Part shown: in pieces, positions 1-57,795 of the stretch | Layout of the letters: each line of letters opens with the position of its first letter | How positions within the stretch are numbered: the first letter of the stretch is position 1 | DNA from: Guillardia theta CCMP2712 | Lineage: Eukaryota; Protista; Cryptophyta | Assembly (NCBI RefSeq): GCF_000315625.1 | Contig: NW_005434468.1 | Span: 1-57,795 of the forward strand | Length of the DNA stretch: 57,795 nt | Direction of reading: 5' to 3' | Program-made: the position numbers and the translations under genes | Notes under the pieces: model-generated | Databases searched by the model: none | What the model saw: the letters and a program-made list of their open reading frames with translations, nothing else | Told to the model about the DNA's origin: nothing

Positions 1-1038
1 GGGTACCGTCGAGGCGAGCTGAGCACCCACTCCAGCTCTTTTTGCTGGAGAGTTCCCGTACTTGCCCCAACAGCGACATACGTCTTCGGGCTCGGCCCCT
101 TGCGACCTCTCTGCCCAGCACCCTGCACGAGCATGCCTGCAAGCGGTTGTACCTCTGCGGCTGCAAGAGATTGCGAGAGCAGCTGAAATCGATAAATCTG
201 AGCGATCTCGGCCGTCGACATTCCTCCGAGAGCTAGGAGCTGTGATAGCTCGGCAAGGCTCCCTCCCTTGCCCCAAGGTCCTCGCTTGGCTCGAAGCTTG
301 AAGGACCGGTCGTGTGCTATGCTCACCTCTGTGGCTCGAAAGACTCTCCCTTCGATAGTGTATTCTCTCCTGCCTTCCCATAGCTCCATGGCTGCTTCAT
401 TCCGAAGGAAGGAGACGGTGACTGAGATGTCGTCTGCTCGTGCTATCTCAGGTCTGTAAGGTGCTTTCCACATGATGGCCTTGTCGACTCCATCGACTGA
501 GTCTACCATGAGACCTAGGTCCATAAGCTTCGTTTTCAACTTTTCTTCTTGTCGAACAAACATCGAGGAAATCCCTAGGAGAGTCATGGAGATGAAGGAG
601 GTCCCCTCGGTGCCTTCGGTGCCGATGTATGTCTCGACATTCTGCTTCTTGGCCTCCTCCATCTGTTGAATAAACCATGCTTTCGACTCTGAGCTCCATT
701 CGCTCAGAGAGTCTTCAAACAGGTCGCGTCTCGCCTGCCGACCTGTCGAGCGGATAACTTCAGCGATAGCGTCGGAGCATAAGCTGTCCGACTATTCGGA
801 TAACGCTTGGTGAAGTTCTTCACCTTCTCGACGAGGTCGGCGGCCTCCTCGACGTGGCCTCCTGAGCGCTCACCCTGCGTGTATTGGCATGATCTCCGAT
901 ACAGCAGGTTGCGAACGCTCTCATCATACTGTAGTACCATGCTTAGAAAGCTGTTTGAACTAGATGAACCTCTTGCTCGCAGCTTCCATCGGTCTCCCTA
1001 CGCGCCGCAGGGCCGCATGCTCTTACTAAGGGCCGGCT
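1..1038 (-). mobile_element. Frameshifted copy (5' part) of a telomere-repeat-associated retroposon-like element; runs off the window
   Basis: Near-identical to 4930-5572. ORF pieces (MVLQYDESVRNLLYRRSCQYTQ..., KAPYRPEIA) are homologous to the 715-aa ORF at 1482-3629. The 5' end abuts (TTTAGGG)n. Confidence 0.7.
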
Positions 1039-1080
1039 CCTAAACCCTAAACCCTAAACCATATTTATTATTATTATTAT
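1039..1080. repeat. Interstitial telomeric repeat (CCCTAAA)~3 next to a (TAA)n tail
   Basis: cctaaaccctaaaccctaaacc at 1039-1060, then ttattattattattat. Confidence 0.9.
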
Positions 1081-3617
1081 GTGAGTTTATTAGAATGCTA
1101 GAATGTTGCTCGGCCTCGTTGTGGGCTTTTGCAATTTGATCCTAGTCTAAAGAGGCGCTCGAGCACTGGGAGTACACGGCCTACAATGCGAACCCTGCTT
1201 CTGAGGCGTCTTTCTACTCTCTACTTCTGCTGTCTTCTCTTGGCTTCCTCAGCCTCAGTCAGGAGAGTTGCCTCTCCTCACCTTGGCCTTCGGTCGCCAC
1301 CTACTCTACCTCCATTCAGCTTCCTCAGCCTCAGTCAGAAGAGTTGCCTCTCCTCACCTTGGCCTTCGGTCGCCACCTACTCCTCCTCCATTCAGCTTCC
1401 TCAGCCTCAGTCAGGAGAGTTGCCTCTCCTCACCTTGGCCTTCGGTCGCCTCCTACCTTCTCTCCTTACCTTGAGCTCAGCTCAAGCTCGGTACGGGCTC
1501 GCCCCGTCTTCTTCCTCGCCCTCGCCTTGCTCTTCCTCCATGTCTTCCTCTTCTTCGCCATCTTCCCTCATCTCCACCCGCAGTCGGTCCTTCTTGTCCA
1601 CCTTCAGCGAGCAGGCCAGCACATGCATCTCTGCGAATTTACTCAGTGCTATGAACAGGAAGCTAAGAGATCGACGCTCTATGTCGTCGCTCTCCGCCTC
1701 CTGCTCAAGCTCAGCAGCTGCCGTTGCCCGTGGCGAGAACGCGCTGCCCCTCCTTGCCTTCTTGCTCTCTCCTTGCACGCGAGTCCAGCGCTTGCTCTGC
1801 AGCCACTTCCCCAGCTTCTCCTTGAGCGCGTTGCGTCCCACTCCCTGCTCCTCTGGCGTCTTCGCCCACTCTCCCAGCGACATGAACTCCAGGCTCCCCG
1901 GAGAGTAGAAGGTGTCGTGGAGGTTGCCAACGGCCTTGTCCAGGACCAGCTTGATCGGCTCGCTCGTCCCCGCCTCGTTCAAAGAAGTTGCATCTTCGAT
2001 GACTGCTGACAGCTCGCTGACGAGCTGCATGTCCTCTTGGCTTGACGGAGATGCTGCCTCCATTGTGATCCTCTCCAGGTCTGTAAACTCCAGCCACTCT
2101 CCCTCGCTCTCCTCCTGTCGCTGCGCTGCGTCGCTGGTGCCCCGCTGACCAGCCGCCTCAGGCTCCTTGTCGAAGCCGACTGCTTCGAGCTTGGTTGCTG
2201 CGCCTTCGAGATAGAAGGGCAGCTCCTTCATCATGCATCGAGCATCCTCCGTGGAGCCGAGGAGGATGCATAGCTTGGACCCGTTCCAGGACTTGGTGTT
2301 CAAATCCTCCTCCATGTCGATGCCTTCAACTTTGATCTCGAGCCTGTTAGCGATCTCCAACAAGACTCTCTTGACTCTTGCGATGGACGTGTTGCCGCCG
2401 TTGCACAGCCCCTCCATCTCCTTCCTCGTGAAGCGACCAGATGCCGCCGTCGACTTGATGATGATCTTGATCTCCTTGCCGTCCTTGCCGCCTGCCTTCT
2501 TCTGCATCCTTGATGCCTTCTTCAACTTATTCCTAGAGACAAAGCGATCGGCTGTCAACTCGACTGCGAGCGCCTCTCTGATCTTCGGGTCCTCGCTGAA
2601 CAGAGTCAGGTGTACTCCCTCCATCGCTTCGCTCTCTCGGAAAGCTCGAAATGCTGTATCATTCGCCTCTGGGCAGCTCGAGGAGACGATCCACTCCACC
2701 TCCCTCTGTCTCCAGATGACGTTGGCCCCTACAGCGACGAAGCCTTTCTGACCTAAGCCTTTGTGGACTTGCTGGCCTGGCGCCCCAGCGACCAGCATGC
2801 CTGCCAGCGGCTGGAGTTGGACCGCTGCAAGGGACTGGCGCAGCAGCTGATAGCGATAGACGGCAGCTATCTCTGCCGTTGTCATGCCGCCCAAGGTTAG
2901 CAGGTGAGTCAGCTCTGCCAAGCTGCCCCCTTTGCCCCAGGGTCCTCTCTTGGCTCGAATCTTGAAAGATCGATCGTGCACGATGCTCACATGTACAGCT
3001 GTGAACTTGCGACCATCGATCGCGAAGTCCTCTCTTCCCTGCCAGAGCTTCTCCGCTTGTGCATTGCGGAGGAAAGAAACAGTCACCGGGATCTCCTCAG
3101 CACTCGCTATCTCGGGTCTATACGGAGCCTTCCACATGATTGCTTTACTCTCTTGCACTGAGTCTACGATCAGTCCGATCTCTTCGAATTTCTTCTTCAA
3201 CTTCTCTTCATGGTTGACATACACCGAGGAGATGCCCAGGAGAGTCATGGAGATGAAGGAAGTCACCTCGTTGCCTGCTGAGGCGGTGTATGTCTCGACC
3301 TTCTCCTTCTTGGCTTCTTCAATCTGCTGCATAAACCACTCTCTGGATGCGTCACTCCATCCAGTCATCGCTTCTTGTAGAAGCTCACGTCGTGCCTGCT
3401 GACATGTCGAGCGGATGGCTTCTGCGATAGCGTCGGGGGTGCATCCCTCCACAGCCTTGCAAGCCTGAGCTGTCCTGCTGTTCGGATAACGCTTCGCGAA
3501 GCTCTTCACCCTCTCGACAAGATCAGCTTCGAGGACAGAGGCATCCACAAGTCCGCGCTGCGTGTATTGGCATGATCTCCGATACAACAGGTTGCGAACA
3601 TTTTCATCATACTGAAG
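1061..3617 (-). mobile_element. Single-ORF, (TAA)n-tailed retroposon-like element, 5'-truncated, flanked by TTTAGGG motifs
   Basis: Minus strand order: GTTTAGGGTT (3627-3618), ORF, 3' UTR with 76-bp repeats, CTAATAAACTCA, (TAA)n, GGTTTAGGGTTTAGGG. No RT motifs seen. Confidence 0.65.
1243..1460. repeat. Three tandem 76-bp repeats in the element 3' UTR
   Basis: gcttcctcagcctcagtcaggagagttgcctctcctcaccttggccttcggtcgcc starts at 1243, 1319 and 1395. Confidence 0.9.
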
Positions 3618-3629
3618 AACCCTAAACAA
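1482..3629 (-). CDS. 715-aa unknown protein, probably ORF1/Gag-like protein of the retroposon; acidic C-terminus
   Basis: Long intact ORF with homologues at 1-940, 4930-5474 and 14040-14888/29860-30340. The native ATG (MVLQYD in other copies) is replaced by the telomeric junction. Confidence 0.6.
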   Translation of the reverse strand: MFRVLQYDENVRNLLYRRSCQYTQRGLVDASVLEADLVERVKSFAKRYPNSRTAQACKAVEGCTPDAIAEAIRSTCQQARRELLQEAMTGWSDASREWFMQQIEEAKKEKVETYTASAGNEVTSFISMTLLGISSVYVNHEEKLKKKFEEIGLIVDSVQESKAIMWKAPYRPEIASAEEIPVTVSFLRNAQAEKLWQGREDFAIDGRKFTAVHVSIVHDRSFKIRAKRGPWGKGGSLAELTHLLTLGGMTTAEIAAVYRYQLLRQSLAAVQLQPLAGMLVAGAPGQQVHKGLGQKGFVAVGANVIWRQREVEWIVSSSCPEANDTAFRAFRESEAMEGVHLTLFSEDPKIREALAVELTADRFVSRNKLKKASRMQKKAGGKDGKEIKIIIKSTAASGRFTRKEMEGLCNGGNTSIARVKRVLLEIANRLEIKVEGIDMEEDLNTKSWNGSKLCILLGSTEDARCMMKELPFYLEGAATKLEAVGFDKEPEAAGQRGTSDAAQRQEESEGEWLEFTDLERITMEAASPSSQEDMQLVSELSAVIEDATSLNEAGTSEPIKLVLDKAVGNLHDTFYSPGSLEFMSLGEWAKTPEEQGVGRNALKEKLGKWLQSKRWTRVQGESKKARRGSAFSPRATAAAELEQEAESDDIERRSLSFLFIALSKFAEMHVLACSLKVDKKDRLRVEMREDGEEEEDMEEEQGEGEEEDGASPYRA

Positions 3630-4126
3630 TTGAATAGCTTTTCGTCCCCAATGACCATCTCGACGTTGTTATACCTGCAGATGCGACTGCAACCATTGAC
3701 AAAATTCCATACAACCGACACGGACTTGTTCATGTTCTTTGCGTCGAACATGATACTCTGCATTCTCTTGGATACGTTCTCCATGTAAAAGTCACGATTG
3801 ATGTCTTCGTCGCCACCAACGACGTTGGTCGACAATGAAACATCTCGGATGCTTGATTCAATACTCATCATAAAGTCAACAACCTGCGAAAAACTGTGTT
3901 TCTTGGTATTTTGAGAGTTGAGCTGGAACTGGACCGTTTCCTTGCCAACAACTTGATTCCACAGTGTATTCTTGACACCGGAGTTCTTCATGATGTCTCG
4001 GATGAAAGAGAATGATCTGTGCATGTCCTGGTCCATGACATTGTTGGTCTGGTACACAGGATGCATAAGTTCATTCACAATGGTGTGGATGATATTCATG
4101 GGTGGTGCAATTGGTAAAGGAGGCAA
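3628..4126 (-). pseudogene. Intronless AT-richer orphan ORF truncated by the retroposon insertion
   Basis: ORF 3506-4126 crosses into the element exactly at TGTTTAGGGTT (codons C-L-G-F). Composition differs from the flanks. Confidence 0.4.
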
Positions 4127-4496
4127 GGAAATGTGTCACCTTATAAAGAGAATTCCCCTCGCATGATTCATTAGGTTCCAAAAATAGTATTCGAATTCGG
4201 CTAAGGGGCAGCGGACGGAGGGAAAACTTGAATGCCACGCTTCGCATTCAAGTTTTTCGGTCCGCTGCCTGGGGCAGCGGACGGAGGGAGGCTGGACACA
4301 TGAACATGGTACCGCTCGAGGTAGTCCTCCTCGCTAGCCTCCTAGTCAGCGGTAGCCGAGTCAGCGGTAGCCGCCCGTGACGGCGGCGACGCCGCAGCAA
4401 TGCCCAAGGACCGGCGTGACCCGACCGATGCCGGGGAGGAAGCAGGCGAGCTCGGACCAGCAGCAAGCACCCCACGGGCCAGTGGTGTCGAGCTCT

Positions 4497-4720
4497 CCGG
4501 AGGCACCCGACGTCACAGTGAGGGACGGAGACGCCTCGCCAGCTCCGCCCCGATCGTCGGCGCCACTCGACGTGTTTCCCCCATCGGAGTCGGAGACGCC
4601 TCCGGCGAAGACTCCCCCTCGGGCGACTCAGTCGACAAAGTCCGTCCGGAGGCACCCGACCGGTCACAGTGAGGGACGGAGACGCCTCGCCAGCTCCGCG
4701 CCGATCGTCGGCGCCACCTC
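4497..4720. repeat. ~70-bp GC-rich direct repeat pair
   Basis: ccggaggcacccgac...gtcacagtgagggacggagacgcctcgccagctccgc.ccgatcgtcggcgcca at ~4497 and ~4646. Confidence 0.8.
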
Positions 4721-4929
4721 TTGAGGATGCGGCGTTTGGTCGGCACTTCGTGCCCGGGCCTGATGACGGACCTGCTGCTGAGGTCTTGGCTCGCAAACGC
4801 GCCGCCACCTATCAGCGCCTCACTATGCAGCTGACGCTGGAGGCGCTCTTGTCTGGTGCGAGGCGCATGACGCCCTTGCGGGCGCAAGCACTTCTCGAGC
4901 CAGCCTCGGAGGACAGCTCCTCCTCGGAC

Positions 4930-5572
4930 TCGTCTGCTCGTGCTATCTCAGGTCTGTAAGGTGCTTTCCACATGATGGACTTGTCGTCTCTATCGACTGA
5001 GTCTACTATGAGTCCTAGCTCCGTCAACTTCATTTTCAATTTGTCTTCTTGTCGCACATACATCGAGGAGATGCCCAGGAGAGTCATGGAGATGAAGGAG
5101 GTCTCCTCGGTGTCTTCGGTGCCGATGTAAGTCTCGACATTCTGCTGTTTGGCCTCTTTCATCTGTTGCATGAACCATGCTTTCGACTCTGGGCTCCATG
5201 CGCTCAGAGGCTGAGTCTTCAAACAGGTCGCGTCTCGCCTGCCGACATGTACGGTCGAGCGGATGGCTTCAGCGATAGCGTCGGGAGTGCATCCCCCCTC
5301 AGCTCTGCAAGCATAAGCTGTCCGACTATTCGGATAACGCTTCATGAAGTTCTTCACCTTCTCGACGAGGTCGGCGGCTTCCTCGACGTAGCCTCCAGAG
5401 CGCTCACCCTGCGTGTATTGGCATGATCTCCGATACAGCAGGTTGCGAACGCTCTCATCATACTGTAGTACCATGCTTAGAAAGCTGTTTGAACTATACG
5501 AACCTCTTGCTCGCAGCTTCCACCGGTCTCCCTACGCGCCGCAGGGCAGCATGCTCTTACTAAGGGCCGGCT
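4930..5572 (-). mobile_element. 3'-truncated copy of the telomere-repeat-associated element (5' leader plus first ~180 codons)
   Basis: Near-identical to ~430-1038. ATG at 5474. The 5' end abuts (TTTAGGG)n. Confidence 0.75.
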
Positions 5573-5588
5573 CCTAAACCCTAAACCC

Positions 5589-5621
<33 letters not shown>
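5573..5621. repeat. Telomeric repeat (CCCTAAA)~2.5 plus (TAA)~11 tail
   Basis: cctaaaccctaaacccta followed by (tta)n. Confidence 0.9.
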
Positions 5622-5622
<1 letters not shown>

Positions 5623-5883
5623 TGAGTTTATTAGACTCAGGCTTAGTCAAGAGTTTCATAGCTAAGAACTATTGCTCTTCGCTCATCTCTCGCCTAATGA
5701 TCCGTCTAAAGGGGTTCCCGACCTTGGGAGGTTGGCCCATTTTTCCTATAGGCGCCCCTTAGGCCTGGTTGCTTCCGTATTAGTTGTTTTCAGTAACGAT
5801 GTCCTCCGGGCCCGTTCCAATTCCGATCCCGGTCCCTTCCTTATTTTCGCTAAGTTCCGTTGTACCTTCCTGCCCCTTCCCCC
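5591..5883 (-). mobile_element. Short, heavily 5'-truncated 3' end of a related (TAA)n-tailed element
   Basis: Same terminal CTAATAAACTCA-(TAA)n as the 1061-3617 copy. The 5' junction is AGGGTTTAGGG at 5893-5883. Confidence 0.55.
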
Positions 5884-6496
5884 CCTAAACCCTGAAGTGT
5901 CGCAGAGGAGGCGAGACTCGCTAGACTTCAACTGAAGGCCTTGAGCATCGGCATCCCTGCCGATCAGCTCCTGATCGTCTTTGCACAGGCAGGTGGGCTG
6001 CATGGCAAGAGCGACGGGTGTATCATAGTTGGTCGAGTCGGGGTGAGCCTCTGCCGATGTGCCGAGAGCCGCTGGAGGTGAAGTCGTCCTCGGCGTGCAG
6101 GAGTGGTGACAGGACCTTCGGACGTTCCGAGTTCTCATAGATGCGGGTCCCCGTCATCTCCGCTGATGGACAGCAAGCCTGGGGCGGCTGGCAACATCCG
6201 CACGTCGGAGTGACTCGCTTCGTCCTTGCACTGCGGCAGGTGCGCAGGGGCACGGTATGACCCCGCAACAGAACGGGGACGGTGGAAAACTGAAGGAGGA
6301 CAGGTGGGGGGGGGAAGCAGCCGGGACAAGAGGGTGGAAAGCAGCCGGGGCAAGAGGAAGGAGGGGGGGGATGGGAGGAAGTTGAAGAGCAGGTTGGCCC
6401 CCGGAGACCCAACTTGGCAAGGATCAGGAACAAGACATAACAGGCGCTGTTATCGCGTAAAATCGCTGGCAATGTTAACTTTGCGAGAGGGTGGAG

Positions 6497-7061
6497 CCTT
6501 GATTTCAACATCTTCTTCAATATACACACGAATATTTGAAAGATTGATTTATATATTCAATATCTCCCTTAACATCGAACATTTGTCCACCCTACCCGTG
6601 CGAAAAAAACCTTTGTCGAGCCGGTCGAGATGTCAACATTTAAGTTGGGGTGGGTGGTTGAGGTGAAGTGGGGCACATGGAGCTGGTGGGTAGGGGCATA
6701 TGCGTTTGAGACTAGGAAGAGATATAGAGAATATCGATGATAGGCTAGCAAAAGAGACCTTACTACTAATTTAGTGGGGTCGCTTGGGAAAACATGCCGG
6801 AACTGCGTTCCGCACAGCCTTGATTTCAATATCTTTTTCAATATACACACGAATATTTGAAAGATTGATTTATATATTCAATATCTCCCTTAACATTGAA
6901 AGGTTGTCCACCCTACCCGTGCGAAAAAAAACCGTAGTCGAGTTGCATTGTCACATCTAAGTTGGGGTGGGTGGTAGAGGTAAAGGTGGAGCGCTGGTGG
7001 GTAGGGGCATATGCGTTTGACTAGGAAGAGATATAGAGAATATCGATGATAGGAAGCAAGT
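6497..7061. repeat. ~320-bp tandem repeat, units 1-2; unit 2 is interrupted by the Harbinger-type transposon
   Basis: gccttgatttcaa.atct..ttcaatatacaca.gaat.tttgaaagattgatt... starts at 6497, 6817 and 10074. Confidence 0.85.
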
Positions 7062-7250
7062 AGGTGTGTCCGGTACGCAACTATCTGTACGTTGTTACTG
7101 TACGTTAAATTTTCGTACAGTACGTTTTTGTAAAAGTGGTTCGGTATCAACTACACTATCCGTCAGAGTCGATTTCGAAAAAATTCAAAGTTTTCAAATC
7201 TCGGGTTGAACTTATGAAATTTAGATTTTTCCCGCGCAAAAGGCAATATC

Positions 7251-8504
7251 ATGGCGTGCGCACCTCTTGATGCAAGCCCCTCGCGCGCATCTCCAACCCT
7301 TTCTGATGACGGTGGTGGGGCACAGATGACTGCTTCCATTGAAGCTTCATCTTCCTCCGCACCGAGTAATCCTAGTGAAACATCACCAGGACGGATTGAT
7401 CCTCCAGCAACCTCTAAAGGAACTTCCGAAGCGCAGGCTTCCGGTCGTATGAGCTTCAAAGGTCTACCTGGTCAAGATGGCTTCAAGCGTCTTGTGATGA
7501 TTGTCACTGCAATGATGGGAATACCTGCAAGCAAGCTGTTTGGAACCTGCAAAGATAAAAGGAACTTGTATCGTGATGCAACTGATGCTCTGAACGGAGA
7601 TCCTTTGTTTGCAGGTGCCTTGAAGTCAAACACAACACGAGACAAATGGCATAACACAATGACTATTGTAGATTCCATTATTGATGGTGGAGAGGAACAG
7701 TTCATTAAACGAGCCCAGAACGGTGGTAATGCAATGAATGAATTGGACAAGCTGTACCTAGAAATCGCTCGCATCAAGCGCCCGTTTGTACAGCGTGCTG
7801 CAGACGCCAAGGCAAAGAAGAATGCAGAGAAACAGGATTCAACTGAGAGGCTTCAGTGTGTCATGAAGACTGTTGAGAAAAGAACTAATGCTTCGTTTGA
7901 TTTCACAACAGCCGTGGATGATGTGATGGATGAAATAAGGCCGGTGGATGGATCTAGTACATCGTCCCCGGCGTCTCAGTCTGGTGTTCAACAACAGCTC
8001 AATGCAAATGAACCAGAAGGATCGCCGGAAAATGCTCCTGATGAACCGTCATCATCTTTGGGAAGAGGACATAACAAAGGGTCGCAGAAACGTGCCAAGT
8101 ATAATCCAGGACTCCATCTAGATCGCAAAAAAGAGGAGGATAAGCTGACCGACAGCTTCTACAATGTCATCGATGCCTTGCACAAGACAACAGGAGAAAT
8201 GACACGGTCGAATGCGCAAGAGCAAGATCAACAAGAAAGGAAAGAAAGGATCAGAATGCTTGAGGCTGAGAGAGAATTGGAGCAACAGAAAACCAGGACG
8301 ATTGAGGCAGAGAAGGATTTAGAGAAACAGCGAACATGTAAATTGGAGGCACACAAGGATTTAGAGAAACAGCGATCTGCTACCTTCCAACAACAACTTG
8401 AAGTGTTGAAGATGATGGCACTCTGCGCCGACAAAGGTATGCCTGTCCCGCCTAACTTAATGACTATGCCGACGACGGGGGATACCAGCAACGAAATGCT
8501 TTAA
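7251..8504 (+). CDS. Myb/SANT-like DNA-binding accessory protein with C-terminal coiled coil
   Basis: 417-aa ORF inside the TIRs. YRDATDALN...GALKSNTTRDKW resembles a trihelix/Myb-like motif. A second ORF is standard in Harbinger elements. Confidence 0.7.
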   Translation: MACAPLDASPSRASPTLSDDGGGAQMTASIEASSSSAPSNPSETSPGRIDPPATSKGTSEAQASGRMSFKGLPGQDGFKRLVMIVTAMMGIPASKLFGTCKDKRNLYRDATDALNGDPLFAGALKSNTTRDKWHNTMTIVDSIIDGGEEQFIKRAQNGGNAMNELDKLYLEIARIKRPFVQRAADAKAKKNAEKQDSTERLQCVMKTVEKRTNASFDFTTAVDDVMDEIRPVDGSSTSSPASQSGVQQQLNANEPEGSPENAPDEPSSSLGRGHNKGSQKRAKYNPGLHLDRKKEEDKLTDSFYNVIDALHKTTGEMTRSNAQEQDQQERKERIRMLEAERELEQQKTRTIEAEKDLEKQRTCKLEAHKDLEKQRSATFQQQLEVLKMMALCADKGMPVPPNLMTMPTTGDTSNEML

Positions 8505-9759
8505 TTGTGCATTTTGGAAAGGTAATTGTTCACAGTCATGGAGATCAACACATCCTCTGTTTCAAAGTATGCTGCTGTCTGATTTCCGTACAATATTGTA
8601 TGAAGATTAAATAGCAAAATTGCTATAGGAAACATTTTGCCAACTTGTTGACTTCCCAACCTCAAGTTGTGTCGATGAGTCAAGTTATTGAAGTAGTTTG
8701 TGGTTTCCCCAAACGCATTTTCAATCACAATTCGGAACCTTGACATCAGAGCATTGTAACGCCGCTCGGTCTGTGTTAGATTGCCTCCTGGATCAGGTCT
8801 TTCAACTCGTTGAACGAAAGCACTTCTGGGATAAGCGCTGTCAGCAAAAGCGCTGTAGCGCAAACCAAGATCCTCGCTGGCTTGTGACAAATCTTCCAGT
8901 AGTCCTGATTCAAGCAACATTGTAGCGTCATGAGTACTTCCCCTCCATGGACCCCAACAGAGAGCAATTCCATTGGGCAACACACCTCCCTGATATTTCA
9001 ATCCATGCAGACGTTCCTTCCCCGCGAATGTCTGGTAATCCATGAGATTCAAATTTATACAACCATCTCCTCCTGGTCGTGTTGTCGGCTGGAAATGACC
9101 ATCCAGAAACAGGACTAAATTTGCATGAGGGCAACCTAAAGATTGGAGATGAGCAGCAAAGCGAGGGAAATCATCTTAGGCGCATACCTGTTATACAAGA
9201 TGGTGATCATGTAATTGTATGTATCCGATAGAACTGTTCGTGAACCTCCTATAATAATCTGCAAGTCGCACCAGCGGCAAGGACTTGCAAGCCTCCGAAG
9301 GAGGATCATCAAAGCATGATCGCTTCGCACCCAGGTTGTGTGCCCACGTTTTCCGAAACGTAACATTGATGGAACACCATTATGAGACATGGCTGCACCA
9401 TTCTCGTCCCTGAGAGACTCCAGGATTTCGAAGAAGTGCTCCTTTCTAAAACGAAATTGCTCGAGAAACTCCGCGTCTGAAAAATCTCCGGCTGATTTGA
9501 AACAACCACGTGAGTACGATCTCATATACGGCAGAGACATCCAAATTAAATGACGATGAACTAGCGCACAGAGTGCACTCAACCTGACAAGAATCATCTT
9601 GGAAACAACCGTTCCGAATCGAACTTTTTGGAAACAAGCAATATGGGTGACAATGAGATGTAGAAGCGATTTTACACGACGCCTAATGACGTATTTCTCA
9701 TTGTGATATAGATGTGTGCGCCTAATGGAAGCGCGAGGTGAGTCTCGATGTAATGGCAT
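8501..9759 (-). CDS. Harbinger-type DDE transposase (DDE_Tnp_4-like), split near 9136-9187
   Basis: EFLEQFRFRKEHF, LRRLASPCRWCDL, FLDGHF, HGLKYQ...PNG, GSTHDA, FADSAYP, YNALMSRFRIVIENAFG. There is a frame break (intron and/or frameshift) near 9136. Confidence 0.85.
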
Positions 9760-10034
9760 ATCGCCCGATCGCAGATCGGAGGGAAGGGCTGAAGAGCGGG
9801 AAGGATGGGAGAGGGGGCAGGGCGGTGGGCAGGGGGACGGTTTAAAACCTCGACTTTTAAATTTGACGAACCTACAGTAAATACTAAACGTTCTTATTTT
9901 GCTCGGATTTGAGAAATAGCGATTATCGTACTATCTGTACGTTCATCGTTAAAAACGGTTGTAGTGAAATTTAACGGACTGTCCGTAACATTTGTACCAG
10001 GGAACGTACAGATAGTTGCGTACCGGACACACCT

Positions 10035-10200
10035 AGTGGGGTCCCTAGAACAATGGAACTGCGTTCGAGTCCAGCCTTGATTTCAATATCTTCTTCAATA
10101 TACACATGAATCTTTGAAAGATTGATTGATATCTTCAATATCTCCCTTACGATTGAACATTTGCCTACCCTACCCGTACAACAAAAAACCTTTGTCCTTG
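10035..10200. repeat. Continuation of the ~320-bp repeat (end of unit 2 and start of unit 3)
   Basis: agtggggtc...ggaactgcgttc...gccttgatttcaatatc matches 6773-6930. Confidence 0.8.
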
Positions 10201-10756
10201 CTCACCCTACCCGAGCACCTGTGAAACGATTGGATGTTATACCACCTCAAACACCCTTCACTCTCTCACCCTCATTTGATACTAGTGTCTCACTTATAAA
10301 ATCGAATCGTTCTCACCGGCATGATTCGAGTCCCCTGCCTCCCTCCTTCATTCGACTACCCCTACCCGCTATTTGCCTACAACCCGAAATCTCCACCTAC
10401 CCACACTCTGTCATTCAATATCAAGATTATGGGTGGGGCGGCTTCCACGCACTGCACAAAATGCCAGGCAAGGAGCAGCTGCGATGAGATGCTGTTACCT
10501 TCAGTTACATGCTTGATGATGGAGATGTTTCCTTTGCTCCCCCGCATCTGATCCTTCCATCATTCAACTCCTTTCTTGGCGGCTCCTTCACTTCCTCCCA
10601 ACACTTTTCTTGACCTCCTGGCTTGTGTTTCTCCAGATCCCGTTCCAACCTTATACCATCGACAGCACAAAATGCGTAATTTGAATATCTTCTAGTAGGC
10701 GTCATCTGACTGCGTGTGTTTTACGTTTTGCCGTGAATTGCCATGTTATTGTTCGG

Positions 10757-13700
10757 ATGGCGGTAAGCATCAGTCTGTGAAGCGTATGCTCGTTCAGGGG
10801 ACGATAAACTGACATTTTCTGTGTTTTTTTCGGTTTCTCATCGGATGGGTTGTTGGTTTGTCCGGTCAGATGGTAAGTGATGATAATGAAATATGCGGTC
10901 AGGGAACGATGGGACTGACATGTTTTGGGCAAATTCCTGGTTTTTCCTTGCTTGCATGGGTTAAATTCGTCTTCATAGGGAGTAAGTGTCATATCATATG
11001 ATGCGCTCAGGGGATGATTGTACTGACATTTATTTTGCAAATTCCTGGTTCTCCCTTGCTTACATGGATTGAATTCGTCTTCATAGAGCGTAAGTGTCAT
11101 ATCATATGATGCGGTCAGGGGATGATTTGCTGACATTTGATTTTGTATTTCTCTGTGTTTGGTGTGGGATGGATGGGTTGCTGGATCGGATAGCCGGTAA
11201 GTATCTTGATCACAACATGCGGTCAGGGGACGATTTGACTGACATGCAATTTGCAATTTGATCGGTTATTGCTTGGATGGATGAAACTTGGGCCTGATAG
11301 TATGTAAGTGACGCTTATGAAACATGCTCTCAGGGGATGATTGGACTGACATGTATTTTGCAAATTCCTGGTTTTTCCTTGCTTGCATGGATTAAATTCG
11401 TCTTCATAGGAAGTAAGTGTCATATCATATGATGCGGTCAGAGGATGATTGGACTGACATTTTCTTTTGTGTATATGTCGGTATTTGCTCGAATGTACTG
11501 TGGATGGCGCGGTATAGTCGGTAAGTGACGATGATGAAAGATGTGGTCAGGGGGCGATTGGACTGACATGTATTTTGCAAATTCCCGGGTTTTCCCTTGC
11601 TTGCATGGATTCAATTCGTCATCATAGGGAGTAAGTGTCATATCATATGATGCGGTCAGTGGACGATTCGAGCTGAAATATTACAGGCTACTTTCGATGC
11701 TGGAGCCGATGGGAAGTGTCAGACTTGCAAGAAGCTCGAGAAGGATCACTACACAGAATACAAGTTCTGCTACGTAAGCCTCTCAATGAGCCGCTCAGGG
11801 AATGTTTCGCTGACATTGGTTTTGCTTCTTGTCTGTGTTTGGTGTCGGATGGATGGGTTGCTGGATCGGATAGGGGGTAAGTATCTTGATCAAAATATGC
11901 GGTCAGGGGACGATAGGGACTGACATGTATTTTGCAAATTCCTGGTTTTTCCTTGCTTGCATGGATTAAATTCGTCATCATAGAAAGTAAGTGTCATATC
12001 ATATGATGCGGTCAGGGGACGATATGGCTGACATATAATCTTGGGTTTCTTTTGTTTTCGCTCGGATGGACTGGTGTGATGGAACTGGATAGTATGTAAG
12101 TAATATCTCGATTGAAACATGCGGTCGGTAGAGAGTGACATTCATTTTGCGTTTTTTGGTATGTCTTGATCAACGAATGGCAACATCTGGCATGGATCTG
12201 CTAGTGCTGCGTAAGAAATTGACATCATCACATATTTTCCTGCTGATCTGACCTTGTTTTGATTGCAATATGCAATGGGAAACTCACAGAATGTAAGTCA
12301 TCGATCATGTTTCAAAGCACATGGTCTGTAGAGGTTTTATTTGTATTGATTGGTTGACTCAGTGCGCCAAATCTAAAGGATGGTCCGGGTATGATGAGGT
12401 GTATGATTGGTTTGAGTGATGCGCTTGAGTCTCCTGTGACGTGTGCTGTTGGTAGCACGGGTGCAGACATTGCAAGAAACGGCTACAAGAGAAAGAAACG
12501 AAGAGTGGTGAACAGAATGCACAAGAACTGAAAATCAAGGAAGAGCAGCAGCGCAGAGAGAGGGAGGAGCAGCAGCGCAGAGAGAGGGAGGATCAGCAGC
12601 GCAGAGAGAGGGAGGAGCAGCAGCGCAGAGAGAGGGAGGAGCAGCAGCGCAGAGAGAGGGAGGAGCAGCAGCGCAGAGAGAGGGAGGAGCACGATGTTGC
12701 TTCCCAGGTCCGTTATGCCATGTCTTGTATCTCGATGATGTGTGAATCCCTTTTTTTTCTAAGTTGGGTCAAATCCCATCGTGGAACTTCGAGTCCTTCA
12801 CGGGCCTGCAGCAGATCGGCTCAGGCTCCTTCAAGCTCGTCTACAGGGCTCGGTGGCAGCAGCCGCATGGCAGCAGCGCTGACGTGGCAATCCAACGAAT
12901 CCGAGGCAGCGGACCCACTGGGAGGAGAGAAGAGTTCGAGCAGGAGGTGAAGATCTTCCACCAGCTGGGCCTTCACCCCAACCTCCTTCGCCTCCTCGCC
13001 ACCAGCATCGAGCCGAGCTCCGGCGACTACTGCCTGGTGACTGAGTTTGCTTCCAAAGGCTCTCTCGATGGGATCTTGTCCAACTTTGCCGAGGAGGAGA
13101 AGACGATGAGTCTGCTGGTGCAGCTGCAGGTGGCGAGGCAGATCTGCGACGGGATGGTGCAGCTGTCGCTGCATAAGGTTGTGCATCGGGACCTGGCGGC
13201 GAGGAACGTGCTTGTGTTCAGCCTGGACCCGGAGGATCACCTGGCTGTCAGCGTCAAGATCGCAGACTACGGGCTGTCCATCATGGCCTCGCGCGGGTAC
13301 GGGGAGAGTAGGGCCGGGAGCGTGAGCACGGCAGGCTCGACGGCTCGACCCGTGCGGTGGATGGCGCCGGAGAGCATGAGACGAAGAGAGTACTCGGAGA
13401 TGAGCGACGTGTGGGCGTTCGGGGTGACCATGTGGGAGGTCTGGACGTACGGAGAAGTGCCTTACTGGGCCATCACAGATGACGCTGAGGTGGGACCCAA
13501 GGTTGTAGATGGCGAGCGACTAGCGGCTCCTTCAGCATGTCCGCCTAAAGTTTATTTGATCATGCAAAAATGCTGGAAGGAGAAGAAGACCGAGCGACCA
13601 AGCTTCAGCCAGCTACAGAAGCTGCTTCAGGAGCAGTACGACGAAGCCGTCGAAGTTCGCGGCCAGCAATGCGTCGTCTGCATGGAGCGAAGAGCTGAAT

Positions 13701-13816
13701 GGGCGCTGATCCCCTGCGGTCACAAGTGTCTGTGTGAGGACTGCAAGGAGGGAGCGACGTCGAGGCCATGCCCGATGTGTCGCTCGAGCGCGACGAACAT
13801 CTACAAGATCTACTAG
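10757..13816 (+). CDS. Microexon-encoded N-terminus, Cys-rich region, coiled coil, tyrosine-kinase-like kinase and C-terminal RING finger (18 predicted exons, all introns phase 0)
   Basis: Exons: 10757-62, 10870-72, 10979-81, 11087-89, 11194-96, 11301-03, 11410-12, 11518-20, 11628-30, 11687-773, 11874-76, 11984-86, 12093-95, 12205-10, 12290-92, 12363-98, 12456-707, 12764-13816. They join as MAMGSPYESGATFDAGADGKCQTCKKLEKDHYTEYKFCYGKYCCNCAKSKGWSGYDEHGCRHCKKRLQEKE...(EEQQRRER)n...LGQIPSW... Kinase motifs: IGSGSF, HRDLAARN, DYG, PVRWMAPE, SDVWAFG. RING: CVVC...PCGHKCLC..C...CPMC. Confidence 0.8.
10763..12292 (+). other. Array of ~105-nt related introns separated by 3-nt microexons (appears as a ~108-bp tandem repeat)
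   Basis: Each unit reads AG|NNN|GTAAGT, then a GCGGTCAGGGG box, a CTGAC branch site and an AG-free tract to the next acceptor. Confidence 0.85.
12540..12690 (+). repeat. 24-bp coding tandem repeat (EEQQRRER)x~6
   Basis: gaggagcagcagcgcagagagagg repeats, in frame with the kinase. Confidence 0.9.
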
Positions 13817-14039
13817 TACGGAGATCAGCGAGCAGCAGCTACGAACTAGGTGAAATCTGATTGACTCTTTCTCTTTCAAGTTGTTGGCTCGTCTCAGCTC
13901 TTCATGAGATGCCATGAGTCACAGTCTGACTTGTTTACCTTAAGTAAACCTAGTCTACCTTGACCTAGTTTATCCCAGTCTTTCCTGTCACGTGCACTCC
14001 AGGTGTGCGCCGGCGGTATGAGCCTTGCTCCGGTCTACC

Positions 14040-14888
14040 ACACCCTTGTAGGTTCTGAATCAAAGCTGAACCTCTGCTACAACACTCAAATTGAACGATG
14101 CAGCAGAACTGCTGTGGAAAGGACAGACAGAATTCAGGATCGACGGAAAGATGATCCGCGCGGCTAACGCGCATTCGAAGCATCCTTGCTCCTTCAAGAT
14201 AAGGCCACAGAAGGATAAACACTCTGGCAAGGCGGGGGCCCTGGCTGAGTTCTCTCACCTCCTCAAGATGAATGGCATGAACTCAGCTGGGATTACGGAG
14301 ATCTATCGTCAACACCTGCTGCAACAAGGAATAGCTGTGTTGGAGGTGCAGCCGGAAGCGGGCATGCAGCTAGAGGTCAAGACGAAGAGGAGAAATCAAG
14401 GTCAGCCCAACAATTCTTGCCCGACGTGCCAGGAGCAGTGACATACGAAGTACTGGTCAAGAGTAAAGCACAGAAGGGAAGGTTCACCAGAGAGGAAGCT
14501 GAACAGATCTGCGACGGTGAGGATCTCTCCATGGGCATGACAATTCGAGGACTGAGACGGATCGTGGCGAGCTGGAAGGAGTCGGCGGCTGATCAAATCG
14601 ACAGGATCTCCTCGAAAGAAGACGCAGAGACCAACAGCTGGAACGGGGAACATCTAGTGCTCAGCTTCTCAGAGTCCTTTGCGCCATGGGACAGGGCAGG
14701 GAAACTCCTTCTCTTAGAGCCGGGCAGTGCTAACATCTGGGAAGCGATCGCTACAGAACCCCCCAACGGAGCTGGAGGAGACTGTCAACCAGGGACAGAG
14801 TGCAGAAAATCAAGCTTGCAAACTCAGGCTCGATGGAGCCATAGCTGGCCTGTACGACAGCTTGTCAACTCCTGGAAATGAATGTTTT
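14040..14888 (+). pseudogene. Degenerate, diverged relative of the 715-aa retroposon ORF (left part), split by the Gypsy insertion
   Basis: AAELLWKGQTEFRIDGK...SFKIR...GALAEFSHLL and KSKAQKGRFTREE align with AEKLWQGREDFAIDGRK...SFKIR...GSLAELTHLL and KSTAASGRFTRKE. Confidence 0.75.
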
Positions 14889-15116
14889 TGTTAGGAAAAC
14901 TTCCTACAAGTATCTCTCGATCCAGTGTTGACACACGAAGTGATCCCGTCAAGAAACCAAAGAGCAAGCGTGTGACAGCAATGCACAATTCAACGGCAAT
15001 TTACTCCAAATCAACGTTAGAGATAAAGAAAAGTAAGTAATCTAATTTCCTAAGAAACGATACTGCCTAGGACACCTACTTAAGAAAGACAGAAAGTCAG
15101 TAAACATATCCTATCA
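14889..15116 (-). repeat. Gypsy 3' LTR
   Basis: Matches 29629-29854 except for a 2-bp indel. Confidence 0.95.
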
Positions 15117-15184
15117 TTTCGCTCCCTAGCGCTGATAGATGAGAGCACACTTCTCAGCTCCAACTTCGCTGCAAACACCAAGAA

Positions 15185-15405
15185 TCATTGAGCATTCACA
15201 AGATTGAAATCACGAATCATTTTCCGTAACTCTGGAGTGCGAAATTCACGCGTAGACAACCAAGAATCATCCGACGACTTGTCATATCCTTTCCAACGAA
15301 CCAGGTACTGCACACGATTACCTTTCCCACGACGAGCCAAAATACGATCGACTTCGAAATACTGTCCATCGCGTTGAACCAAAGGCAACGGTGGTGGTTC
15401 AATTT
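15185..15405 (-). pseudogene. Gypsy integrase C-terminal chromodomain, separated from pol by the Copia insertion
   Basis: YFEVDRILARRGKGNRVQYLVRWKGYDKSSDDSW. Confidence 0.9.
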
Positions 15406-15825
15406 TGATGTTGCACCCGCATGACGTTACGTCAGTAACGGACATGGCAGCATCATGCGAGTAGTCGTAAGAGGCTACGTACGCTGGCGAGGTGTATAAT
15501 GCTAGAATCGAAGATGTGTACTGGACGTAGACGTACGTACAACACATTGGTATGATGAAAGCATGAGGCTGGTATAAACCGATACACATGTTTACTCATT
15601 GCTGTATTACGGGTTAAGCCTGACCTCGACATATAAGCAACCCATCTTAGACGTTGGCCACGTCATCGGAATGGGATTGCACGAACATTGACGTGTGTTC
15701 TCTTACTGCTGTACATAAACAAATCTAGCTTCATTGTTCATCTGTTCTACTCCTAAGTGCACTATCGCTCAGTTGCTGGACTATACCCGCATCAGGTTAT
15801 AAAAGCCTCGCGTTAAAAGGAACAG

Positions 15826-17253
15826 ATGTCCCCATACCGTCTACAATGGCCGCCAATCAATCAGCCTCAGGACTCGATGATTACAGCAGTAACACCCGAG
15901 AATATGCAAAGACTTGCCCCAGATATCGAGAACTTTATACAGTTCGAGTTGATAGGGCAATACTATGCATACCTCAACTCTGAAGGGAATCCAGAAAACA
16001 TGAGAGCCTACTTCGATTGTCATTTTCCCATCAGAGATACTCAGTCAGAAGAATTACAGGAAAACATGAGACAGAAAAGGAGAGAATTTGTACGAGAAGC
16101 AGATGCTGCTTTGACGCAAATCCTCCACACTGTCTACATGCAATGCCCTGGCAGGATTCAGATTCTGAAAGCCCACATGGAAGAAGAACACAAATCCCCT
16201 GAGACTCCTACAAAGCTTTGCTTAGCTGGGATCAAGGCATGGACAGACTTTAAAAGACTAGACAAGCCAACCGAAGCAACAAAAGCTGAACAGACACTTG
16301 CCAATCTCAAAGAACTAGAGCAAGCAGTAATCTACAACGGAGACTACCAGAGTTACATCCCCAATGTGGTTAGGACCTTGAAGAAATTTGCTTCACAAGG
16401 CAAAGACTGCACTTTTATCTACACCCGTGCTTTCAAAGACGTTATCGACAACCTCAGAGCAATCGACGAAATGGGCGTGCAAGCAGAACTGGGTAGTTGG
16501 ATAACATCTCAAATCCATCGCAACGCAACGGAAGAAAATTTCTTCTACGAAGGAGAGCCACAGATTGAAGATTTTTTGAAATTCCATCAACATATGATGA
16601 ACTTCACTACCAGAGGCACCAAACACCCAATACCTATCCTCCAAGCAGGACAAGATAGCTCTGGCAAGAAATCAACAGACGCACAGTCAGGTCAGAAACG
16701 AAAGGCAAATGCCGTGTTTTCAGCCTCCATGAAACAAAACAATGCACCACAGAAAGTCAGGAAACAACAACAAGCAAACTTTACTGGATGCAAAATCTGC
16801 AAAGAAAAACGACTTCCAGCAAGGATTTCTCTCAGTCATGCTACCAGCGAGCATGACGCATCTAGGATCGGAGAAAGAGCCACTGGCAATAAAACAGCGC
16901 CAACCATGAAGAGGATCACAGGAAGCATTTCAACCGGTTTTCAGACAAGGGCAGGAAGATCCGCAAAATTTACCGCCAAGAGTCATCGCTCGTCGAACCC
17001 AAACCGTTCAAACGAGGAGAGCGGACAATACCCGAAGTCAAAATACAAGCAAACAGTCAGCATCGACAAGAAAGTCCTCGTGAACCTCACAAAAGCCCTG
17101 CAAGAAGCCACCTCTACCGACCAAACTGAAACCCAAGAATCAGTTCAAGAATCACCTAGCAGTGATGAAGACGAATCCGATGAACCGTCCCCATCTCGAA
17201 CACCTCCGAAACGACTGAAAGAAGTGTACAAGAGACGTTCCGAGGCACACTAG
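15826..17253 (+). CDS. Copia Gag-like protein
   Basis: 475-aa ORF directly after the LTR/PBS, with a CKIC...H...H zinc-knuckle-like motif. Confidence 0.75.
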   Translation: MSPYRLQWPPINQPQDSMITAVTPENMQRLAPDIENFIQFELIGQYYAYLNSEGNPENMRAYFDCHFPIRDTQSEELQENMRQKRREFVREADAALTQILHTVYMQCPGRIQILKAHMEEEHKSPETPTKLCLAGIKAWTDFKRLDKPTEATKAEQTLANLKELEQAVIYNGDYQSYIPNVVRTLKKFASQGKDCTFIYTRAFKDVIDNLRAIDEMGVQAELGSWITSQIHRNATEENFFYEGEPQIEDFLKFHQHMMNFTTRGTKHPIPILQAGQDSSGKKSTDAQSGQKRKANAVFSASMKQNNAPQKVRKQQQANFTGCKICKEKRLPARISLSHATSEHDASRIGERATGNKTAPTMKRITGSISTGFQTRAGRSAKFTAKSHRSSNPNRSNEESGQYPKSKYKQTVSIDKKVLVNLTKALQEATSTDQTETQESVQESPSSDEDESDEPSPSRTPPKRLKEVYKRRSEAH

Positions 17254-20200
17254 GACGCAGTTCTAGAAAGAATAAATCTCCCAAGGAGTATCCCTGTTCT
17301 AAAAATTATGTTGTATATCAAAGTGATACCAGGTCGAAAACTGAAGAGATCCAACTGCACAAGCTTGATGCAGCTCTGTTCTCAAAAGTTTCAAAACCAT
17401 GGTACCTTGAATACATCTTTCATATACCCAGACTACTGATCAGGAACACTGATCGGTATCAAGTTTTCCTACACGCGTTAAAAGCGAAAGAACAACAAGA
17501 GTCCCTGTACGCTATTGTCGACTCAGGTGCAACTGTAAGCGTACTCTGCAATCCAAGTTGGTTACAGAGATCGTTTACACACAAAACTGAGATCACCGGC
17601 GTGGGGGGCAGCAAGATCAATACATCGCTCGGAGGAATTCTAGCAGGAACGATAGCATCAGTCGAAGGAAAACGTTTTGCATTTGCAACTATAGCAACAG
17701 TAATCAACGACGAAAATGCCAAAATCAACCTGTTATCCATCTGGCGAATTACAAATAGTGGTCATACAATAATCCATAAAGGTAAACCAGAAGGAGGACT
17801 ACACGGAATCATTACACTCAACAATGAATTTATACCTTTCTACTTCTGCCCAAGCACCTACCTATGGTACGTCGAAATCCAAAGACCCAACAGGAAGACC
17901 AATAAGATAATCTCCAAGCTATCAGCAAAAACCATCTGGGATAAAGACACAATTCTCAGAGAAATTCAAGAAGGCGAAATACCACTCACGGCAACAATCA
18001 AGGAGTCAACACAAACGACAAATACACAAAGTACATCAAAACGCAGAATCCACCTGATCATCCATGGCGCAAGATTGGAGAGCGTACCTCGTTGGGGGGG
18101 AAGCATCCACATCTACCAAGCTGCGATGCAGGGGGAGAGCACAACTTCGGCAACAGCTTTCAAGCCCACGCACATGAAGACCTTTCCTATCAGCATGCGA
18201 GATGTACGACCTGAATTAGACACGTCAGAAGAGTCAGACAGTGAAAATGGAGAGACCTTGGACAGTTGCAGCAGCTCCGATGACGAGCTGATGACTACTG
18301 ACAACACTCCATTAGAACCTGCAAGACAATTCACGACGGAAGAGATTCAACAGCAAACCAAGGAGTATCTCAACGACCCAAGATCATTTACAGATTTTGA
18401 CGACTTTACAAACACAACGATCGAAGAACTTGACGAAAACGACAAGGAATACGAAGAACAATTGAAGAATGACAAATCAGATCTCAAGAATATTTACCTA
18501 TATTCAACGGGAGAACGCATCAAAGGAACAAGAGCATCAGCGATTCTGCTCAAGTGGCACGTAAGAACCAACCACATCGGCAAGAAATACCTTTTCCAAC
18601 TGGCAGAAAACATCGAAGGCATGGAGGAATTGAAGAGAATCAATCCAAAGACACCCCTGCCGACATGTCACACATGCCGCAGAGCGAAAACCAAGGCAGC
18701 TCCATTACCAAAATTCAGACACAAAAGATCCGATGTCAGATTTCACAGGCTGCATGGGGATATGAGCTCCTATCGAGTCCGCTCGATCGAAGGAGCAAAG
18801 TACCTCCAACTCTGGAAAGACGACTTCTCAGGATTCAAGATGCCTGTAGGTTTAGCGAGCAAGAAAGGTTACAGGAAATCGTTACGACTTGTTGTCACGA
18901 GATTCAACAATGGGGTCTACCCCAAAGTGATTCGAGTTGACAATGGGAGCGAAATGGTTTCAAAGAAATCACTGAAGATGTACGAGAAGCACAACATCCA
19001 CCTAGAAAGAAGCGCACCATATGAACATTGGCAAAATGGAAGAGCTGAATCTGGAATCTACTCGTTAGATACAAGGACTAGATTGGCAATCGTACACTCA
19101 AACGTTCCGAAAAATCTCTGGCTCAGCGCTATATATACTCAAACATCAGTTGCTACCAAGCGTTTACAGGCACATCACCAAACGCAGAACACTTCCATCC
19201 ATTCGGTTGCCTCTGCTACGTTCATATCCTAAAGGACAGAAGATTAGATCAAAAGAAAGACAAAAAACTCGAGCCAACAGCAGAAGTTTGCGTGTTTCTT
19301 GGCTTCGCCCACCACCTAGGAATGAAAGGTTATTTGGCAGCAGCACTGAATGGGAAACAACTGTACGTCACACAGAACAATATAAGTTTCAACGAAGAAG
19401 TATTCCCCTACAGATTTTCTCACCCGGAGGACAGATCTTGGAAAATACCATACGGCGGAACTGATGATTTTGGCGACGACAACGTCATTGTGCTCAAAAG
19501 AGCCGGTGAACGATTGATCGAAATGTCAGATACATCAGACGCATCAGATTCAGAATCTGAAGATGCCGGTGGAAACTCCAGCGCCCAACCTGAAGAGAGA
19601 AATCGACGACCGTTTACAGATCAACAACATGGCATAGCACACAATGATCCCATGGTGATCCAAGTGAGGCAACAAGCTATTGAAGTTGACAACCATCTCA
19701 CGAGAACCTGTTCTGAAACATCAGTTGTAAGAGAGAGTGATATCACACAAGACGAACGACAACCATCTCACGAGAACCTGTTCTGAAACATCAGTTGTAA
19801 GAGAGAGTGATATCACACAAGACGAACAAGTAGCGGTGGTGAAAAGGATTTTGAGTGGGATAAACTCACCCAAATACCTGAACATCAACTGAGGTCAGGA
19901 CGAATTGTACAGAAGACGAATGTGGACACACCGACAAGTGATTCAGACCACGAAGACAATGCCATCAGGAAGCACACTAGAGTTCCTTACGAACGACAAG
20001 TGATTCAGACCACGAAGACAATGCCATCAGGAAGCACACTAGAGTTCCTTACGAACCTGGGCATCCCTTATCAAGATCGCACCTTAACGAAGCGACAATA
20101 CTGTGGAGTACTTGTCGACACATACAATAACCTGGAAGAGAAAATCATGACATGGTCACATGGGCCACCACAACGAAACATGTACAACGAAAATCATTAC

Positions 20201-21956
20201 AACGAAGAAATCGACAGCTTGATGTCTTTTCTTCAAGGATGCAAGAAAGATGAAAGAAGAGAATCAAGGATACAAAAAGCTCAACTATTCTACACAGGCA
20301 TGTTGTCGGCAACCAGCCATATCGCGTTTGACAATGACGAACCAAGCATCAAAGAAGCTCTCAACAACAACAACCCAGAGAGACACCATTGGATAACAGC
20401 AATTCAGTCAGAGGCACGATCATGGAACGGACTAAAAGTATTCGAAGAAGTCGACAACATCCCAGACGGAAGAAAGGCAATCGGATGCAGAATCATCCTT
20501 AAAAGGAAAAGAGGACCGAATGGAGAAGTATTAAAACAAGGCAAGAGCGATCATACAAGGTTACAACGCGGTACAAGGGATCGATTACCTCGACTCCTTC
20601 TCAGCGACAGCGAACCCAGTTACGATCAGACTCCTCCTGACAATCGCCAGAGCAAACAAATGGCACGTCAGATGTCAAGATATCTCAACTGCATACCTGA
20701 TGGCACCACTTCCTACAGTTGTATATATCAGGACCCCAAAGGAATTTCAAGAGTTCTGCAACATTAGAGCAGCATACTTGAAGATCCTGAGTTCAGTCTA
20801 TGGACTTCCTTCATCAGGTCGAAACTTCTGGAAGAAGCTCTGCCAAGACCTACGCGATTTCGGTTTCAAAGCCTGCACGTCAGATGATTGTTTGTTTCTA
20901 TATCATGACGAGCAAGGGGGAGAGATCATCATCGCGTTAGTAGTCGACGACATCATCCAAGCTAGCAACAGCCAAGCACTATTTGCAAAGTTCGACGACT
21001 TCATGATGAACACAAAAGGATACAGCGTAACAACCGACAACGATCTTAGCTTCTATCTGGGAGTCGCGTACAAGAGGGACGAAGCTGGAGACTTCATCAG
21101 CAACCAGCAAGCGTACATCGAAAAATGTTTGAAAAGATTCAACCTCGAGGGGATCGACCCTACAGGGAAATTCACTACGCCAATGGATCCCAAGTTCGTG
21201 ATCGAACCAGAAGACGTTGATCCGCACGCGCCTGAAGACTTAGTCAAAATCTACAGAAGCCAAGTAGCAAGTCTGATATACATAGCAACATGGTCAAGAC
21301 CAGAAATCAGCTATGCAGTATCATTGCTATCAAGATATCTCACAAGTCCTACGAAGAAACTGTTAATGGCAGTGCACAGAGTATACGCTTATCTCAAGAA
21401 CACCAAGACACTAGGAATCAGATACACCGACAACGACGACAACGGACACAAGAAAATGGAACTAGTCGCATTCTGCGATAGCTCAGACGCCGATTGCAAG
21501 CTCACAAGCAGATCAACCGGTGGATACGTCATTTTCCTCAATGGGACACCAATCTCATGGAAATCAGCAAGACACAACACTGTCTCACTGTCTACCATGG
21601 AAAGCGAATACATCCAAAGCACGCTTACAGCTATCGAGATCTTGTACTTGCGAGAGACGCTCGAGTTCATGGGATACAAGCAACCTACGACGATATGCTA
21701 TCAAGACAACGCCGCCTGCATCAAGCTCAGCGAGAATCCCGTCAGCAAGAGCAGATCGAAACACATCAAGAGAAGACACCATTTCATACGACAATGCGTT
21801 GCCAACAAGGAGATCACCTTAGAAGCAATTCATACAAGCGAGCAAGTTGCTGATATATTCACAAAACCGCTGCCCGCTGATCAGTTTCTCTATCTAAGAG
21901 ACCAACTGTTGAACCTCCCTGAAGCAACACGCTATCAAAGGAAAACAAAAAAGTAA
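17166..21956 (+). pseudogene. Copia pol (protease, integrase, RT, RNase H) with several frameshifts
   Basis: AIVDSGAT; WHVRTNH...CHTC; RVDNGSE; QNGRAE; VYGLPSSGRNF; LVVDDII; FCDSSDA; SRSKHIKRRHHFIR; ADIFTKPL. Confidence 0.92.
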
Positions 21957-22629
21957 TTCATACGATGATTACCTTTGGTAATTTTCAAAATGAATAAACT
22001 TTTCTCAAACTTGTCTAAGATCCTTCGAAGGACAAAGACACATACGCGAAGTGCTGAGCGCCTCTGGACTGTTCTAGTACCAGGGAGTAGCATAGTACAA
22101 GCGAAACCATAAGCATGTGGCACAACTTGAGCATCCCTGGGGCATTGCGACTTCAGAGGGTAGTGATAGTTGCTTGCAAACGCAAATGGATATGGGAGAA
22201 AGGAGTAAGAGTTTCATAGCACAGCTTCCCCATAGTACATGGGCTGATTTGGTGACATGGAAACATGATTGCTAATCAGGGCGATGGCGCGTAACATGAT
22301 TTCTTTTGAAACATGGAAACGTACTCTTCGTTAACTCACCACCGTGGGTAACCGGCGTGTAGCAAAATGCTGCATAGCTGCTCTAAACTTCCATTGAAGC
22401 TAGTTGATGAAGCGAAAAGCTACATCAGGGTTTGGAATTGCTTACCCCACACAATCAGCAGTGTGTGAAAGGCAATACAACATCTCGTTACCTCAAAAAT
22501 GTTAAACGCAATTCCTCACGTGCATCCACAAAATGCTACGAAGGAAACGTAAAAGCATGTGGAAACGACGTGTTATGCTCACTGAAAGGCATATCAATGC
22601 ATGTATGACTTTGGAACCTATGTCATTTG

Positions 22630-24570
22630 CTGAAACGTACTGGGAACTCACCGTCCTGGGCCACATTTGCATTTTGGCTTCCTGCCATTTTCGCATTTTG
22701 CTGGTTAGTTCGCGAAGAGACAAAGGGAGACCCTCATACAGCACCAGAATCGTTGGGTCGGTCCCGGTGTTGCATAAATCAATGCTCTCACGCAGTGACG
22801 CAGCTCTTGAAAACGACCCACGTTCCCACCCTCCAATATTTCTTGCGTGGAATCTCCCCGGCCTTGACAGCTGCCCAGTGCAAGTGCTTTGACGTCGCGA
22901 ATCTCCGTCTCCTGGCGAAGGTGTTTCAGTGGCCACAGAACCAGGCACAGGAGGGTTTATCTGACCTGCAACCTGCCCCTGACACCCCTCCATCTGACCT
23001 TCACTTTGCCTATTTCAAACGTCAGTTGCCTTATAGTGCTGGAGGAGATGGGTTCACCCCGCAGGAGGGCGTGGCCCACACCGCATTCTGGTCGGCGACT
23101 GCCAAGTTTCTCAAATGGGCGGGTGAAATTGCCATCTTCCAGCATTGGATGTTACCTACACCGCCACTTTTCCACCGGATCAATTCTGACACTGAGCTTC
23201 GAATCCGCCAACCGCAGCAAGCGGACGCTGGGGATGTTGTCCCCATGCTGGCTGCCTTCTTGGACACTCACAGGCACTTGATGGAGCAGGGCATCTCGGC
23301 GTACACCTCCTTGGCGGAGCTTCCTCAGGCGTGCGACAATGGCTGGATCCCTTCGCCGGAATTATTTGGGACGTCGGGCAGTGCGCTTTTCATCCCCGCC
23401 CAGCGGGAGCTCACGGCTCAGTTCCTCTCGGAGTTTCCTCGGTTCCGCAGTATTCGGGCTCACCTTTCTGAGCGCCAGAGATCTTTGTTGGCACACCACT
23501 CCAGCTTCTCTACTCCCCTTCGAGTACCAGGCCACCCGGTTGATGCACTTCTGTCTCAGTTTACCCCTCAGCGCACGATTTGGCACTCGATCATGGAAAG
23601 TACAAACCTTGGGATCTTTGAGCAGCAGCCCATCAGCTTGGTGGCTGCCGCTGACAAGTTTCTTCATGGATTGCCGGTTGACCTCCCGCCGCACTGCGAT
23701 AGATGCCATCATCTTCTCCGTCATCCTGGGGGGACCACACACATGGCAACCTGCAGGCACCGCAGCCAGTTATGGACTGATGCGCATGAGAAGTGCAATG
23801 CCGTCCTCAGTACCCTCATCCGAAGATTCCGGAGTGAGATGCCGTGTCCACGTGCAGGGCGTACCCGGCACCAGGCAGAACGTTTCCCAACATGGCCCTG
23901 AAGATCATCATGTAGGGGACTTTGAACTTCCACAACTGATGGCTACTGGAGGCGGATGGCATGGGTTAATCCTGGACTTCAGCATGTCACATGTGTTTGA
24001 CAATGATGGAATACCGGACCTCGCTCGGAGCAAACTGCAAGCGGCAGCACAGCGGAAGATCCGAGGGCATCGTAATGCATATGCTCAGCACGTCCCGCCA
24101 AAGGCCTTTCTTCCCATCATCGCCAGCACTGATGGCCTCTTGCAGGACGATGCGTTGCGCTTTCTGTGGTGGCTGGCGGATCGCTCGGCGAACAAGGAAA
24201 CGGCAGCGCTGGATGGTCTCTCGGCCTCGCAAGACGTCTCAGGTGATCCGACTTGCAAACGCATCCGGTCCAGGATCTTTCGTCAGCTCAAGGCCTCCCT
24301 GTCCTACGCTGCCATCATCGCGGGTGCATCCCGGTATGCGTCTCATTCCTTCGGCGGCGGCCACCGCGACATCGCTGGCATGGCGGCGCGGGGGGATTGT
24401 CCAGCGCGCCGTTAAGTGAAGGTATCAGTTAAGTTTGGGGGACAGCAGTTGGCAGGATTGGGTTTGGTTCTCGCTGTCTTTTCTCTTCTCGCCGTTTGGC
24501 CTGTGCGACAGTGTCAGGGTCAAGCCTCCTCGACTCTCCTGATTGTCCTCGTACTGATCTTTAACTTAAC
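22630..24570 (+). mobile_element. 5'-truncated CRE-like non-LTR retrotransposon fragment (RT thumb, CCHC zinc finger, restriction-like endonuclease) inside the Copia 3' region
   Basis: PTLQYFLRGISP, QLPYSAGGDGF, CDRC...HMATC...AHEK, GDF...LILDFSMSH...RKIRGHRNAY...FLPIIASTDG. Frameshift near 23830. Boundaries are approximate. Confidence 0.75.
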
Positions 24571-24995
24571 TTTGAGTGACGACACTAAGTTTCGAGCAAG
24601 GGGGAGTGATGTTGCACCCGCATGACGTTACGTCAGTAACGGACATGGCAGCATCATGCGAGTAGTCGTAAGAGGCTACGTACGCTGGCGAGGTGTATAA
24701 TGCTAGAATCGAAGATGTGTACTGGACGTAGACGTACGTACAACACATTGGTATGATGAAAGCATGAGGCTGGTATAAACCGATACACATGTTTACTCAT
24801 TGCTGTATTACGGGTTAAGCCTGACCTCGACATATAAGCAACCCATCTTAGACGTTGGCCACGTCATCGGAATGGGATTGCACGAACATTGACGTGTGTT
24901 CTCTTACTGCTGTACATAAACAAATCTAGCTTCATTGTTCATCTGTTCTACTCCTAAGTGCACTATCGCTCAGTTGCTGGACTATACCCGCATCA

Positions 24996-27900
24996 AATTT
25001 CATCCAGGGAAACATCTCGAAAATAGTAAGGACGAAGTTTCGCCACGTTGAAAACTGTTTTCTTCATGTGTTGAAAACGCGGTGTAAACTCCAAGCGCAC
25101 AGAGTTATCTGAAACTTTCTCTTGTATCTTGAAAGGTCCAATGAAACGAATTTTCATCTTGCCCATGGACTCATGCAACTTCAAATCGCGCGTCGACAAC
25201 ATAACGAAGTCGCCAACATTGAATTGCAGATCCTTTCGAGATTTCTTCATAGTCTTCTCCTTCTGAATCGCTGACAACGTTAACGCATCACGAGCCAAGT
25301 CGACGGCTGCCATGATCTTGTCACGAACTTCTTCCACGTCCTCAGCACGCCGATCGTCAGGAGTCAGGTCCAAAACTGTACGAACGTCTCTGCCATAGCG
25401 TAAGATTCGTCGCATCTCTAACGGTCGTATTCCAAATTGTCTCCAGATGTACGAGATAATCATCCCAAGACTTGCTGTCGTGTCGCATGCAGTAGATCCG
25501 CAAGGCTTCAACTATGACACTGTTGAACTTCTCAACTCGTCCCTGCGACTGCGGATGATAAACGCTGCTATGGCGTATGTCGATTCCCATTAGAGTGAAC
25601 AACTCAGTCCAAAATTCTGAAGAAAATAAACTCCCGTTGTCCGAGACCAACGTTTTGCAAATCCCTTGAGCACGATAAACCGTCTCGAAATACGCACGAG
25701 CTGCTCCTTTCGATGTGATCGTCTTCTTACACGGATACAAGAACACCCTGTTGGAAAACTGATCGAGAAACACCAAGACACTGTCGTTTCCCCGCTTCGA
25801 GGTGGGCAGCGCTGTGAGCAAATCCACTGAAATCTTCTCGAATCGCTCACGCGGAACCAAATGACTGTGCGGTTCGCCAGCCGCTCGTTGCTTATAACTC
25901 TTGCCTTGCAAACACTCCGCACACGAGTTGACATAGTTCGCGACGTCCTTGCTCATCGTAGGCCAGAAAGCGATTTGCGACGCCTTCAAGAAAGTCTTCG
26001 TCTTCCCTACATGGCAAGAATCGTCATGAATCAGACGCAAGAACTTCGCTCGAGAATGATAAGGAATGCACACACGTTCCCGACCAAGCGAGTCCTTCCA
26101 AAACAAGACTCCGTCTTGCAGAAAATAAGTTCGACGCTGCATTGGGACCATGTTTCCCTGTTGAATGTCCTGGAGGACCTGCGCGAAATATCTGTCCTGC
26201 TGATAATTTTTGACGACATCAGCTGTAAATGCGTTGTCTGTTGCTAGAGCGTAGCAGTGCGTAACAACCTCTGCATCTCTGTCAGTCACCTCCATCCCTT
26301 CCCCCTCCCCAGAGGACGAGATGGTACAAAGCAAGGTAGGGTCCAAGTTGACCAAATCAGCACGCTGTCGAATCTCATCGTCTAACGCACTCTGTGACGG
26401 CACAACCGTAGAATCGTTCGGACGAGATAGGTAGTCGGCGATAACATTCTCTTCTCCAGGAATGTAGGAGATTTCATCCAAATCGAAACCAGCAAGAATT
26501 TGACTCCATCGAAACAATCGACCCGTGAGGTTGCTCTGCGTGAGAAGATACTTGAGAACAGTACGAACCAACACCCTGCGTCCGTGCAAGTAAAACTTGA
26601 AATGCACCAATGCTGAAATCAATCCCAGAAGCTCTTTCTCGCGCACTGAATAATTTACCTCAGCACTGTTGAGACGCCGGCTTGCTAAAGAAGGCGACAG
26701 GCAACAGATCTTCGCCATGCTGTTGTGTTAAGACAGCACCAATGGCGTAGTCGCTCGCATCGACCAACACGCAAGTAGCTAACGCTGGGTTGAAGTACCT
26801 TAAAACAGGGGCTGATATCAAACGCTTCTTCAGCTTTACGCCAAAAACGACTTGAGTTCCTTCACTGTTTGCGGCGCCGTACGATCCACAATCGCTTGTA
26901 CCTTTTTCTCTTGTGTCGAGACGCCTGCCTCGCTGATGTGGAAACCGAGGAAATCAATTTCAGAGTGAAACAGCTTACATCTCGACTTCTTGACAAACAA
27001 CTGCTCTTTACAAAATCGATCCAGAGCCTGTCGAAGCAAACGCTCATGTCTCTCCAAGCTCGATATAGCTCAGGCAATTCTCGAGACCTTGAAGAACACT
27101 CTCGAGAAATTTCTGAAATTGATTTGCGGAATCTACCAAGCCGAAAGGAATCCTCCGATACTGATATTTCCCAAACTTCGTGATGAAACAGGTGTACTTC
27201 CTCGAGCGGCGTCCAACTCAAGTTGCCAAAAACTTTTCGCCAGGTCGAGTGAGCTGATCCACAACCGTGCCCCAGGTTCTGAAGCATAACGCGCCCTCTC
27301 TTCCATGATCTTTCGACCCACTCGTTCTATCAGCTCCATCACCAACGGCAATGGAAAGTTATCATTCCGGATCAAGCTGTTAACGAACCTCATATCAGTG
27401 CAAAAACGCAATGTCCCATCAGACTTTTTTGTGAAGATTACGGGAGACGTAAACTCAGACGTCGAAGGTTCAATGATCCCACGCTCCAACAAGAAGGCAA
27501 GATTCGCTTTCAACTCCTCCTCCAACGCGAGTGGCACAGGGTAAGCCTTTCTTTTGCACCGCTTCAACGTTATCCTTGAGTCGAATCGTCGCCTTGAAGG
27601 ACCGGTCAAGAACAACGTCACTGGGAATGTCATCACGAATGACATCCGAATAATCTTCCATGATCGTCTCGGCAGCCTTCTGCTCGAGACTCGTGGCACC
27701 ATCTGTCGGCTGAGCAATCTCCAACAGGTTGCACAAATGTACCACGTACCATTCCGAATCTCAGTGTAAGAAAGTACCTGACACAGCGAGGCGTCCGCAG
27801 CCCCGAATTGCTTGTTCGTCGGGCAAATAAGTAACGGAAGCTCGACCATCTTGCTGCGCCACTTGGCAAAGACTCTGGGATGACCCGCATCAATCACGAT

Positions 27901-28356
27901 CTTGTTTGCACGCATCCATTCCCATGAGAGGATCATGTCCGCATGCGGCAAGTCAAGCATGTAGAACGACCCACTACTCTTGAAACTGGAGCCTACGCCC
28001 AATTTTGTCTGGAAAACCATATCAGACAACCTACTAGTCCCGTCGGCCATGATAACTCGTTTACGAACTTCTGCATCCGTGACCAACAGACCAAATTTGC
28101 GCACTGCCTTCGTGCTGATAAACGACTCTTCAGCAGCTGTATCGAGCAATGCATTGAGAACTATGGATTGATCCCCGAACCGAAAGGTCACAGGTACCAT
28201 AGGTAGAGCTTTGATCCTGTGAGAGTCAACGGTGATACGACATTGACGAATATCCCTAGGATTCTCTGGCGGAGGTGTGCCCGGGTCGAAGACAACATTC
28301 GAAGTCTGCAAACCCGTGCCCCCGTCGATTGCGCCCTCCGCGGCAACCGACGTCAC
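24996..28356 (-). pseudogene. Gypsy pol (PR, RT, RNase H, integrase), frameshifted
   Basis: ALLDTAA; RFCTDMRFVN; LDLAKSFWQ; VDASDYAIGAVL; NYSVREKELL; HDDSCH...CAEC; SVDLL; SDNG; QGRVE; FIGPFKI. Confidence 0.92.
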
Positions 28357-28360
28357 TGGT

Positions 28361-29600
28361 TTAAAGCTGACGGTTGTTCAGACCTCGACAAGAGAGGGCA
28401 CTTGTCTCTGAGTTGTAGCACTTCACCTTCTTCTTGTCGAACTTCTTCTCCTTGCCCTGCATGTCCTCGCTCTGAGTAGGAGCCGACCGCTTGCCCTCAT
28501 GACGAGGTTGTGCTTGGGTGAAATGAAGACTCGTCTGACCGTCTTGTGGGTGTCGCTGACGCAGATTAAGAGCTTCGCGATACAACTGCGGCAAATACTT
28601 GCCCATCTCCGACGGCTCCGCATGGTAAGTAATCCCAAACGTCTTACCATCGCGTTCCATCAGCATGTTCAATTCCTTCCGTAGCATGGCGCGTGCATAG
28701 TCCATTTGTATCCCATCGACAAAGACGCGTTCCCAGCTACCTAGCGCAACACTAGGTCTCTTGGACACAAGGTAGCACGCCTGCAGGTGTGTAACCATCG
28801 CCTGGAATCTCGCGGTGTACGCCTCAACAGACTCCTTGGGCCCTTGCCTAGCCTGCTTCTGCACATGACGCTCAAGTTTCTCAATAAACTCGAATGGTAA
28901 CCATTTCAACAACAGTTTCTCCACAAATTGTTCCCAATCACCATGCTCAGCTGAGAACTGATCTTGCTCAGCCATCGGGAGTGTAGCCCACCATAGCTGC
29001 ACCTCCGGACCGAACGCAGAGATGGCCGCTCATACCCATCGATGGAGTGCTATACGGTGAAATTTACACCTGCCTTCGATATATCCGAGCCATGAGACCA
29101 CCGACCTCTCCATGGTCTGCTCACCATTGTACTGCAACAATGACTTCGGATCCAGCTTGCAAATCTGACCACCGTCATTCTCCGCATGCTTAAGCTTGGG
29201 AGGCTTGTCCTCGGGTTCCCGAACCCGCTCACAAAGCAAGTACACGCATCTCCGCTGCCTCCTTGGCAAGCCTACGGTTCTCTCGCTGGGATTCCTCAAG
29301 TGCCCTCACAAGATCCTGGAGTTTGCGATCAGCTTCTCTCTGGGATTCTGCGAGTGCATTTACGAGATAGGGCGGGACCATCTCTTTCGTTTTCATCCCT
29401 ACAGTTTCCGACGGATCGTACGCATGTGACTGCGGCGACATGCCTGTCATCGTAGGAAAGCGCGGCTCGGCTGACCCATTCAATGTCTCCTTCACAAAGC
29501 TGCCCAACCGTGACAAGCTTCGACTCATGAAGTCCGAGACAACGCTACCTGACTGAATGCTCGTCCTATCCATGTTTTCTTGAACAACTTCTTTCAACAC
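28361..29600 (-). pseudogene. Gypsy gag, frameshifted
   Basis: W..F...LL; RQGPKESVEAYTARF (retrotransposon gag major-homology-like); truncated VKCYN knuckle. Confidence 0.8.
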
Positions 29601-29628
29601 AACAACTCCGAGAGGAAACGTACCAAAA

Positions 29629-29854
29629 TGTTAGGAAAACTTCCTACAAGTATCTCTCGATCCAGTGTTGACACACGAAGTGATCCCGTCAAGAAACCAA
29701 AGAGCAAGCGTGTGACAGCAATGCACAATTCAACGGCAATTTACTCCAAATCAACGTTAGAGATAAAGAAATAAGTAATCTAATTTCCTAAGAAACGATA
29801 CTGCCTAGGACACCTACTTAAGAAAGACAGAAAGTCAGTAAACATATCCTATCA
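29629..29854 (-). repeat. Gypsy 5' LTR
   Basis: Matches 14889-15116; followed on + by the TSD GTTTT. Confidence 0.95.
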
Positions 29855-29859
29855 GTTTT

Positions 29860-30340
29860 CCGACGCTGAAGGAATGGGCGGAATCATCCTCGGCAACCCT
29901 AGAGTCAAAGTCGGGGACTTATACTCGGGCCGCGGCTACGCCTCAGTTTACTCATGATCTTGCCTCACTGCCTCTGCTCTCGCGACAAATCATGACAAGC
30001 AGCGGACAAACGTGATCACTGCTGGGATCCGAGTCTGCTGCCTGGCTTGAAGGGAGCCTTGAAGATCAAGCTCCTGCTGTCTTGCGTCTGATCTACTATC
30101 AAGCCTTGCTCTTCAAGCTTGCAGCATAGGTTTTCAAGCGGACAACATGCGTGGGAAACGGTAGCGTCAAGAAGACGCCAGGGAGCGTTTGCAAAAGCAA
30201 CAGGGAGAGGAGAGGAGAAACAACAAAAAGATTTTCGAACTGACTTGCTGTTCCTCGCCCTAGAGGAGATGGGACTGGTTGCCTCTCACCTCTAAAAGCG
30301 AATCATGACAGGAGGAAGGGAGGAGGAAGGGGGGAGTGCC
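29860..30340 (+). pseudogene. Right part of the degenerate retroposon ORF interrupted by Gypsy
   Basis: FPTLKEWAE and LFLALEEMGLVASHL resemble FMSLGEWAK and LFIALSKFAEMHVLACSL in the 715-aa ORF. Confidence 0.55.
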
Positions 30341-30382
30341 GGGAGTAGGCAAGGGGGAGAGATGGAAACGGTTTCAAAGAAA

Positions 30383-30573
30383 TCTTTTTCTCTACCCCTT
30401 TGATCTTTTTCTCTACCCTTTTGATCTTTTTCTCTACCCCTTTGATCTCTTTCTGGATCCCCCGGGAGCTCTCTCAGCTCCTCTCGGTTTTGTCCAAGAA
30501 TATCTCACGTTGCGCGGAGGAGCTGAGAGCTCTCGGGGGATCCAGAAAAAGATCAAAGGGGTAGAGAAAAAGA
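30383..30573. repeat. ~58-bp-arm hairpin (30425-30484 / 30517-30573) with a triplicated 21-bp unit in the left arm
   Basis: tctttttctctacccctttgatc...ctggatcccccg.gagctctc..agctcctc versus gaggagctgagagctctcgggggatccagaaaaagatcaaaggggtagagaaaaaga. Confidence 0.85.
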
Positions 30574-30822
30574 GTACTGGCAGCAGAAGGTTTTCCCAGC
30601 TCCCCAGAAGTACGGAGGAAAGGCAGCTGCCTTGGTTCAAACCCTTAGGGAGCTTCAGCTTCCAAGGGGTCTAGGCAGAGGATGTGAGCATAGACGTGTA
30701 GTGACCTCGCCGTGTCAAGGGAGGGCTCAGCAGACGTTGACCCGACCCGATACACGTGATGATGGGCGCGAAAACTGCGAATCTTTCTCACGTCTGCTAC
30801 AGAAATCGCTGGCTGGAAATCT

Positions 30823-33800
30823 TTAGAAACTCGTCCTTAGACTGCAGGATGCTACTGGAGATGCATACAACAACTTCATGTTGCCTTCAATCTGCATGAT
30901 CGTATGACCAAAGAAGAAGCAATTCACGAATGCTGCACCTTCGTCGCTCATCGAGCCTGCCGAGTCTGCGACTCTTCTGTTCCATTGCTGGAACTCTTCG
31001 TATGCTGAAGCAGCTTTAGCATACATGAGACCAACCGCAAGGTCACGTCAAAACAGTTTAGCATGCATGAGACCAACCGCAAGGTCACGTCAAAACAGTT
31101 TAGCATACACACGTCAAAACAGCAAGAACGAGGTCAGTCAAGGTAGCGCAGCACCTGCTTCCTCGGACCCTCGAGTAGATCGATCATACTTGCTGCCCAA
31201 GCGCCTGAGAAGAGATCGCAGAAGAGGTCAAGCTTGCCTGTCAAAACTTCTTACAGCTGCTGGTGGACGAATCTGCCATCTCATCATGCGTTGAAACGTT
31301 TTCTTACAAGTCAACCTGCGGGGCCTCGCGACGGTTTGCTATCTCCCTGTCCTCAGACTCAAATTGGTTGATCAAGTTATTCTTTCCTCACCGATCAAAG
31401 TTGTACGTCCCACTCAGCATATCCTTGTCTGCAATGAGGTGCTCAGGAGAAGACACGACAAAGAAGAAGGCAAAGGGAGGAGGAGAAGCACGAGACAACA
31501 CCTTGGAGGAGCCTTCGAATGCAGTCTTTGAAACATTCAAAGGGCATGCGATCGTACTCTTGAGATAGATTCTCCTGTCTGCTCGTCAGCTTGCGAGTCT
31601 CTTTGCCTCATGTACCGAGATGGTTCTGCGGAAAGCTTCTTCTGCTTCTCTTTCTGACACGACAGCAGGAAGCAGACCCTTGAGCTGCAGCAGCTCCTGC
31701 GCTAGCGTAAGACGCCATCTCGAGCTCCCTGGAGGCACCAACAAGAAACTGATCCAACGTGAGCTCCTGTGTGCTCTTATGCGATGAGCCATGTGAAGCA
31801 CGAAACATGCGCTCCTCCTTCTCGAGGAGGCTCACGCTGCTACTCAGCTCGCTTGCCTGGGGCTCGTCCTCCCACACCTTGGCTTCCTCATCAGCAATCA
31901 ACCTCAGCAGGGTGGTCACCACCTGCGCTGCCTCAACATTTCTCGTGCTATTCTGACGGTATCTTGGCTCTTGACGCTGCTCGATGCTCTGCTGGCTTCT
32001 GCTCGACTCGCTCATGTCCCCCCGCGGTCTCTCAGAGCTGGTCGCGCTATGCAAGTAAATCAGCTACGCGTATGCGCCCTTGCTCCACCTGTCCGAAGAG
32101 CTTACAAGCCCGTCGCTTCGCAGCAGAGAGCCTTGGCGAGCACGAGCAGGCGATCGCAGGTCTCCTCCTAACAGACTGCCCCTGCCCACAGGCCCATCGT
32201 CGTAGAGCTCGAAGCCAGTGCCCCTAGGCGCGGCATCAGAGGAAGAGGAAACGAAGGGAAGAGGGAGGGGACAAAACGGGACCAAGTGTCAGTCCCGTCA
32301 AGTGTCAGTCCCGTCAAGTGTCAGTCCCGTCAAGTGTTAGTCCCGTCAAGTGTTAGTCCCGTCAAGTGTCAGACCCGTTGCTTCCTGACCTAGATGATTT
32401 CTCTGACAGCCGGGCGTATATCTGATCTCTTTCCCGAAGTCTCTTTAACCTTTGATCTGCTCCCTGAAGCATTCAATGTTCTTAATCGTTGGGTCTCAAC
32501 TTCACCTGCTATCTCTTGTACCGTAGCTACTTGCGCTGTCAGCCTGTCTCGCTCCTCCGTGAACTCTCTGTGCAGCGATGATGAGCTTTCGCTTGGTTGC
32601 TCACACCTGACAACCTCTGCGCGTCTTCTCGCGCATACTGCAGCTTGTCAAGTAAGAGCTGGTTCTCGTGCTCCAATTCCGAGACTCGGTTACGCAGGGA
32701 GTTGACGAGCTGTATGGAGAGAGAACGTTAATTCTGATGATTTTGATTGATGTGTCTTCACGTGGTCTTGAGAACAAGTCAACCATATCAAGGCAAGTTC
32801 ACCACATCACAAGACAAGTCAACGACACGAATAAAATCTCGGGAGATGTTGATTTTATCACAGATTTTACCTCAGCAGCATCATGTCGAAGAGTTGGAGT
32901 TCCTGGCTCCTCCTGCAAATTCAAAGTCAGAACCTGCTGACCGTTTGACACGATATTTCAAAGCAAGTGTACAAGAGCTTGAGAGCCGTCTGATCATCAA
33001 GGACGGAGTGAGAAAACATCACCATCATCAACATGTCACCATCATCATGTCATTTGTTCGCAACATGGTCGCAACCACTAGATGATATTACTCTCTGACC
33101 GAATTCAATACCGAATGACACAAGAAATCGAATGAATACAACCCGACATAAATATTGTGTGTTCCTTACCTTCCTCACAGATCGGCGGGAATTCTCCTCT
33201 TTCATTTCTGACCGCAGCTGCTCAAGAGCTCTGGCGTACCTTTGCAAACGTCAATCCGCAATCGCTGTACTTCTAGTCATACTCAACAATCTTCTTGTTC
33301 TTGAACTCAATCTCCTTGGCAGCATTCTGAAGCCTTATGGGTCAGAAAAGAGCATAAGAGGAGGATCAACACGTTGAGCTCCTGCTGCAGTGTTTCCACT
33401 TGCTTTCCTGTCAGAACCTCAACATCTCGTTTTGTCTCAGAGTTCTATCTCTCACCATCCTGCGGCTCGTCGTACTTGTTGAGATTCTCCATGAACTTCT
33501 TTCCCTCTGAATCTTCAGCTCGCGTTACAGTTGTTGTCTAAAGTTGTCACGGGATGAGATGCGACAAGCGTCTCTCATCCCGTGTTCCATGTACACTCAC
33601 CTGTCAAGAGCACGCCGTGATGAGCGCGATCGAGAGCATCCATAGCTCCTCGCAGCTTGCTTTTCAACGCTTCACTCTGACCAAGAGCTTAACAGAGAAA
33701 CATTTCAAGTATATTTTGCAGGTCAACCTCGCTTTTAAGCTCCGCCAACTAGAAACAGGTGAGACATCACGATGTTGGATGAAATCACTTACCTTCTTCA

Positions 33801-36800
33801 CCAAAATGTCATTCTGGTAGCTCGCAAAGGCCCATCTTGATTTATTGGAGATAGCTTGGAGATTAGAAGCGATCATCTGCTCGAACAATTTATCTCAAGT
33901 TGAAAGAGTTGGGAAAAACGAGAAAAGGAGTTGTTTCTTTAAAAAGGCAATTCAGAAACACATCATCCATGTCATACTTGTTCTTCAAACTTGTCCTGAA
34001 ATGAAACAGTGTCAGTTGTTAGAAAGAAGTCTTCGGATATTGCAATTTTCTGACTTTCTCTTTTTGAAGCTTCGCGTTCAGGTCCAGCACTTGTTGTATT
34101 CTTGTCTTATATTCCACCTGCAGTTGTGCATAAATGAAACGCAAGGAGTTCAATTTCAGACAGCACTACTTCTTTCACGGCCTTCTCCTCTAGTTTCTTG
34201 AACATCTCCGAAGACGCAACAATCTCTTTGTCTCTTTGTTCTTGCAACTGCAAGACTTTCATGTTGTGACTTTTCAAACGCATATCACCGTCTTGGACGA
34301 CTTGGAGAGTTCAGTTTGTTCTTGTTGAGCTGATGAAAGCTTTCCCTTGAGGCATGTTTGATATCGTGATACGATAGCAAGCAACAATTACCTGCATTTC
34401 GCTGATTCTGAGCTGAAATTGATGACCGACCTGCGACATTTGTACGGTAGAGTCAAAACCCCTTTGACGCGTCGGCCTCATTGACCCACCTGCTCTGTGT
34501 GTTTTCGCAAGTTTTCTTCTCGATGAAGAGCTGAGTTGAGACTCTCAGTAAGAGATTCTACTTCTGACTGAAGATTTCTGCATAGATGGTCAGGCAGGCG
34601 TCTTGTCGCTCTTCTCGACCTGTTGTTGAGTTTGAGGTCATGCAACTCCTCCGACTGCCGGTTGATGATTGACTCTTTCTGCGCTAACGCCGTCTCGAGC
34701 CCTGGCCGGTCAAGCTCATGAGAAGAATGACGGCGAAGGCCAAGACAAAGATGACAGGTGAGGGTCTAGAAGAACAAGAACAACAGAGCTCAAGCTGGCA
34801 ACATAAAGACATCTCAAATAAAAGCATCTCCCACAAAGATCTCTCATAAGACATCTCTAATAAAGACATCTCTGATACAGAGGTCTCTCATAGAGACTTC
34901 ACTGACCGAGGTTCCTGTCGTGATCCGTTTTCTTGAAACCTCTCAGTTCATTCTTTGCCTGCATACCGGGTACATGGCTCAAATGACGTAACGCAGGGAA
35001 GAAAAAGACATGCAAGGCAAAAGAGATTGAGAAGAGTCGAAAAAAGATCCAAAGAGAGCGAAGACAAAACGGAAGGGGGAGGGGGGAAAAAGGAAGGAGG
35101 GAGAGGAGGAGAAAAATACTCTCAGAGGCTGAACGAGGGGGAATAAAAGTAATAGAGCAGAGGATGGAGTCAAACGAGACTGAACGGGTCAAGTGACGGA
35201 GAAGATCAAGAAGCAGTGGAACACCTGTAGGAGATCGTTCTCCATGTTCGTCCAATCTTTCTGCAATTATGACTATTCGCCTCGCTTGTTCCTCTACCTT
35301 CCATTTCTCCAGCTCTCGAGTAAGAGTGATGACTTTCTCTTCTGAGCTTCTCAGCTGATGATAAGATCAGATCAAATCTTGACTTCCATCATTCTCTCCA
35401 CCTGTCCCTCGAGAATGTCGTTGTTTTCTTTCGCAAGTTGCAGCTGTTCCTTTCTAGCACAGAGGTCAGAACGAAACCCCTCACTCACTGATTCTACATG
35501 TGCTCGCTCTCCTTGTGAAGCGTTTCCATGTCTTTCCCGTACGTTTCCTGGAAGATCTCAAAATGAACGAAACAGAACAAGAAATGTTTGAGATTAGGAT
35601 GACGAAGTTGACGATGAGAAGGTTAATGATTGAGATGATGATGATGAGAAGGTTGTTGTCGTTGATGATGATGATCAAAAGACGACGACGACGACGGTGT
35701 TGATGGTATTGTTGATGATGACGATGATGAAAGTACTGATGAAGACGACAAAGAGCCTCGTTGGCACTAGCTGTAGCTTTACCTTCTGCTTGGTTGCTGT
35801 TGATCTCAATTCGATCTCAAAGGCGCGCGCCTCCTACAGTCACCGTCAAGCTTCTGCAAGCGACACAAGAGGGAGCATGAGACGTGAGACGAGGATCTAC
35901 CAGCTCACCTGAGCCTCTCTTCGAGCATTCTCTGCTTCTTTCTGCAGGAGTAGCAGCTGTTGCCCAAACTTCACTACCCATCTCGCCCCCGCCCTCTCAC
36001 TCCCCTCCTCCTCCTCCTCCTCCTCCTCCTCCTCCTCTGCCCCTGCTTCTTTGCTTCTCTTGCTCATTAGCGCACCTGCTCCTCTGCAATACTTCTCAAT
36101 CGCCGAGCTTCAAAAAGCTCCTGTCAAAGATGCTATCAGAGAACATGCGATCAATACGAAGAGACTGAAGAAGGGGAGGGAAAGACGTCAACGCTGTACC
36201 TCGTTCTCTTTCTCTATCTTTTCTTCTAAGCTCGCAGCTGTTTGCGCGCCCTTCTTGAGCGCCTCGGCCTGATCGCACCATCACAAACAAACAGAACATG
36301 TCACGACAGAAGAAGTGGACGAAAGATGTGATGATGCGGGACCTGAGCCCCCAGCCTCTTTCTCAGGTCCTCGCAGGTCTGGTGCCGATGAGTCAACTCG
36401 TCGTTCAACGACTTGATGCGCGCTGACTGCTCGTGATCCGTCAAATGACAAGCAAGAAAAGAGCCAAACATGCTCGAGCAGAGAATAGAAGAAGGAAGGA
36501 CAAACGAGGCTGGTGTGGCAGAGAAGAAGTGTTGGAAAGAAGAAACAAGGCATGCCAAGGATGCTCTACATGGGGAAATACAAGGGGAGACGAGGTCTGA
36601 GGATAAGGATATTGCCTGTTCATCAAGAAGTTTCAATCTTTCTTCACTGATCTTGAATAGTCCGGCGACCTGAAGATGTTGAGCGAAGGTGAGAAGAAAG
36701 ATAGAAAGCAGATAATTTAGCGATCAACAAGAAATCGCAAGATTCAAATACTTGAATGAAGGTAAAAGAGTGCGAGAGAATGTAGGAGAGGAACGGCAGG

Positions 36801-38560
36801 TTTTAGGACAAGACAAGACAAGACAAGACAAGACAGGGATAAAGTTGAGAACAAGTCACTTGATCTTCCAGCAGTTGAATCTTCTCCTCGTGCTCTGCCT
36901 TGAGCACCGCGATTGAGCGATCCAAGTCCGAAGACTGAGAGAAGAAAGATGAGATGACGGATGTCACAAGTCAAGAGGAGCGCAAGTGGATGGAAGGAAC
37001 AAGATACATAACGTAAGACGGAAGAAGCAAGAGATGCAAGGGATGAAACATGGTCGACAGGGTTAGCAGAACGAAGAAGGGTTGACAACATTAGCGAGCA
37101 GAAAGTTTGTTTTCAAGGTTAGTAGGGGGGAACAAGATTTTCACTCACGGCAAATTTGTACTGGGGAGCAGAGGAGGAGGAGAGAAGACGCATCTCAAGT
37201 CCTTGAATCCGAATGTCTTTGGTTTTCACCTTCCGCATCAGTCAAGGTCACAGAACAATAAGACTAGGGCTGGTCACTTCCGACAGCAGCTGCTGAATCC
37301 TTCGGTGCAGTTGTAACTGTCGCTAACGCTCACAAGAAGAAGAGAACCAAGACATACAGACTTGAGCTTCGCTCCCCTCCAGACCCTCTGCGTCGTTTTT
37401 GGCTTGCAGGTTCAACTGATCAACGAGATTCACGCAGAACCATGGTAGACATGTAGCAACAAAGAAATCATATAGCTGTCTGACCTTTGACTCGAAATTT
37501 CCTTTTCGTTCATTCGTTTCATAGCAGCAATCTTCACAACAGCTCGTCAGGGACAGACATTGATCAAGGCCATTGATCAAATCCTCACCTGCAAATCTTT
37601 ATCTGCAAGCTCCTGCATTCATCCATCGGAGGAGGACAAGAACAGGGAGTGTCATAGAGCTACAACGCCAGCAATGATTGCAATCATGCAAGATGAGTTA
37701 CCGATCTTGTCTCTTCTAATGTCTTCTTTGATGTCTTAAGGAGGGCTTCCAACTCAGAGATTCTCTCCTCGTGCTGTAAACGTCCAAAGTCATCAACTTG
37801 ACTTGATTGACACGTATGTCGCATGATATTTTGCAAGTTCAACACAAGCACTACAAGAGATCGGATCTGTTCAAGATGTGCATGCTATGCTCCCACCTTC
37901 CATAACGCGTCTTGAACATCGGAGAGCTCTTTCTCAGTGCTCAACAGCTTCTCCTGTGCCTGCGAGTGTCTGCTGGTCGCTTCCTCAAGCATTTTCAGCG
38001 CCTCATGGGCAGAAACTTTTCGTTCTGCCCACCATTGAGAAGCTGATTCATCTGTCGCCTGCTTCTTGTCTATGCCTGCCCCTCCCTCCCCTCCTCTTGC
38101 TCTCAGAGCATTCTTGAGCACTTCATTCTGCTTGTCCAGCAGCATTCGCTCATTCGCCCACAGCGACACCATCTTCTCTGCCAGCTGACCTGCGAGGGCG
38201 GCAAGACTCACAATCAACAACGATTCTAGCATGCAGGGTGACCTGTCCTCTCATGGTCGGCAGGTCGCAGAGAAGGGTCATCTATCATGCTGCATGCTTT
38301 CGACAAGGAGGTTCGCAGCGTGAAGATCAAGCTCTCCAAGTCAGCCGCGTCTTCGCCATGTTTCGCTACTTCAGCTTTCAAGGCATCTCGTGAGAGCGCA
38401 AGTCTCCTCTCGAGGGAAGCAATCTTCTCTTCTACCGTCATGCTCCCTTGTTAGACCAACATCGTCCTGCTCCAAAATCACATCAGAATACTGTAACACT
38501 CCATCTCCTTCCCTCTCCCTCTCCATCCCCGCTACAGCCACTCTCATCTCATACAGCTCT
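30823..38560 (-). CDS. Intron-rich gene (or genes) for a long coiled-coil protein; exon boundaries not fully resolved
   Basis: Many short E/K/L/Q-rich minus-strand ORF segments (e.g. HSQAQEKLLSTEKELSDVQDALWK, IKSLNDELTHRHQTCEDLRKRL) separated by GT-AG introns with CTGAC. Confidence 0.55.
32283..32378. repeat. 16-bp tandem repeat x6, probably intronic
   Basis: caagtgtcagtcccgt units. Confidence 0.85.
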
Positions 38561-38920
38561 CCTTCTTCCCTCCCTTTCCCCGTCCCTCCTGCTCCTCCTC
38601 CCCTCCCTTCTCCCGTCCCTCCTGCTCTTCCTCCCCTCCCTTCTCCCGTCCCTCCTGCTCCTCCTCCCCTCCCCCGTCCCTCCTGCTCTTCCTCCCCTCC
38701 CTTCCCCCGTCCCTCCTGCTCCTCCTCCCCTCCCCGGTCCCTCCTGCTCTTCCTCCCCTCCCTTTCCCCGTCCCTCCTGCTCCTCCTCCCCTCCCTTCCC
38801 CCGTCCCTCCTGCTCTTCTTCCCCTCTCCCGTCCCTCCTGCTCCTCCTCCCTTCCCCGGTCCCTCCTCGCCTCCCTCCTCCCCTCCCTTCCCCCGTCCCT
38901 CCTGCTCTTCCTCTCCTTTC
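38560..38920. repeat. C/T-rich degenerate minisatellite
   Basis: ccgtccctcctgctc(t/c)tcctcccctccc units. Confidence 0.85.
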
Positions 38921-39061
38921 AAAAACCGTATTCGCATCAATCACGATGACTCTGCCTACCACCCCCTACCCCACTCATCCCCTGATATTTCACCCCCTCA
39001 TTCTCCCATCTTGCGAGAGGGAGAGGTCAAATTATTGCACAAGAACACCGTACTAGCAACA

Positions 39062-39750
39062 ACTTCCTCCTCTGCTAGTACTCACATCAGCAGCTTCCTC
39101 CTCTACTAGTACTCACATCAGCAGCTTCCTCCTCTGCTAGTACTCACATCAGCAGCTTCCTCCTCTGCTAGTACTCACATCAGCAGCTTCCTCCTCTGCT
39201 AGTACTCACATNNNNNNNNNNNNNNNNNNNNNNNNNNNNNNNNNNNNNNNNNNNNNNNNNNNNNNNNNNNNNNNNNNNNNNNNNNNNNNNNNNNNNNNNN
39301 NNNNNNNNNNNCAGCTTCCTCCTCTACTAGTACTCACATCAGCAGCTTCCTCCTCTAGTAGTACTCACATCAGCAGCTTCCTCCTCTACTAGTACTCACA
39401 TCAGCAGCTTCCTCCTCTGCTAGTACTCACATCAGCAGCTTCCTCCTCTGCTAGTACTCACATCAGCAGCTTCCTCCTCTGCTAGTACTCACATCAGCAG
39501 CTTCCTCCTCTAGTAGTACTCACATCAGCAGCTTCCTCCTCTGCTAGTACTCACATCAGCAGCTTCCTCCTCTACTAGTACTCACATCAGCAGCTTCCTC
39601 CTCTGCTAGTACTCACATCAGCAGCTTCCTCCTCTACTAGTACTCACATCAGCAGCTTCCTCCTCTGCTAGTACTCACATCAGCAGCTTCCTCCTCTGCT
39701 AGTACTCACACTAGCAGCTTCCTCCTCTGCTAGTACTCACATCAGCACTT
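39062..39750. repeat. 31-bp minisatellite containing a 100-N assembly gap (39212-39311)
   Basis: cagcagcttcctcctctgctagtactcacat units on both sides of the gap. Confidence 0.95.
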
Positions 39751-39781
39751 TTACTTTACATTAGCAGCTCCTAGTCTACAA

Positions 39782-42700
39782 TCACCTCGGTGCCCTGTCG
39801 TTGCGATCAGATGGTCGCATCCATGAGCTAGTCCTCGGCTTGTCTCCCAACATTCTCGACCTCCTCGCTCCTCCTGGTGAGTCCCATGGCGCTCTCCGTT
39901 CCTTTTCCTGGAAAGGAGATGCAGCATACACGCCTCTCCTGTTCTCTAGAGGAGATGAAGCATACACGTCTCGCCTGTTCTCTAGAGGAGATGAAGCATA
40001 CACGTCTCGCCTGTTCTCTAGAGGAGATGAAGCATACACGCCTCGCCTGTTCTCTGGAGGAGATGAAGCATACACGCCTCTCCTGTTCTCTGGAGGAGAT
40101 GAAGCATACACGTCTCGCCTGTTCTCTAGAGGAGATGAAGCATACCCGTCTCGCCTGTTCTCTAGAGGAGATGAAGCATACCCGTCTCGCCTGTTCTCTA
40201 GAGGAGATGCAGCATACACGCCTCTCCTGTTCTCTAGAGGAGATGAAGCATACACGCCTCTCCTGTTCTCTAGAGGAGATGAAGCATACACGCCTCTCCT
40301 GTTCTCTAGAGGAGATGAAGCATACACGTCTCGCCTGTTCTCTAGAGGAGATGAAGCATACACGTCTCGCCTGTTCTCTAGAGGAGATGAAGCATACACG
40401 TCTCGCCTGTTCTCTAGAGGAGATGAAGCATACACGCCTCGCCTGTTCTCTAGAGGAGATGAAGCATACACGTCTCTCCTATCCCGTTGGATGGCTTCAC
40501 TCTCACGGTTTCGTGGATCGCGCGATGAAGCTCTGCTCCTGTCTCTGAGAGTACTCTCAACGATCCTGCTCATGTCCTCGTACCGCAAAGACTCGGGCGC
40601 TGCGGTGAACCTCCTCTGCTCTCTCGCAGCATCTTCAAACATCTTCTGTTCCACACGCGGAGGCTTTTGAGACTTTTCCCTCCGTTGAGGAGAAGGGTAA
40701 GCAAACTCTGAGGCGGTGTAGTCAGGCGCTTCCCTAGGACGAGGATCGGGTAGTTTTCTCAGCCTCCACATGTCCGGCGGGTCTCGCTGAAACTTTCTGT
40801 GGGTCGTCGGCGACATCTGCTCTGCCATCCTCATGCTCTTGAAAGGAGACAGTACAGTTTGACCCTCCTCTCCTCCCCTCTCGTTGAAAGCCCTGCGCTG
40901 CTGCTGCTCTCCCTGTACTTGCTGGGACTGTTCAAGCGACAACCTCTGCGGCCTCGGCAAGTCAAGGCTGGTTCCCGAGTCCGCGTTGGGATGAATTTGC
41001 TGCCTACGAAGAGAACGTGAAGGAGCGGGTTGCATTCCAGGAGAGTCTTGCGGCATCAGCATCCCTCTTTGCGACTTCATCCTCGCCTCTCGCTTCCTTG
41101 ACCTGCGTCGCTTCTCTCCAGTCTTACTTGCCTGTGAGTCTTTCTGCCTTGCAGTCCTCGCTTCAACCGGTGAGAGGGAGTTAGTCTCAGCCACCAGCCT
41201 GTTCGTCCAAGGGACAAAGCCGTTGCCGTCCTGCCCTTCCCCTCCATCTCTTTCTCTTTGATTCGCCTCCCCTGTCTCCTCTACGCGCCCCGAGGGCAAC
41301 AGCCGCGCGATTCTCTTCGACTCTAACGCTCTTCTTGGTACTCCGTCTTGAAGGAGGAGAGGAAAGAGCTTTTGTCGCGCCTCCTCCGAGGAGTTGAGAG
41401 AGAGGAACATGGCATGGTAGACGTCCTTGTCAGCTGCTCTGAGGGCTCGAGCTTGCTGCAACATGTCCCAAATCTTCTCTTCCATCACTTCCTGTGGAAA
41501 TATTCTCGACCTGCTCACGGCCAGGATTGTCTCCCCAAAGAGTCCGCTCGAGCGGAGAGGACGAGGCACATGGTTGAACAAGATCTCGGCGCATCTCCAG
41601 TAAGTTCGTCGATCGATCGATCCTCTCCGAATCATCTTCAGCATCATCCTCGCGACGTTACTTCCCAGCAACCCGTTGGGGGTGGAGGAGGAGGAAGGCG
41701 TCTCGTCCTCTGCTTGACCCCTCCCGTCTTCTTCCGTGTCACCGTCGCCTTCCAAGGACAAGGTCAGGTTGGTTGCGAACGTTGACTCCATCACGAGCTT
41801 CGCCACTTGCTGCTGTAGAGCGTTGGGGCGGGAGCCGGGGGAGGAGCTGGAGGAGGAGCCGGAGATGTCGCTGAGGCGATGTACGATGATTTCAAGTGCA
41901 GGGATGTTGAGAAGAATCCTGAAGTCTCTGATAAAGTTGATCACCAGCCTGAGGTCTTCCAGCCCGGGTCGACAAGTCTCAACGTACAAGAAGATCACCC
42001 GGTTGAACACCTCGTCGTCCACCTCTAGCACAGAGTCGAAAGCTCTTCCCGAGAGAATCTCATGCCAGTCGGGAGGAGGCCGAGCGCTGGTTTGCCGGTG
42101 TCGCCGAAGGAGCAGGAGGCAGGATTCCATCAGTCTGAGAGACTGTCGCATGTTCAACAACATCATCGTCTTGACTATCCAAGAAGAGGTTCGGTATACT
42201 ATCTCCTCCTCGACGTTGTCAAACTTCGATGCGAACTGGAGGCATGACTCGATGAAGCTGAGGTCGACTCTGAGCTTTGCTGCTTTCTTGCGAATTTTCT
42301 CAAGTGCACTGGGAGACTCCTGTGAGCAATTGGCGTGTTGTTCAAGCTTGCTGAACAAGCCCTGAAAGCTTGAATTACTCTTTGAAAGACAATCATCAGC
42401 AGTAGAATTTGCATCACACAGTGATGATGTAGTCTCGTTGCGATCGCACCCAAACAAGGAGTACAAAACTTTCTCGACAAACTTCATACCAACCAAGTAA
42501 CTCTCATTGCTTCCCCTTAAGGGTTCCTCTTGCAGTATTTCAAGAACGCTGCGTACATGATTTCCATCCAACGAATGATTGAAAGACGCGACAAAGCCGT
42601 TGATCTTGTACAGCACCATCCCCGTCTGCCAACACAGAGGATGCTGAGCTTGAGAGTCCTCACTGCTTGTCTCGGAGAAGGCAAGGCTTGACCGCATGAC

Positions 42701-45458
42701 ACGTACGTGTACAAGATTGATAAGAGTATCGAAACCAAGATTGAACATCGTCTTTCTCTCCTCCACCATCTTCATCACTCTTCCCCGCTGCAAGAACTGC
42801 AAGTGGAAATGAGGATGCAGGCAAAGATGATGATAGATTCACCTTGAGACCAACCTCGACCCAAAAGAAGGCATCTGTAAGCAAACTATCACTAAAAGAA
42901 GAGGCAAGATGGGGAGATAGATAGGAATTGTAGACAGGTATGATAGATGGGTATGATAGATAGGCACTATTTCACAACATACCTTTCTGCAAAGCCTCTT
43001 CTTTGTTAATCGGTTGTTGGTCACAGCTGGATTGACAAGTCACAATGGACTTTAAGACAGACGAGATCACCTCTTCATTCCCGACTGCGTGAGACAACGC
43101 AACATCTCAGCCACGAGCGATGAGCTTGCCTGCAACCCGCACGAATCACGTGAAGTCTTCGTCATGTTGCCGTTACGTTGGCGGTTGACATGTCAAAGTA
43201 CGACAAAGCAACATCCCACGGCGCTTCTTCGCAAAGAGCGACTACGAGGACAGTCAGAAGTGAGAGGACGAACAAGAGACGAACCAAGTCTGATGAGACT
43301 CCTGAGCAATGAGGCCTGCAACTTGACGTCTTCAACCTCCTTCGCTTGATCCCACAAGTCACTGACGACATGACTATCCTTGTGGATTATGTCGAGAGAG
43401 AAATCCTGTTGGATACTGGTGGCTAGGTCGATGATCTGATCGAACGTCACCCTAACTAAGCTCCTTCAAGTCGAACTTGTCAAACCTTGCTAAATATCTT
43501 GAGACTTCTCACGTCCTCTGGGTCCTTGAATGACTTCACTCGCTTCCAGATGGTCAAACTTTCGTTCCAGCAACTCTCAGATTCTTGCTTGGCAAGTTGT
43601 AGGCGAGCATCCGTCGAGTTGATGATAACTTGCTGTCGCTTCATGTATCTAATTATCACCAACAACCTTTGCAACGTACGGAGGCAAGATTGCAAGCATA
43701 CGAGATGATCTTCTGAATCGAGAATCTCGAATCCTCTTGTTTGAAATCCCATTAGTCCAATTGAGTCGAGGAACCCTAGCGGCCTGATTCCTCTGAGCTT
43801 GCAGACTCGCAGAAACATGCGGCAGGTTCTCGAGTTCAAAAGTTTCCCGTCACCTTGCAAACGTTTGCCAAAGACCTGACCTATGGCCTCGAGCAGCGCA
43901 TCTCCTCCAAGCACAGACTGCGAATCAATATTCGAGCAAACAACATTCGAGCAGCAGACTTTGCACAAACGCTCGAGGCGGCGCAGCAATGCAGATGAAT
44001 CAGGAGGAGAAGAAATGACTTGGTTTGCGCGAGGGATTGAGAGCCACTTCTCGCACAAGGGAGGCACAATACTCGCAAGCTCCTCTGACGTCTTCTTGGA
44101 CACACCGCAAGTCCTAGCTTCCCTCATGACTATCTCAGTGAACAGTAGCAGCTGCACAACAAGATTCAGAGGAGCGCTGGGAGGGGAGGCAGGTCACAAT
44201 ACCGTCTGTTCAATGAGCTTCTCCCCTCCTTCTTGCAAGATGGTTCTGCAAGCACAAGGGTGAGCAGATGTGAAACATCCGTTTGATCTCACCTAGCAAT
44301 GCAGCAGGACAAGGGCAGCAAGGCGGGCAAGGAGTTCGAAGATCGCGCCATGCTGCGCAACAGATTGACCAGAACTTTCCTTCTCACCTCCACCACAAGG
44401 TCAACGTTGACTGTCGACATTGTGCTGCGATCTTTGTCACATGAGATAAGCTCTGTCTCATTGAAATCGGCAGGTTGCAGGAGGACATGATTGCTGGATG
44501 AGTTCACAAGATCCTTCGACAAGCCGATGGACATGTGCACCATGATGGACAACATGTCATCAGATGCCTTCTCAGCTTCCTGGCTCCTTGATGTACACAA
44601 GTCAGAGAAGATTCAGAAGCTCAAGTCATCACCATCTCTGAGCCGAGAGCAGAAGATAGCAAGAACAGACGTCGTTGAAGTCCAAGAGTTCACGTCTTGC
44701 AAATCTTTCTGAAAGTTGATTCGCGAATGCAAGAATGACCTGCGGAAAGTCAGGCTCTGTGCATGCGTCCTGAACTTGTTGCATACTCCAGCTCGAGGAA
44801 CTTTATGTTGCAGTGCAAACCGTCGCAATAGCATTTCATCCTATGAAACCGTTATCTATTGAGCAACTGTTGCAAACTTTCACCTTCTCAAGGCTGAAAT
44901 TCGACGGAAGAGACAAGGAGAGGACAGAGCCATCAGATTGATTGATCGCCTCACCACTCGACTGCGAGCAAACGTGAGGCGGGCACAGCGCAATCAATGT
45001 CTCCACCGCGTTGACAAGACAAGGCTCCTGCTCCTCCTCGGCGAGATCCGATGACCTAACAGCAGCTGGTTGGCTCCCTCCCCCTCAGCTGGTTGGCTCC
45101 CTCCCCCCTCAGCTGGTTGGCTCCCTCCCCCCTCAGCGTCCATCCTCGTGTGATGCAGAGAAGCGTTGCCGCGTGCCTCGGCGTCTTTCACTTCCATCGT
45201 TCCAGTCAAGAGTGTTGAAAACTTTGACGCGTTGAGACGAGGAGAGTCTGATGCCTCCACCCTCTCAGCAGCACATTCAGCCCCTTCCCCTCCACGCAAG
45301 ACCGTCAAAGTGACGTGAAAGGGAAGGCCTATAGTAGTCCTGCGTCTCCCTGCTGGGATGCCAGCAGGATCTGAGCTGTCTGCCTTGTTCATGCTACAGA
45401 CAGCAGTTGACATCACCAAGACGATAAGGAGAGCTTTCGGCTTCATCTTTCGCGACAT
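39782..45458 (-). CDS. Large multi-exon protein with predicted signal peptide, helical core and C-terminal 12-aa repeats; function unknown
   Basis: MSRKMKPKALLIVLVMSTAVCS leader. Exonic ORFs 44994-45458, 44289-44600, 43480-44157, 43193-43450 and a ~3-kb last exon 39782-42800. Joining these into one gene is inferred. Confidence 0.55.
39915..40480 (-). repeat. 36-bp coding tandem repeat (RR[D/G]VYASSPLEN)x~15
   Basis: Visible in both the DNA and the translation. Confidence 0.95.
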
Positions 45459-45989
45459 GGCCCTTGGCGACTTGAAGTTTCTTCCTCAGACGCTGGCAGT
45501 AGAAAAGAGACTCGGAGCCGTACGAGCGCTAGGGCATGCCGGAGATACAGAGACGATCATTACCTACTCGGCTCACTGCTGACGGTTTCTGTTCATCCCC
45601 AACTTCCCTTCAACGTACGCAGGCTGCCCAAGGTCCCAACAAATCCTCTGCCTCGTCCTCGTCCTGGTTCTACTTCGAACCGCTGCATCTCCCACACGTC
45701 TTGAAGCTCTTCCAACCTTGTGGGTTGATAACAATCTGCGTTTGATGTCTTCCTGCCACTCGTCCAATCGGATGCCCTTGACTTCCTGATGTCTCGTCGA
45801 CTCTCTTGCTATTCCCGAGGGATTTTCCCATCTACTTCACCAAGTTCAAAATTCATCACCATTCCTTCGTTCTCCTGTAATGGGCGATACTCAGCGTAAC
45901 GTTTCCGTTCTTTTCCAGTTATATCCCAGAACTTCACCTGCTAAGTTCTTGTACTGCCTTATTCTCAAATTTGTATTCCTAACATTCAA

Positions 45990-46270
45990 ACCTCCCTCGG
46001 CTCCTCTCCTCTCCTCTCCTCTACTCCTCTCCTTCTCTCCTCTCCTCTCCTCCTTCTCATCTCCTCTCCTCTCCTCTCCTCCTCTCCTCTACTACTCCTC
46101 TCCTCTACTCCTCTCCTTCTCTCCTCTCCTCTCCTCCTTCTCATCTCCTCTCCTCTCCTCTCCTCCTCTCCTCTACTACTCCTCTCCTCTACTCCTCTCC
46201 TTCTCTCCTCTCCTCTCCTCCTTCTCATCTCCTCTCCTCTCCTCTCCTCCTTCTCCTCTCCTCTCCTCCT
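45990..46270. repeat. CT-rich low-complexity repeat
   Basis: ctcctctcct tracts with a repeated higher-order unit. Confidence 0.85.
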
Positions 46271-46641
46271 CTCATCGTTTCTTCCTCTCCCATTTTTGCG
46301 CCCGATGCCTATCACATACCCAGCCATCGTGCTAGCTGAGGCGCACTCACTCAGCCGCCGCCGGCGGCCCGGCGGCGCAGCCGGGGCCCGCCCTTGAAGT
46401 TCCAAGTCAACGCTGACCCCTTGAGGCTCCTCAGTGAAGATGTTCAGGGGTACTGACGTTCACAGCACTGAGGATGAGCACAATGCGACAAAGCAGCTTA
46501 TTGCTGGGATTGTCTTTCATTTACTTTACACGAGCAGACGTCGAGCCTCACTGAGCTTCCTCCTCCTCCTCCCCTGTCCTCATTCCTGCTCCTGCTTCAA
46601 CTCACTCCTTCCCCTCCTCTTCCTCTCCTAGTCGCAGCCCC

Positions 46642-49600
46642 TCACTCGCATCGTCTGTTACGAAACTCCACGTATCGCTTGTGCCCGTTGAACTTGAACG
46701 TCCACGACTTGTACTCCTGCAGCACCAGCTGCAGCTCGCACACGTGGCCCGCTACCCCCAGCCTCTTCGTCCTCTCCGTCACCACCCGCACGTTCAAGCA
46801 CACGTCCCGGTACCCTCCCGACTGCCGCGGATCGTAGCTCCCGTCGAACCGGTTCTTCACCCTCATCACCTCCACCCGCTCGTCCTCCGTGATCGCATGC
46901 AGGCAGCGCGTCAGGTCCTCCAGGTCCTCGAACACGATGCACTGACGCACGATGTCCACCAGGCGCGCGACAACGCAGTCGTAGGAGCGCGAGAGCTTCT
47001 CGATGGCGCGATCGACGCTCTTGAGGTTGGCCCACTTGATGCGCTGGAGCAAGTCCGGGTTGAGCTTGGCGTCGACCCACCGCACGAAGTGCATGTCGTC
47101 ATCTGAGGCGAGGATGGGGAAGCTGCCGTTGGACTTGTCTGCAAGCTGCTGCACCAAGAGCTTGAACTCGTCTTCCATCAGCATCGCTTGCATGTACAGC
47201 TGGTCAAGCGTGATCTTGGGCTGCTCTCTCAGCACATCCTTCGGCAGCATCTCACGGCAGCGACAGGCCCACCTTCGCATCGCGCTCTCTCCTCCCTGCT
47301 TCCCCGCCGGTACGACCTCGGCAGCTTCGACGGGCGTGACTCCCTGTAGAGGCACGCCAGCCCGCGGAGACGAGTTGATGGACCCGCAGAGAGAGGCGAG
47401 CGATGCGAGCTGATCCTGCACTCCCTGCCTGCCGCAGATCTCGTGCCAGATCTTCTGGTAGTGCCTCAGGTCCTCTTCGATAAACTTCCACGAGCTCTTG
47501 ATTGCAATCTTCCTACTTACTTGCACAAGAATCCAGATAACGAACAAGAACGTGGGACCTCCTGGTACTTGAAACGGAAGTTTTGAGATGTACAAGTCCT
47601 GTAAGCCCTGCCCGATGAAGCACACTGTGAAGTAGAAAGGCACGTACAACATGAACCATTCTTCGTGATACTGGATGACATGCCCGAATGTCATCGACGA
47701 GGCCCCCAAGACCCACCAGTACACCGAGTAGCTCGATGATGTGCTGCTCGTCACATAGCCGACGGCTGTGATCAGCTCCATGATGCCGGGTACCCATAAG
47801 CACGCTGCGATCATGCCAAGCGCCGTCCGGTGCTGCCCCATGCTCGCCGTGATGGCGCTACCGAACGCCAGCACGAACACGGGGAAGTAGAGCAAGACGG
47901 TCCCGATGGATTGATACCAGGGGCTCCTCAGGTCGACACCGTAGTGCTTGCCCATGCTGTGCTCGGCATAAACAAACTTCTCTCGATCCGTGGGGATGCA
48001 GACAGGGACGACAGTCGACCAGGAGCACGAGGAGGCACCGATGACCCTCCAGGAGACCTCAGTCAGGTTGTCTCGATGAGCCACATCCTCTGACGCCAGC
48101 ACTTGAAACCGCACAGGTTGCTCTCCAGCCACCGGGACAGGCGCAAAGAACCACCCGTTAGCTCGCAGCTCGCTAGAGAAAGTGACGATGAAGTCCTCAT
48201 TCACAGCAAAGGACGAGCTCGTCAAGTCGTGGATTTCACAGCCGTTCCACATGAGACCCAGCAACGAGATCCCAGGGGCCACGACCGCCTGCGCATCCGC
48301 GGTCGACGCGATCTCAAGCGTTCGAAACCTCAGACTCCTCACAGCAATCGCGCTTTCATGGACGATGGACTTGCTAAACTCTGATGACAGGCTGAAGCAA
48401 GCCACACACGCGTACACCCCGACTAGGACAAGCAGTAGCTTGGACCATGGCTTGTACAAGGCATGGGTCACTGGTGTGCTGGTGAAGAGCACACTTGCTT
48501 GGCCTGCGTTCTTGACAGCAAACCAGACCTCTCGCAGTCTCGCTTCCAGAAAGTCTCCTGGAAAGCTGCACCTTTGCCGCAGGATGGCGTCGGTTCGGTC
48601 CAGCTCGTCGCAATCGACGGATTTGACCTCCATCTCCACGGTTTCCTCGCTGTTCGATACACGCGAGAACGCGAACAAGGACTTCAGGTACTGGAAGAAG
48701 TTACAATCGATCGAAAACAACACGACCAATCTGTTCAGCTTGCCTATCTTCCGAAGCCGTTGGATCATGAAAATATGCCTGAAGAATTCAACAAGTCTGC
48801 GATGTCTTCGGGTCTTCTTGTACCGAAGATAGCGGGAGTGCTCTGCCTCCTCCTTGATAGCGTATATCCCTCTCATCGCAAGCACAAGCTCGCACACGTG
48901 CCCCGCTACCCCCAGCCTCTTCGTCCTCTCCGTCACCACCCGCACGTTCAAGCACACGTCCCGGTACCCTCCCGACTGCCGCGGGTCGTAGCTCCCGTCG
49001 AACCGGTTCTTCACCCTCATCACCTCCACCCGCTCGTCCTCCGTGATCGCATGCAGGCAGCGCGTCAGGTCCTCCAGGTCCTCGAACACGATGCACTGAC
49101 GCACGATGTCCACCAGACGACACACGTGGAAGTCATAGGTGCTGGCAAGTTTCTCGATGGCGCGATCGACGCTCTTGAGGTTGGCCCACTTGATGCGCTG
49201 GAGCAAGTCCGGGTTGTGCTTGGCGTCGACCCACCGGACGAAGTCGACGCTGTTCTGGGTGATGATGGGGAAGCTGCCGTTGGATTGCTCGGCGTAGTCT
49301 TGGACGATGTCCAGGAAGAGAGGCTTCAAGGCATTGGCCTGTGCGTAGAGTTGATCTAAAGAGTCCACCAGGGTCGACACCTTCATGCACTTGTTGATGT
49401 ACATCGAGAGCATCCGACTGTGAAGCTCGACGAGGAATGGTTCTCTCTTACTCTCCAGGTTGTCAAAGCCTCCTTGGACGATGATCTCGAACTTGTTCTG
49501 TGTGTTGTATAGATGGCTGAAGCTGTGTAAAGACTCCGACCAACTGTACTGCAGAGGAACGGGGACCTGACAGCTGTCGATCTGGAACTTCTTCTTCGTC

Positions 49601-51132
49601 GCTGCCACCTGCGCTTTCAAGCACTCAACATCCTCTGCAAAGCTTGGAAGCTCGGTCAGCTCCTTCCACGCTTGCTCAAACTGCTCGACGTCTTGGCGTA
49701 TTACCTGTCTGCCCTGGAACGAGTGCCACTCGCGGTTTCCGATCAGAAGCACGAAGACGACAATGAAAAAGATCGCCGCAGAGTTGATGGTCTGATCAAT
49801 GATCCATGTGACCAAGATCTGGTAGATCCCAGCCATCAGTCCTTTCTCGAGAGCGAAATGCTCACTCAGAAGTAGAGGAGCCGGAAACAACAACAAATCC
49901 TGAACACCAACGTTAGAAGACATAGGCTCAGCAACGAGGTCTCGATTACCCCGAAAGTCTGGTACAGGACCAGGCCTTGCCGGTCGTTGTGCCAGTTCAT
50001 CGTAGAGCCTCCGTACCCTCCAAGGCGAACCAGTGACGTCAGCACTATCCCCCAAGCTATCACCTGCTTCATGAGTCAGCGAAAGCCCTCTAAGACATCT
50101 ACAGATCGAAAGTGCTCGCTTCACCTTGGTCGAGCCTCTCGGGCAGCGATGGTGCAGAAGAATCAAGCCTAGCAAGATACTCGCAAACATGACGACCCTC
50201 GCAATCAGCGACGAGTAGTCTGGCCATACACACCACATGTCGTGGAAGTTGAAGTCTACAACCTCCAGTCGCCTCATCGGCGTGTTGTAGATGGGAGCAT
50301 TTCTGCTTTTGAGGTAGTTCATTGTCGACATGTCGTTTGATCTGACGCTCCCACAGACTCGAGAGTAGGCAATGTAGACCCAGTCCTTCCTGTCGTCCGA
50401 GCCCTCGATGAAGAAAGATACCACGTCAAGCTCCGTCGATAGATTGCTGGTGATGATGTAGAAGCCGTTGGATTGCACAGAGTCTTGAAAGCTCAGCTCG
50501 TACGTCGACCCATTCACGGCATGCGATACCCCTGGCAGTTGCTCTATCACAGCCGTGTTGCTCATGACGTCCTTGATGACATGCGGCATCCTGCAGTTCT
50601 CCACCATCAAGCCCATCCCCGCTATTCCCGGCGACTTGACGTTGGGCCATTTCGTTCCGTCCCGCAGCATCATCGCAGTGAACCTGAAGTACCGATAAGA
50701 CTTGTAGTCCGCCACCTGCACCGATTTCCATAGAAAGATCTCATCCTGGTACCCGAAGATGAGCACGATGATTCCCAGGATCAGAAGGCTGAGCCTGTTG
50801 ATACGCAGAAGCAAGAGCATGGAGATCGGGCGCACTGAGAGAAACACCTTCCATAGATCCCGAGCATGCAGGGAGTGCTGATATCGATCAGCGAGGTCCT
50901 GCAAGGCGTTTCCGGGTCTGGACGCGCTTGCTATCACGTATTCCTCTGCCAGGCGCGATTGTTCCTCAGAGTGAGAGTCATGGAAGATTTTCTCGGGGGG
51001 GCTGCATGCCTCCTTGCCCTCAGGCATCTTGGTAGCTCCCGGCTCGTCTTCTAGGGGAGGAAGCTTATTGCTGCGAGCAGGCGAAAGGAGAGTGTCATCT
51101 GGGAAGGCGAGTGAGGTTTCGATAGTATCCAT
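46642..51132 (-). CDS. Multi-pass membrane protein with two RelA/SpoT-like nucleotidyltransferase domains (copy A)
   Basis: Twice: LKSVDRAIEKL...RLVDIVR...RVKNRF...GGYRDV.LN...HVCEL[V/Q]L. Hydrophobic helices and putative extracellular beta-rich domains. Likely ATG at 51132. Confidence 0.75.
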   Translation of the reverse strand: MDTIETSLAFPDDTLLSPARSNKLPPLEDEPGATKMPEGKEACSPPEKIFHDSHSEEQSRLAEEYVIASASRPGNALQDLADRYQHSLHARDLWKVFLSVRPISMLLLLRINRLSLLILGIIVLIFGYQDEIFLWKSVQVADYKSYRYFRFTAMMLRDGTKWPNVKSPGIAGMGLMVENCRMPHVIKDVMSNTAVIEQLPGVSHAVNGSTYELSFQDSVQSNGFYIITSNLSTELDVVSFFIEGSDDRKDWVYIAYSRVCGSVRSNDMSTMNYLKSRNAPIYNTPMRRLEVVDFNFHDMWCVWPDYSSLIARVVMFASILLGLILLHHRCPRGSTKVKRALSICRCLRGLSLTHEAGDSLGDSADVTGSPWRVRRLYDELAQRPARPGPVPDFRGNRDLVAEPMSSNVGVQDLLLFPAPLLLSEHFALEKGLMAGIYQILVTWIIDQTINSAAIFFIVVFVLLIGNREWHSFQGRQVIRQDVEQFEQAWKELTELPSFAEDVECLKAQVAATKKKFQIDSCQVPVPLQYSWSESLHSFSHLYNTQNKFEIIVQGGFDNLESKREPFLVELHSRMLSMYINKCMKVSTLVDSLDQLYAQANALKPLFLDIVQDYAEQSNGSFPIITQNSVDFVRWVDAKHNPDLLQRIKWANLKSVDRAIEKLASTYDFHVCRLVDIVRQCIVFEDLEDLTRCLHAITEDERVEVMRVKNRFDGSYDPRQSGGYRDVCLNVRVVTERTKRLGVAGHVCELVLAMRGIYAIKEEAEHSRYLRYKKTRRHRRLVEFFRHIFMIQRLRKIGKLNRLVVLFSIDCNFFQYLKSLFAFSRVSNSEETVEMEVKSVDCDELDRTDAILRQRCSFPGDFLEARLREVWFAVKNAGQASVLFTSTPVTHALYKPWSKLLLVLVGVYACVACFSLSSEFSKSIVHESAIAVRSLRFRTLEIASTADAQAVVAPGISLLGLMWNGCEIHDLTSSSFAVNEDFIVTFSSELRANGWFFAPVPVAGEQPVRFQVLASEDVAHRDNLTEVSWRVIGASSCSWSTVVPVCIPTDREKFVYAEHSMGKHYGVDLRSPWYQSIGTVLLYFPVFVLAFGSAITASMGQHRTALGMIAACLWVPGIMELITAVGYVTSSTSSSYSVYWWVLGASSMTFGHVIQYHEEWFMLYVPFYFTVCFIGQGLQDLYISKLPFQVPGGPTFLFVIWILVQVSRKIAIKSSWKFIEEDLRHYQKIWHEICGRQGVQDQLASLASLCGSINSSPRAGVPLQGVTPVEAAEVVPAGKQGGESAMRRWACRCREMLPKDVLREQPKITLDQLYMQAMLMEDEFKLLVQQLADKSNGSFPILASDDDMHFVRWVDAKLNPDLLQRIKWANLKSVDRAIEKLSRSYDCVVARLVDIVRQCIVFEDLEDLTRCLHAITEDERVEVMRVKNRFDGSYDPRQSGGYRDVCLNVRVVTERTKRLGVAGHVCELQLVLQEYKSWTFKFNGHKRYVEFRNRRCE

Positions 51133-52569
51133 CTTGTCACAGTAAAATCCATTTCTCAAGTAGAAATCCGCTCCATATCCTTCATGCTAAACATTTTGAT
51201 CTCCACTTCTGAAGGATTTACTTAGTTCTCTCTCCTTTCATTCTCTCTCCTTTGTTCTCTCCCTTCGTTCCCACTTATGTTCTCTTCCCTCCTTTGAACC
51301 TTCTATTTCTGTACTCGAGCTCTTTCCTCACTATGTCTCTTGGTTTGTCTGTGCTCCTCCTCTTTCTAGCATCATCTCCACTGCTCGTTCTTCGTTCTCC
51401 TGCCTTCTCCTTCCCTCCACCTCCTTCGCTGCTCTGACTTCTTCCATCCCGCTCCCCAAACATGCGCAAACCATGGAATCATTACTGCGAGCTCGCTAAA
51501 CCTACGGAATCTCTCTACTACCAACAGTTCTGCCTGATACATTTTAAAAAGAAAATCACTGTATTGTCTCCTAGTTAAACGCGGAGGACACCAAATATCA
51601 CATAGGAATGAGAAGCCTATCAGGATTGCTGCCTTGGAAAGTCTCTAGGAGTTTTTGTTTTGAGAGTTCTGAGGCCCTTTCAGTTTCCCGAGAATCTTCT
51701 GTAAATATTTGAAATTTGACTACAAACATTTCGATAAATTATTTGAATAATTCTGAACCGTAAAGGGACAGTAATGTGACGTGACTGATCTTTTAAATGG
51801 CCTCTAGTACCCCATCCAATCCCATCCCACCCACCCCACCCAATCAAGGTCTAATAGTACCAAGGGCGTAGCGACCAAGTACCCCACCCCACCCCCTAGA
51901 GGTCTCATATGTACTATCGGACCTCCCCATTAAGACTGACCCCCAATTGGAGGGGACGTGAACGCTGCGGAAATTGACTGCCGAAAAGGTGAAAAAAACT
52001 TCAGTTTGTGTAATACAATATTTCAAATTTGATAAGATAATTCTAACCAAAAACTAACTACCTACAAATTTGCCACCTACTTCTTTGAAAAAAAACTCCT
52101 AGAAACTTTTGAAAGGCAGCAATTAAAGAGAGCTATTTTTGCTATATCAAATTTAGTGTCCTCCGGATCTCACTAGGAGACAGTTTGAAGAAGCTTCTTT
52201 TTTTTGGTCAGGTCTAGAGGAGTGGAGAACTGTTGGTAGTAGAGAGATACCGCAAGGATGGGGGTCAAAAGCGTTTGGGGATGCGCGCACAAGGAGAGGC
52301 TGAGGAAGAGGAATGAAGGAGGAACGAGGAAAGAAGGAGGAAGCGAAAGCGAGAGGAGAAGGGAGAAGAAAGCAAGACAATCAAGGAGAGAAGAAGAGAA
52401 AGAAAAGTTAGGGAGTGTGTGAGCAAACAAATCTTCACACTTGCCAATACCAAGCCTGTACACATTCCAAATTTTCCCTCGCCTTTGAGTGACAAATCCG
52501 TCGATTTCGTTTGACATCTCAGTTGTGAAGATGAAAACCCAAAATTCTTAAGACTGCCCTGGCAGTAAG

Positions 52570-55500
52570 ATGATAACTATCGAAACCTCACTCGCCTTCC
52601 CAGATGACACTCTTCTTTCGCCTGCTCGCAGCAATAAGCTTCCTCCCCTAGGAGACGAGCCGGGAGCTACCAAGATGCCTGAGGGCAAGGAGGCATGCAG
52701 CCCCCCCGAGAAAATCTTCCATGACTCTCACTCTGAGGAACAATCGCGCCTGGCAGAGGAATACGTAATAGCAAGCGCGTCCAGACCCGGAAACGCCTTG
52801 CAAGACCTCGCTGATCGATATCAGCACTCCCTGCATGCTCGGGATCTATGGAAGGTGTTTCTCTCAGTGCGCCCGATCTCCATGCTCTTGCTTCTGCGTA
52901 TCAGCAGGCTCAGCCTTCTGATCCTGGGAATCATCGTGCTCATCTTCGGGTACCAGGATGAGATCTTTCTGTGGAAATCGGTGCAGGTGGCGGACTACAA
53001 GTCTTATCGGTACTTCAGGTTCACTGCGATGATGCTGCGGGACGGAACGAAATGGCCCAACGTCAAGTCGCCGGGAATAGCGGGGATGGGCTTGATCGTG
53101 GAGAACTGCAGGATGCCGCATGTCATGAAGGACGTGGCTGTGATAGAGCAACTGCCAGGGGTATCGCATGCCGTGAATGGGTCGACGTACGAGCTGAGCT
53201 TTCAAGACTCTGTGCAATCCAACGGCTTCTACATCATCACCAGCAATCTATCGACGGAGCTTGACGTGGTATCTTTCTTCATCGAGGGCTCGGACGACAG
53301 GAAGGACTGGGTCTACATTGCCTACTCTCGAGTCTGTGGGAGCGTCAGATCAAACGACATGTCGACAAAGAACTACCTCAAAAGCAGAAATGCTCCCATC
53401 TACAACACGCCGATGAGGCGACTGGAGGTTGTAGACTTCAACTTCCACGACATGTGGTGTGTATGGCCAGACTACTCGTCGCTGATTGCGAGGGTCGTCA
53501 TGTTTGCGAGTATCTTGCTAGGCTTGATTCTTCTGCACCATCGCTGCCCGAGAGGCTCGACCAAGGTGAAGCGAGCACTTTCGATCTGTAGATGTCTTAG
53601 AGGGCTTTCGCTGACTCATGAAGCAGGTGATAGCTTGGGGGATAGTGCTGACGTCACTGGTTCGCCTTGGAGGGTACGGAGGCTCTACGATGAACTGGCA
53701 CAACGACCGGCAAGGCCTGGTCCTGTACCAGACCTTCGGGGTAATCGAGACCTCGTTGCTGAGCCTATGTCTTCTAACGTTGGTGTTCAGGATTTGTTGT
53801 TGTTTCCGGCTCCTCTACTTCTGAGTGAGCATTTCGCTCTCGAGAAAGGACTGATGGCTGGGATCTACCAGATCTTGGTCACATGGATCATTGATCAGAC
53901 CATCAACTCTGCGGCGATCTTTTTCATTGTCGTCTTCGTGCTTCTGATCGGAAACCGCGAGTGGCACTCGTTCCAGGGCAGACAGGTAATACGCCAAGAC
54001 GTCGAGCAGTTTGAGCAAGCGTGGAAGGAGCTGACCGAGCTTCCAAGCTTTGCAGAGGATGTTGAGTGCTTGAAAGCGCAGGTGGCAGCGACGAAGAAGA
54101 AGTTCCAGATCGACAGCTGTCAGGTCCCCGTTCCTCTGCAGTACAGTTGGTCGGAGTCTTTACACAGCTTCAGCCATCTATACAACACACAGAACAAGTT
54201 CGAGATCATCGTCCAAGGAGGCTTTGACAACCTGGAGAGTAAGAGAGAACCATTCCTCGTCGAGCTTCACAGTCGGATGCTCTCGATGTACATCAACAAG
54301 TGCATGAAGGTGTCGACCCTGGTGGACTCTTTAGATCAACTCTACGCACAGGCCAATGCCTTGAAGCCTCTCTTCCTGGACATCGTCCAAGACTACGCCG
54401 AGCAATCCAACGGCAGCTTCCCCATCATCACCCAGAACAGCGTCGACTTCGTCCGGTGGGTCGACGCCAAGCACAACCCGGACTTGCTCCAGCGCATCAA
54501 GTGGGCCAACCTCAAGAGCGTCGATCGCGCCATCGAGAAGCTCTCGCGCTCCTATGACTTCCACGTGTGTCGTCTGGTGGACATCGTGCGTCAGTGCATC
54601 GTGTTCGAGGACCTGGAGGACCTGACGCGCTGCCTGCATGCGATCACGGAGGACGAGCGGGTGGAGGTGATGAGGGTGAAGAACCGGTTCGACGGGAGCT
54701 ACGACCCGCGGCAGTCGGGAGGGTACCGGGACGTGTGCTTGAACGTGCGGGTGGTGACGGAGAGGACGAAGAGGCTGGGGGTAGCGGGGCACGTGTGCGA
54801 GCTTGTGCTTGCGATGAGAGGGATATACGCTATCAAGGAGGAGGCAGAGCACTCCCGCTATCTTCGGTACAAGAAGACCCGAAGACATCTCAGACTGAGA
54901 TACTTTTTCACATTCCTCCTTCTTGCTTTCAGGCTTCGGAAGATAGGCAAGCTGAACAGATTGGTCGTGTTGTTTTCGATCGATTGTAACTTCTTCCAGT
55001 ACCTGAAGTCCTTGTTCGCGTTCTCGCGAGTATCGAACAGCGAGGAAACCGTGGAGATGGAGGTCAAATCCGTCGATTGCGACGAGCTGGACCGAACCGA
55101 CGCCATCCTGCGGCAAAGGTGCAGCTTTCCAGGAGACTTTCTGGAAGCGAGACTGCGAGAGGTCTGGTTTGCTGTCAAGAACGCAGGCCAGGCAACTGTG
55201 CTTTTCACCAGCACACCAGTGACCCATGCCTTGTACAAGCCATGGTCCAAGCTACTGCTTGTCCTAGTCGGGGTGTACGCGTGTGTGGCTTGCTTCAGCC
55301 TGTCGCCAGAGTTTAGCAAGTCCATCGTCCATGAAAGCGCGATTGCTCTGAGGAGTCTGAGGTTTCGAACGCTTGAGATCGCGTCGACCGCGGATGCGCA
55401 GGCGGTCGTGGCCCCTGGGATCTCGTTGCTGGGTCTCATGTGGAACGGCTGTGAAATCCACGACTTGACGAGCTCGTCCTTTGCTGTGAATGAGGACTTC

Positions 55501-57048
55501 ATCGTCACTTTCTCTAGCGAGCTGCGAGCTAACGGGTGGTTCTTTGCGCCTGTCCCGGTGGCTGGAGAGCAACCTGTGCGGTTTCAAGTGCTGGCGTCAG
55601 AGGATGTGGCTCATCGAGACAACCTGACTGAGGTCTCCTGGAGGGTCATCGGTGCCTCCTCGTGCTCCTGGTCGACTGTCGTCCCTGTCTGCATCCCCAC
55701 GGATCGAGAGAAGTTTGTTTATGCCGAGCACAGCATGGGCGAGCACTACGGTGTCGACCTGAGGAGCCCCTGGTATCAATCCATCGGGACCGTCTTGCTC
55801 TACTTCCCCGTGTTCGTGCTGGCGTTCGGTAGCGCCATCACGGCGAGCATGGGGCAGCACCGCACCCCGCTTGGCATGATCGCAGCGTGCTTGTGGGTAC
55901 CCGGCATCATGGAGCTGATCACAGCCGTCGGCTATGTGACGAGCAGCACATCATCGAGCTACTCGGTGTACTGGTGGGTCTTGGGGGCCTCGTCGATGAC
56001 ATTCGGGCATGTCATCCAGTATCACGAAGAATGGTTCATGTTGTACGTGCCCGTTCACTTTGCTGTGTGCTTCATCGGGCAGGGCTTACAGGACTTGTAC
56101 ATCTCAAAACTTCCGTTGCAAGTACCCGAAGGTCCCACGTTCTTGTTCGTTATCTGGATTCTCATGCATGTTGCCAAGAAGATTGCAATCAAGAGCTCGT
56201 GGAAGTTTATCGAAGAGGACCTGAGGCACTACCAGAAGATCTGGCACGAGATCTGCGGCAGGCAGGGAGTGCAGGATCAGCTCGCATCGCTCGCCTCTCT
56301 CTGCGGGTCCATCAACTCGTCTCCGCGGGCTGGCGTGCCTCTACAGGGAGTCACGCCCGTCGAAGCTGCCGAGGTCGTACCGGCGGGGAAGCAGGGAGGA
56401 GAGAGCGCGATGCGAAGGTGGGCCTGTCGCTGCCGTGAGATGCTGCCGAAGGATGTGCTGAGAGAGCAGCCCAAGATCACGCTTGACCAGCTGTACATGC
56501 AAGCGATGCTGATGGAAGACGAGTTCAAGCTCTTGGTGCAGCAGCTTGCAGACAAGTCCAACGGCAGCTTCCCCATCCTCGCCTCAGATGACGACATGCA
56601 CTTCGTGCGGTGGGTCGACGCCAAGCACAACCCGGACTTGCTCCAGCGCATCAAGTGGGCCAACCTCAAGAGCATCGATCGCGCCATCGAGAAGCTCTCG
56701 CGCTCCTACGACTGCGTTGTCGCGCGCCTGGTGGACATCGTGCGTCAGTGCATCGTGTTCGAGGACCTGGAGGACCTGACGCGCTGCCTGCATGCGATCA
56801 CGGAGGACGAGCGGGTGGAGGTGATGAGGGTGAAGAACCGGTTCGACGGGAGCTACGACCCGCGGCAGTCGGGAGGGTACCGGGACGTGTGCTTGAACGT
56901 GCGGGTGGTGACGGAGAGGACGAAGAGGCTGGGGGTAGCGGGCCACGTGTGCGAGCTGCAGCTGGTGCTGCAGGAGTACAAGTCGTGGACGTTCAAGTTC
57001 AACGGGCACAAGCGATACGTGGAGTTTCGTAACAGACGATGCGAGTGA
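52570..57048 (+). CDS. Multi-pass membrane protein with two RelA/SpoT-like nucleotidyltransferase domains (copy B)
   Basis: Inverted near-identical paralogue of copy A. Probable introns 53566-53626 and 53741-53790. Confidence 0.75.
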   Translation: MITIETSLAFPDDTLLSPARSNKLPPLGDEPGATKMPEGKEACSPPEKIFHDSHSEEQSRLAEEYVIASASRPGNALQDLADRYQHSLHARDLWKVFLSVRPISMLLLLRISRLSLLILGIIVLIFGYQDEIFLWKSVQVADYKSYRYFRFTAMMLRDGTKWPNVKSPGIAGMGLIVENCRMPHVMKDVAVIEQLPGVSHAVNGSTYELSFQDSVQSNGFYIITSNLSTELDVVSFFIEGSDDRKDWVYIAYSRVCGSVRSNDMSTKNYLKSRNAPIYNTPMRRLEVVDFNFHDMWCVWPDYSSLIARVVMFASILLGLILLHHRCPRGSTKVKRALSICRCLRGLSLTHEAGDSLGDSADVTGSPWRVRRLYDELAQRPARPGPVPDLRGNRDLVAEPMSSNVGVQDLLLFPAPLLLSEHFALEKGLMAGIYQILVTWIIDQTINSAAIFFIVVFVLLIGNREWHSFQGRQVIRQDVEQFEQAWKELTELPSFAEDVECLKAQVAATKKKFQIDSCQVPVPLQYSWSESLHSFSHLYNTQNKFEIIVQGGFDNLESKREPFLVELHSRMLSMYINKCMKVSTLVDSLDQLYAQANALKPLFLDIVQDYAEQSNGSFPIITQNSVDFVRWVDAKHNPDLLQRIKWANLKSVDRAIEKLSRSYDFHVCRLVDIVRQCIVFEDLEDLTRCLHAITEDERVEVMRVKNRFDGSYDPRQSGGYRDVCLNVRVVTERTKRLGVAGHVCELVLAMRGIYAIKEEAEHSRYLRYKKTRRHLRLRYFFTFLLLAFRLRKIGKLNRLVVLFSIDCNFFQYLKSLFAFSRVSNSEETVEMEVKSVDCDELDRTDAILRQRCSFPGDFLEARLREVWFAVKNAGQATVLFTSTPVTHALYKPWSKLLLVLVGVYACVACFSLSPEFSKSIVHESAIALRSLRFRTLEIASTADAQAVVAPGISLLGLMWNGCEIHDLTSSSFAVNEDFIVTFSSELRANGWFFAPVPVAGEQPVRFQVLASEDVAHRDNLTEVSWRVIGASSCSWSTVVPVCIPTDREKFVYAEHSMGEHYGVDLRSPWYQSIGTVLLYFPVFVLAFGSAITASMGQHRTPLGMIAACLWVPGIMELITAVGYVTSSTSSSYSVYWWVLGASSMTFGHVIQYHEEWFMLYVPVHFAVCFIGQGLQDLYISKLPLQVPEGPTFLFVIWILMHVAKKIAIKSSWKFIEEDLRHYQKIWHEICGRQGVQDQLASLASLCGSINSSPRAGVPLQGVTPVEAAEVVPAGKQGGESAMRRWACRCREMLPKDVLREQPKITLDQLYMQAMLMEDEFKLLVQQLADKSNGSFPILASDDDMHFVRWVDAKHNPDLLQRIKWANLKSIDRAIEKLSRSYDCVVARLVDIVRQCIVFEDLEDLTRCLHAITEDERVEVMRVKNRFDGSYDPRQSGGYRDVCLNVRVVTERTKRLGVAGHVCELQLVLQEYKSWTFKFNGHKRYVEFRNRRCE

Positions 57049-57364
57049 GGGGCTGCGACTAGGAGAGGAAGAGGAGGGGAAGGAGTGAGAAGCAGGAGCA
57101 GGAATGAAGACAGGGGAGGAGGAGGAGGAAGCTCAGTGAGGCTCGACGTCTGCTCGTGTAAAGTAAATGAAAGAATATTCTATGCCGCATCCCCTCCCTG
57201 ACGTCTTGCTGGTCATCTTGAGAAGCCTGGCCGCGTCCAAACCTGCTGCTCGATCTCCGTCCACTCCTGTCACTTGTTGAGCATGTCGAGACAAGTCAAC
57301 GCATGTCACGACAACATTACGTAGATGTGTTGAATGTCACTTAAGCATATCATACATGGGATTG

Positions 57365-57547
57365 CGCATCATAATCCTCGTCATCATCATCTCCATCATC
57401 ATCATCTCCATCATCATCATCTCCATCATCATCATCATGGTCATCTCCATTGTCATCGTCGTCGTCATCATCATCGTCATCTTCCTCCTCTTCCTCCTCC
57501 TCCTCCTCCTCTTCGTCATCATCATCTCCATCATCATCGTCGTCGTC

Positions 57548-57612
<65 letters not shown>
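57365..57612. repeat. (CAT)n/(CCT)n compound microsatellite
   Basis: Direct inspection. Confidence 0.95.
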
Positions 57613-57795
57613 ATCTTCTTCTGTCTTCTCACCTTCTCACTCGGAGTCTGCAGCGCAACCTTGAGGGAGGAGAGTCAGCGGTTGCAGAAGGTTATGACTC
57701 CTCACCTGGCTCGGCAGATTTTTCCGCACATGCAGCGGCGGCTGAGCCCATCGACCAACCCAGACGCCTGAAAAAGAAGAGAAGAGAAGAGATGA

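What the first reader, a model, noticed from the sequence alone, without database searches (positions are those of the whole stretch)
10757..12292. One-codon-per-exon gene: twelve 3-nt microexons spell the N-terminus of a kinase
Seen: every unit of the apparent 108-bp satellite contains AG|NNN|GTAAGT. The triplets are ATG(10870), GGA(10979), AGC(11087), CCG(11194), TAT(11301), GAA(11410), TCG(11518), GGA(11628), then an 87-nt exon (11687-11773), then GGG(11874), AAA(11984), TAT(12093), a 6-nt TGCTGC(12205) and AAT(12290). None is a stop, all introns are phase 0, and the chain joins in frame through 12363-98 and 12456-707 to the kinase-RING exon: MA-M-G-S-P-Y-E-S-G-ATFDAGADGKCQTC...FCY-G-K-Y-CC-N-CAKS... 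Known: isolated 3-nt exons and Schistosoma micro-exon genes exist, but I know of no run of eight consecutive single-codon exons. Inference: any subset can be skipped without a frameshift, giving single-residue combinatorial variation of a signalling protein's N-terminus. Gene predictors would miss this.
Basis: partly seen in the sequence, partly recalled or inferred. Interest (0 to 1): 0.97.

Follow-up and report, generated by a model that had tools for sequence, protein, structure and literature searches.

The report
Single-codon exon array, kinase-RING gene
The apparent 108-bp satellite is a chain of look-alike introns separated by exons only one codon long that most likely encode the start of a kinase-RING protein in the alga Guillardia theta, a gene layout found in no paper searched, though no RNA could be examined for this particular gene.

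Summary
Observation confirmed. Twelve AG-NNN-GTAAG sites and one 6-nt site lie at the stated coordinates. The spliced chain reads open for 488 codons into a kinase plus RING exon.

The organism is Guillardia theta. The same layout recurs at about 20 loci: at least 180 three-base exons, 8 six-base ones, and almost none of 1, 2, 4 or 5 bases. No triplet is a stop, where 8-17 were expected.

The best evidence is a transcript contig from a JGI sample. It carries, in genomic order, all 13 single-codon exons of a sister gene (contig C228), and the genome holds no contiguous copy.

Two junction or exon searches and one protein search were blank. Support here is therefore comparative.
- The only in-frame AUGs upstream of the kinase Gly-loop are 10757 and the microexon 10870.
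- The 87-nt Cys exon, the TGCTGY exon and the AAT exon are conserved as protein in paralogs.

Combinatorial skipping is arithmetically possible but unevidenced. The codons are 5-10 times more variable than their near-identical intron flanks.

The scan has found this architecture before on other pieces of this genome, some with RNA support.

The parts
10649..10762 (+). First exon (5' end not mapped). It holds a short uORF (ATG 10672), an out-of-frame ATG at 10743 and the in-frame ATG at 10757, and ends ...CGGATGGCG|GTAAGC.
   Evidence: 89% identical to bases 6-120 of the paralog transcript contig L024. ATGs and their ORFs are listed. The alignment of 13 paralog first exons is.
10763..11686 (+). 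Nine introns: eight of 104-107 nt from the repeat family, then a 56-nt short form (11631-11686). They are separated by eight 3-nt exons.
   Evidence: Each is GTAAG[T/C]...ATGCGGTCAGGGGAYGATTGGACTGACAT..., then an AG-free ~57 nt, then YAG.
10870..10872 (+). Microexon ATG (Met), a possible start codon in the mRNA context GCGATGG.
10979..10981 (+). Microexon GGA (Gly)
11087..11089 (+). Microexon AGC (Ser)
11194..11196 (+). Microexon CCG (Pro)
11301..11303 (+). Microexon TAT (Tyr)
   Evidence: A cassette with identical flanks and the same codon lies in the transcript-supported array L017.
11410..11412 (+). Microexon GAA (Glu)
   Evidence: An identical cassette lies in L017.
11518..11520 (+). Microexon TCG (Ser)
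   Evidence: Identical cassettes lie in L017 and L002.
11628..11630 (+). Microexon GGA (Gly)
11687..11773 (+). 87-nt exon encoding ATFDAGADGKCQTC...KFCY (a C-x2-C ... C motif).
   Evidence: Conserved in frame 0 in 8 paralogs, with the third codon position most variable (158/151/220 differences). In paralog L006 it is continuous with the first exon in the same frame.
11774..12362 (+). Six introns (100, 107, 106, 109, 79 and 70 nt) separated by microexons.
11874..11876 (+). Microexon GGG (Gly)
   Evidence: An identical cassette lies in L017.
11984..11986 (+). Microexon AAA (Lys)
12093..12095 (+). Microexon TAT (Tyr)
12205..12210 (+). 6-nt microexon TGCTGC (Cys-Cys)
   Evidence: Seven kinase-type paralogs have TGCTGC or TGCTGT here, which is synonymous variation only. 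ROCO paralogs have CC-x-C uninterrupted at the start of a large exon.
12290..12292 (+). Microexon AAT (Asn), the x of CC-x-C.
   Evidence: Invariant AAT in 7 of 7 paralogs.
12363..12398 (+). 36-nt exon (CAKSKGWSGYDE)
   Evidence: After removal of intron 12399-12455, the spacing from CC-x-C to C-x2-C matches that of the ROCO paralogs.
12456..12707 (+). 252-nt exon (HGCRHCKK...). It includes a 24-nt tandem repeat (12539-12691, 6.4 copies) coding (EEQQRRER)n.
12773..13816 (+). Last exon: protein kinase domain plus C-terminal RING finger, with the stop at 13814-13816.
   Evidence: Pfam PK_Tyr_Ser-Thr 1.4e-36 and zf-C3HC4_3 2.4e-13 on the two pieces either side of 13402-13441. ORF. Places 13402-13441 were not sent to any search tool.

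Best explanation
The 10757-12292 stretch is not a satellite. It is the 5' coding part of a Guillardia theta gene for a 488-residue protein made of a Cys-rich N-terminal module, an (EEQQRRER)n repeat, a protein kinase and a RING finger.

Thirteen of its exons are one or two codons long. Each is flanked by a complete intron of one homologous family. That family has a GTAAGT donor, a conserved core containing the CTGAC branch site about 47 nt in, an AG-free tail of about 57 nt, and a YAG acceptor.

Inferred mechanism of splicing:
- Each ~105-nt intron is removed on its own by intron definition.
- Removal is probably sequential, because U1 on the next donor and the 3' splice-site factors cannot both sit on a 3-nt exon.
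- The unusually distant branch site keeps U2 away from the neighbouring donor.

The product reads M-A-M-G-S-P-Y-E-S-G, then the 87-nt Cys exon, then G-K-Y, CC, N, and on into the rest of the protein. Translation most likely starts at ATG 10757 or at the ATG microexon 10870.

The array belongs to a family of about 20 such arrays, all at the N-terminus of kinase-RING or LRR-Roc(-TIR) signalling proteins. The unit of evolution is an exon-centred cassette: 3' half-intron, codon, 5' half-intron. Cassettes are duplicated and reshuffled between arrays, probably by recombination in the conserved intron core. The codon changes 5-10 times faster than its flanks.

Shown: the anatomy, the genome-wide pattern, splicing of all 13 microexons in one sister gene, and the domain content.

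Inferred: that this window's exons are spliced and translated, the order of splicing, and the recombination mechanism.
For: (1) Anatomy and open chain.

(2) Transcript evidence in a sister gene. Protein P0001, from a JGI contig (L024, 1411 nt), reads ...VVIRKA-GHWFSEHFSYKPG-CCVCYYDD. Each of the 13 triplets was located in order in the C228 array between AG and GT[AG]AGT, with 14 introns of 93-106 nt removed. In the genome the two ends of that contig lie 1.5 kb apart and no contiguous copy exists.

(3) Exon lengths. There are 180 exons of 3 nt and 8 of 6 nt. The six chain entries of 7-11 nt all contain an internal AG and look like acceptors miscalled by the first-AG rule. Only two YAG-N(k)-GTAAGT sites have k = 4 or 5, and none has k = 1 or 2.

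(4) Stop codons by frame. Frame 0 has 0 in 190 codons, where 16.6 were expected from positional composition and 8.0 from the intron background. Frame 2 has 10 in 160, where 10.3 were expected.

(5) Splice signals are the most conserved columns in 176 distinct introns (GTAAGT, the core and ATAG at 90% or more). The AG-free zone is shown.

(6) Protein-level conservation across paralogs: the 87-nt exon, CC-x-C, TGCTGY varying only synonymously, and AAT invariant. In L006 the first exon runs straight into the Cys exon in frame 0.

(7) In this gene frame 0 has no AUG between 10870 and a Met lying inside the kinase domain, past the Gly-loop (translation, sequence read). A functional kinase therefore needs a start at 10757 or 10870 and an in-frame chain.

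(8) Kinase and RING domains.

(9) Hypervariable codon. Cassette pairs whose flanks differ by 6% differ by 48% per site in the codon, with 90 non-synonymous changes against 4 synonymous. In the 27-member cassette family, nucleotide diversity (pi) is 0.094 in the flanks and 0.53-0.65 in the codon.

(10) An independent assembly, an ENA metagenome contig (L025), is 81-88% identical to the best G. theta loci and shows the same arrays, so this is not an assembly artefact.
Against: A protein search with the 252-nt exon and two exact-pattern scans of JGI metagenome contigs, one for the 87-nt exon and one for the 252-nt exon, found nothing.

An out-of-frame AUG at 10743 precedes the proposed start. It opens an 86-codon ORF across the same microexons. 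That second frame also has no stops in the arrays, although only 2.2 were expected (P = 0.08).

In most paralogs frame 0 has no AUG upstream of the conserved Cys module, so how those genes start translation is unexplained.

The statistics count paralogous, non-independent units.

Runs guessed to be RNA hold 0.5-0.65 of the sampled words of 10600-13400. By my estimate exons make up about 35% of those words. This could mean intron retention, DNA in those runs, or words shared with paralogs.
Confidence: 0.8

Rival explanations
1. The microexons are really spliced into the mRNA but are not translated in frame 0. The array would lie in a 5' leader, with ribosomes using the conserved out-of-frame AUG (10743) as an overlapping regulatory uORF, or starting by some other route.
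For: The AUG at 10743 is conserved in 12 of 13 paralogs, while the in-frame AUG at 10757 is unique to this gene. Most ROCO paralogs have no in-frame AUG before the Met of the HMCRHC/RMCQHC motif, and public models start there. The uORF frame has no stops in the arrays.
Against: Stop avoidance is significant only in frame 0. The 87-nt exon, CC-x-C, TGCTGY and AAT are conserved as protein in frame 0. In this gene no in-frame AUG lies between 10870 and the middle of the kinase domain, so a functional kinase needs the upstream start.
Confidence: 0.1
2. In this particular gene the array is mostly or wholly skipped. It would be spliced as one long intron, or by recursive steps that discard the triplets, so the one-codon exons are relics copied from sister genes.
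For: No transcript of this gene was found. Skipping any subset keeps the frame, so skipping costs nothing.
Against: All donors, branch sites, AG-free zones and acceptors are intact in every unit of this array. The sister array is fully included in the one transcript seen. The in-frame start codons lie upstream of, or within, the array.
Confidence: 0.07
3. This is a silent pseudogene or a non-genic satellite that merely resembles introns.
For: TRF calls it a 108-bp tandem repeat, and no expression was shown for this locus.
Against: A 488-codon ORF stays open through 17 splice junctions into intact kinase and RING domains. Runs of organism A hold half or more of the sampled words of the stretch.
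Confidence: 0.03

Closest known systems
Micro-exon genes (MEGs) of Schistosoma and other flatworms (from my own knowledge; tapeworm micro-exon runs are mentioned in 10.1101/2020.04.08.031872, listed)
   Same: Both have runs of consecutive symmetric microexons whose lengths are multiples of 3. The encoded residues are highly variable, any exon can be skipped without a frameshift, and gene predictors miss them.
   Different: MEG exons are about 6-36 nt, not single codons, and they make up most of the coding sequence of small secreted proteins. Here 13 of 488 codons of an intracellular kinase-RING protein are involved. The introns belong to one repeat family of fixed length, and the unit that duplicates is an exon-centred cassette.
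Isolated 3-nt microexons in animals and plants (e.g. RPS24 with microexons of 3, 18 and 22 bp, PMC12207440; plant microexon clusters, PMC8831610)
   Same: Exons of 3 nt can be spliced accurately. Neighbouring microexons occur. They are commonly misannotated.
   Different: Those are single exons or small clusters of two or three with unrelated introns. Here there are 8 consecutive single-codon exons in this window. Sister arrays have 13 (shown in RNA) and 17 plus two more (predicted).
Introner and introner-like elements (families of near-identical introns; from my own knowledge)
   Same: There are many copies of one intron sequence family with intact splice signals in one genome.
   Different: Introners are dispersed into unrelated genes by transposition. 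Here every copy found sits in tandem arrays within one N-terminal module family. Sequence linkage runs across the exon rather than across the intron. No terminal repeats or target duplications were recognised.
Recursive (ratchet-point) splicing of long Drosophila introns (from my own knowledge)
   Same: A 3' splice site is followed almost immediately by a 5' splice site, which implies stepwise removal of consecutive intron segments.
   Different: Ratchet points leave a zero-length exon and nothing in the mRNA. Here three bases are kept at each step and are read as a codon.

Membership tests
Spliceosomal GT-AG (U2-type) introns | GT donor, branch-site consensus, AG acceptor as the first AG after the branch site | tested here: met
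   All 16 introns of the chain are GT...AG. The repeat-family introns have GTAAGT and CTGAC at 90% or more, followed by an AG-free zone up to the acceptor.
Spliceosomal GT-AG (U2-type) introns | Precise removal from RNA | tested here: inconclusive
   Met for 14 introns of the sister array on C228. Not testable for this window's introns, because read laying was lost and the searches were blank.
Micro-exon gene (MEG-like architecture) | Several consecutive microexons, all multiples of 3 | tested here: met
   This window has twelve 3-nt exons and one 6-nt exon. Across 24 loci there are 180 of 3 nt and 8 of 6 nt.
Micro-exon gene (MEG-like architecture) | Microexons make up most of the coding sequence of a small secreted protein | tested here: not met
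   Fourteen codons of 488 come from microexons. The rest is a kinase-RING protein. No signal peptide was looked for.
Micro-exon gene (MEG-like architecture) | Protein variation by alternative inclusion of microexons | not testable with these tools
   Only one assembled transcript contig of one sister gene was available, and it includes all microexons.
Introner elements | Copies inserted in many unrelated genes | tested here: not met
   All matches of the intron (56 hits) and of the two-unit pattern (83 hits) that I fetched lie in arrays of the same N-terminal module family.
Protein kinase with C-terminal RING finger | Pfam kinase and RING domains above the curated cut-offs | tested here: met
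   PF07714 scores 126.6 bits (cut-off 23.1) and PF13920 scores 50.1 bits (cut-off 27).

The most novel reading that the evidence does not exclude
The arrays may be a built-in diversification device for a family of immune- or death-type signalling proteins. Single-residue cassettes (half-intron, codon, half-intron) would be added, lost and exchanged between genes by recombination in the conserved intron core. The codons would be under diversifying selection, and alternative inclusion of one-codon exons may add isoform variety. The intron design, with a mid-intron branch site and a 57-nt AG-free tail, would then be a specific adaptation that lets the spliceosome handle 3-nt exons.
Probability: 0.3. 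Interest if true: 0.92.

Novelty: new variant of a known kind. Interest (0 to 1): 0.85.

Why it matters
If confirmed by RNA for this gene, it pushes the known limit of exon architecture. There would be runs of 8 single-codon exons here, with 13 shown and about 19 predicted in sister genes, all spliced accurately.

That is a natural test bed for how a spliceosome defines an exon too short to hold U1 and the 3' splice-site factors at once. It would also show what a distant branch site contributes.

It also shows a way for proteins to evolve one residue at a time by shuffling intron-bounded cassettes. This occurs in a gene family (kinase-RING, LRR-Roc-TIR) that looks like protist innate-immunity or cell-death signalling.

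On the practical side, the two public models of sister ROCO genes recovered here (the MMETSP-derived UniRef protein P0002 and NCBI GUITHDRAFT_155797, P0003) both start downstream of the array and lack the N-terminal module, so annotation pipelines need a microexon-aware step.

Tried and rejected
A second call was blocked by the cap. No read-level evidence is therefore available.

2. The search for homologous proteins with the 252-nt exon, residues 1-40, found no candidates.

3. Exact-pattern scans of JGI metagenome contigs for the 87-nt exon and for the 252-nt exon found no matches. Those records may leave out this genome's own data.

4. The search for homologous proteins with the N-terminus of P0001, meant to survey other spliced paralogs, returned only P0001 itself and one model that starts downstream.

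5. The representative search with the kinase piece gave kinase paralogs and ENA contigs (L026, L027) whose upstream regions hold no array. This says nothing about this gene's N-terminus.

6. I tested the idea that the 3' and 5' intron flanks pair across the microexon to present it in a hairpin. The mean z-score of 180 cassettes against shuffles was -0.02, so the idea is rejected.

7. I tested whether the conserved uAUG frame is the true reading frame. It has no stops in the arrays, but only 2.2 were expected (P = 0.08), and the conserved Cys motifs are in frame 0. It is not supported as the coding frame.

8. A putative extra intron upstream of the first exon in paralogs (GTGATCG...TTTGAG) is retained in the transcript contig, and its GT is absent in this window. 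I did not pursue it.

9. An ESM Atlas feature search of the N-terminal 110 residues of P0001 scored below 0.9, with LRR-dominated hits. It gave no lead on the fold of the Cys module.

10. Paper searches for Guillardia with microexon or introner, for 3-nt or single-codon exons, and for consecutive or tandem microexons found no description of this architecture.
Full report
**1. What is in the sequence**

On the + strand, AG-NNN-GTAAG occurs twelve times, all between 10870 and 12290. The triplets are ATG, GGA, AGC, CCG, TAT, GAA, TCG, GGA, GGG, AAA, TAT and AAT. The whole - strand of the 57.8-kb window has one such site.

There is also a 6-nt TGCTGC (12205-12210), an 87-nt exon (11687-11773), and exons at 12363-12398 and 12456-12707, all bounded by AG and GT. 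Tandem Repeats Finder sees the stretch as a 108-bp repeat.

The thirteen introns from 10763 to 12204 are homologous. Twelve are 100-109 nt and one (11631-11686) is a 56-nt short form that stops just after the branch site. The full-length form has four parts:
- a GTAAGT donor;
- about 20 variable bases;
- a conserved core ATGCGGTCAGGGGAYGATTGGACTGACAT containing a CTGAC branch-site motif;
- a tail of about 57 nt with no AG, ending in YAG.

The joined chain has no stop. It runs in frame into one large exon (12773-13816), giving a 488-codon ORF from ATG 10757 or 486 codons from the ATG microexon at 10870. That exon encodes a protein kinase domain and a C-terminal RING finger (PF07714 at 1.4e-36, PF13920 at 2.4e-13).

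**2. Organism and extent**

Names attached to homologues identify the genome as Guillardia theta CCMP2712. The assembly is 87.1 Mb in 669 contigs.

One intron of the array has 56 matches in the genome. The two-unit pattern AGNNNGTAAGT...CTGACAT...AGNNNGTAAGT has 83 matches against 0 for the reversed control, spread over 18 contigs.

I fetched 23 loci and parsed them. Exon lengths and run lengths were as follows.
- There are 180 exons of 3 nt and 8 of 6 nt. The six chain entries of 7-11 nt all contain an internal AG and look like acceptors miscalled by the first-AG rule.
- Only two YAG-N(k)-GTAAGT sites have k = 4 or 5, and none has k = 1 or 2.
- The longest chain, on C308, has 17 consecutive 3-nt exons followed by TGCTGT and AAT.

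Using donors alone to define 144 units, AG sits at -5/-4 before the next donor in all 144. In 138 of them there is no other AG after the branch site. AG density is 0.08 per 100 nt there against 5.2 in the 5' half of the same introns. In an alignment of 176 distinct introns, the donor, the core and the ATAG acceptor are 90% or more conserved, while the exon positions sit at about 30%.

**3. Are such exons really spliced?**

I therefore have no read-level data. From then on I sent nothing from those places to any search tool.

Indirect transcript evidence came from the protein collection. A search with the first large exon of a sister gene (L017, on C228) returned P0001, a product called on a 1411-nt JGI contig. 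Its sequence reads ...VVIRKA, then G-H-W-F-S-E-H-F-S-Y-K-P-G, then CCVCYYDD.... That is the first exon, the 13 genomic triplets in order, and the large exon.

Walking the contig along the genome places every triplet between an AG and a GT[AG]AGT donor, with 14 introns of 93-106 nt removed. In the genome the two ends of the contig map 1.5 kb apart, and the 39-nt chain has no contiguous copy.

So the contig is a spliced transcript, and 13 consecutive single-codon exons can all be included. The tool does not state the nature of the JGI sample; I infer RNA origin from the missing introns.

For this window's own gene, three searches were blank. One was a protein search with the 252-nt exon and two were exact-pattern scans of JGI metagenome contigs.

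**4. Are they translated, and in which frame?**

Several results point to frame 0.
- Across 30 runs of microexons, frame 0 (triplet = codon) has 0 stops in 190 codons. The expectation is 16.6 from positional composition and 8.0 from the introns' own trinucleotides.
- Frame 2 has 10 stops in 160 codons against 10.3 expected. Frame 1 has 0 against 2.2 expected, which is not significant (P = 0.08).
- These units are paralogous, so the tests overstate independence.
- The 87-nt exon is conserved as protein in eight paralogs (ATFQAGAEGKC..C...C[YS]), with most differences at third codon positions.
- In paralog L006 the first exon runs directly into this exon in frame 0. The microexons are therefore in-frame additions between two coding pieces.
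- The 6-nt exon is TGCTGC or TGCTGT (Cys-Cys, synonymous change only) and the next exon is AAT in all seven kinase-type paralogs.
- The ROCO-type paralogs carry CC-[VIL]-C uninterrupted at the start of a large exon.

In this window, frame 0 has no AUG between 10870 and a Met lying inside the kinase domain. A kinase with its Gly-rich loop therefore needs a start at 10757 or 10870 and the whole chain in frame.

Two caveats remain.
- An out-of-frame AUG at 10743, conserved in 12 of 13 paralogs, opens an 86-codon ORF over the same exons.
- The in-frame ATG at 10757 is unique to this gene, since paralogs read AAG there. Most ROCO paralogs have no in-frame AUG upstream of their conserved Cys module, which I cannot explain.

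**5. How the arrays evolve**

Sequence similarity is linked across the exon, not across the intron. A given 3' half-intron is nearly always followed by the same 5' half-intron, whereas 5' and 3' halves of one intron combine freely.

Cassettes with identical flanks and identical codons occur in different arrays, in different order. For example GAA then TCG here, and TCG then GAA in L017.

The codon itself is hypervariable within cassette families.
- Pairs whose 45 flank positions differ by 6% differ at 48% of codon positions. Of the differing codons, 90 are non-synonymous and 4 synonymous.
- In the largest family (27 members, five of them in this window), nucleotide diversity is 0.094 in the flanks and 0.53-0.65 at the three exon positions.

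I read this as duplication and exchange of exon-centred cassettes, probably by recombination in the conserved core. Selection then acts on the codon. It is either diversifying selection, or selection that preserves distinct codons against homogenisation. This step is inference.

A hairpin across the microexon is not supported (mean z = -0.02).

An ENA metagenome contig that is 81-88% identical to the best G. theta loci carries the same kind of array. The layout is therefore not an artefact of this assembly, and it exists in a second genome or in an unassembled paralog.

**6. Mechanism proposed**

Each ~105-nt intron is a self-sufficient unit recognised by intron definition. A 3-nt exon cannot hold U1 pairing (exon positions -3 to -1) and the 3' splice-site factors at the same time. 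Neighbouring introns must therefore go in sequence, as at recursive-splicing ratchet points, except that three bases are kept at each step.

The array introns look like an ordinary ~50-nt intron of this gene plus an AG-free extension of about 57 nt. Compare the short form 11631-11686, whose branch site lies 9 nt from its AG. The extension keeps the branch site far from the next donor. All of this paragraph is inference from anatomy.

**7. Comparison and novelty**

The closest known things are:
- flatworm micro-exon genes;
- isolated 3-nt microexons (RPS24, PMC12207440; plant microexon clusters, PMC8831610);
- introner families;
- recursive splicing.

None combines single-codon exons, long tandem runs and one repeat family of introns. 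Five paper searches found no description, within the limits of that library.

Other agents of this scan have reported the same architecture on other pieces of this genome, some with RNA support. I treat those notes as leads. My own results on the C228 transcript and on the roughly 8-fold codon-to-flank ratio agree with them.

**8. Verdict**

- The one-codon-per-exon reading is probably right for this gene (about 0.8), but it rests on a sister gene's transcript and on comparative evidence.
- Combinatorial skipping is untested.

Noticed in passing
window 12539-12691: A 24-nt tandem repeat (6.4 copies, 97% matches) lies inside the 252-nt exon. It encodes (EEQQRRER)n between the Cys module and the kinase domain.
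   Followed up: partly
window 10743-10745 and paralog first exons (L002, L006, L009, L010, L012, L015-L018, L020, L021): An out-of-frame ATG in the first exon is kept in 12 of 13 paralogs. In this gene it opens an 86-codon ORF that crosses all the microexons and ends at 12531. A 7-codon uORF starts at 10672.
   Followed up: partly
L017, L002, L012, L013, L015, L016, L020 (ROCO-type paralogs): Frame 0 has no AUG upstream of the conserved CC-x-C module. Public models (P0002, P0003) start at the Met of the HMCRHC/RMCQHC motif and so lack the module and the microexon-coded residues. How these genes start translation is open.
   Followed up: partly
L025 1-560 (ENA ERZ930071 contig): A metagenome contig only 81-88% identical to the best G. 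theta loci carries five single-codon exons (GGA, GGA, AAT, TTT, CAA) with the same intron family, upstream of a CC-I-C exon. It comes either from a relative or from a paralog missing from the assembly.
   Followed up: partly
L019 3070-5480 (G000:C261): A block of about 700 nt containing the microexons GCG, CCA and CTT is repeated three times in tandem, with an N gap in the second copy. This is a higher-order duplication within an array.
   Followed up: no
window 10600-13400: Runs guessed to be RNA hold 0.5-0.65 of the sampled 31-mers of this stretch, although by my estimate exons account for only about 35%. Possible reasons are intron retention, DNA in those runs, or words shared with paralog arrays.
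   Followed up: no
I worked beside them and sent none of their letters to any search tool.
   Followed up: no
window 12399-12455: The 57-nt intron with the weak donor GTGTAT has an in-frame TGA. One paralog model (P0055) reads through its equivalent stretch, which suggests that model retains an intron.
   Followed up: no

What the first reader, a model, noticed from the sequence alone, without database searches (positions are those of the whole stretch)
10763..12289. Dedicated intron architecture for microexon inclusion: doubled length, distant branch point, AG-exclusion zone
Seen: introns preceding microexons are 100-109 nt (79 nt for the last). Their CTGAC/GTGAC branch site is ~55-65 nt upstream of the acceptor (~40 nt in the last), with no AG dinucleotide in between in any of the 13 cases, even across diverged unit types. 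Introns preceding ordinary exons of the same gene are 56-70 nt (11631-86, 12293-362, 12399-455, 12708-63). A GGATGG/GCATGG motif recurs in the AG-free tract. Inference: selection maintains real splice signals, and moving the branch site away relieves the steric clash between U2 and the downstream U1 across a 3-nt exon.
Basis: partly seen in the sequence, partly recalled or inferred. Interest (0 to 1): 0.85.

Follow-up and report, generated by a model that had tools for sequence, protein, structure and literature searches.

The report
Distant-branch introns flanking one-codon exons
In the alga Guillardia theta, a kinase gene begins with a chain of exons only one codon long, and each intron before such an exon keeps its branch signal about 60 bases from the splice acceptor with no competing AG in between, an extreme form of an arrangement known from animal genes.

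Summary
All 13 introns at 10763-12289 that precede a 3-nt exon (one exon is 6 nt) are 100-109 nt long; the last is 79 nt. Each has CTGAC or GTGAC 58-67 nt (last: 39) from the acceptor and no AG after it.

The genome is Guillardia theta CCMP2712. The pattern is genome-wide: 155 adjacent pairs against 6 in the control. In 243 such introns the 5' site-to-branch distance is 45 nt and the branch-to-acceptor distance is 60 nt.

Neither composition nor ancestry explains the AG gap:
- The tails hold 44 AG against 570 expected.
- Recent copies show 0 AG-creating substitutions against 20 expected.
- AG is also avoided inside the codon (3 against 29 expected).
- The codons contain no stops (0 of 284; 18.5 expected).

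This is the known distant-branch-point / AG-exclusion design in a uniform, extreme form. It is not exclusive to microexons, because the long form also precedes a long exon in 8 paralogues. The short form, however, occurs only before long exons. The steric explanation is plausible but untested.

The scan has reported this architecture before on other DNA of the same genome.

The parts
10757..10762 (+). End of exon 1: ATG GCG, the only ATG in frame with the triplets (likely start codon). The ATG at 10743 is out of frame.
10763..10869 (+). Intron, 107 nt. GTAAGC donor; CTGAC with branch A at 10812 (58 nt from acceptor); AG-free tail; GGATGG at -27.
10870..10872 (+). One-codon exon ATG (Met)
10873..10978 (+). 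Intron, 106 nt. GTAAGT; CTGAC with A at 10918 (61 nt); AG-free tail; GCATGG at -25.
10979..10981 (+). One-codon exon GGA (Gly)
10982..11086 (+). Intron, 105 nt. GTAAGT; CTGAC with A at 11026 (61 nt); AG-free tail.
11087..11089 (+). One-codon exon AGC (Ser)
11090..11193 (+). Intron, 104 nt. GTAAGT; CTGAC with A at 11133 (61 nt); AG-free tail; GGATGG twice.
11194..11196 (+). One-codon exon CCG (Pro)
11197..11300 (+). Intron, 104 nt. GTAAGT; CTGAC with A at 11242 (59 nt); AG-free tail; GGATGG.
11301..11303 (+). One-codon exon TAT (Tyr)
11304..11409 (+). Intron, 106 nt. GTAAGT; CTGAC with A at 11349 (61 nt); AG-free tail; GCATGG.
11410..11412 (+). One-codon exon GAA (Glu)
11413..11517 (+). Intron, 105 nt. 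GTAAGT; CTGAC with A at 11457 (61 nt); AG-free tail; GGATGG.
11518..11520 (+). One-codon exon TCG (Ser)
11521..11627 (+). Intron, 107 nt. GTAAGT; CTGAC with A at 11566 (62 nt); AG-free tail; GCATGG.
11628..11630 (+). One-codon exon GGA (Gly)
11631..11686 (+). Short intron, 56 nt, before an ordinary exon. It has the same 5' half as the array introns, but a CTGAA branch-like site lies only about 12 nt from the acceptor.
11687..11773 (+). Ordinary 87-nt exon (29 codons, ATFDAGADGKCQTCKK...), homologous to an exon of paralogues.
11774..11873 (+). Intron, 100 nt, after an ordinary exon and before a one-codon exon. GTAAGC; CTGAC with A at 11813 (61 nt); AG-free tail; GGATGG twice.
11874..11876 (+). 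One-codon exon GGG (Gly)
11877..11983 (+). Intron, 107 nt. GTAAGT; CTGAC with A at 11923 (61 nt); AG-free tail; GCATGG.
11984..11986 (+). One-codon exon AAA (Lys)
11987..12092 (+). Intron, 106 nt. GTAAGT; CTGAC with A at 12031 (62 nt); AG-free tail; GGATGG.
12093..12095 (+). One-codon exon TAT (Tyr)
12096..12204 (+). Intron, 109 nt. GTAAGT; GTGAC with A at 12138 (67 nt); AG-free tail; GCATGG. Homologous to the long intron that precedes the long CCVC exon in paralogues.
12205..12210 (+). Two-codon exon TGCTGC (Cys-Cys)
12211..12289 (+). Intron, 79 nt. GTAAGA; CTGAC with A at 12251 (39 nt); AG-free tail.
12290..12292 (+). One-codon exon AAT (Asn). Together with TGCTGC and the next exon it rebuilds the C-C-x-C motif that paralogues encode in one exon.
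12293..12362 (+). Ordinary intron, 70 nt
12363..12398 (+). Ordinary 36-nt exon (CAKSKGWSGYDE)
12399..12455 (+). Ordinary intron, 57 nt. Weak donor GTGTAT; GTGAC 17 nt from the acceptor.
12456..12707 (+). Ordinary 252-nt exon. C-x2-C, then a coiled-coil-like EEQQRRER repeat (24-nt tandem repeat at 12539-12691).
12708..12763 (+). Ordinary intron, 56 nt. Weak donor GTCCGT.
12764..13813 (+). Last exon, 350 codons: PK_Tyr_Ser-Thr kinase domain plus a C-terminal RING finger.

Best explanation
These are genuine spliceosomal introns of the distant-branch-point / AG-exclusion-zone type. They are repeated as an intron-codon cassette that grew by tandem duplication.

Each intron has four parts:
- a perfect GTAAGT donor;
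- a near-invariant (A/G)CTGAC branch site about 45 nt downstream;
- a U-rich stretch directly after the branch site;
- a G-rich tail, without a pyrimidine tract, that often carries GGATGG about 26 nt from the acceptor.

Proposed mechanism (inferred): the spliceosome assembles on donor, branch site and U-tract without needing the acceptor AG. It then takes the first usable YAG about 60 nt downstream of the branch site.

Proposed reason for the distance (inferred): the acceptor AG, the codon and the next donor together occupy only about 11 nt, so factors on the acceptor side and U1 on the next donor cannot both sit there. Moving branch site and U-tract 60 nt upstream lets neighbouring introns be recognised without collision. 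The tail then serves as spacer, or stand-in 5' exon, for the spliceosome on the next intron.

Shown here: purifying selection keeps the tail, and the codon itself, free of AG.
For: - **Geometry.** In 243 introns from 28 fetched loci plus the window, median length is 105 nt. The 5' site-to-branch distance is 45 nt (IQR 44-47) and the branch-to-acceptor distance is 60 nt (IQR 58-61). CTRAY is present in 215 of 243.
- **Spacing across the whole genome.** Pairs of AGNNNGTAAGT separated by introns of 93-113 nt number 155, against 6 in the control. For 38-67 nt the count is 3 against 15; for 68-92 nt, 9 against 10; for 114-143 nt, 8 against 11.
- **AG depletion.** AG in the tails is 44 against 570 expected (0.08). 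GA is 1.38 of expectation, and AG in the 5' half is 0.75.
- **AG positions match the published rules of the scanning model** (PMC1431707). AG is tolerated at +2 to +10 after the branch A (22 cases). In the middle of the tail there are only 4 AG, none of them YAG. Within 12 nt of the acceptor there are 18 GAG, 1 AAG and 1 CAG.
- **Substitution test.** 0 AG-creating changes against 20.3 expected (P = 1.5e-9); the GA mirror class shows 16 against 12.4.
- **AG inside the codon.** NAG triplets number 3 against 28.7 expected (P = 4e-10). K/E/Q codon choice is reversed (AAA 6: AAG 1) relative to the long exons of the same genes (AAG 273: AAA 32).
- **Coding.** 0 stops in 284 triplets against 18.5 expected; the other two frames behave as in permutations. 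The C-C-x-C motif is rebuilt only if TGCTGC, AAT and the next exon are joined.
- **Diverged arrays.** Arrays on C116, C12, C75, C60 and C56 show random-level identity to the window units yet keep the same geometry.
- **Short form.** It occurs only before long exons: the window intron at 11631-11686, and L044, L049, L038, L040 and L059.
- **Another organism.** A metagenome contig from a related organism, at most 87% identical to this genome, has the same arrays.
- **Size comparison.** The modal G. theta intron is 47 nt (PMC6260743).
Against:
- The same long architecture precedes a long exon in 8 closely related paralogues, and a 95-nt variant does so in a ninth. Length is therefore not strictly tied to exon size.
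- All arrays may descend from one cassette, so uniform length is partly inheritance.
- Three possible short-intron cases were listed genome-wide (for example C22:534723-534798, 62 nt) and could not be fetched.
- The steric rationale rests on general knowledge of spliceosome footprints, not on a test.
Confidence: 0.7

Rival explanations
1. The tail is long because it must house an intronic splicing enhancer (the GGATGG/GCATGG element about 26 nt from the acceptor, or the U-rich tract) bound by a dedicated factor. This would parallel the enhancers upstream of animal neural microexons. Distance as such would not matter.
For: GGATGG is the most recurrent 6-mer: 89 of 236 tails, against about 5 expected from composition. 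It sits at a fixed place, 21-27 nt from the acceptor. It is present in 47% of main-family tails and 18% of diverged tails, and G[GC]ATGG in 11 of 13 tails in the window. Known distant-branch exons usually carry regulatory elements between branch point and exon (PMC1431707).
Against: Half of the tails lack the hexamer, including two in the window, yet they keep the same length and AG exclusion. In diverged arrays the motif is rare while the geometry persists. This reading does not exclude the spacing explanation.
Confidence: 0.2
2. Pure inheritance: the architecture is only what the ancestral cassette happened to look like. It was copied by tandem duplication and gene conversion and has no functional link to the size of the downstream exon.
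For: The units form a 108-nt tandem repeat and a family of at least 155 pairs. The long form also sits before a long exon in 8-9 paralogues.
Against: - Median pairwise tail identity is 0.56, against a random level of 0.48, yet the length stays at 58-61 nt.
- AG-creating substitutions are missing while other changes of the same type are common.
- Arrays with no residual similarity keep the geometry.
- Shortened derivatives exist, but only before long exons.
Confidence: 0.1
3. CTGAC is not the branch site. The real branch point lies near the acceptor, and CTGAC is a protein-binding or structural element, for example paired with the upstream GGTCAG box.
For: GGTCAG, about 20 nt upstream, is the reverse complement of CTGAC.
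Against: - No yUnAy-like motif is conserved in the last 30 nt, which are G-rich.
- AG is common up to the motif and absent after it.
- The same motif sits 12-23 nt from the acceptor in the short introns of the same genes.
- There is no excess folding energy: mean z = +0.07 for donor-to-branch and +0.19 for the tail.
- About half of the units have GCTCAG without any compensating change.
Confidence: 0.05
4. The region is a non-coding repeat inside one long intron or the 5' UTR, and the triplets are never part of the mRNA.
For: Public gene models of sister genes omit the triplets. No transcript-derived protein carrying them was found.
Against: - There are 0 stops in 284 triplets in one frame only.
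- Spacers are almost always exactly 3 nt (a few are 6 nt), while the introns vary by indels.
- The C-C-x-C motif is restored across the last two small exons.
- Earlier follow-ups on sister loci report RNA support (s1-429680, s1-431587); I did not check that here.
Confidence: 0.03

Closest known systems
Distant branch point exons with AG-dinucleotide exclusion zones (Gooding et al. 2006, PMC1431707)
   Same: The branch site and U-rich tract sit at the 5' end of a long AG-free zone, and the acceptor is the first AG found by a linear search. AGs within about 12-15 nt of the branch site are bypassed. Closely spaced AGs at the acceptor compete according to the preceding base. All of these rules are visible here.
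   Different: The human cases are rare, scattered, usually alternative exons of normal size, with zones of 100-400 nt. Here the zone is a uniform 60 nt or so, repeated hundreds of times in tandem, in front of exons of one codon, in a cryptophyte alga whose modal intron is 47 nt.
[quoted passage not shown] 2026 preprint, PMC12871342)
   Same: The predicted branch point lies farther from the acceptor before microexons (45 against 34 nt). The region is unstructured, and the authors propose that the extra distance eases steric constraints. The tails here also show no excess structure.
   Different: The vertebrate shift is modest and statistical, the exons are 3-27 nt and isolated, and inclusion depends on SRRM4 and UGC motifs. 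Here the shift is about 12 to 60 nt, nearly invariant, with no pyrimidine tract next to the acceptor, and the exons are chained.
Recursive splicing at ratchet points (Drosophila zero-nucleotide exons, bioRxiv 10.1101/006163)
   Same: An acceptor is followed almost at once by a strong GTAAGT donor, so stepwise removal of successive intron segments is conceivable.
   Different: Ratchet points have AG|GTAAGT with nothing retained. Here three bases stay in the mRNA at each step, and NAG|GT junctions, which would create a true ratchet site, are avoided (3 against 29 expected).
Schistosome micro-exon genes (MEGs; PMC10526429)
   Same: Runs of very short symmetric exons (3-81 bp) encode variable parts of proteins.
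   Different: MEG exons are mostly longer than one codon and are separated by long introns (up to 5 kb). The genes encode secreted parasite proteins. No uniform intron cassette or distant-branch design is described.

Membership tests
Distant-branch-point / AG-exclusion-zone introns | Extended AG-free zone immediately upstream of the exon, beyond what composition gives | tested here: met
   240 of 243 introns have a zone of at least 42 nt (median 71) when AGs within 12 nt of the acceptor are ignored. AG is 0.08 of expectation. No AG-creating substitutions against 20.3 expected.
Distant-branch-point / AG-exclusion-zone introns | Consensus branch sequence at the 5' end of the zone, with an adjacent pyrimidine/U-rich tract | tested here: met
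   (A/G)CTGAC in 181 of 236 and CTRAY in 215 of 243. Its columns carry 1.4-2.0 bits. The branch-proximal third of the tail is 45-51% T, while the acceptor-proximal third is 35-39% G.
Distant-branch-point / AG-exclusion-zone introns | AGs very close to the branch site are bypassed; close AGs at the acceptor compete by the preceding base | tested here: met
   22 AGs lie at +2 to +10 after the branch A. Near the acceptor there are 18 GAG, 1 AAG and 1 CAG. No YAG lies in between.
Distant-branch-point / AG-exclusion-zone introns | Branch point mapped experimentally (lariat) at the distant site; first step independent of the AG | not testable with these tools
No lariat data.
Recursive-splicing ratchet points | Juxtaposed acceptor and donor (AG|GTAAGT) leaving a zero-nucleotide exon | tested here: not met
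   The spacer is 3 nt (12 cases) or 6 nt (1 case) in the window. NAG triplets, which would make AG|GT, are depleted: 3 against 28.7 expected.
Introner-like elements (dispersed near-identical introns) | Copies inserted singly into many unrelated genes | tested here: not met
   Nearly all 56 BLAST matches of one unit fall at the same roughly 20 loci, which hold tandem runs. At least 16 fetched loci share homologous flanking exons: first exon, or the TFxxD and CCVC exons.
SRRM4/eMIC-dependent animal microexons | UGC-containing enhancer between pyrimidine tract and AG, and an eMIC-domain regulator | not tested
   Only the resemblance in geometry was assessed. No search for an eMIC-like protein was made.

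The most novel reading that the evidence does not exclude
The cassette array may be a splicing-based diversity generator. Every exon is one codon, every intron is phase 0, and all carry the same strong signals with an AG-independent first step. Any donor could therefore be joined to any later acceptor without breaking the frame. Regulated or stochastic skipping would yield many length and sequence variants of a Gly/Tyr/Arg/Leu/Ala/Asp/Trp-rich loop at the head of immune-type ROCO-TIR receptors and this kinase-RING protein. The 60-nt distant-branch design would be the feature that makes both inclusion and controlled skipping possible.
Probability: 0.15. Interest if true: 0.9.

Novelty: new variant of a known kind. 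Interest (0 to 1): 0.7.

Why it matters
An exon of three bases cannot be recognised by exon definition, so how a spliceosome handles one is an open mechanistic question. This genome supplies hundreds of natural replicates of one solution, with built-in controls: the same intron cassette appears in short form before long exons and in long form before one-codon exons.

That makes several rules directly testable:
- the minimal spacing between neighbouring spliceosomes;
- AG-independent assembly;
- the rule for choosing the acceptor by scanning.

It also matters for annotation. The public Guillardia theta gene models miss these exons, so the N-termini of a receptor and kinase family are wrong in the databases.

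Tried and rejected
- **RNA reads.** The look-up of sequencing runs listed runs, including one raw RNA run.
  - Locus L017, which genome search returned on its own and which overlaps those places, was never used.
  - For one protein search I used the database protein P0001, a paralogue, restricted to its residues 1-200.
- **Transcript-derived proteins carrying the codons.**
  - The search of protein representatives found only models that lack the N-terminal head encoded by the small exons.
  - Three homologous-protein searches did the same. The public GUITHDRAFT models, an MMETSP protein and a Hanusia phi protein are all uninformative.
  - The look-up of encoding contigs on the MMETSP protein found nothing.
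- **Ordinary-intron baseline from open-frame continuity.** It was too strict and gave only 7 candidates. The GTAAGT-anchored survey was dominated by the arrays. I used the published mode of 47 nt instead.
- **RNA structure.** No excess stability in the tail or the 5' half. The hairpin idea is not supported.
- **Frame 1 as a second reading frame behind the conserved upstream ATG.** Not supported: 1 stop against 2.8 in permutations.
Full report
**What is in the window**

Between 10757 and 12292 on the + strand there are twelve sites of the form AG|NNN|GTAAGT and one AG|TGCTGC|GTAAGA. Each site closes an intron-like unit that opens with GTAAG.
- The 13 units are 100-109 nt long; the last is 79 nt.
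- Each carries CTGAC (GTGAC in one) with its A 58-67 nt from the acceptor, or 39 nt in the last.
- None has an AG between that motif and the acceptor.
- The four introns of the same gene that precede ordinary exons are 56, 70, 57 and 56 nt.
- G[GC]ATGG occurs in 11 of the 13 tails.

Two small corrections apply: one 'microexon' is 6 nt, and the donor after exon 11687-11773 is at 11774.

Tandem Repeats Finder sees the units as a 108-nt repeat, so the 13 cases are not independent. The shuffle product of 10^-15.6 overstates the significance.

**Organism and gene**

The window is contig C206 of an 87,145,349-base, 669-contig assembly. That matches Guillardia theta CCMP2712 (87.1 Mb, 669 scaffolds; PMC6260743). 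Protein hits are GUITHDRAFT models.

Joining the exons in the triplet frame gives an open frame reading MAMGSPYESG ATFDAGADGKCQTCKK...FCY GKY CC N CAKSKGW.... It continues into a repeat-rich exon and a last exon with a PK_Tyr_Ser-Thr kinase domain and a RING finger. The only in-frame ATG of exon 1 is at 10757; the ATG at 10743 is out of frame.

**The pattern is genome-wide**
- One unit finds 56 matches at about 20 loci.
- Adjacent AGNNNGTAAGT sites separated by introns of 93-113 nt occur 155 times, against 6 for the reversed-pattern control.
- Other spacings are at or below the control: 38-67 nt, 3 against 15; 68-92 nt, 9 against 10; 114-143 nt, 8 against 11.

From 28 fetched loci plus the window I collected 42 chains, 284 triplets and 243 introns lying between two triplets.
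- Median intron length is 105 nt.
- CTRAY is present in 215 of 243, mostly GCTGAC or ACTGAC.
- The donor-to-branch distance is 45 nt (IQR 44-47).
- The branch-to-acceptor distance is 60 nt (IQR 58-61).
- Donor, branch motif and acceptor are the only strongly conserved columns.

The published modal intron of this genome is 47 nt, with a mean of 106 nt. The cassette intron thus equals an ordinary short intron plus about 50 extra bases, and all of the extra bases lie between branch site and acceptor.

**The triplets behave as codons**
- None of the 284 is a stop, against 18.5 expected from position-specific base frequencies (P about 5e-9).
- The two other frames of the concatenated triplets have as many stops as permutations do.
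- In at least 10 paralogues with a long exon at this position, that one exon starts with a C-C-x-C motif (C-C-V-C in 8 ROCO-type genes). In the window the same motif is rebuilt only by joining TGCTGC, AAT and the exon at 12363.
- I could not obtain RNA evidence for this locus.
- Three protein searches and one representative search returned only models that lack the N-terminal head encoded by the small exons.
- Earlier follow-ups of this scan on sister loci report that reads join the codons in order (s1-429680, s1-431587, s1-431659, s1-429691). I treat that as a lead, not as support.

**Is the AG-free zone more than composition and ancestry?** Yes.
- Pooled tails hold 44 AG against 570 expected (0.08). 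GA is 1.38 of expectation, and AG in the 5' half of the same introns is 0.75.
- The tails have diverged almost to random level: median pairwise identity is 0.56 against 0.48 for shuffles.
- Among clusters at least 80% alike, 0 of 152 possible AG-creating single substitutions are observed. The rates of the same substitution types elsewhere predict 20.3 (P = 1.5e-9). GA-creating changes are seen 16 times against 12.4 expected. Other cluster thresholds give the same result.
- The placement of the few AGs follows the published scanning rules (PMC1431707). There are 22 at +2 to +10 after the branch A. Only four lie in the middle, none of them YAG. Within 12 nt of the acceptor there are 18 GAG, 1 AAG and 1 CAG.
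- The exclusion extends into the codon itself. NAG triplets number 3 against 28.7 expected (P = 4e-10). Lys/Glu/Gln use AAA/GAA/CAA (12 against 3), whereas the long exons of the same genes prefer AAG/GAG/CAG (686 against 149). This avoids the otherwise ideal donor context NAG|GTAAGT. The simplest reading is that a second AG three bases after the acceptor would compete with it.

**Anatomy of the tail**
- The third next to the branch site is U-rich (45-51% T).
- The third next to the acceptor is G-rich (35-39% G) and has no pyrimidine tract.
- The acceptor context is mostly (G/C)ATAG.
- GGATGG is the most recurrent hexamer, in 89 of 236 tails, centred 26 nt from the acceptor. It occurs in 47% of main-family tails and 18% of diverged tails.
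- Folding energies are no lower than for shuffles: mean z is +0.19 for the tail and +0.07 for the 5' half. A structure that shortens the effective distance, as in yeast, is therefore not indicated.

**Is the design tied to the size of the next exon?**

In favour:
- The first intron of an array, which follows an ordinary exon but precedes a codon exon, is long (100 and 107 nt in the window; 93-96 nt in paralogues).
- The intron that leaves an array for an ordinary exon is short, with a nearby branch motif, in six places. These are the window at 11631-11686 (56 nt, about 12 nt), L044 (57 nt, 12), L049 (59 nt, 12), L038 (69 nt, 21), L040 (53 nt, 14) and the metagenome contig L059 (63 nt, 23).
- No short form occurs among the 243 introns before a codon exon.
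- Arrays with no detectable similarity to the window units (C116, C12, C75, C60, C56) keep distances of 42-47 and 53-66 nt.

Against a strict link:
- In 8 closely related ROCO paralogues the long form (105-107 nt, branch motif 61-63 nt from the acceptor) precedes an exon of several hundred codons (368 to over 800). A ninth has a 95-nt variant there.
- The long form is therefore permitted before any exon, while the short form is seen only before long ones.

**Outside this assembly**

An ENA metagenome contig (ERZ930071, k127_130648; locus L059) carries a homologous ROCO gene whose upstream part is at most 87% identical to anything in this genome. It has four cassette introns of 100-107 nt, with the motif 58-63 nt from the acceptor and AG-free tails. 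These are followed by a 63-nt intron before the long exon. The design is therefore conserved in at least one other organism or strain.

**Mechanism**

Shown:
- conserved signals;
- a fixed geometry;
- selection against AG from about 10 nt after the motif through the codon;
- coding constraint on the triplets.

Inferred:
- CTGAC is the branch site.
- The spliceosome assembles on donor, branch site and the adjacent U-tract without the acceptor AG.
- The acceptor is then the first usable YAG.
- The 60-nt distance keeps U2 and its partners on one intron away from U1, and later the active spliceosome, on the donor three bases past the acceptor. The tail acts as a stand-in for the missing 5' exon.

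The same steric idea was put forward this year for vertebrate neural microexons, where the predicted shift is 34 to 45 nt (PMC12871342). An enhancer role for GGATGG is a compatible alternative.

**Novelty**

Distant branch points with AG-exclusion zones are known, and so is a link between microexons and a longer branch-to-acceptor distance. New here are the extreme and uniform form, the tandem chaining before one-codon exons, the extension of AG avoidance into the codon, and the occurrence in a cryptophyte. The paper library holds no paper containing both 'Guillardia' and 'microexon'. The scan itself has already reported this architecture on other pieces of the same genome.

Noticed in passing
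window 10743-10762, and the homologous exon 1 of L033, L042, L043, L046, L051-L054: An ATG 20 nt before the first donor is conserved in the paralogues but is out of frame with the triplets and the main ORF. Most paralogues have no in-frame ATG in exon 1. The window gained one (GGAAG to GGATG, ATG at 10757). The upstream ATG may start a short overlapping ORF, or the true starts may lie elsewhere.
   Followed up: partly
window units, e.g. 10898-10913, 11004-11027: A conserved GGTCAG/GCTCAG box about 20 nt upstream of CTGAC is its reverse complement. There is no excess folding energy and no compensating changes, so a hairpin is not supported. Its role is unknown.
   Followed up: partly
all arrays (284 triplets): The encoded residues are dominated by Gly 13%, Tyr 12%, Arg 11%, Leu 10%, Ala 8%, Asp 7% and Trp 6%. 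Lys, Glu and Gln are scarce, partly because their usual codons end in AG.
   Followed up: partly
window outside 10700-12400: The perfect donor hexamer GTAAGT is rare elsewhere in the window (6 on both strands, against 26 expected from composition). The later introns of this gene have weak donors (GTGTAT, GTCCGT). Array donors are GTAAGT in about 85% of cases.
   Followed up: partly
L034, L040, L049 (C33, C92, C221): Public models GUITHDRAFT_108245, _116126 and _121310 start at an internal Met or at a spurious short exon, and omit the codon arrays and the Cys-rich head.
   Followed up: yes
L059 (ENA ERZ930071 k127_130648): A metagenome contig from a related but different organism or strain carries the same cassette arrays in front of a ROCO gene.
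   Followed up: partly
G000 C22:534723-534886; C33:47720-48425; C112:104262-104325: Candidate one-codon exons lie behind introns of only about 50-62 nt, possible exceptions to the long-intron rule. They could not be fetched.
   Followed up: no
window 12539-12691: A 24-nt tandem repeat, 6.4 copies at 97% identity, encodes EEQQRRER repeats between the Cys-rich head and the kinase.
   Followed up: no
They lie in the kinase domain. They were left out of every later search.
   Followed up: no

Follow-up and report, generated by a model that had tools for sequence, protein, structure and literature searches.

In the cryptophyte Guillardia theta, we found an expressed gene in which 12 codons are 12 separate 3-nt exons. 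The exons lie in the 5' coding region of a gene for a kinase-RING protein, within a window of 57,795 nucleotides (the whole stretch of DNA that was analysed; positions below refer to it, and all features are on the + strand). We propose that the gene contains spliced one-codon cassettes, that cassettes are exchanged at junctions within a conserved intronic box, and that the codons are under diversifying selection. We consider this account as a whole to be probable. We searched the literature on microexons or introners in Guillardia and cryptophytes, and on arrays of 3-nt exons, and found no description of this arrangement, nor any prior description of intron-codon-intron cassettes with a fast-changing codon.

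Exons of the kinase-RING gene

Paralogs of this gene begin with the same 5' module and end, at the C terminus, in ROCO-TIR, kinase-PARP, or kinase-RING. Exon 1 of the module (10429..10467) encodes MGGAASTHCTKCQ, or MPYNCxxCQ in the paralogs, and contains the ATG of the module, which shares the phase of the triplets. (Exon 2 has another conserved ATG, in "AAAATGC", which was dismissed as the start codon: it is out of phase and hits stops.) Intron 1 (10468..10636; 169 nt, with GC-AG ends) was placed by an RNA joint (runs X1 and X4) and the sequence; the joint 10463->10633 can be shifted by 4 nt and is then 10467->10637. Exon 2 (10637..10762) is extended here, as seen by comparison with paralogs and in an RNA contig that is continuous from 10646-10762 and then joins ATGGGAAGC.., whereas the paralogs splice at 10675|GTAATT and have a separate GCG microexon instead. 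The former intron is retained within exon 2 because its acceptor AAG became ATG (A>T at 10758). As a result, the ATG of exon 1 is followed by an in-frame TGA, and positions 10757-10762 now read ATG-GCG. With the loss of the GCG acceptor and a stop in the frame of exon 1, the 5' end of this gene is atypical, and its true start may be the ATG at 10757.

The first box-bearing intron (10763..10869) has the donor GTAAGC at 10763, a box-like TCGTTCAGGGG at 10790, a CTGAC motif, and the 3' splice site CAG. Between 10870 and 12095 there are two runs of 3-nt exons, of 8 and then 3, with a spacing of about 108 bp; a 6-nt exon and another 3-nt exon come after them. The first run opens with ATG (Met, 10870..10872), which we placed from its AG-NNN-GTAAG site and the loose end of an RNA contig beyond 10762. 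GGA (Gly, 10979..10981; type A), AGC (Ser, 11087..11089; type A), and CCG (Pro, 11194..11196; type B) each have such a site and are in RNA contigs. Also in RNA contigs are TAT (Tyr, 11301..11303), whose 80 flank bases are identical to those of a TAT unit on contig C228; GAA (Glu, 11410..11412; type A); TCG (Ser, 11518..11520); and GGA (Gly, 11628..11630; type A), which closes the run.

The next intron (11631..11686) has a 5' half, a box, a CTGAA motif, and a 3' splice site about 11 nt farther on; at 56 nt, it is a short intron of the ordinary kind and lacks the long tail. It leads to an 87-nt exon (11687..11773, in RNA contigs) that encodes ATFDAGADGKCQTCKKLEKDHYTEYKFCY and carries a C-x2-C..H..C motif, which recurs between runs in the paralogs. 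The second run is GGG (Gly, 11874..11876; type B), whose letters are in the RNA inside the joint 11774->12363, and AAA (Lys, 11984..11986; type A) and TAT (Tyr, 12093..12095), both in RNA contigs. RNA contigs also contain the 6-nt exon TGCTGC (Cys-Cys, 12205..12210), AAT (Asn, 12290..12292), which has non-repeat introns on either side, and a 36-nt exon (CAKSKGWSGYDE, 12363..12398). The remaining exons carry a C-x-H-C motif with a coiled-coil-like (EEQQRRER)n stretch from a 24-bp repeat (12456..12707) and the tyrosine-kinase-like (TKL) protein kinase domain and C3HC4 RING finger, followed by the stop codon (12764..13816).

The predicted protein combines Cys motifs at its N terminus with a coiled coil, a TKL kinase domain, and a RING finger. 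The kinase (PF07714, 227.7 bits) and RING (PF13920, C3HC4, 47.5 bits) matches both exceed the curated cut-offs in Pfam, and across the family the Pfam domains are TIR, Roc, COR, PARP, kinase, and RING. In Pfam, neither the Cys motifs at the N terminus nor the 87-nt exon gave a significant match. A candidate N-terminal peptide, from the predicted translation, is MAMGSPYESGATFDAGADGK. Across the family, the N terminus begins MGGAAS.. or MPYNC.., with Cys motifs, and leads to kinase, RING, ROCO, TIR, or PARP domains; it does not qualify as a signal peptide. The published gene models for this family begin at internal methionines and lack the arrays, and the N terminus encoded by the array is absent from the proteins of the database that we searched.

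The triplets are spliced exons

The triplets are real spliced exons. In RNA contigs from three studies (depths of 168-3969), every microexon is included, in order and in frame with the TKL-kinase/RING protein, although these are assembled contigs, in which rare isoforms would be invisible. The contigs read ..GCG|ATGGGAAGCCCGTATGAATCGGGA|GCTACT.. across the first run and ..TAC|GGGAAATATTGCTGCAAT| followed by the exon at 12363. (For the arrays of paralogs, the RNA data has just three fragments.) All 12 of the 3-nt exons, as well as the 6-nt exon, have YAG upstream and GTAAG downstream.

The triplets behave as coding sequence and are predicted to be translated in frame. When joined, the exons give an ORF that is open through the kinase and RING domains. 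Among 182 triplets, there are no stop codons, versus 12.7 expected (P about 3e-6), while the other two phases have 2 and 10; another 58 triplets from four other arrays also contain no stops. The lengths of the introns are not biased towards multiples of three.

Anatomy of a cassette

Tandem Repeats Finder reports a 108-bp repeat at 10893-11676. The GCGGTCAGGGG box has ten copies (10895..12018) with at most two mismatches, at 10895, 11003, 11111, 11219, 11326, 11434, 11543, 11652, 11899, and 12008, or roughly +20 to +33 of each intron. After each box there is a spacer of 10-12 nt and then the CTGAC branch-point motif. A preliminary description of this DNA had listed twelve boxes; the other two, at 11791 and 12121, are degenerate. 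It had also sorted the cassettes into types. Type A, said to carry GGA, AGC, GAA, GGA, and AAA, matches our list of AG-NNN-GTAAG sites, and type B, with CCG and GGG, agrees with the triplet sites at 11194 and 11874. Type C is weak: its two TAT triplets are present (11301 and 12093), but their flanks are just loosely alike.

In our model, each repeat of about 108 bp is one cassette. It begins with the 10-12 nt spacer and continues with the CTGAC motif, an AG-free tail of about 55 nt that ends in YAG, the codon, GTAAGT with a type-specific 5' half of about 20 nt, and finally the box ATGCGGTCAG.

This anatomy also suggests how such small exons might be spliced. The branch-point motif (a motif match) precedes the 3' splice site by 59.4 +/- 3.3 nt, and AG is absent from 139 of 144 tails, against an expectation of 2.4 per tail. 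Each intron of about 105 nt would be excised singly; splicing would use the first AG that follows the putative branch point, which would lie about 59 nt before the 3' splice site. This spacing would hold the branch-point complex about 62 nt from the next 5' splice site despite the 3-nt exon. As for RNA structure, folding of the 153 introns and of 124 exon-centred units is no better than that of dinucleotide shuffles (mean z of -0.19 and -0.18), so pairing between the two flanks of one exon is unsupported.

Genome-wide, chains of three 3-nt exons occur 128 times, versus 11 times for a reversed control pattern, and the longest runs at other loci have 13-19 microexons. Type A has 59 matches on about 17 contigs, nearly all of them in one gene family. 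A scan of metagenomes with the box and branch-point pattern gave no matches.

Cassettes are centred on exons and join at the box

We compared the 5' and 3' halves of introns across 182 units, and used the same units to analyze codon rates. As the preliminary description had claimed, similarity follows units that are centred on exons: the Mantel r is 0.51 for the halves around one exon versus 0.096 for the halves of one intron. If the nearest relative is chosen by the 3' half, then identity is 0.91 in the 5' half on the other side of that exon, but 0.742 in the 5' half belonging to that intron, versus a background of 0.747. In other words, the two halves of an intron are uncorrelated. Relative to the exon, identity stays above background between about -90 and +27.

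The limits of the units are near the box, where unit types had been said to switch. Variable sites upstream of TCAG are linked only to the type of the 5' half, and those downstream only to the type of the 3' half. In blocks shared between loci (at least 95% identical), 73/95 starts (77%) and 98/136 ends (72%) are at offset +18 to +44, which is a 27-nt interval around the box. The TCAG within the GCGGTCAGGGG box is the junction between cassettes.

Our data partly shows that the arrays evolve by gain, loss, and exchange of whole cassettes. These events would occur both within and between paralogs, with junctions at the TCAG of the box. Two paralogs, L034 and L037, have a dS of 0.009 in their ROCO-TIR ORFs and unrelated arrays; the near-identical block starts at the box of the last intron. 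Whole-cassette exchange at TCAG would explain why paralogs with near-identical effector domains bear unrelated strings of codons. Unequal crossover, which was the process originally suggested, may be responsible, and gene conversion, template switching, or site-specific insertion fit equally well. We note a GTCAG..CTGAC inverted repeat (relevant to template switching), a site after TCAG (relevant to insertion), and that conversion would be between paralogs. Two-unit blocks at ectopic sites, bounded by CTCAG, hint that the process is more precise than general homology.

Codons diverge faster than their flanks

The triplets also vary more than their intronic flanks, as had been claimed. Among type A units (n=41), the diversity of the flanks is 0.128, and the diversity of the three codon positions is 0.58-0.62. 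Across 50 disjoint pairs, the divergence per site was 0.240 for triplets and 0.042 for flanks (P 2e-16); for pairs that are at least 95% alike, the corresponding values are 0.185 and 0.017. Triplets therefore diverge 6-11x faster per site than the intron flanks. Some pairs have different codons even though 80/80 flank bases are identical, and many type A copies with other codons find their nearest relative in the flanks of the GAA exon (11410). Codon divergence climbs along with flank divergence. (Adjacent identical triplets were considered as target-site duplications, but by our estimate they are about as frequent as expected from codon usage.)

The flanks do not seem to be strongly constrained, judging from older, diverged arrays, which keep the architecture with flanks that are only 68-76% alike and a degenerate box. 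Flank diversity (0.128) resembles the dS of paralogs (0.10-0.27) and the diversity of first-intron flanks (0.075). Our best reading of the rate excess, a ratio computed from copies within one genome, is diversifying selection on single residues of variable loops. Homogenisation of flanks by gene conversion, along with selection that keeps codons apart, could mimic this. The codon set is rich in Gly, Tyr, Arg, Trp, and Asp. The fast codons would sit in variable loops between small Cys/His motifs, and these loops would be N-terminal in proteins of signalling or cell-death type (ROCO-TIR, kinase-PARP, and kinase-RING). The variation among cassettes is germline variation, between gene copies, with no sign of somatic diversification.

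Alternative explanations

The codon excess might arise without positive selection, if flanks are constrained or converted, or if codons are unconstrained and older than their flanks look. We view this as somewhat unlikely. Exons of 3 nt plausibly require strong flanking signals, the three codon positions are about equally diverse, and the paralogs are clearly mosaic, so gene conversion is frequent. But the diversity of the flanks is similar to paralog dS and to that of first-intron flanks, and the older arrays retain the architecture even though their flanks have diverged much further and the box is gone. Also, gene conversion would need tracts that end at both splice sites and yet preserve the pairing of halves, and codon divergence increases with flank divergence. 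Alternatively, the cassette could be a small mobile element with a specific insertion site in introns, directly behind (C)TCAG. Each insertion would deliver one codon together with a 3' and a 5' splice site, and would recreate its target, so that arrays grow. At the unrelated loci L041 (C167) and L042 (C21, twice), two-unit blocks are bounded exactly by CTCAG, the host reads ..CCCCTCAG[block]CG.., and the L041 block is about 99% identical to the L036 array from CTCAG on. Linkage flips within a few bases of TCAG rather than over the whole conserved core, and the L040 array terminates in an inverted junction at the box. This idea is nevertheless unlikely: there is no transposase and there are no terminal inverted repeats besides the 5-nt GTCAG/CTGAC pair; type A copies are confined to about 17 contigs, almost all from one gene family; CTCAG at both ends equally fits microhomology-mediated template switching; and the codon would be copied with its flanks, which leaves the codon excess unexplained. 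When we looked for features of Helitrons or IS200-like elements, we found the TCAG junction and the 5-nt inverted pair, but no 5'-TC..CTRR-3' and no enzyme.

It is very unlikely that the cassettes are a programmed system, with somatic rearrangement at the box or combinatorial skipping of microexons giving many variants per cell line. In favour of such a system, the junction site is a precise one and the family has effector domains of immune or cell-death type; because every unit keeps the reading frame, any subset of the microexons could be skipped. However, contigs from the three studies show full inclusion only (for the kinase-RING gene), the genome assembly and the RNA agree, and no rearranged forms were seen, in data that is blind to rare ones. 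Near-identical introns of about 105 nt, with strong splice signals and in many copies, might suggest introners, with each intron being a copy of a transposable intron that inserted between codons of a once-continuous exon. As the preliminary description argued, the architecture speaks against this: the two halves of an intron resemble each other no more than random pairs do (0.742 vs 0.747), shared blocks end inside introns at the box and not at splice sites, and the copies are limited to one gene family. Given that same-intron halves are uncorrelated and that triplets do exceed their flanks in divergence, we reject whole-intron insertion, which is extremely improbable. Lastly, the 108-bp tandem repeat could be a non-coding satellite or an array of RNA genes inside one long intron, but each triplet is present in mRNA contigs, the triplets contain no stop codons, Rfam had no match in 10000-13000 at E <= 1, and there is no folding signal (mean z -0.19). 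We consider this explanation to be refuted, with a negligible chance of being correct.

Comparison with known systems

In venom genes (snake PLA2 and conotoxins), accelerated evolution of exons beside conserved introns has been read as diversifying selection. There too, coding sequence outpaces the adjoining introns in a duplicated family, but whole exons are affected, while in Guillardia a single codon is isolated between two splice sites. Borrelia vlsE and the assembly of lamprey VLRs rely on somatic or clonal gene conversion into an expression site. They share short cassettes, conserved junction sequences, and exchange between copies with our system, in which we saw only germline differences between paralogs. 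Terminal inverted repeats and target-site duplications are typical of introners. Introners are transposon-derived introns of Micromonas, Aureococcus, and dinoflagellates (Huff et al. 2016; Gozashti et al. 2022). The likeness is that an alga has numerous short introns that are near-identical and carry strong splice signals; in Guillardia, however, the unit is exon-centred, is in one gene family, and lacks both terminal inverted repeats and target-site duplications.

The MEGs of Schistosoma mansoni have exons of 6-81 bp, mostly 15 bp, and introns of 0.1-5 kb; their proteins are secreted, and variation arises via alternative splicing (PMC10526429). They are also a multigene family whose coding region is largely made of very short exons, mostly multiples of three, and they are hard for gene predictors and tied to protein variation (PMC10526429). 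Runs of symmetric exons, as in MEGs, form coding region here as well (8 and 3 exons). In Guillardia, each exon is exactly one codon long and is set between repeat-like introns of about 105 nt, the domains are of cytosolic signalling type, and the variation is between gene copies; the two systems have no homology. Vertebrate neural microexons have an extended region between the branch point and the 3' splice site, which has been proposed to relieve a steric clash in spliceosome assembly (PMC12871342). Both have a tiny exon after an unusually long distance from branch point to 3' splice site, but neural microexons occur singly, as regulated cassette exons dependent on SRRM4 (PMC12871342). In this protist, there are up to 13-19 in a row, they are apparently constitutive, and the branch point is a motif match.

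Implications

The arrays show that a spliceosome is able to join long chains of one-codon exons routinely, and the 153 near-replicate introns, with their fixed 46 + 59 nt geometry, are a natural test bed for the limits on exon size. For evolution, this is a case in which amino acids are duplicated and exchanged one at a time, and the coding rate can be read against its own intronic flanks. Because the gene models miss the arrays, about 20 signalling or cell-death-type proteins of this model alga have the wrong N termini in databases.

The label "immune-type" might also apply, judging from the effector domains of the family and the codon set. In one further reading, this would be a heritable codon-cassette system: a site-specific process at the TCAG box would add, remove, and swap single residues of sensor loops, and positive selection would retune the codons; since every exon preserves the frame, combinatorial skipping might also be possible. 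We consider this to be rather unlikely. (The process would be recombination, template switching, or insertion, and the hosts would be TIR, ROCO, PARP, and kinase proteins of immune or cell-death type.) If the immune reading is true, then the cassettes would be a new route to receptor diversity in a protist.

Exons of a single codon are spliced into mRNA

In the kinase-RING gene of the window, exons of a single codon are spliced into mRNA. A 108-bp repeat spans 10893-11676 (Tandem Repeats Finder), and an AG-NNN-GTAAG site lies inside every repeat. We aligned contigs from three independent transcript data sets to positions 10300-12900. One RNA contig is continuous over 10646-10762 and then reads ATGGGAAGCCCGTATGAATCGGGAGCTACT, which is eight triplets (at 10870, 10979, 11087, 11194, 11301, 11410, 11518, and 11628) and, after them, the exon starting at 11687. 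The RNA joint from 11774 to 12363 (depths 650, 168, and 3969) has GGAAATATTGCTGCAAT between its sides, or GGG, AAA, TAT, the 6-nt exon TGCTGC, and AAT. With all exons joined, the frame is open into a tyrosine-kinase-like kinase domain and a C3HC4 RING finger. A partly spliced RNA contig retains the first two introns and has already lost the six downstream ones, so the introns of the array are excised independently. A 24-bp repeat (12539-12691; 6.4 copies, 97% identity) in the stretch from the Cys motif to the kinase encodes (EEQQRRER)n, and paralogs have similar repeats of differing lengths.

None of 182 triplets is a stop codon, although position-specific base frequencies predict 12.7 (P about 3e-6). 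Read in the other two phases, the chains have 2 and 10 stops. Intron lengths have no bias towards multiples of three (55/50/48). The encoded residues are enriched in Gly, Tyr, Arg, Ala, Leu, Asp, and Trp.

A shared 5' module and a probable new start codon

The 5' module of this gene is kept at 90-95% on at least 10 other contigs. Exon 1 carries an ATG and a C-x2-C motif, and a GC-AG intron separates it from exon 2 (39 nt). After a further intron come a GCG microexon and the arrays, which alternate with ~87-nt C-x2-C..H..C exons. The large 3' ORFs of the genes headed by this module encode Roc-COR plus TIR, kinase plus PARP, or kinase plus RING. The ATG of exon 1 is in phase with the triplets and the conserved ATG of exon 2 is out of phase. 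Intron 1 of the window gene (10468-10636) has GC-AG ends with the donor GCAAGG and is backed by an RNA joint.

In the window gene, a single base change turned the acceptor ahead of the GCG microexon from AAG to ATG (10757-10759), so the former intron 2 is retained in the exon. The retained intron contains a stop that ends the exon-1 frame. The base change also yields a new in-frame start codon immediately before the array (10757-10762), and the gene likely starts with ATG-GCG-ATG-GGA. The named proteins most similar to those of the window are GUITHDRAFT models, and the published gene models begin at internal methionines and leave out the arrays. A second RNA joint connects the exon-2 donor at 10675 with position 10878, which lies within the intron that follows the ATG microexon. 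This joint may reflect alternative splicing of the damaged 5' end, or a dead-end product.

The nearest kinase-RING paralog (L048, G000:C89:341000-350000; site 4300-4350) is 91% identical and has no array. All that is left there is a remnant of the 3' half of a type A unit (types are defined by flank similarity), in the intron that precedes the coiled-coil exon, and the long 5' ORF of this paralog differs. Several paralogs (L031-L037) share more repeats ~1-2.5 kb upstream of exon 1 (for example, ORF-like 'SVSRHCKAP..' and 24-bp repeats), so the duplicated segment reaches well past the gene start. On the - strand of the window, a chromo domain ORF (15185-15589; PF00385, E 8e-9) could be the tail of a chromovirus-type retroelement, and the adjoining 475-aa ORF (15826-17253) has no match in Pfam.

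The repeated unit is centered on the exon

The preliminary description proposed that similarity follows exon-centered units and that unit types switch at a conserved intronic box, which it placed at twelve positions. At 10 of these 12, GCGGTCAGGGG is present with at most 2 mismatches, always on the + strand. For each unit, we compared the final 58 nt of the upstream intron (U) with the initial 22 nt of the downstream intron (D). Over all pairs, U and D are correlated around the same exon (r = 0.51; Mantel p = 0.001, 999 permutations) but hardly within the same intron (r = 0.096; Mantel p = 0.003, 999 permutations), and both correlations are unchanged with between-locus pairs only. If the nearest relative is picked by U, identity is 0.91 for D on the other side of the exon and 0.742 for D of the same intron, the latter matching random pairs (0.747). 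This agrees with exon-centered similarity, and it is not what we would expect if whole introns were transposed and inserted between codons (the introner model), so we reject that model.

The junction between units is the TCAG inside the box. In 73 close unit pairs, identity exceeds background between about -90 and +27 relative to the exon and is nil beyond. Resolved to single bases, the variable sites as far as TCAG-1 track the type of D only; sites from TCAG+6 on have no association with D and a growing association with the type of U. Among blocks that are at least 95% identical between loci, 73/95 starts and 98/136 ends lie inside a 27-nt window around the box, which is a quarter of the repeat period. 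Unit types thus do switch at the box. The ROCO-TIR ORFs of L034 (on contig C23) and L037 (on C149) are at dS 0.009, their arrays are unrelated, and near-identity starts at the box of the last intron. The unrelated loci L041 and L042 contain two-unit blocks with CTCAG at both ends, and one of these blocks is ~99% identical to an L036 array from CTCAG onward.

We also noticed some features around these junctions. In L042 (G000:C21:782000-791500), the CTCAG-bounded block (TAT, AAC) occurs at 2940-3155 and 6455-6670, ~90 bp upstream of the ATG of a gene with a signal-peptide-like N-terminus, and the entire 3.5-kb segment is duplicated in tandem. In L040 (G000:C147:12000-21000), the array terminates at 4740-4790, where a palindromic junction at the box (ATGCGGTCAC|CGCAT) leads into half a cassette in inverted orientation; this copy appears to be rearranged or dead. 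Most types of 5' half have a perfect palindrome of 8-10 nt (ATCATATGAT, AGCATATGCT, GCATATGC, TTGATCAA) ~10 nt before the box, as at 10988-10999 in the window.

Codons diverge more than their flanks

The triplets were also said to differ more than their flanks, and this holds. For type A units (n=41), nucleotide diversity is 0.128 in the flanks and 0.58, 0.60, and 0.62 at the triplet positions (ratio about 4.7). Across 50 disjoint pairs, divergence per site is 0.042 in flanks and 0.240 in triplets (ratio 5.7, P 2e-16); for pairs that are at least 95% alike, the values are 0.017 and 0.185 (ratio 11). There are even pairs with 80/80 flank bases identical whose codons differ (GAA/GGA and GGG/GGA). 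Flank diversity is of the same order as paralog dS (0.10-0.27), so the flanks appear close to neutral in their evolution, and the codons appear to change at more than the neutral rate. In some types the triplet is fixed (GCG 8/8, TGG 4/4). The excess change in codons suggests diversifying selection on loop residues.

Intron geometry and older arrays

Array introns are 104.7 +/- 3.7 nt long (153 introns). In them, the 5' splice site is followed after 45.6 nt by a CTGAC-type motif, and the 3' splice site comes 59.4 +/- 3.3 nt after that motif. AG is absent between this motif and the 3' splice site in 139/144 introns (2.4 expected). In the gene's ordinary introns (56-57 nt), the motif is ~11 nt from the 3' splice site. 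A spacing device was proposed for vertebrate microexons (PMC12871342), and the distal motif is probably a similar device, so that the distal candidate branch point would be a steric solution. We found no RNA fold signal and no match in Rfam.

The window comes from Guillardia theta CCMP2712, and we searched this genome (87.1 Mb, 669 contigs) with the reversed pattern as the control. Two chained 3-nt exons occurred 206 times (75 in the control) and three occurred 128 times (11 in the control). The longest runs have 13 exons in the main family and 19 on contig C116. In four older arrays (C116, C70, C92, C75), the exons are still single codons and the branch-point motif is still distal, but their flanks are only 68-76% alike and the box is degenerate. 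The one-codon architecture itself can thus do without the box, and flank sequence can diverge with time.

Possible process and role

Our literature search found no published description of a single-codon cassette architecture. Among known systems, the micro-exon genes of schistosomes (PMC10526429) come closest, with different exon and intron sizes, different products, and another mode of variation. We propose recombination or template switching at the box; unequal crossover, as suggested originally, is one among several processes that fit. The 'immune-type' label is suggested by the domain set only. This family may have a sensing role.
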